Source: an uncultured archaeon
GTDB taxonomy: Archaea > Asgardarchaeota > Lokiarchaeia > Sigyniarchaeales > SOKP01
NCBI GenBank assembly: GCA_964388035.1
Contig: CAYLZE010000071.1
Span: 1-21,648 of the forward strand
Direction of reading: 5' to 3'
Length of the DNA: 21,648 bases
Positions 1-21,648 of this stretch are shown in pieces. The stretch's first letter is position 1. Every line of letters starts with the position of its first letter. Position numbers and translations under genes: made by a program. Under the pieces are notes generated by a model, which was not told where the DNA came from, made no database searches, and worked only from the letters and a program-made list of their open reading frames with translations.

Positions 1-242
1 TACTCTGTAAACAATTAAGATGTTAAAGAGTCTCGATGCTTTATTTCTTTTTTAATCGCTAATTACAGTCAAAAATCTAAAAAAGATCCTTATATTTCTC
101 TTTTATTTGATCTAAAAGAGCTTTTTTAACTTTTTCATTCATTTTATAAAGCCTTTTTCTTATCTCAGGAATTTCTTCTAAGGATTTTTCTTCCCTTAAA
201 AGACCATTTCCTCGGGAGTACATGTAATTCATATCTTTTTCT
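1..242. repeat. Diverged direct repeat, copy A (PIN gene tail + small ORF + downstream non-coding DNA); probably extends left of the window
   Basis: Colinear with 2656-2897. Examples: tactctgtaaacaattaagat vs tactctttaaataattaagat; aaaaagatccttat in both; ttctaaggatttttctt in both; cctcgggagtacat vs cctcgggagtccat. Confidence 0.9.
77..223 (-). CDS. Small (48 aa) charged helical protein overlapping the end of a PIN gene; possible TA-associated partner
   Basis: MYSRGNGLLREEKSLEEIPEIRKRLYKMNEKVKKALLDQIKEKYKDLF. The ATG at 223 has an in-frame counterpart in repeat copy B (2879, MDSRGNDLLRKEKSLEE). Confidence 0.45.
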   Translation of the reverse strand: MYSRGNGLLREEKSLEEIPEIRKRLYKMNEKVKKALLDQIKEKYKDLF

Positions 243-385
243 TTTAATTTTGTATTTAAGTTTTTAAGTCGATATATTGTACTAAATTTAACAATATGAG
301 TTAAATTCCAACTTACAATTGCGTCCAATTTATATTTAGTTGCGATAGCAATATGAAGTGCGTCATAATAATATTTCTCAGAATT
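196..385 (-). pseudogene. C-terminal remnant of a PIN-domain (VapC-like) toxin, 5'-truncated and frameshifted
   Basis: Reads EKYYYDALHIAIATKYKLDAIVSWNLTHIVK, a typical PIN C-terminal DALHIA..SWN..HIV motif. The terminal 'TCTPEEMVF*' lies in another frame after a 1-nt insertion near 228. No PIN N-terminal D-motif is recognisable upstream. Confidence 0.75.
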
Positions 386-835
386 GAATCTGAATTTAAA
401 ACTAAGTAATTTGAATATTGAAAAATAATGGGATTTAACTATATTAAGTAAAAAATGTAAGGATCTAAGAATTCCTCTTTTCATTCGTAGCACGGGGAAA
501 TATTTTTAAGAAAAAAATCCACCGAGTTCTTTATAATCTTTGCTGAATTTTCCCAATCACAACTGAATTATTTAGAGATTAAGAATGCTGCTGATAAAAT
601 GCATGAGGATAAAGACTGAAACTTTTGAAATCATTGAGTAAGAATTTTGCTTCTCCTCTTAATTAAGGATAAATTTGATTAAGTAAAATGCAATAAATGT
701 AAAGCATCATTGATTTATTTGCGAATTAATTGTTCAAGTTAAAAACTATTTTATCAGAATTTAACCAAAGATGATTTTTATGAGTTTTTTTTAATTACTA
801 ATATCGATATCAGTATTGAAAGGAAAAGCTATTCA

Positions 836-1369
836 TCATTTCTTTAAATCTTTAGCCTTGTCCAACAGTTTTTTATAATGTGATTTCTCCAACCATAATC
901 CTGTTTCAATCATCTCATCTAATAATTCCTTAAACTCTTGAATATCATTTAGAATTTCCATTTCGAGAGCATCAAGAAGAATTTCAGAACTCCATTTAGT
1001 CTTGATACCTTTTGATTCCGCGATTAATCTAGCTTTTTTATCATTAATGAGAAGAAAATCTGCATTTAGCTCCAAACTAAGAGCTATAGCATATGCTTCT
1101 CCACGCCCTAACTCTTTAGTAAGGTTTAAAGCAATTTCATAATATTTTTGCACATCTGGATCTTTAACAATCAACCATCCCTCTTCTTTAGCATTGATTT
1201 CATATTTAATATCTTGTGGTATATCCTCTTCTGCTCTAAAAAGAGGATATATTAGTTCATCCCAAACGGCGAAAGGAATAAAAATACTTGAATATAATTC
1301 TTTTAATAATGATAGTTTCCCAATTTTTGCATAAAATATTAAAGGTGCAGTATCGGAAACTACTATCAT
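836..1369 (-). CDS. PIN-domain protein, DUF3368-like (type II TA toxin, VapC-like nuclease)
   Basis: N-terminal MIVVSDTAPLI, IFIPFAVWDE, LGRGEAYAIALSLE, LLINDKKARLIA; lies 9 bp downstream of a UPF0175-like gene. Confidence 0.9.
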   Translation of the reverse strand: MIVVSDTAPLIFYAKIGKLSLLKELYSSIFIPFAVWDELIYPLFRAEEDIPQDIKYEINAKEEGWLIVKDPDVQKYYEIALNLTKELGRGEAYAIALSLELNADFLLINDKKARLIAESKGIKTKWSSEILLDALEMEILNDIQEFKELLDEMIETGLWLEKSHYKKLLDKAKDLKK

Positions 1370-1378
1370 TATAATAAT

Positions 1379-1603
1379 TTAAATGTGAATTGGGATTCTT
1401 GCTTTAGCACGGATACTGTCCATTTCACGATATGATAATCGTGCGATTTCAGAAGCCTTTCCGATGGATATCTCTCCTCGCATGTATAATTCCAAAGCAT
1501 CTTGGGTGGCTTTTGGAAGCGATTTAAAGTATTCCCAATCAATAGGTTTTATTAAATCCTCTTGATTGAACCAATACTGTGATAAATTACTTTTTTGAAC
1601 CAT
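1379..1603 (-). CDS. UPF0175-family antitoxin (HTH)
   Basis: ALELYMRGEISIGKASEIARLS matches the family pattern; 74 aa; directly upstream of the PIN toxin. Confidence 0.85.
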   Translation of the reverse strand: MVQKSNLSQYWFNQEDLIKPIDWEYFKSLPKATQDALELYMRGEISIGKASEIARLSYREMDSIRAKARIPIHI

Positions 1604-2045
1604 TATAATTATCCACTATTTTTGTTTAATAAATAATAGACAATTCAAGTATTAATTTTTTATGGATAAAGTATTTCAAAGGCGAATTTTTACATCAACT
1701 GCATAAATTTAACTAATTTTGTTCTATCAAATCAATCAAGTTAAGAATTTAGCCCCTGCCTATTCATATTCGCATTTTTTTTTGGTTTTACAATAGCCGA
1801 GATTTATTGAACTTTTCTAATTTTTCTTAAATGAGCCTATACTAGATTACAATTTTACTGAATTATATCCTTATATATAATTTATACAACACCAATTTTA
1901 ATTGATTATAAAAGTAGAACTAGAAAGCACTTCTATCATTTCCCACTTAATAGAAAATATCCAATAATAAATCAAAAATTAAACCTTTCCTCGATTTTCA
2001 ATCAATATAATCGCTCCGATAAAGGTAAGTGATTTCCGGATATGG

Positions 2046-2478
2046 CTATGTATCCTTAGTTATATAGTTCCCCTTGATTAAATCTAAGATCTCCGAGATA
2101 TGTTTGGGATCAATTTCTGGAAAAAAACTATAAATAAGTTTTACCAGAGTTATCTGAATATGTCCATTGCCGGGTATCCCACTCATTTTTAATACACCCC
2201 GCATTGCCCTACATAATGAAATGTTGTTTACCTTTATCCTTAAGTTCTATTTTTTCAAATTCCTCAATAATTGCATTCAACTCTTTATCAGCATGCCACA
2301 TTAATTTAGGAATCGACCACCCTTCCATTTCCTTGTATAAATTATAATTATGCACATCCATAATCGCTAACTCATCCATTCCAACCTGTAAATCACCATA
2401 ATTGCCGATTTTTATACCCTTAAAGACCAGAACATCAACATCGGCGATGCAAAATGGGTAAAAGATTATGTTTTGCAC
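2046..2478 (-). pseudogene. Probable decayed gene fragment of unknown function
   Basis: 89-aa ORF (2209-2478) whose protein-like text appears to continue in another frame (..SLCRAMRGVLKMSGIPGNGHIQITLVKLIYSFFPEIDPKHISEILDLIKG..). No family recognised. Confidence 0.3.
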
Positions 2479-2655
2479 GATCTTGCTGAACTCTTGAGAG
2501 AGAAAGATGTAAGGGAATAAGGTGATGTTCTAAGCGATCTTTGAAGTCTGGAACCCTATATTCATTATAAAGGAGATGTTCATCTTTCTAAAAACCTAAT
2601 CCCATAGAATTTAGGAATATAATCTCCCTAAATAAATTATTTCCGCTGACAAAAG

Positions 2656-2897
2656 TACTCTTTAAATAATTAAGATTTTTATAAGTCTCGATTCTTTATT
2701 TCTTTATTAATTGAAAATTATTATAAACAATTCTGAAAAAGATCCTTATTTTTCTCTATAACTTAATCTAAAAGATCTTTTTAAACTTTTTCATCCATTT
2801 TATAAAGTTTTTCTCTTAACTCATGAATCTCTTCTAAGGATTTTTCTTTCCTTAAAAGATCATTCCCTCGGGAGTCCATATCATCAAATCTTTTTCT
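2656..2897. repeat. Diverged direct repeat, copy B
   Basis: Colinear with 1-242 at an offset of about 2655 bp. Confidence 0.9.
2723..2897 (-). pseudogene. Second remnant of the PIN tail + small ORF
   Basis: PIN tail EKDLMIWTPEGMIF* is in a single frame. The small ORF reads MDSRGNDLLRKEKSLEEIHELREKLYKMDEKV*KDLLD*VIEKNKDLF, with two premature stops. Confidence 0.8.
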
Positions 2898-3299
2898 TCA
2901 TTTTCAAAAAAGTTTAAAATATATACTTTTATTTTCTAAATGGCTAATTTTTTTAGATATAACAAGTTCTAATTTCTCGCAGAAAGGGATTTTAGGTTTA
3001 TAATCATACGGTGAAATTTATTTGATTTTGTAAAAATCATAATTGTACTAATATGTTACTATTAGAAGGGAGTCTTGTGATCTAGTTAGATATTAAAAAA
3101 TATAACCCCTTCTTGTAAATTATTAAATTTAATAGATGAAGGAGCATTAGAATTTTCTTTATATAGAGGGTTCATTTAATAAATCATTTATCTGTATTAC
3201 TAGATGCAAATTTAAATTTCTATTTTTAAAAATTATTATACTAAATTTAGAATAAATGCAATTTATATCTCTCTTAAATTAATTTAAAATGTGAAATAG

Positions 3300-4754
3300 A
3301 TGGATGAAGAAGAACTAAATGAACAGGAAGAAGAAAAACCGAAAGTTGAAACAGAGAAAATAGATAAGAATGGTTTGATAAAAGCTAAAGATTCAAGAGA
3401 TATTATTGATCAAAATTTGCGAACATTAGAGGATAATGTAGAACAGATCTCGAAAAGCATAGAAAAAGGAAAAAGTAATACTGAAGTTGCTGAGAAAGAT
3501 GAATCCTCGGAGAAATCACTTGAAGAAAGTCAAAATATTAAAAAGCAATCAGAAGAATTGTCAAAAAAAAGTGATGAAAAAGAAGAATATTTGAAAAGTT
3601 TACAAGAATCTATCATGGACTTAGAAAAAGAATACAATAGTAAAAAAAAAGAGTTAAATAATCTTGAAGAAACCATTAATATCACAAAAGAGAGCTATAA
3701 TAATCTAAAGGAAGATTATGATAAATTATTAGAAAACAACGAACAATTAGTTAAAAATTATGAATCAAGACAAGTGGATCTAATCGTATTAAATGATGAT
3801 GTTAAAGAAAAAGTAACTCAACGTGATGAGTTGCGTCAAAACATGCAAAAAATTAAAACACAAATAGAAGACCTTGAAAAAGAAAACGATACAAGTAATG
3901 AAGAAACTAAAGCTATAAAAACCAAAATAAACAGTTTAAATGCAGAAAATGAAACGATAAAGGCATCTTTAGAAAAAAATCGCGTGGAATCAGAACAATT
4001 TAACAATTTAATAAAAGCGAAAGAAGAAGAATTAAAAAATTTAAATGATCAAATTCAAAAAAGAGAGAATAGGTTAAAAGAAGTGGAGGATACTCTTACA
4101 AAATACAAAGAAGGATTTCCCGAGATGGAAAAGCAAAAGAATACATATAATGAATTAATTGAAAAATATAAATTACAGACAAATGAATTGCAAGAAAAAG
4201 TTCTCGATTTTCAGTCAGAAATTGAAGATTTAGAAAAAGATAAAACTTCTCAGAAAGAAAAATTAAAGATTCAAGAAGATCTAATCAATGCAAATGAAGT
4301 ACAATTAAAAGAAATTAAAGAAAAAATTGAAAATTCTACGTTAGAATTTAATGAACGTGAAGAGCGATTGAAAGCAACTCGGGAAAAACTTACAGATTTA
4401 ACAGATGAATATAAAAAGCTTCAAAATGCAAAAGAAACGACGGAAAAAAGTATATTAGAAACAAGATCAACATTTCAAGATCTTAAGAAAGAACTGGATA
4501 GACAAGAAAAAGAAATCCGAGATAAGGAAAGCAGGATTCATAGATTAGAAGTATTATCAATAATTTATAGGTCATCAAAATTTTTTGGAGGAATTTTAAT
4601 CTGTGGGGCTATATTTCTACTTTTAATTGGTTTTTTATACTTCTTTGGTATTATTGATTTAGGGCAATTAAATGTTCAATTGATATTTTATATTTCTTTA
4701 ATCAGCTCAATTTTGATGCTGATAAGCGGAATTTTTCATTTGGAGAAATCTTAA
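3300..4754 (+). CDS. Long coiled-coil protein with two C-terminal transmembrane helices (paralog 1)
   Basis: E/K/Q/N-rich heptad pattern over roughly aa 95-420; no signal peptide; no Walker A motif; hydrophobic hairpin at about aa 428-480; paralogous to 9292-10728. Confidence 0.9.
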   Translation: MDEEELNEQEEEKPKVETEKIDKNGLIKAKDSRDIIDQNLRTLEDNVEQISKSIEKGKSNTEVAEKDESSEKSLEESQNIKKQSEELSKKSDEKEEYLKSLQESIMDLEKEYNSKKKELNNLEETINITKESYNNLKEDYDKLLENNEQLVKNYESRQVDLIVLNDDVKEKVTQRDELRQNMQKIKTQIEDLEKENDTSNEETKAIKTKINSLNAENETIKASLEKNRVESEQFNNLIKAKEEELKNLNDQIQKRENRLKEVEDTLTKYKEGFPEMEKQKNTYNELIEKYKLQTNELQEKVLDFQSEIEDLEKDKTSQKEKLKIQEDLINANEVQLKEIKEKIENSTLEFNEREERLKATREKLTDLTDEYKKLQNAKETTEKSILETRSTFQDLKKELDRQEKEIRDKESRIHRLEVLSIIYRSSKFFGGILICGAIFLLLIGFLYFFGIIDLGQLNVQLIFYISLISSILMLISGIFHLEKS

Positions 4755-4809
4755 GTTAGATATGTTAAATTTAATTAAAGAAATAAAAAGATGAGAGATT
4801 GGTGTAAAA

Positions 4810-6762
4810 ATTATTACTCAAAAACCAAAAGGAGTAGAAGAGATAAAAGAATATTCTTTTTCACACAAAATTTCTCTTTTTGATACTATTATTTTAGGCA
4901 TAAGTTCTACAATTGGAGCCTCTATTTTTACTTTAATTGCCCCTGCAACAAAAATAACAGGACCTTCCGTAATTTTAGCTTTTATTTTTAATTTTTTAAT
5001 AGCAATAATTATTGCAGGCAATTATGCAGAAGCCGCAAGTCTAAATCCAATTAACGGCGGTGGATTCAGCTTTATAGAAGAGGCGTATGGAGAGAAAGCT
5101 CTTTTTTTAGGATGGTTGATATGGCTTGGTAATACGAGTTATGCAGCTTTAACTTCATATGTTTTGGGAGAATATCTTCAAATATTATTTCCCCTAATCC
5201 CTCATTTAATTTTTAGTATTTTATTTCTATTACTTTTTACCTTGATTAATTGTATTGGATCAAAAATAGTGTCAACTGTTCAGAAACCTCTTGCTATAGT
5301 TTTAATGATAACACTTATCATTGCTGCTGTATATCTATTTTTAACTCCTATTGATGGAGGATTCGAACCTTTTTTCCCCAATGGGGTTATAGCGATATTT
5401 CCCGCAACGGCTCTATTATTTGTAGCATTTATTGGGTTTGAGGGCATGACAACGATATCTGCTGAGATTGAAAATCCCAAAAAGACAATCCCAAAAGCGT
5501 TATATTTAACAATTATCATTGTAGCAAGTATTTATCTCACTGTTGTTATCGCAATTTTCTTTTCTACAAATGCGGGAAGAATATCGGGAAGTTATGGAGC
5601 ATTAATAGAAGCTGTTAAAAATAACTTTTTTATATCTTTTTGCGTATTTATCGGAGCTATTTTTGCTTTACTTACTTCCTTAAGCGTAGCATTATTGGCA
5701 GCATCGCGAAATATCTATGCACTGGCTAGAGATGATTTTTTGAACAGAATATGGGGTAGTATTAATAAAAGGTATGAATCTCCAATAAAAGCTTTAATTC
5801 TAACTGCCGTTATGGCTATAATGATATTATTTACTGGAGAAGTTGAATTTATTGCATCAATTGCGGATATATCTTATATTTTTGTAGTTGCTGGTGTTGG
5901 TTTAGCAGTCCTTAAGTTTAGAAAAAATTTAAAATATGATGAACAAACATATAAAGTCTTTGGATATCCTTATACCTCATATTTATGTATAATCCTCCCA
6001 ATAATGCTAGTTTTTTTTTTAGAACCCGCAAGTCTTTTCTTAGCATTAGCATGGTTTTTGATTGGAGCAATAATATATTTATTTTTTAGCAGTCAAAAGA
6101 GGATTTTTGGAACAATATTCATGATCGCAGCTTTTCTTTTTTCTTTGATCAATATCATTTTTGGATTAATTGTTCTATCAGTGGGATTAGTGATGTATTT
6201 AATCTCCATTACAGACAGATATTCAATTTTAATTTCATTATCTGGTCTAAAATTTGTAGCTTCTCTGGGGCTTTTGGGAATTTCTTATTTAATATTAAAT
6301 AATGGAATAGTAAAATTAACTTTTTTTCAAAAAACTCCCTTATTATATGCGTTAATTTGGATTTCTATCGTTTCACTCATTACCGTTATTTTTGACATTA
6401 TCCCATTGCGCGAAATTTATTACAGAATAATAAAAAAGGTTAAAAAAGAAAAGGTAGCAATAAATGTTGAAGGAAAAAGTATTATTGATTCTAATACTTT
6501 AGGAACAAAGATTGTATATATCTTAAATTCTTTAATTGGGATTATTCAGATTATTTCGGCTTGTCTTATTTTTTTTGTAGCAATTTTAATAGGATTGGAA
6601 TTAATATCAATATTGCAAATAAGTATTGGATCTGCTATTTTATCTCAAGTAGCCACAGAATATACTTTTATCACTGTTTTAATCTTAGTAGGTTTTACTA
6701 CTCTATTAAGTGGATCTTCATTAATTTTTTTAAATTTTGAAATAAGAAGATTGAACATTTAG
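4810..6762 (+). CDS. APC-superfamily amino acid/polyamine permease with C-terminal membrane extension (paralog 1); true start lies upstream of the ORF-track start
   Basis: The frame is open from 4795 and encodes TM1-TM2 (ISLFDTIILGISSTIGASIFTL..GPSVILAF..YAEAAS..P..GGGFSFIEEAYG) before 5116. Core motifs FVAFIGFE..SAEIENPKKTIPKA and SRNIYALARD. The ATT start at 4810 is inferred. Confidence 0.85.
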   Translation: MITQKPKGVEEIKEYSFSHKISLFDTIILGISSTIGASIFTLIAPATKITGPSVILAFIFNFLIAIIIAGNYAEAASLNPINGGGFSFIEEAYGEKALFLGWLIWLGNTSYAALTSYVLGEYLQILFPLIPHLIFSILFLLLFTLINCIGSKIVSTVQKPLAIVLMITLIIAAVYLFLTPIDGGFEPFFPNGVIAIFPATALLFVAFIGFEGMTTISAEIENPKKTIPKALYLTIIIVASIYLTVVIAIFFSTNAGRISGSYGALIEAVKNNFFISFCVFIGAIFALLTSLSVALLAASRNIYALARDDFLNRIWGSINKRYESPIKALILTAVMAIMILFTGEVEFIASIADISYIFVVAGVGLAVLKFRKNLKYDEQTYKVFGYPYTSYLCIILPIMLVFFLEPASLFLALAWFLIGAIIYLFFSSQKRIFGTIFMIAAFLFSLINIIFGLIVLSVGLVMYLISITDRYSILISLSGLKFVASLGLLGISYLILNNGIVKLTFFQKTPLLYALIWISIVSLITVIFDIIPLREIYYRIIKKVKKEKVAINVEGKSIIDSNTLGTKIVYILNSLIGIIQIISACLIFFVAILIGLELISILQISIGSAILSQVATEYTFITVLILVGFTTLLSGSSLIFLNFEIRRLNI

Positions 6763-6877
6763 GATTAATTTGTCGAATTAATTTTTTAATTTAGGATTTC
6801 TTATCAATAAGAATTCATTATTGATTTATTATTAATCTCGATATATATATCAAAACTACGATTTTTTAAGAATAAAA

Positions 6878-7339
6878 TTGAGTAATCAAAATTTTGAAGA
6901 CTTGCCAAATAATCCCACGGAAGCCCAAGGAATGTTAATAAAAGCAATGTACGCAAAATTTGGAAACAAAGCATTGCCTATTATCAAGGATATTTGCCGA
7001 AAACAAGGCCATGCCTTAGGATTAAAAATAAAGAAAAAACTGCCGGACTCTAAATTATCTACCGTCGCAAATGCTTTTTCTAAAAGCTTCGATCCTGAGC
7101 ATGTTCGGGTACTCGAGATCTCTAAAGATGTCTTTCACATTCAAGGGAATAAGTGCCCTTTTGGGTTAGAAAATACCTCAAGAGAGCTATGTGAAGCTGT
7201 CATGGAAATCGACCACGAATATTTCCGTACTGCCGTGAACGACACGATTTCGCTTAATATAAAAGCAACCGTCGCCGAAGGAGATGCTTATTGCGATACG
7301 ATTTATGAACTTCATTCAAAAAATAAAGTAAGATATTAA
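6878..7339 (+). CDS. L-2-amino-thiazoline-4-carboxylate hydrolase-like / V4R-fold small ligand-binding protein
   Basis: Three-Cys pattern KCPFG..ELCEAVMEID..TVAEGDAYCD, plus N-terminal 'KFG.KALPIIKDI..KQGHALG'; TTG start. Confidence 0.65.
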   Translation: MSNQNFEDLPNNPTEAQGMLIKAMYAKFGNKALPIIKDICRKQGHALGLKIKKKLPDSKLSTVANAFSKSFDPEHVRVLEISKDVFHIQGNKCPFGLENTSRELCEAVMEIDHEYFRTAVNDTISLNIKATVAEGDAYCDTIYELHSKNKVRY

Positions 7340-7340
7340 G

Positions 7341-9257
7341 TTAAACCCCAATTTTTTTGATTTCTCTATTGATATAAAGAGAAACCAACCCGCTTAATGT
7401 GAGAAATAAGGCATATATTCCAAGTATTAAGAGAAACAAGTATTCACTCGTTCCTTCCAAGAGGAGGATGCTTCCGAATTGTATTTGTTCAATAGAAATT
7501 ACCCCGAAACTAAATGTTAAAATAATAATGACAAGAATTACGGGACATGCCAATTCTATTATTCCTAAAAGAAGATCTATATAGTAGATGATCTTTCGTT
7601 CTGTTTTATTAAGTTCGATAATTTGAGCATTCCCTAATGACATGGCAACTTTATCTTTTTGCATTTTTTTAATAAAGAAAAAGATAATTTGATTAAGGGG
7701 GACAATATCGAAAAGAATCGTAATGAATGTAAAAATTACGATGAAGATGACCAATCGCAACAAAAAGCTTGAAAAATAAACGTTAAATCCCAGAACTGGG
7801 GTGCTTAATACACTCAAATTATTTAAAATCAGAATAAAAATACCTACAGCAAGAGCAAAGAAGAATTTTATTCCAGCAAGGGTTAAGACGATAGAGGATC
7901 GATCCGCAATTGTTATTAAATAGTAGGTCATTCCAATAGTAAAAACCAGCATTCCAAACAACACCGCCGTAAAATTTAACGTGAATGCTAAAATCAAGCA
8001 CATTATCCCTACACCGATGGGCAAGTAAGGAAAAAATGGCGCTTTAAAGGGACGATCTAGCTTTTTACGGTTATATCTTAAGCTCACAGCCGCAATATTC
8101 ACAAATGCTAACCCTATAAAATAAATAAAAGTAGTCATCTCTGCTGCAAAACCAACATTGGTAAAAAAAGTTAAAATTATGCATAACGCAACCGTTAATA
8201 ACAAAGCATAGGTTGGAACGTCTGTTTTTTGATTCACTTTTCTAAAAATTTTAGGGACGTAATGATCACGGGCTAATGCGTGGAAAATGCTCCCTGCAGA
8301 ACTTAAAGCAGCATTCATGGACACTAACGTGGCAAGAATAGCGGCAATTACCATTACATAAAAACCGATAGGACCCAAGATTTCACCAGAAATTTCAGCT
8401 ATTAAAATTTCATGTCCCGATAAATTCGCAGAAATTTCTCCCAAATTTAGCAAAACAGCAGATGTTACTCCAATATAAATTAATAAGGTTATGAGAATAG
8501 CCAATAAATTTACCTTCGGAATATTTTTTGATGGATTTCGTAAATCAGAATTAAAATACGCTAAATTAGAGGTTATGCTGGTAAAAAATATGAATAAAGC
8601 GGCAAACATTTGAATTACTCCAAAAAAATTCGTTCCCGAGAAAAAAAATTGGGGTTTATATCCCTCAGGGTTTGTAATGGGAGCTATAAATACACCCAAA
8701 ATAAAGAAGAAAGAAAAGAATATAACTAGAATGATGGTTGCTCGAATTAATACTTTCGATCCCCCTTTAGTTGTAAGGAGAACGATGGTACTAATGAAAA
8801 TTATGGATAGAAAAGCGAGAAAAAATGAGTATTCAGAAGAAAAAGAAAATATGGAATTAATAACTAAGGCAAATGTTAACGCGGAAAAAGTACATGAAGC
8901 TACATTGGCCAACCACAGGAAAAAACCGATGACAAAAGCCAGAAAACCCCCAATTCCTTCCTTGGTAAAGTTATAAGCCCCCCCAGCAATAGGCAAGCTG
9001 GTTTCAAGTTCAGAATAATTCAATGCGGTGAAGAATATTAGTACCCCTCCAAGAATTAAACTAATCAATACACCAGGTCCCGCAATGTCGATTCCTCCGC
9101 CGAGAAGTATAAAGATGGAACCACCTACACCGCAACCTATGCCGTATAATACTCCACTTGCTATTCCAAATGGTTTATGGGGCTTCTTTTTTTCAACTTC
9201 AGTCTCAGTTTCAGGCAATGTGGTATCCTCAATTTTACTATAATTTACTTTATTCAA
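7341..9257 (-). CDS. APC-superfamily permease with C-terminal membrane extension (paralog 2)
   Basis: GIGCGVGGSIFIL, AGPGVLISL, YSELETSLPIAGGAYNF, NPSKNIPK, ALARDHYVP, RPFKAPFFPYLP; TTG start. Confidence 0.9.
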   Translation of the reverse strand: MNKVNYSKIEDTTLPETETEVEKKKPHKPFGIASGVLYGIGCGVGGSIFILLGGGIDIAGPGVLISLILGGVLIFFTALNYSELETSLPIAGGAYNFTKEGIGGFLAFVIGFFLWLANVASCTFSALTFALVINSIFSFSSEYSFFLAFLSIIFISTIVLLTTKGGSKVLIRATIILVIFFSFFFILGVFIAPITNPEGYKPQFFFSGTNFFGVIQMFAALFIFFTSITSNLAYFNSDLRNPSKNIPKVNLLAILITLLIYIGVTSAVLLNLGEISANLSGHEILIAEISGEILGPIGFYVMVIAAILATLVSMNAALSSAGSIFHALARDHYVPKIFRKVNQKTDVPTYALLLTVALCIILTFFTNVGFAAEMTTFIYFIGLAFVNIAAVSLRYNRKKLDRPFKAPFFPYLPIGVGIMCLILAFTLNFTAVLFGMLVFTIGMTYYLITIADRSSIVLTLAGIKFFFALAVGIFILILNNLSVLSTPVLGFNVYFSSFLLRLVIFIVIFTFITILFDIVPLNQIIFFFIKKMQKDKVAMSLGNAQIIELNKTERKIIYYIDLLLGIIELACPVILVIIILTFSFGVISIEQIQFGSILLLEGTSEYLFLLILGIYALFLTLSGLVSLYINREIKKIGV

Positions 9258-9291
9258 TAAAAATAGTAATTTTAAAAGTTAAAGACGAATT

Positions 9292-10728
9292 CTAACTCTT
9301 TTCGAGATGGAAGACACCCGAAATAATAGAGAAAATGCCTCCAATTAGGGTAATGACGATGGCTAATGTGTAATTCGTTTGATTTAAATTAATAAAACCA
9401 GAAATATATCCAATGCTCAATATCAGGAAAAAGATTCCAACAGCAATTAATATTCCACCAAAAAATTTAGACGCTTTATATATGAGAGAGAGTACTTCTA
9501 ATCGATTGATACGGCTTTCTTTATCACGTATTTCTTTTTCCTGTCCTTGTAATTCCGTTTTGAGTTTTTGAAATAATATTTTTGAATCAGTTATGCTTGT
9601 TTCAATGACTTCTTTTGCATTTTCAAGTTTTTCGTATTCTTCTTCCAACTGTTCATATTTTTCAGTAAGACTCGTAAGTCTTTCCTCCCTTTCTTGATAT
9701 TCTTTATTTGAGATCTCGATATTTGTCTTTAATTCCTCTATTCTTTTTTCATTGACTTCTATTTTCTTTTCTTCAGTCGTAATTTCCTCTTTTAAGGCGT
9801 CATGGGTTTCATTTAATTTTTGAATGCGGGATTCTATTTCGATGGCCAGTTGTTGCTTTTCAGTTAATTGAAACTTGTATTTTTCTAACAATTCTTCATA
9901 AGTCTTTGCCTTTTCCTTCATTTCAGGAAATCCTTCTTTGAATTCTTTAATTTGATTTTCCGTTTCCTTTAATCGTAATTCTTTTTTTTCTAATTGCTCA
10001 TTCAGGAGTTTTAATTCATCCTCTTTAGCATGAATCAAGGTATTGGAATGATCCAGTTCTAGTTTATTTTTTTCGACGGTAAGTTTCAAGGTTTCATTTT
10101 CGGTTCTGAAACTATTAATTTTCTTCTCAAGCATTTTTAACTCCTCATTCTGAGATTCTATCTTTCCTTTCTCTTCCCGAATTTGTTCATTTAACTTCGC
10201 AAGTTCTTCTCGTAATTCGTCTTTTTCCTGTACCTTCTCTTTGACACTATCCGTGAGAACTATGAGATCCACTTGCCTTGATTCATAAGATTTAATCAAT
10301 TGCTCATTATTCTTGATAAGCTCCTTATAATCCTCTTCTAAAGTTTCCATGCTTTGCTTTGTAATCTTTAAACTTTCCTCTAAAGTATTTAGTTCTTCAT
10401 TTTTCCGTACATATTTATCGTTGAGGGAATTAATATTGTCTTCTAAAGCTTTTTTAAAATTATCTAATTCTTCAATCTTCTTTTCTAAGGCTTCCAGTTC
10501 TTTTTGAGCTTCTTGGACTTCTTCATCAATCTCTTCTTTTGCTTTCTTTTCCTTTTCCTTTTTAGCGGGTTCTTTTTCGATTTCTTCCACGCTATTTTCG
10601 AATGTTCGCAGCTTTTTATCTATGAGATCTCTAGAATCTTTTGCTTTAGTTAAAAGCTCTCTGTTCACCTTATCATCTTCTTTCTCCGACTTTGCTGCTT
10701 TCTCCTCGTCTTTAATTTCTTCTGACAT
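9292..10728 (-). CDS. Long coiled-coil protein with two C-terminal transmembrane helices (paralog 2)
   Basis: Shares KAKDSRD, YESRQVDLIVL, KEGFPEM, EREERL, QEKEIRDKESRI.RLEVLS, SKFFGGILI and FHLEKS* with 3300-4754. Confidence 0.9.
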   Translation of the reverse strand: MSEEIKDEEKAAKSEKEDDKVNRELLTKAKDSRDLIDKKLRTFENSVEEIEKEPAKKEKEKKAKEEIDEEVQEAQKELEALEKKIEELDNFKKALEDNINSLNDKYVRKNEELNTLEESLKITKQSMETLEEDYKELIKNNEQLIKSYESRQVDLIVLTDSVKEKVQEKDELREELAKLNEQIREEKGKIESQNEELKMLEKKINSFRTENETLKLTVEKNKLELDHSNTLIHAKEDELKLLNEQLEKKELRLKETENQIKEFKEGFPEMKEKAKTYEELLEKYKFQLTEKQQLAIEIESRIQKLNETHDALKEEITTEEKKIEVNEKRIEELKTNIEISNKEYQEREERLTSLTEKYEQLEEEYEKLENAKEVIETSITDSKILFQKLKTELQGQEKEIRDKESRINRLEVLSLIYKASKFFGGILIAVGIFFLILSIGYISGFINLNQTNYTLAIVITLIGGIFSIISGVFHLEKS

Positions 10729-11177
10729 TTTAATATTATTATTATTAAGCTGGATTAATATGTATAATAAAGTATAAGAGTATTATAATAACTTTCTTTA
10801 AAAAATGAAAATTTTTTTTTATAAAATAATCGTTGAATTAAATAGATAATACTTTATACTGCATTTTTTAATCAAAATTATTTTTATAATACATAAGAGA
10901 TGACTCTATTTTAAAACTATCTTTTTTGACATTATTTCCTATGAAAATCAGAACAAAGGTTTAAATACAATGGATTCCTACTCGCTATTTCTGCTAGAAA
11001 ATGAACCTCATGGGGAGTTACAAGGGTCATAGTTAATAGTATTAATTTTATACTCACTCACTTCTTTTAAATTGCAAATATCTTAGAATATTTTTTTAAG
11101 ATTTAATTTCTTGAGTTTATAAGTTATTTTAAAAAGATCATTTCTGATGAAAAAACGTGCTTCAGTGATTAGATTTT

Positions 11178-12110
11178 TCATGGCTTAGCAAGTCTATTTC
11201 TTTTCTCGTCAAAATATAATACATAGTTCATTCCTAATATTTTTACGATTCGATCAATATACTCCGGTTTTTTCTTCTTTAACCAACGCATGGCGTGCTT
11301 GATGGTCCATATCAATCTTTTTTCTTCATTAGTTAAACCTTCTTCCGAAGCGAGATCTTCCCGAACTTGTATGTTGGAATCAGTTATCCATTTATCAACT
11401 AAATCTAGTATTTTTTCGGGCATGTATTTTGTTAAATCTTTAAGGTTATTTCCCACGGATTTTCTGACATAAAGAGAGGAATCACTATTCAATAGTGTCA
11501 GAATTTTCAAAACTTCTTCATTCTTATCGGGATCTCGTAGCCATTTTATATCGCTCATTGGTCTTAAACTTTCAGAAACCAATCTCCGATAATTTTCATT
11601 TTTACTCCTCGCTAATTTAAATAAATAGGTTAGCGTGTTCGTAATATTATTTTTTAATCCCGCTCGAATTGTAAAAGTAATGCTTTCCCTTATTGTCCAA
11701 TCCTCATGATTCGCATAAAATTCAATTAATGGGGTGATTTGTTCAAAATCATCGGGGTGATTAAAAATATCCTCTGAGAGGAGAAGTAAAGCGAAATGTT
11801 GCAAGAGTAGTGATTGCGTTTGCTCGCCATAATTGAAGATTTTTCCAATCAGTTTGGATATATAATTACTCTTAACAAGTTTCTCTCCCAGAAAGAAAGC
11901 ATACATTCCTTTCGCAACATATTTCGAAACATAAACAGTCCCCTTCCCAATTCTTTCTTTCTCTGGGATTTTTCCATATTCTTGTTCTAAAAAGTCTTTA
12001 ATAGAACTCAACAGTCCATCATTCTCATTCGATAAGAACCATTCTTTTATGTTAGTACAATAAGCTATAGTTCTATTTTTAATATTTGTACCCGAACTAA
12101 TAGAAACCAT
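11178..12110 (-). CDS. HEAT-like repeat protein, AlkC/AlkD-type DNA alkylation repair family
   Basis: RRLVSESLRP, DSSLYVRKSVGNNLKDLTK..PE and WTIKHAMRWL resemble AlkC C-terminal motifs. Confidence 0.7.
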   Translation of the reverse strand: MVSISSGTNIKNRTIAYCTNIKEWFLSNENDGLLSSIKDFLEQEYGKIPEKERIGKGTVYVSKYVAKGMYAFFLGEKLVKSNYISKLIGKIFNYGEQTQSLLLQHFALLLLSEDIFNHPDDFEQITPLIEFYANHEDWTIRESITFTIRAGLKNNITNTLTYLFKLARSKNENYRRLVSESLRPMSDIKWLRDPDKNEEVLKILTLLNSDSSLYVRKSVGNNLKDLTKYMPEKILDLVDKWITDSNIQVREDLASEEGLTNEEKRLIWTIKHAMRWLKKKKPEYIDRIVKILGMNYVLYFDEKRNRLAKP

Positions 12111-12156
12111 TTCAGATTCTCATCTCAATTTTTATTGAAAAATAATAAAAATTATC

Positions 12157-13644
12157 TCATTGAGAATTCTCTTTCAGCAATTTTATCTTAATGAAGAGAT
12201 TAAAAGTTCTTGGCCCAAAAGTGACGAGCACGTAGAATTGCTCCCTACTTCCAATTTCTAATTTACGATTTACAATAGGAAGTATCATTTGCTTCGTACC
12301 ATACGTGCTAGCTAATTCATGATCATAATGATTAAAATCGGCCCTATTTTCTAAAGCTCTTACGGTATGTAAAAAGTTTTCGGAACCATATTTTGAGATT
12401 TCTGCAAATTTATAATGCAAGTCCAAATAATTTCCCCACTCATGTTCATTGTTTATGAATGTCGTCGTGGTGTGGTATGTTCTCATGAACAATTCCCCGT
12501 GTTTAAGGGAGGGATACTTTTCCAAAGCTTCATTTAACTGTGTTTTAATAATATCTGTTAAAAACAATAATTGAGTTATGCTATAACTTCTTAATTTAAG
12601 TTGATAAAGCAAATTGACTTCGTTTTCATTTTCACTTGTAGGTAGATGTTTAACTTCCAATAATGTTTTATATAATTCTAAATCTTTCACGAGGGGAGTA
12701 AAAATTGAGGGACTTACTCGATTCACGTTTCTAAACATCCAGGTTCTTAATAGCATTTTCTGAGAAAAAGCTAATTGTTCGGAAGCTTCTAAAAAACCTC
12801 TCATCATTTGGGATATCTCTAAAGTAGGTGTAGCACTTCCAACTTGCATTTTATACCAGGCATTTTGAATAAATCCTTTTGTTTTAAAGAGGGTATTAAA
12901 AAGGTCAGTTGGAGTCATTCCTCCTAAACAACGCGGGTCCAATTCCAGCCAGGCGTTATTGAAGGTTTTCAATAATTGATAATATGAACGATAATCTCCA
13001 GAAATATCTAACCCACTCAAGATGAATATATTCTGTGGATGCGTTGAAATTAAGGTTTTCAATTCTGTAATTCCAGTTCTTTCAGTATAAATTTGAGGCA
13101 AATACGTATTACCTAAATCAATTTTAATGAAATATTTTTTTTGCTGGCAATGAATAAGGAAGTCATGAAAAAGGTTATCATTGGTATCGGTTAGGTCAAT
13201 ATCTGCTTGAGACGGGTATAGGACGATACCTGCAACGGGAATCTCTTTTTCCTGGCTCTTTAATTTTTCAAGGGTATCCGGGTTTCTTGGATCAAATGAC
13301 AAAATACCCTTGAATAAATTTTTATCCTTGGAAACCACGTTGATAACATCCTCATTATCAATTCCATGATCCTTGTTGAGTTCCATTCCCTGTATTAATG
13401 CGATTTGAATATCGGAACATTCGAATTCCAGTTTAACATCCTCTAACGTTATTTTCCTGCAATAAAAATAATTCCTTCCCTCTTGATTCTTCATGGATAA
13501 GAGTTTTTTCAGTTTCTCGGACATTTCAATATCCTCAAAAATAGGCCACACGAGGGAATCTACTCTTCCATAATAAAAAGCATTGGCATACTCATTTCCA
13601 AAAATGCACTTAAAATCAGGCTGATATAACCTTTCTTCTGACAT
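12157..13644 (-). CDS. Fusion protein: degenerate amidohydrolase_2-like TIM barrel + C-terminal YjbQ/UPF0047 domain
   Basis: C-terminal HTTTTFINNE..LH..FLH..NHYDHELASTYG...LPIVNRKLEIGSREQ..FGPR follows the YjbQ pattern. N-terminal FKGILSFDP, GIVLYP, HPQNIFIL, NAWLELD and VGSATP follow amidohydrolase_2 strand order. Confidence 0.7.
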   Translation of the reverse strand: MSEERLYQPDFKCIFGNEYANAFYYGRVDSLVWPIFEDIEMSEKLKKLLSMKNQEGRNYFYCRKITLEDVKLEFECSDIQIALIQGMELNKDHGIDNEDVINVVSKDKNLFKGILSFDPRNPDTLEKLKSQEKEIPVAGIVLYPSQADIDLTDTNDNLFHDFLIHCQQKKYFIKIDLGNTYLPQIYTERTGITELKTLISTHPQNIFILSGLDISGDYRSYYQLLKTFNNAWLELDPRCLGGMTPTDLFNTLFKTKGFIQNAWYKMQVGSATPTLEISQMMRGFLEASEQLAFSQKMLLRTWMFRNVNRVSPSIFTPLVKDLELYKTLLEVKHLPTSENENEVNLLYQLKLRSYSITQLLFLTDIIKTQLNEALEKYPSLKHGELFMRTYHTTTTFINNEHEWGNYLDLHYKFAEISKYGSENFLHTVRALENRADFNHYDHELASTYGTKQMILPIVNRKLEIGSREQFYVLVTFGPRTFNLFIKIKLLKENSQ

Positions 13645-13852
13645 AATAATTATATTGTTAAATTTGGATGCTGGGGATCATAATGATTGTTATTTTAGAA
13701 ATCTTTGGATGCAATAAAGAATTTTTGAGATTAATTGTATTAGGGAATTTAAGAATTTATTTCATTAAGTTCATCAATAAATCATTAATCTTTCATGATT
13801 TTTTTCAATGAGTTAAGAAAATCCCATGATTTCCACGATCACAACGTCCTAT

Positions 13853-13868
13853 TATAAAGCTTTATATA
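13853..13868. promoter_or_regulatory. Back-to-back TATA-like boxes forming a perfect 14-bp palindrome in a divergent intergenic region
   Basis: TATAAAGCTTTATA at 13853-13866. TTTATATA on + lies about 40 bp before the MFS start; TTTATAAT reads on the - strand. Confidence 0.45.
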
Positions 13869-13908
13869 ACAAACAATTTAATTCTTCATTAGATATTAAT
13901 AATTTAAA

Positions 13909-15297
13909 GTGATGATCTTGAACCAGCAAAAAGATTACGTACCTTTGGGAAAAAAAATATCGTGGGCGATTGCCAATGTTGGAGGACTCGCGATAGGTCA
14001 ATCAAGTATCCTGCTTTTATATGCATACTACTTCCTATATATTGGAGTTCCCCTTTCTCCCATTGGAATTAGTTTGATTTTAGTGATATATGGGATATGG
14101 GACGCATTAAATGAACCATTAATAGGTCATCTCTCTGATATAACAAGGACCCGATGGGGGCGAAGAAAACCATTTATTGCATTGGGAATAATCCCTTTAG
14201 TAATTTGTTCATATTTGATTTATACACCTCCTATTAGCGATCCCGTGATTTGCACCATTTATTTGATAATTATTTTGGTATTATATGAAACGTTTGTAAC
14301 GATGGTACTTACACTGTGGTTCTCATTATATCCCGAATTGACCTTAGACCAAAATCAACGGTTAGCAATTTCGAGATTTAAAGAAATTTTTGGAGTCATC
14401 GGTTTAATTCTCGGACTTGGCGTTGCTCCTTTGATCGCAGGTTCGTTTAGCAATCCGATGGTGGGTTTTTCTTTAATGGGATTAATTTTAGGTATTATCA
14501 CTGCATTGACAATGCTACCAACCCTACTTTTCATAAAAGAACGAAAGGAGTATTCCGCTATTGAAAATAAATACAAATTTTTCACTTCAATGAAAATCGC
14601 CTTAAAAGGCAAGAGTTTTATTTGCTTTATCATGGTTCAATTTTTGTTACAACTTTCTTACTCCGTTGTGCTTTCTGGACTTCCCATATTTTTTGAAGGA
14701 ATTTTAGGCATGGGCTCTTCAGAATGGGCGATAGACATGTTGCTCATCTTTTGCGTTGTGATTCCGGGATTATTTGTATGGATCAAAATAGCTGAGAAAA
14801 AAGGAACCAGATATGCATTGTTTATCTCAATGCTTTGTTTCTCTTTAACTTTTCCATTGGTTTTTCTCGTATTTACACCAACTTCAATGTTAGTAGTTCT
14901 TTTAATCGCAGGATTCGGGTTAGGAGGGCTCATGCTGTTTCCCACGATATTATTAAGTGATGTCATCGATGAAGATCATACCAAGACAAATGAGCGAAGA
15001 GAGGGTATTTTTAATGGTGTTTCAGGCGTTATTGTTAAGTCATCAAATGCAATTAGTTGGTTGGTGTTAGGCATTGTCTTAGCTGTATTTGGAATTGACC
15101 GGGAAAATGTAAGTCCCTCCACCATTACTCCATTAGGCGAAGTGGGTCTTAGAACCTTAATTGGGATCATTCCCATAATCTTTATTGCCGCGGGATTGCT
15201 TTTCCTTTATCTTTATCCTTTAAATGGAGAAAAATTAGAAGAAATAAAAAATCACGTCAGGACTCTTAATTTAAGCATATCAAAAACAACAAAATAA
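13909..15297 (+). CDS. MFS transporter, glycoside-pentoside-hexuronide (MelB/GPH-like) family
   Basis: WDALNEPLIGHLSDITRTRWGRRKPF and LSDVIDED...RREGIFNG motifs; about 12 hydrophobic segments. Confidence 0.93.
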   Translation: MMILNQQKDYVPLGKKISWAIANVGGLAIGQSSILLLYAYYFLYIGVPLSPIGISLILVIYGIWDALNEPLIGHLSDITRTRWGRRKPFIALGIIPLVICSYLIYTPPISDPVICTIYLIIILVLYETFVTMVLTLWFSLYPELTLDQNQRLAISRFKEIFGVIGLILGLGVAPLIAGSFSNPMVGFSLMGLILGIITALTMLPTLLFIKERKEYSAIENKYKFFTSMKIALKGKSFICFIMVQFLLQLSYSVVLSGLPIFFEGILGMGSSEWAIDMLLIFCVVIPGLFVWIKIAEKKGTRYALFISMLCFSLTFPLVFLVFTPTSMLVVLLIAGFGLGGLMLFPTILLSDVIDEDHTKTNERREGIFNGVSGVIVKSSNAISWLVLGIVLAVFGIDRENVSPSTITPLGEVGLRTLIGIIPIIFIAAGLLFLYLYPLNGEKLEEIKNHVRTLNLSISKTTK

Positions 15298-15299
15298 AG

Positions 15300-15316
15300 T
15301 TTTTTTATTTTTTTTT
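15300..15316 (+). terminator. Oligo-T terminator-like tract after the MFS gene
   Basis: Two long T-runs starting a few bases after the stop codon; consistent with archaeal U-rich termination. Confidence 0.45.
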
Positions 15317-15494
15317 AAATCTCTTACATTCTATCCATAAAATCCATGTAAAATTGAAATTGAAATAGAATTACTAAATGGATTTTAATTTAGAGAAAAA
15401 TTAGCCTATTAAAACTTCTATGATTATAATTTTTTCGAATTTATTAGCTTAAAGAAATATTAGTTCCAACATTTATTTCAATTAAGAACAAGTC

Positions 15495-17459
15495 ATGAAG
15501 AAAGAAAAAAGTTTAATTCTATTAAAACCAAATTTAGGTCAGCCGGAATTAATTAATTTAGTAGAGTTTAGCGATGAAACTCCCGAAAAGGGTAAGAAAG
15601 TAAGCTTTCGAACATATTTTCTTTCAAATATTAAGCTTTCTTCGGAAGATTTACAACAGAAATTGATATCTAACGTTTACATTCAACCGATTCTAAAAGA
15701 TAGTGGTGATTTTTTAAAAAGGAGGGGGCAATTACAGAAACTAGAAATTTCTAAAATTACTTTCATTAATTTGGATGAATTAGGGCCATTAATGGATTTA
15801 GCATTGAATGAAAATGAATTAATAATACGGGACATTTACAATACCCTTTTGAAAATAAATAAAGGTATTTTGAAGGATAAGTACTTATATTGCGTAAACG
15901 TTCAACTCGAGGGTCTTTTAAAAATTAGAAATTTGTTAGAAAAACAAGAACAATCGTTTATTTTATTTGATCTTATCTATCCAAATTATGATTCAACAGA
16001 ATCCTTAATAAATTATCATAGTATAGCGATATTTAATAAATCAGCAGAAGATTTTAATTTTATTCATGCCACGGACCTTCATATTGCTCGTAGAAATGAT
16101 TTTATTTCCAAGCATTTAAGAAATAAAGCAAGGAAGAGGGAATCAAAGAGTTTTCATGGATCTGAGATTAACAAGGGACCTCCAATTTTAGAGAGAGATT
16201 TCATCATAAAAAAAGGATTCCAAGAGGAAAAATGGAATTCATTGCAATTTGCTAAATATAATTTTAACTATGATTTAAGGCGTTTCATTAAATTTGCGAA
16301 TGATAAGGCAGCAAAGAAAAAATTAGACTTTATTATTTTAACAGGTGATTTGATAGATTTCCGTGAAATTGTAATGGGAAACGATATATATGTGAATAAT
16401 TTTGAAGTGTTTATCTCAATTTTATTGGGGGTGAATAAGAGGGTTGAAATTCCTCCATATTTAGTAGAGGACGAATATTTAAATCAGAATGAAATAATGG
16501 TACCAATTTTTACTACTACTGGTAATCATGATTATAGAATTGGGCATTATAGCTTATATGCGGGCAAAATCCGTAAAATATTTGGCATGACAAAAGAGGA
16601 TATCAAGAATTATCACGATTTAAAATTTTTCAGCTATTATAATACGATTCGTTCAGGTGCTAAATATTTAAGATATTATTTTGAAAATATTAATCCAAAC
16701 TTAAATTATACTTTTCAATTTGGCGAAAAATGGTTTTTTATTTGTTTAGATACGGGAGAAGATTCAAAAATAAATTTGTATAACTTATTTCGAGGAGCTC
16801 CCAAGTCTAAAGGTTTATCTAATTATCAAATTGAGTTATTGAAACAATTTATCAAAAAAAGTAACAACAGAAAAGTAATAATTCTAATGCATGCTCCACC
16901 AATATCTCCTGCAACTAAATATTATAAACAAAAGAAATTAAAAAAGTTATTAAATTCTAAAGAGAATGTCAAATGGGCGGATCTTTATGAAGATAATTTA
17001 AATCATTTAATTGGTAAAAGAGAATTAAATGATATAATTGATTTAAATCACCAAACAATAAAAAATAATAGAAAAAACTTCTTGAAAACTTGTTTAGGCT
17101 GCTTTATGGATATTCAAAAAAAAGTTGAAATAATTTTATGTGGGCATAATCATACTATAATAGAATTAAGAATAAAGGCTTTTAATTCCAATGAAAAAAA
17201 TCATCAAAGGAATAATTGCAATTCAATCAAATTTTATACTAATAAATACGGAGAAATTATCAATAGTCTTAATAACAATAATGATTTGGAAACTTTTTTT
17301 AATGAAAATCGACCTTTCATTTTCCAAACTCAATCATTGGGACCAATCGCTAAGAATCCTTTCAAATTCAAGCCCCCTGGATTTCGATTTATTTCAATTA
17401 TTGAAAATCAGATAAAGAAAATAGAGTTATATTCGTTATATCTAATCAAAAAAAAATAA
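15495..17459 (+). CDS. Large calcineurin-like metallophosphoesterase with an uncharacterised N-terminal domain
   Basis: All five motifs present: HATDLH, TGDLID, GNHD, MHAPP, CGHNH. Confidence 0.88.
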   Translation: MKKEKSLILLKPNLGQPELINLVEFSDETPEKGKKVSFRTYFLSNIKLSSEDLQQKLISNVYIQPILKDSGDFLKRRGQLQKLEISKITFINLDELGPLMDLALNENELIIRDIYNTLLKINKGILKDKYLYCVNVQLEGLLKIRNLLEKQEQSFILFDLIYPNYDSTESLINYHSIAIFNKSAEDFNFIHATDLHIARRNDFISKHLRNKARKRESKSFHGSEINKGPPILERDFIIKKGFQEEKWNSLQFAKYNFNYDLRRFIKFANDKAAKKKLDFIILTGDLIDFREIVMGNDIYVNNFEVFISILLGVNKRVEIPPYLVEDEYLNQNEIMVPIFTTTGNHDYRIGHYSLYAGKIRKIFGMTKEDIKNYHDLKFFSYYNTIRSGAKYLRYYFENINPNLNYTFQFGEKWFFICLDTGEDSKINLYNLFRGAPKSKGLSNYQIELLKQFIKKSNNRKVIILMHAPPISPATKYYKQKKLKKLLNSKENVKWADLYEDNLNHLIGKRELNDIIDLNHQTIKNNRKNFLKTCLGCFMDIQKKVEIILCGHNHTIIELRIKAFNSNEKNHQRNNCNSIKFYTNKYGEIINSLNNNNDLETFFNENRPFIFQTQSLGPIAKNPFKFKPPGFRFISIIENQIKKIELYSLYLIKKK

Positions 17460-17542
17460 GACTCTAATTTATTGATTATATACTTTTTTTAAATGATAAG
17501 AGAGCAGAAAAAAGAAAAAGATGCAATATATTTAGATATTGA

Positions 17543-18505
17543 TCATTCTCTTCCATTTTCCATTAATATTACAGCTTCTTCATAAGTGCTATTGGGCATG
17601 GGACCAAAGAATTCTACTTTTAATGCTCCTACTGCATTCGCAAATTTTGCAGCTTTTTCTATTTTCCATCCTCCAAGGTAAGCAGCAATAAATGCCCCTC
17701 CAAAAGAATCGCCAGCACCCGTGGGATCAACCTCCTTTGCTTTAAAACCGGGGATTTGGTGTCCATTAGGATTTTCTTCATTGAAAATTTTACACCCTTC
17801 TTTTCCTTGCTTTAATATTATCGTTTTGATACCATTTTGCATTAAGGTTAAACACGCTTGATCTCCTTTTTCCCCGGCTAACATTTCTGCCTCTTCCCCA
17901 CTAGGTAATAAAATATTTGTGTTCTCTAAAATGGGTTGACAAATTTCTAAAATTTTCTTAATAGGAAGCATTTCAGGTCTTAAATTGGGATCGAAAGAAA
18001 CGATTACATTGGGATTTTGGTCTCTTGCTATTTGGAGTGCTTTATAACAGGCATCCTTAGAGTTCTCACTTATAGATAAAGCACTACCCATGATATGTAG
18101 ACTTTTAACCTCCTTAAAATAGGAGGGCTCAAGATCATTGATCGATGTATCACCCGCAGCTCCAGCGGCGAATATAAATTTCCTCGAACCATCAGAATTA
18201 TATTGATTAAATGCTATTCCAGTAGTTTTACCCTCTTCTACTCTTATTTTAGAAATATCCACCCCATCCACGCGTAACTTCTCCACTATTGATTTACCAA
18301 AATCATCTTTACCTACAACTCCTATAAAACCAGTACTCTGGCCAAATTTGACGCCCATACGAGCAGCAGAATCAATAAATATAGCTGGAGCCCCACTCGG
18401 ATAAGGCCCCCTGTATAATTTCCCAATCTCTCCATGAGGAACATTAACCTCTGTCCTCATGATTTCCACTAATAATTCTCCTAAAGAGATAATCATTGGC
18501 GTCAT
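17543..18505 (-). CDS. PfkB/ribokinase-family sugar kinase
   Basis: GELLVE, GPYPSGAPAIF, GVVGKDDFG, SFDPNLR, DPTGAGDSFGGAF. Confidence 0.95.
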   Translation of the reverse strand: MTPMIISLGELLVEIMRTEVNVPHGEIGKLYRGPYPSGAPAIFIDSAARMGVKFGQSTGFIGVVGKDDFGKSIVEKLRVDGVDISKIRVEEGKTTGIAFNQYNSDGSRKFIFAAGAAGDTSINDLEPSYFKEVKSLHIMGSALSISENSKDACYKALQIARDQNPNVIVSFDPNLRPEMLPIKKILEICQPILENTNILLPSGEEAEMLAGEKGDQACLTLMQNGIKTIILKQGKEGCKIFNEENPNGHQIPGFKAKEVDPTGAGDSFGGAFIAAYLGGWKIEKAAKFANAVGALKVEFFGPMPNSTYEEAVILMENGRE

Positions 18506-18818
18506 GTATCTTAATAATTATATTTTAACAAGGATTAAAAACTTTTAAGCAAATATCAATGTCTCGAAATTTAATAATAAAACTAACTAAAAAATCGGCA
18601 TTGATTTATATTTATTTACAAGATCCTTTGAGATTGAATAATCAAATTCCCTATTTAACATACTTCTTTTACATGCTAAGAAAGTAATAATTACCTTGTA
18701 TTTTAAAGTAAAAGATTATGAATTAATTATTTTTAAAAAACAGCAAAAATTATTTATTAAAAGTTAAATGAAATATGATAATTAAAAATACTTTAATTCT
18801 AATTTAGAAGTGATCAAC

Positions 18819-19856
18819 ATGGTTTTAAAAACAAAAGTAACCGAAATGTTGGGGATCAAGCATCCCATAATTGCTGCTCCGATGGGCCCCTTTTATACCA
18901 CGGAATTAACCGTTGCCGTGTCAGAAGCAGGCGGGTTAGGAGTATTGAGCCATACCAACCTTTTTGGAAAGAGTAGTCTCCAGGAATTAAAAAATAACAT
19001 GGAATATGTGGTGGAACATACGGACAAGCCATTTGGTTTTAATGTCAGAACATCTAGATTACAAATTGATGCCCCAACTATATGTAGATCAATTCCCAAG
19101 TTCATTCGAGATAATCCAAAAATAAAAGAGCAATGCATGTACGTGGTTACTTCTGCTGGCACACCAAAAATGATACAAAATAAAGCTTTTGAGAAGTTGA
19201 AAGAAAGTAGTTCTCAAATCAAACACTTTCATGTGGCGCCTGCTTTATGGCTAGCTGGAAAGTGTGTTGAAGCAGGAGTAGATGGAATTGTTGCTACGGG
19301 ATATGAAGGAGGCGGACATCAGTCATATGAAAAAATTACGACCTTAGTCTTAATGCAGGAAATTAGAAAAAAATATCCCGATATACCCTTAGTAGGGTGT
19401 GGGGGTTTTGCTACAGGAGAGAGCTTGGCTGCAGCATTAACAATGGGCGCGGGAGGTGTAGCCATGGGCTCGCGTTTTATAGCATCTAAAGAATCCGAAT
19501 TTCATCCTAAATATAAAAATATTATTCCCCCTGCAAAATCTACAGATACCATGTATTGTTTAGGCGTATTAGGTCCCATTAGATTATGGGCCAATGCATA
19601 TGCATTATCTCATAAGCCAGTTCAAAGCAAAGAAGAAAAATTAGAATTAGAAAGATCCATAACGCCTGAAAAAGCTTTAGAGGATCAAAAGCATTATGAA
19701 ATGACTTATGAGGGAGACATTGAGTATGGAGCGGTCTTATTAGGGCAAAGCATTGGACTAATTGATTCTATTGAAGAAGTATCATATATAATTGATAATA
19801 TCATCAATAATGCCGAAAAAAGCATAATGAATGCTTCTCTATTAATAAAAGAATGA
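18819..19856 (+). CDS. Nitronate monooxygenase / FabK-like FMN-dependent enoyl reductase family protein
   Basis: LGIKHPIIAAPM, VSEAGGLG, TDKPFGFN, GYEGGGH, GGVAMGSRF, GQSIGLI. ATG at 18819 preferred because the upstream AGTGAT looks like a ribosome-binding site. Confidence 0.92.
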   Translation: MVLKTKVTEMLGIKHPIIAAPMGPFYTTELTVAVSEAGGLGVLSHTNLFGKSSLQELKNNMEYVVEHTDKPFGFNVRTSRLQIDAPTICRSIPKFIRDNPKIKEQCMYVVTSAGTPKMIQNKAFEKLKESSSQIKHFHVAPALWLAGKCVEAGVDGIVATGYEGGGHQSYEKITTLVLMQEIRKKYPDIPLVGCGGFATGESLAAALTMGAGGVAMGSRFIASKESEFHPKYKNIIPPAKSTDTMYCLGVLGPIRLWANAYALSHKPVQSKEEKLELERSITPEKALEDQKHYEMTYEGDIEYGAVLLGQSIGLIDSIEEVSYIIDNIINNAEKSIMNASLLIKE

Positions 19857-19873
19857 GAAAATAATATACAATA

Positions 19874-19898
19874 TTTTTTTTTTAGTTTTTCACTTTTT
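19874..19898 (+). terminator. Oligo-T terminator-like tract
   Basis: Long T-runs about 20 bp after the stop of the upstream gene. Confidence 0.4.
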
Positions 19899-19939
19899 AT
19901 ATTGTTTTGATCTATAAATTAGAGGAAATTCTTGCTATC

Positions 19940-20419
19940 ATGTCAGAAAATAGAGTAGAAATTGGACCATATGATTACATGGAGCACTTTATGAAGAGAG
20001 CTGCGCTACTCGTCTCCATGGATAAAGAAGGAAAGGCTAATGTAATGACATTGTTGTGGAAAACAATAGGAGAATTATGGATGATTCCTGTCATTACTGT
20101 TGCAGTGGCCCCAAACAGATATACATTTCAATTATTGACCAAGGGTATTAGGGAATTCACGGTAAATATACCTTCAGAAAAAAGTTCTAGAGTCTTAGAC
20201 ATTTGTGGCTCTTTATCAGGGCGAAATACTAATAAATTCGAAAAGGCAAAATTAGTGCAAGTTGCGGGAAAAAAAACCAAGGTTCCCACGATAGAAGGTT
20301 GCGACCTCATGTATGAGTGTCAAATCGTTCATGAAACAGATTCTGGACAAATGGCAGGCCACCATTTATTTTATGGTAAGATATTGAAGGCTTATGCTTC
20401 TACTAGCATTGCACATTAA
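19940..20419 (+). CDS. Flavin reductase-like (flavoredoxin / DIM6-NTAB) FMN-binding protein
   Basis: GKANVMT..W, VAVAPNRYT, EFTVNIP, CGSLSGRNTNKF, VPTIEGC..YEC, HHLFYGKI. The ATG at 19940 is more plausible than the TTG at 19907. Confidence 0.9.
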   Translation: MSENRVEIGPYDYMEHFMKRAALLVSMDKEGKANVMTLLWKTIGELWMIPVITVAVAPNRYTFQLLTKGIREFTVNIPSEKSSRVLDICGSLSGRNTNKFEKAKLVQVAGKKTKVPTIEGCDLMYECQIVHETDSGQMAGHHLFYGKILKAYASTSIAH

Positions 20420-20569
20420 CTCCTCTTGAACATAAAATGCATTTTTTTAATTAATTGCTTTCTCATGATAATAATAAAAGATAACCTATACATGCTATTA
20501 TTTAATTAACTTTATAAATACTTGAAAATAACGAACAATTAACAAATTGTTATTAAGAGAGTAAGTATA

Positions 20570-21648
20570 TTGAGTTATATTGAAGAAAAGTCTAAAAGGA
20601 TCCCTATTCTAGCAGAAACAGAAGTTTTAGTGGCGGGTGGAGGACCAGCGGGTATTTCAGCAGCACTGGCTGCAGCGAGAGAAGGAGTTAAGACGTTATT
20701 AGTCGAAAGATATGGCTGTTTCGGAGGAGTCATTACCCAATCAATAATGGGTTCGATTTCTTGGTATCGTTATGCTCAAACAGTTGAAGCGGGAGGAATT
20801 GGAATGGAATTAGAGCGCAGGGCAAAAGAAATGGGTGCGAGCATTAATATCATGGGCAAAATAAAGAATAAGGAGATGATCGAGGTTCTTGAAAAAGAGG
20901 GATTAATGGTAAATGGAGAACCAACTTTTGAGATTTTAGATCCCGAAATGTTTAAATATGTTGTTGATGTAATGATACAAGAAGCAGGAATTACACCCTT
21001 ATTACACTGTGCCGCGGTAGATGCGATAATGGAAGGAAAAGTAATAAAGGGTGTTATTACAGAGAGTAAATCGGGTAGACAAGCCATTTTAGCTAAGCGA
21101 GTAATTGATGCAACGGGTGACGCGGATATCGCATGGCATGCCGGAGCATCCTTTCGTAAAAGTCCTAAAAATGAATTAATGGAAGTTACCACTAATTTTG
21201 GTTGTAGCGGAGTCAATATCGGTAAATTCTTAATGTATATTTATACACACCCAGGAAAATTTGGGGAATGGGGTGAGGGTGCTGGCAAGGAAGAAGAAGC
21301 GTTTAGTACTTATTTGGTGGAACCCTTTAATAAAGCAAAAGAAGCAGGGGAAATACCTAAAGATGCAAGAATGGAAAGCTTCTGGAATTGTTATACGGAA
21401 GCTGGCGAAATTCCTTCTTTAAATGCAGTGCACATGACGGATATTGATTGTACGGATGTATGGGATCTCACCAAAGCTGAATTAGAGGGAAGAAAGCGGG
21501 TGATGTGGGCTCTTAACGCATTAAAAAAGTATACCCCCGGTTTTGAAAAAGCTCGATTAAGAACATTAGGACCCTCTCTGGGAACAAGAGAATCGAGAAA
21601 AATAATTGGGGAATATGAAATTACGGAACAAGATGTTAGAAACCAAGC
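20570..21648 (+). CDS. FAD-dependent oxidoreductase (FAD_oxidored-type), 3'-truncated by the window; absent from the ORF track
   Basis: TTG at 20570 gives MSYIEEKSKRIPILAETEVLVAGGGPAGISAALAAAREGVKTLLVERYGCFGG; later VIDATGDADIA and LGTRESRKIIGEY. Confidence 0.93.
   Translation, partial: MSYIEEKSKRIPILAETEVLVAGGGPAGISAALAAAREGVKTLLVERYGCFGGVITQSIMGSISWYRYAQTVEAGGIGMELERRAKEMGASINIMGKIKNKEMIEVLEKEGLMVNGEPTFEILDPEMFKYVVDVMIQEAGITPLLHCAAVDAIMEGKVIKGVITESKSGRQAILAKRVIDATGDADIAWHAGASFRKSPKNELMEVTTNFGCSGVNIGKFLMYIYTHPGKFGEWGEGAGKEEEAFSTYLVEPFNKAKEAGEIPKDARMESFWNCYTEAGEIPSLNAVHMTDIDCTDVWDLTKAELEGRKRVMWALNALKKYTPGFEKARLRTLGPSLGTRESRKIIGEYEITEQDVRNQ

Follow-up and report, generated by a model that had tools for sequence, protein, structure and literature searches.

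The window, the whole 21,648-nucleotide stretch of DNA analysed, belongs to a Promethearchaeota (Lokiarchaeia) genome, and ORF calls bear out the gene order given in the first-pass annotation: rod1, APC1 and a V4R-like gene are transcribed rightwards, and APC2 and rod2 leftwards. In module 1, which is probably acquired, rod1 (3300-4754, + strand) codes for a 484-aa coiled-coil protein with an N-terminal KxxRDxxD tip motif (K30-D37; 3387..3410, + strand) and a C-terminal transmembrane (TM) hairpin with a GG...SGxxH motif (4581..4736, + strand), the anchor that defines the family. The APC1 frame (4795-6762, + strand; 655 codons) codes for a type-1 extended APC permease that keeps the GFE motif in TM6 and carries a C-terminal membrane extension of two hairpins (6157..6759, + strand). 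Module 2, the native locus copy, consists of rod2 (9292-10728, - strand), coding for a 478-aa coiled-coil protein with a tip motif and a predicted C-terminal TM hairpin (9310..9465, - strand), and APC2 (7341-9257, - strand), a 638-aa type-2 extended APC permease with 16 predicted TM helices, whose C-terminal extension (residues 451-638; 7344..7907, - strand) is modelled as a separate bundle of four TM helices with two short beta-hairpins. Between the modules lies the small gene (6878-7339, + strand; 153 aa), a V4R/ATC-hydrolase-like passenger outside the module. The rod-to-permease spacing is 34 bp in module 2 and 40-55 bp in module 1, in agreement with the earlier estimate of about 35-55 bp.

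Identity between rod1 and rod2 is 48%, and between APC1 and APC2 about 30%; between the modules dN is 0.42 and pS 0.79. The codons quoted earlier for the shared YESRQVDLIVL block are exact in both modules, and because synonymous sites are saturated between them the locus is not an assembly fold-back, an explanation also ruled out by contigs from four public runs (four studies), which span the stretch and jointly bridge every gene junction. In the APC1 frame the first ATG, GTG or TTG is found only at 5116, a lack that is rare here (8/2241 long ORFs). A frameshift at the 5' end is ruled out, as the four runs contain no indel within that part of the frame; the sole nearby indel, two bases deleted at 4790, lies upstream of the frame and is seen in a single contig of depth 2. 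Of the 17 strain variants listed in the 5' frame, 14 are at third codon positions by our own count, and the likeliest start, judging from the sequence, is an ATT codon at 4810 or 4813, preceded by a GGTG motif. A promoter and terminator scan of this archaeal DNA with bacterial models is uninformative, at 49 promoter-like sites against 39 +/- 7 by chance.

The counts come from 400 Asgard genomes and from the 134 genomes of family f1; related genomes are non-independent, and the evidence for partnership is all genomic. In family f1 the rod anchor is present in 119/134 genomes and the extension in 123/134, and by hand count the rod lies directly upstream of the extended permease in 112 of 114 judgeable genomes, five rod genomes split by contig ends being left out. 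There are two exceptions among the 114; one f1 genome has the rod and extended permease apart, and one (92% complete) has a rod with no extended permease found. Upstream of the rod many different genes are found, whereas the permease is a constant neighbour. The pair is also adjacent in both genomes (2/2) of two other families of the same order. In other Asgard classes the same nine genomes hold both the extension and short rods (about 100-250 aa; 99-266-codon frames) with the same TM hairpin as the long rods, and the two are adjacent in all nine, the order being rod then permease in one family and permease then rod in two, including Thorarchaeota, where 4/86 genomes contain the rod and, among 70 scored for the extension, the same four carry it. 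In some genomes there are two extended permeases for each rod, and one Asgard genome (73% complete) has the extension with no rod detected.

The pairing extends beyond Asgard archaea. Bathyarchaeia mini-rods of 87-118 aa match the rod anchor (HHalign 97%), and a Bathyarchaeia-only profile puts rod2 first among 5895 ORFs. The mini-rod abuts a permease with a two-helix extension in 8/13 genomes, the other five having no permease within 1.5 kb of the mini-rod, and loci with two paralogous permeases have a mini-rod beside each. The last hairpin of the Asgard extension is similar to a stand-alone hairpin gene of 75 aa next to Bathyarchaeia permeases (21 bits, against 12.9 for the best background), a match in one direction that hints at fusion. 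In the MK-D1 family, rod and extension are both present in the same 11/14 genomes, though unlinked (0/11 adjacent), and two of the three genomes without the pair still have the gene that normally neighbours the rod, but the rod itself is missing there. In MK-D1 itself the rod anchor lies at C1:1013764-1014147 and the permease extension at C1:4315942-4316583. The distribution indicates joint gain and joint loss of rod and extension, the MK-D1 family included, and the co-occurrence and adjacency check proposed earlier yields a conserved, co-distributed pair in many Asgard and some Bathyarchaeia genomes; more than 130 such pairs exist.

The real unit is the rod and extended-permease pair, not the mirror locus. 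Two anchored rods are found in only one of the 400 Asgard genomes, the one studied here, and a congeneric genome carries module 2 only. Module 1 has the lower GC3 (0.19 against 0.30; rod1 0.19), and APC1 falls in a separate deep clade of the APC tree, a quick tree with long branches; composition suggests that module 1 is probably a foreign second copy. Type-1 and type-2 permeases substitute for each other at the same locus among relatives. The module is present twice here because a foreign type-1 module landed tail-to-tail with the native type-2 module, and the mirror-image layout is an accident of carrying this second, probably foreign, copy. The first-pass annotation was right that both modules are intact and under selection in the organism; a local duplication is not supported, an inverted one being ruled out by GC3 and the trees (the APC tree in its quick, long-branched version).

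In its full form, the reading of the same annotation would make the mirror locus one heteromeric system of both paralogue pairs and the V4R-like protein. The intact, selected modules and the co-orientation of the small gene with module 1 favour this, but it is highly improbable and already contradicted by gene distribution: beyond the single genome with two anchored rods, the interchangeable permease types and the foreign composition of module 1, the V4R-like gene does not travel with the pair. Its homologues occur in 68/134 relatives and share the rod's contig in none of the 68, which rules it out as a system component. Against the Pfam ATC_hydrolase family the small gene scores 26.7 bits, slightly under the cut-off of 28.1.

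Both permeases pass the Pfam AA_permease_2 model (143 bits for APC1 and 125 for APC2, cut-off 27), and sequence and model together place them in the ApcT/CAT branch of the APC superfamily, with amino-acid transport predicted. GkApcT and MjApcT, prokaryotic homologues of the SLC7 cationic amino-acid transporters, have no native partner gene to our knowledge. They share the 12-TM APC core with the permeases here (GkApcT, PDB 5OQT and 6F34; MjApcT, 3GIA) at 20-23% identity, and APC1 also keeps the TM6 GFE motif. GkApcT is the best structural match to the core of the APC2 AlphaFold model (residues 23-451; Z 45.3, rmsd 2.4, 412 aligned; mean model pLDDT 86), and the glycine-rich unwound TM1 motif, aligned to that of GkApcT and CAT4, is present as GISSTIGASIF in APC1 and GIGCGVGGSIF in APC2. 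The differences lie in the C-terminal part and in TM6: GkApcT and MjApcT end after TM12, whereas at least four further TM helices follow in the permeases here, and an equivalent of Asp237 is missing from APC2. APC1 has an extra 40-residue hydrophobic insertion after TM12. In the APC2 model residues 451-636 fold as a separate helical bundle, whose tetraspan-like matches (Z 11-13, full-length model) are within the generic range for helical bundles. Some other APC permeases carry soluble C-terminal domains (USP, TrkA, PTS EIIA; KimA); here the tail is instead four hydrophobic helices with no soluble regulatory domain, and Atlas clusters with soluble-tail permeases match essentially the core only.

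The rods end in two predicted C-terminal TM helices, preceded by a heptad register unbroken over about residues 58-395. The TM hairpin and juxtamembrane coil are the conserved parts and coiled-coil length varies; K30 and R33 of the tip motif are invariant in 21 long rods, and its RD core is recognisable in the short rods. The rod2 structure model is all-helical with a weak segment at 209-217, and an SMC-like fold-back is not favoured there because the heptad phase is constant across it. SMC and Rad50 proteins have a split ABC ATPase head flanking the coil; the rod has none, with no Walker motifs in the sequence, no Pfam ATPase match and an all-helical model. Pfam families cover neither the rod nor the permease extension, ESM Atlas matches are confined to Promethearchaeota clusters, and a literature search that misses most subscription papers returned none relevant to the rod, the extension or these genes in Asgard archaea. 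No description of this coiled-coil protein was thus found, and its genomic context suggests that it is probably a dedicated permease subunit.

With a probability of roughly 55%, we favour the reading that the rod is a dedicated accessory membrane subunit of the extended amino-acid permease, its coiled coil having grown to about 50 nm in Lokiarchaeia. The two-gene module would combine an ApcT/CAT-branch permease that gained C-terminal TM hairpins with a dedicated membrane partner, whose hairpin would pack onto the permease, with the extension as the likeliest site, and aid its assembly, stability or oligomerisation. The coil, with Ile at a and Leu at d, is probably a cytoplasmic parallel dimer and would therefore clamp two permeases together. 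In Lokiarchaeia the coil, now at least 48 heptads long (some 50 nm or longer), would keep the conserved RD tip motif well away from the membrane, adding a spacer or scaffold role to the older assembly role. The dedicated ~400-aa rod described earlier survives as a dedicated partner, but its great length is not of the essence, as permeases of the same kind have partners of about 100-250 aa in other lineages. A complex prediction for APC2 with the last 110 residues of rod2 scored 0.20, against a mark of 0.32, and counts neither for nor against binding.

An APC permease with a dedicated accessory membrane subunit, as proposed here, has its closest parallel in SLC7/SLC3 transporters (LAT1-4F2hc, b0,+AT-rBAT), whose light chains are high structural matches. 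The SLC3 chain is a glycoprotein that crosses the membrane once and has a glycosidase-like domain outside the cell, whereas the rod is all-helical with a TM hairpin and a predicted cytoplasmic coiled coil; it has no glycosidase-like Pfam domain, and no sequence relation was found. The first-pass annotation had held that prokaryotic APC permeases usually act alone, with MgtS as a partner of GkApcT. The MgtS in the GkApcT crystal is an E. coli protein that co-purified from the expression host and is not native (PMC5803215), and partnered prokaryotic APC proteins are known. In the Bacillus GerA receptor the APC-fold GerAB works with the co-encoded GerAA and GerAC to sense an amino acid (PMC8617281), and the E. 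coli permease LysP contacts and regulates CadC within the membrane (PMC6320335). The locus differs from both: a Pfam scan of its genes found no GerAA- or GerAC-like gene, the partner here being a coiled-coil hairpin protein, and CadC is a single-pass DNA-binding activator, whereas no DNA-binding or enzymatic domain was found in the rod.

These systems are the model for a nutrient sensor, or transceptor, in which the permease would bind an amino acid and use the rod for signalling, on the pattern of GerAB with GerAA or LysP with CadC, and type-2 permeases may no longer transport. Sensing is a live, if unlikely, rival because the common permease type has lost the TM6 motif needed for GkApcT transport: TSITSN or similar replaces GF(E/D) in all 18 aligned type-2 f1 permeases, the motif is also missing in one divergent relative, and its Asp237 is required in GkApcT (PMC5803215). 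A coil without breaks that has a conserved motif at its tip could transmit a signal, and three further APC permeases in the same genome could cover uptake. However, APC1 and all its type-1 relatives (IGFE), and the Thorarchaeota and other-class permeases, keep the motif and nonetheless carry the partner; the pair is not accompanied by any kinase, regulator or channel gene, the coil is almost absent from the Bathyarchaeia partners, and the altered TM6 may reflect nothing more than a different substrate.

Long coiled coils with a C-terminal membrane anchor are also found in tail-anchored golgins and in TMCC/TEX28 proteins, the TMCC proteins ending in two TM helices. The rod shares this layout, and could be an independent tether or shape-determining rod of about 50 nm for which the permease is a long-standing neighbour or co-regulated gene. 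We consider this rather unlikely. In its favour are the unlinked genes of MK-D1 and Loki-B35, whose rods have a TPR-like gene behind them in 9/9 loci, the anchor-less rod copies and a Ras-family GTPase near the rod in about half of 20 named loci; the Ras-family neighbour is, however, absent from the window and most other lineages. Adjacency of rod and permease persists through order swaps, a fivefold change in rod length and a change of phylum, and patchy lineages hold both genes or neither. Against the rods, the Pfam families for golgins and TMCC proteins all stay below their cut-offs, the only matches being sub-threshold generic coiled-coil/TM ones, in a type of search that coiled coils defeat. 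Unlike golgins and TMCC proteins, the rod family shrinks to about 100 aa and is tied to a permease gene; this 'golgin'-like Asgard protein appears to descend from a ~100-residue permease companion that Bathyarchaeia have too, and should not be read as a sign of a eukaryote-type tether.

Most known accessory subunits of SLC7-type permeases come from animals. If the rod is such a subunit, archaea of the lineage closest to eukaryotes would have reached an unrelated solution, which would show how these heteromers arise; if type-2 permeases are sensors, Asgard archaea would have in them a candidate amino-acid transceptor. Cultured Lokiarchaeia grow on amino acids and peptides (PMC11316595, PMC9834061), and the pairing can be tested in real membranes because both cultured strains, MK-D1 and Loki-B35, carry the rod and the extended permease.

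The rod hairpin matches the last hairpin of the extension with HHalign probabilities of 58-85%. As a copy of that hairpin it is rejected and is only a hint: the match fails a direct rank test in this genome, at rank 33 in the genome-wide control, and the reciprocal Bathyarchaeia test failed as well. A broader picture, which we regard as a long shot, is that archaea have a heteromeric transporter or sensor of amino acids in their own right, with related TM hairpins forming a ring around an APC permease; in Lokiarchaeia a 50-100-nm rod, its accessory subunit, would link uptake or sensing to membrane organisation (e.g. cell protrusions), and the dominant permease type would now be a non-transporting sensor.

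The genome that holds the window (on contig CAYLZE010000071.1) is 5.5 Mb in size and has Promethearchaeota as its named relatives, and the five-gene layout described in the first-pass annotation is borne out. The rod genes, coding for coiled-coil proteins with a C-terminal transmembrane (TM) anchor hairpin, are ORFs at 3300–4754 (rod1, forward strand) and 9292–10728 (rod2, reverse); the amino-acid permease frames are at 4795–6762 (APC1, forward) and 7341–9257 (APC2, reverse), and a 153-aa V4R/ATC-like gene is at 6878–7339 (forward). The rods share 48% identity and the permeases about 30%, synonymous sites between module 1 (rod1, APC1) and module 2 (rod2, APC2) are saturated, and the codon differences quoted earlier between their conserved blocks are exact. 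Every gene junction is bridged by contigs from four public runs taken together. The first 107 codons of APC1 are without a standard start codon, a rare condition (8 of the genome's 2241 long ORFs); no indel is present inside this 5' frame in any of the four runs, and 14 of 17 listed APC1 strain variants fall at the third codon position. We infer that APC1 is functional and that its translation begins at an ATT codon, either at 4810 or at 4813.

Pairing of the rod with a permease carrying extra C-terminal TM helices (the extension), which the first-pass annotation had proposed to look for across archaea, is found in the window's family, in nine other Asgard genomes and in some Bathyarchaeia. 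In the family, the anchor is present in 119 of 134 genomes and the extension in 123, and by hand count the permease is directly 3' of the rod in 112; the remaining rod-bearing genomes are five cut by contig ends, one with the genes apart and one without an extended permease. On its opposite flank, the rod has varying neighbors. Outside the order, nine genomes score strongly against broader profiles for the rod as well as for the extended permease, and in every one the two genes adjoin, with a partner frame of only 99–266 codons; the order is rod-permease in one family and permease-rod in two, including Thorarchaeota (rod in 4 of 86 genomes; extension in the same four, 70 scored). Mini-rods of 87–118 aa matching the rod anchor occur in 13 of 201 Bathyarchaeia genomes, in eight of which they adjoin a permease with a two-helix extension. 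Three Bathyarchaeia-type loci (L112:630-5410, L106 and L105:4089-6882) have two divergent paralogous permeases with one mini-rod each, plus free TM hairpin genes of 75 and 77 aa or their 158-aa fusion; one free hairpin is similar to the final fused hairpin of Asgard permeases, but the comparison succeeds one way only. L105 also codes for a 127-aa chimera in which a permease N-terminus is joined to a hairpin. We claim no P-value for the linkage because the genomes are related and not independent, but the pair is real and old, since it persists where gene order is swapped, where rod length changes, where presence is patchy and in a second phylum. Some form of functional coupling is likely.

In the Lokiarchaeia family of cultured strain MK-D1, the rod and permease genes are unlinked, with a TPR-like gene directly 3' of the rod, and both are present in the same 11 of 14 genomes. 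The TPR-like gene is retained, without an adjoining rod, in two genomes that have neither rod nor extension; in one of these, G051, where no rod was found, a 986-aa MK-D1-family-type permease (L063:1187-4147) has no membrane extension and is fused to a charged, partly coiled tail of ~480 residues. That the rod is an independent tether would fit the unlinked genes of MK-D1 and of a second cultured strain, Loki-B35, yet is doubtful given the shared distribution. The TPR-like protein (~620 aa, no assigned family; L049:8525-10456 and eight other MK-D1-family loci), a homologue of which is present in the window's genome (G000:C47:31600-33200), is a candidate binding partner for the rod tip.

The tip motif is conserved in each rod, K30 and R33 being invariant. 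A single heptad register, in which a positions are Ile and d positions Leu, spans residues ~58–395, and the hairpin has a GG...SG motif. By general coiled-coil rules, the Ile-a/Leu-d pattern points to a parallel dimer in the cytoplasm, roughly 50 nm in length. The rod matches no Pfam family at cut-off, and its anchor profile retrieves just 46 clusters, some of them generic coils, from 1.84 billion proteins. Anchor-less copies of 320–334 aa (L044:7461-8420 in MK-D1; L043:7717-8720 in G060) group with this family's rods in a tree and are head-to-head with a DUF2061 gene, which is also found 3' of a module or lone rod in L025, L050, L053 and L061. A second family of 340–352 aa scores weakly against the anchor profile (E about 1e-6; G012:C304, G236:C81, G222:C7, G020:C65 and others).

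Both permeases are APC proteins by Pfam scan. The AlphaFold model of APC2 (mean pLDDT 86) aligns over residues 23–451 with the prokaryotic transporter GkApcT (Z 45.3, rmsd 2.4, 412 aligned), and residues 451–636 form a separate bundle of four additional TM helices with generic structural matches only; APC1 has an additional 40-residue hydrophobic insertion past TM12. The TM6 GFE motif, whose acidic residue in GkApcT (Asp237) is required for transport (PMC5803215), is kept in APC1 and replaced by TSITSN or similar in APC2 and all 17 aligned type-2 relatives; APC2 is an APC member with a degenerate TM6. Loss of this motif in the dominant permease type, together with three further APC permeases elsewhere in the genome, would suit a sensor, but there is no linked output gene and we consider this unlikely. 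Tandem or extra extended permeases without their own rod gene are seen in L051:39-5808 (G029), L073 (G022) and L072 (G003).

We favor the partner as a dedicated accessory subunit of the permease (probability roughly 0.55). The hairpin would make direct contact with the permease, probably through the extension, packing against it to support assembly, stability or dimerisation, and the long Lokiarchaeia rod may be a later elongation that added a spacer or scaffold role. The module could work by analogy with SLC7/SLC3, GerAB with GerAA/GerAC (PMC8617281) and LysP-CadC (PMC6320335), although by membership tests it belongs to neither the SLC7/SLC3 nor the GerA system, it has no partner in common with LysP-CadC, and what the rod is seen to share with golgins and TMCC proteins is its layout. 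A search of the mostly open-access literature found no paper on these rod and permease genes; the partner family and extension, apparently undescribed, are conserved in Bathyarchaeia as well as between Asgard classes, and the two cultured strains allow testing.

The pair described by the first-pass annotation is supported, but its mirror-image system is not: this genome is the sole one among 400 Asgard genomes with two anchored rods, and the layout is incidental. The V4R/ATC-like gene is a passenger, because it is present in 68 of the 134 family genomes and never on the rod's contig. A heteromer of all five products is very improbable. Module 2 has neighbors conserved in relatives, and its sister is the only module that a congeneric genome has. 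A quick tree places APC1 in a separate deep type-1 clade; types 1 and 2 substitute for one another at the same locus in relatives. GC3 is 0.19 in rod1 and APC1 (the lowest 0.3% of the genome's long ORFs) versus 0.30–0.31 in their module-2 counterparts, and next to module 1 lies a toxin-antitoxin region that contains a direct repeat. Lateral acquisition of module 1 is the simplest reading.

Among other neighbors, a 495-aa protein (window 12157–13644, reverse) is conserved in the rod's vicinity in 15 loci; its C-terminal domain is UPF0047 (YjbQ), and its unassigned N-terminal part looks amidohydrolase-like by eye. In part of the family (L022:5637-7580 and about ten related loci), genes for a Ras/Rab-family GTPase and for a helical, apolipoprotein-like protein are found two to three genes 5' of the rod; they are absent from the window and most other lineages. 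The PIN-domain toxin-antitoxin region (window 1–2884) includes a PIN/DUF3368-like gene (836–1369), its small partner gene (about 1379–1615) and a PIN-like fragment (77–493), and with its direct repeat (1–228 and 2656–2884, 79–86%, about 2656 bp apart) may be a trace of the island with which module 1 arrived.
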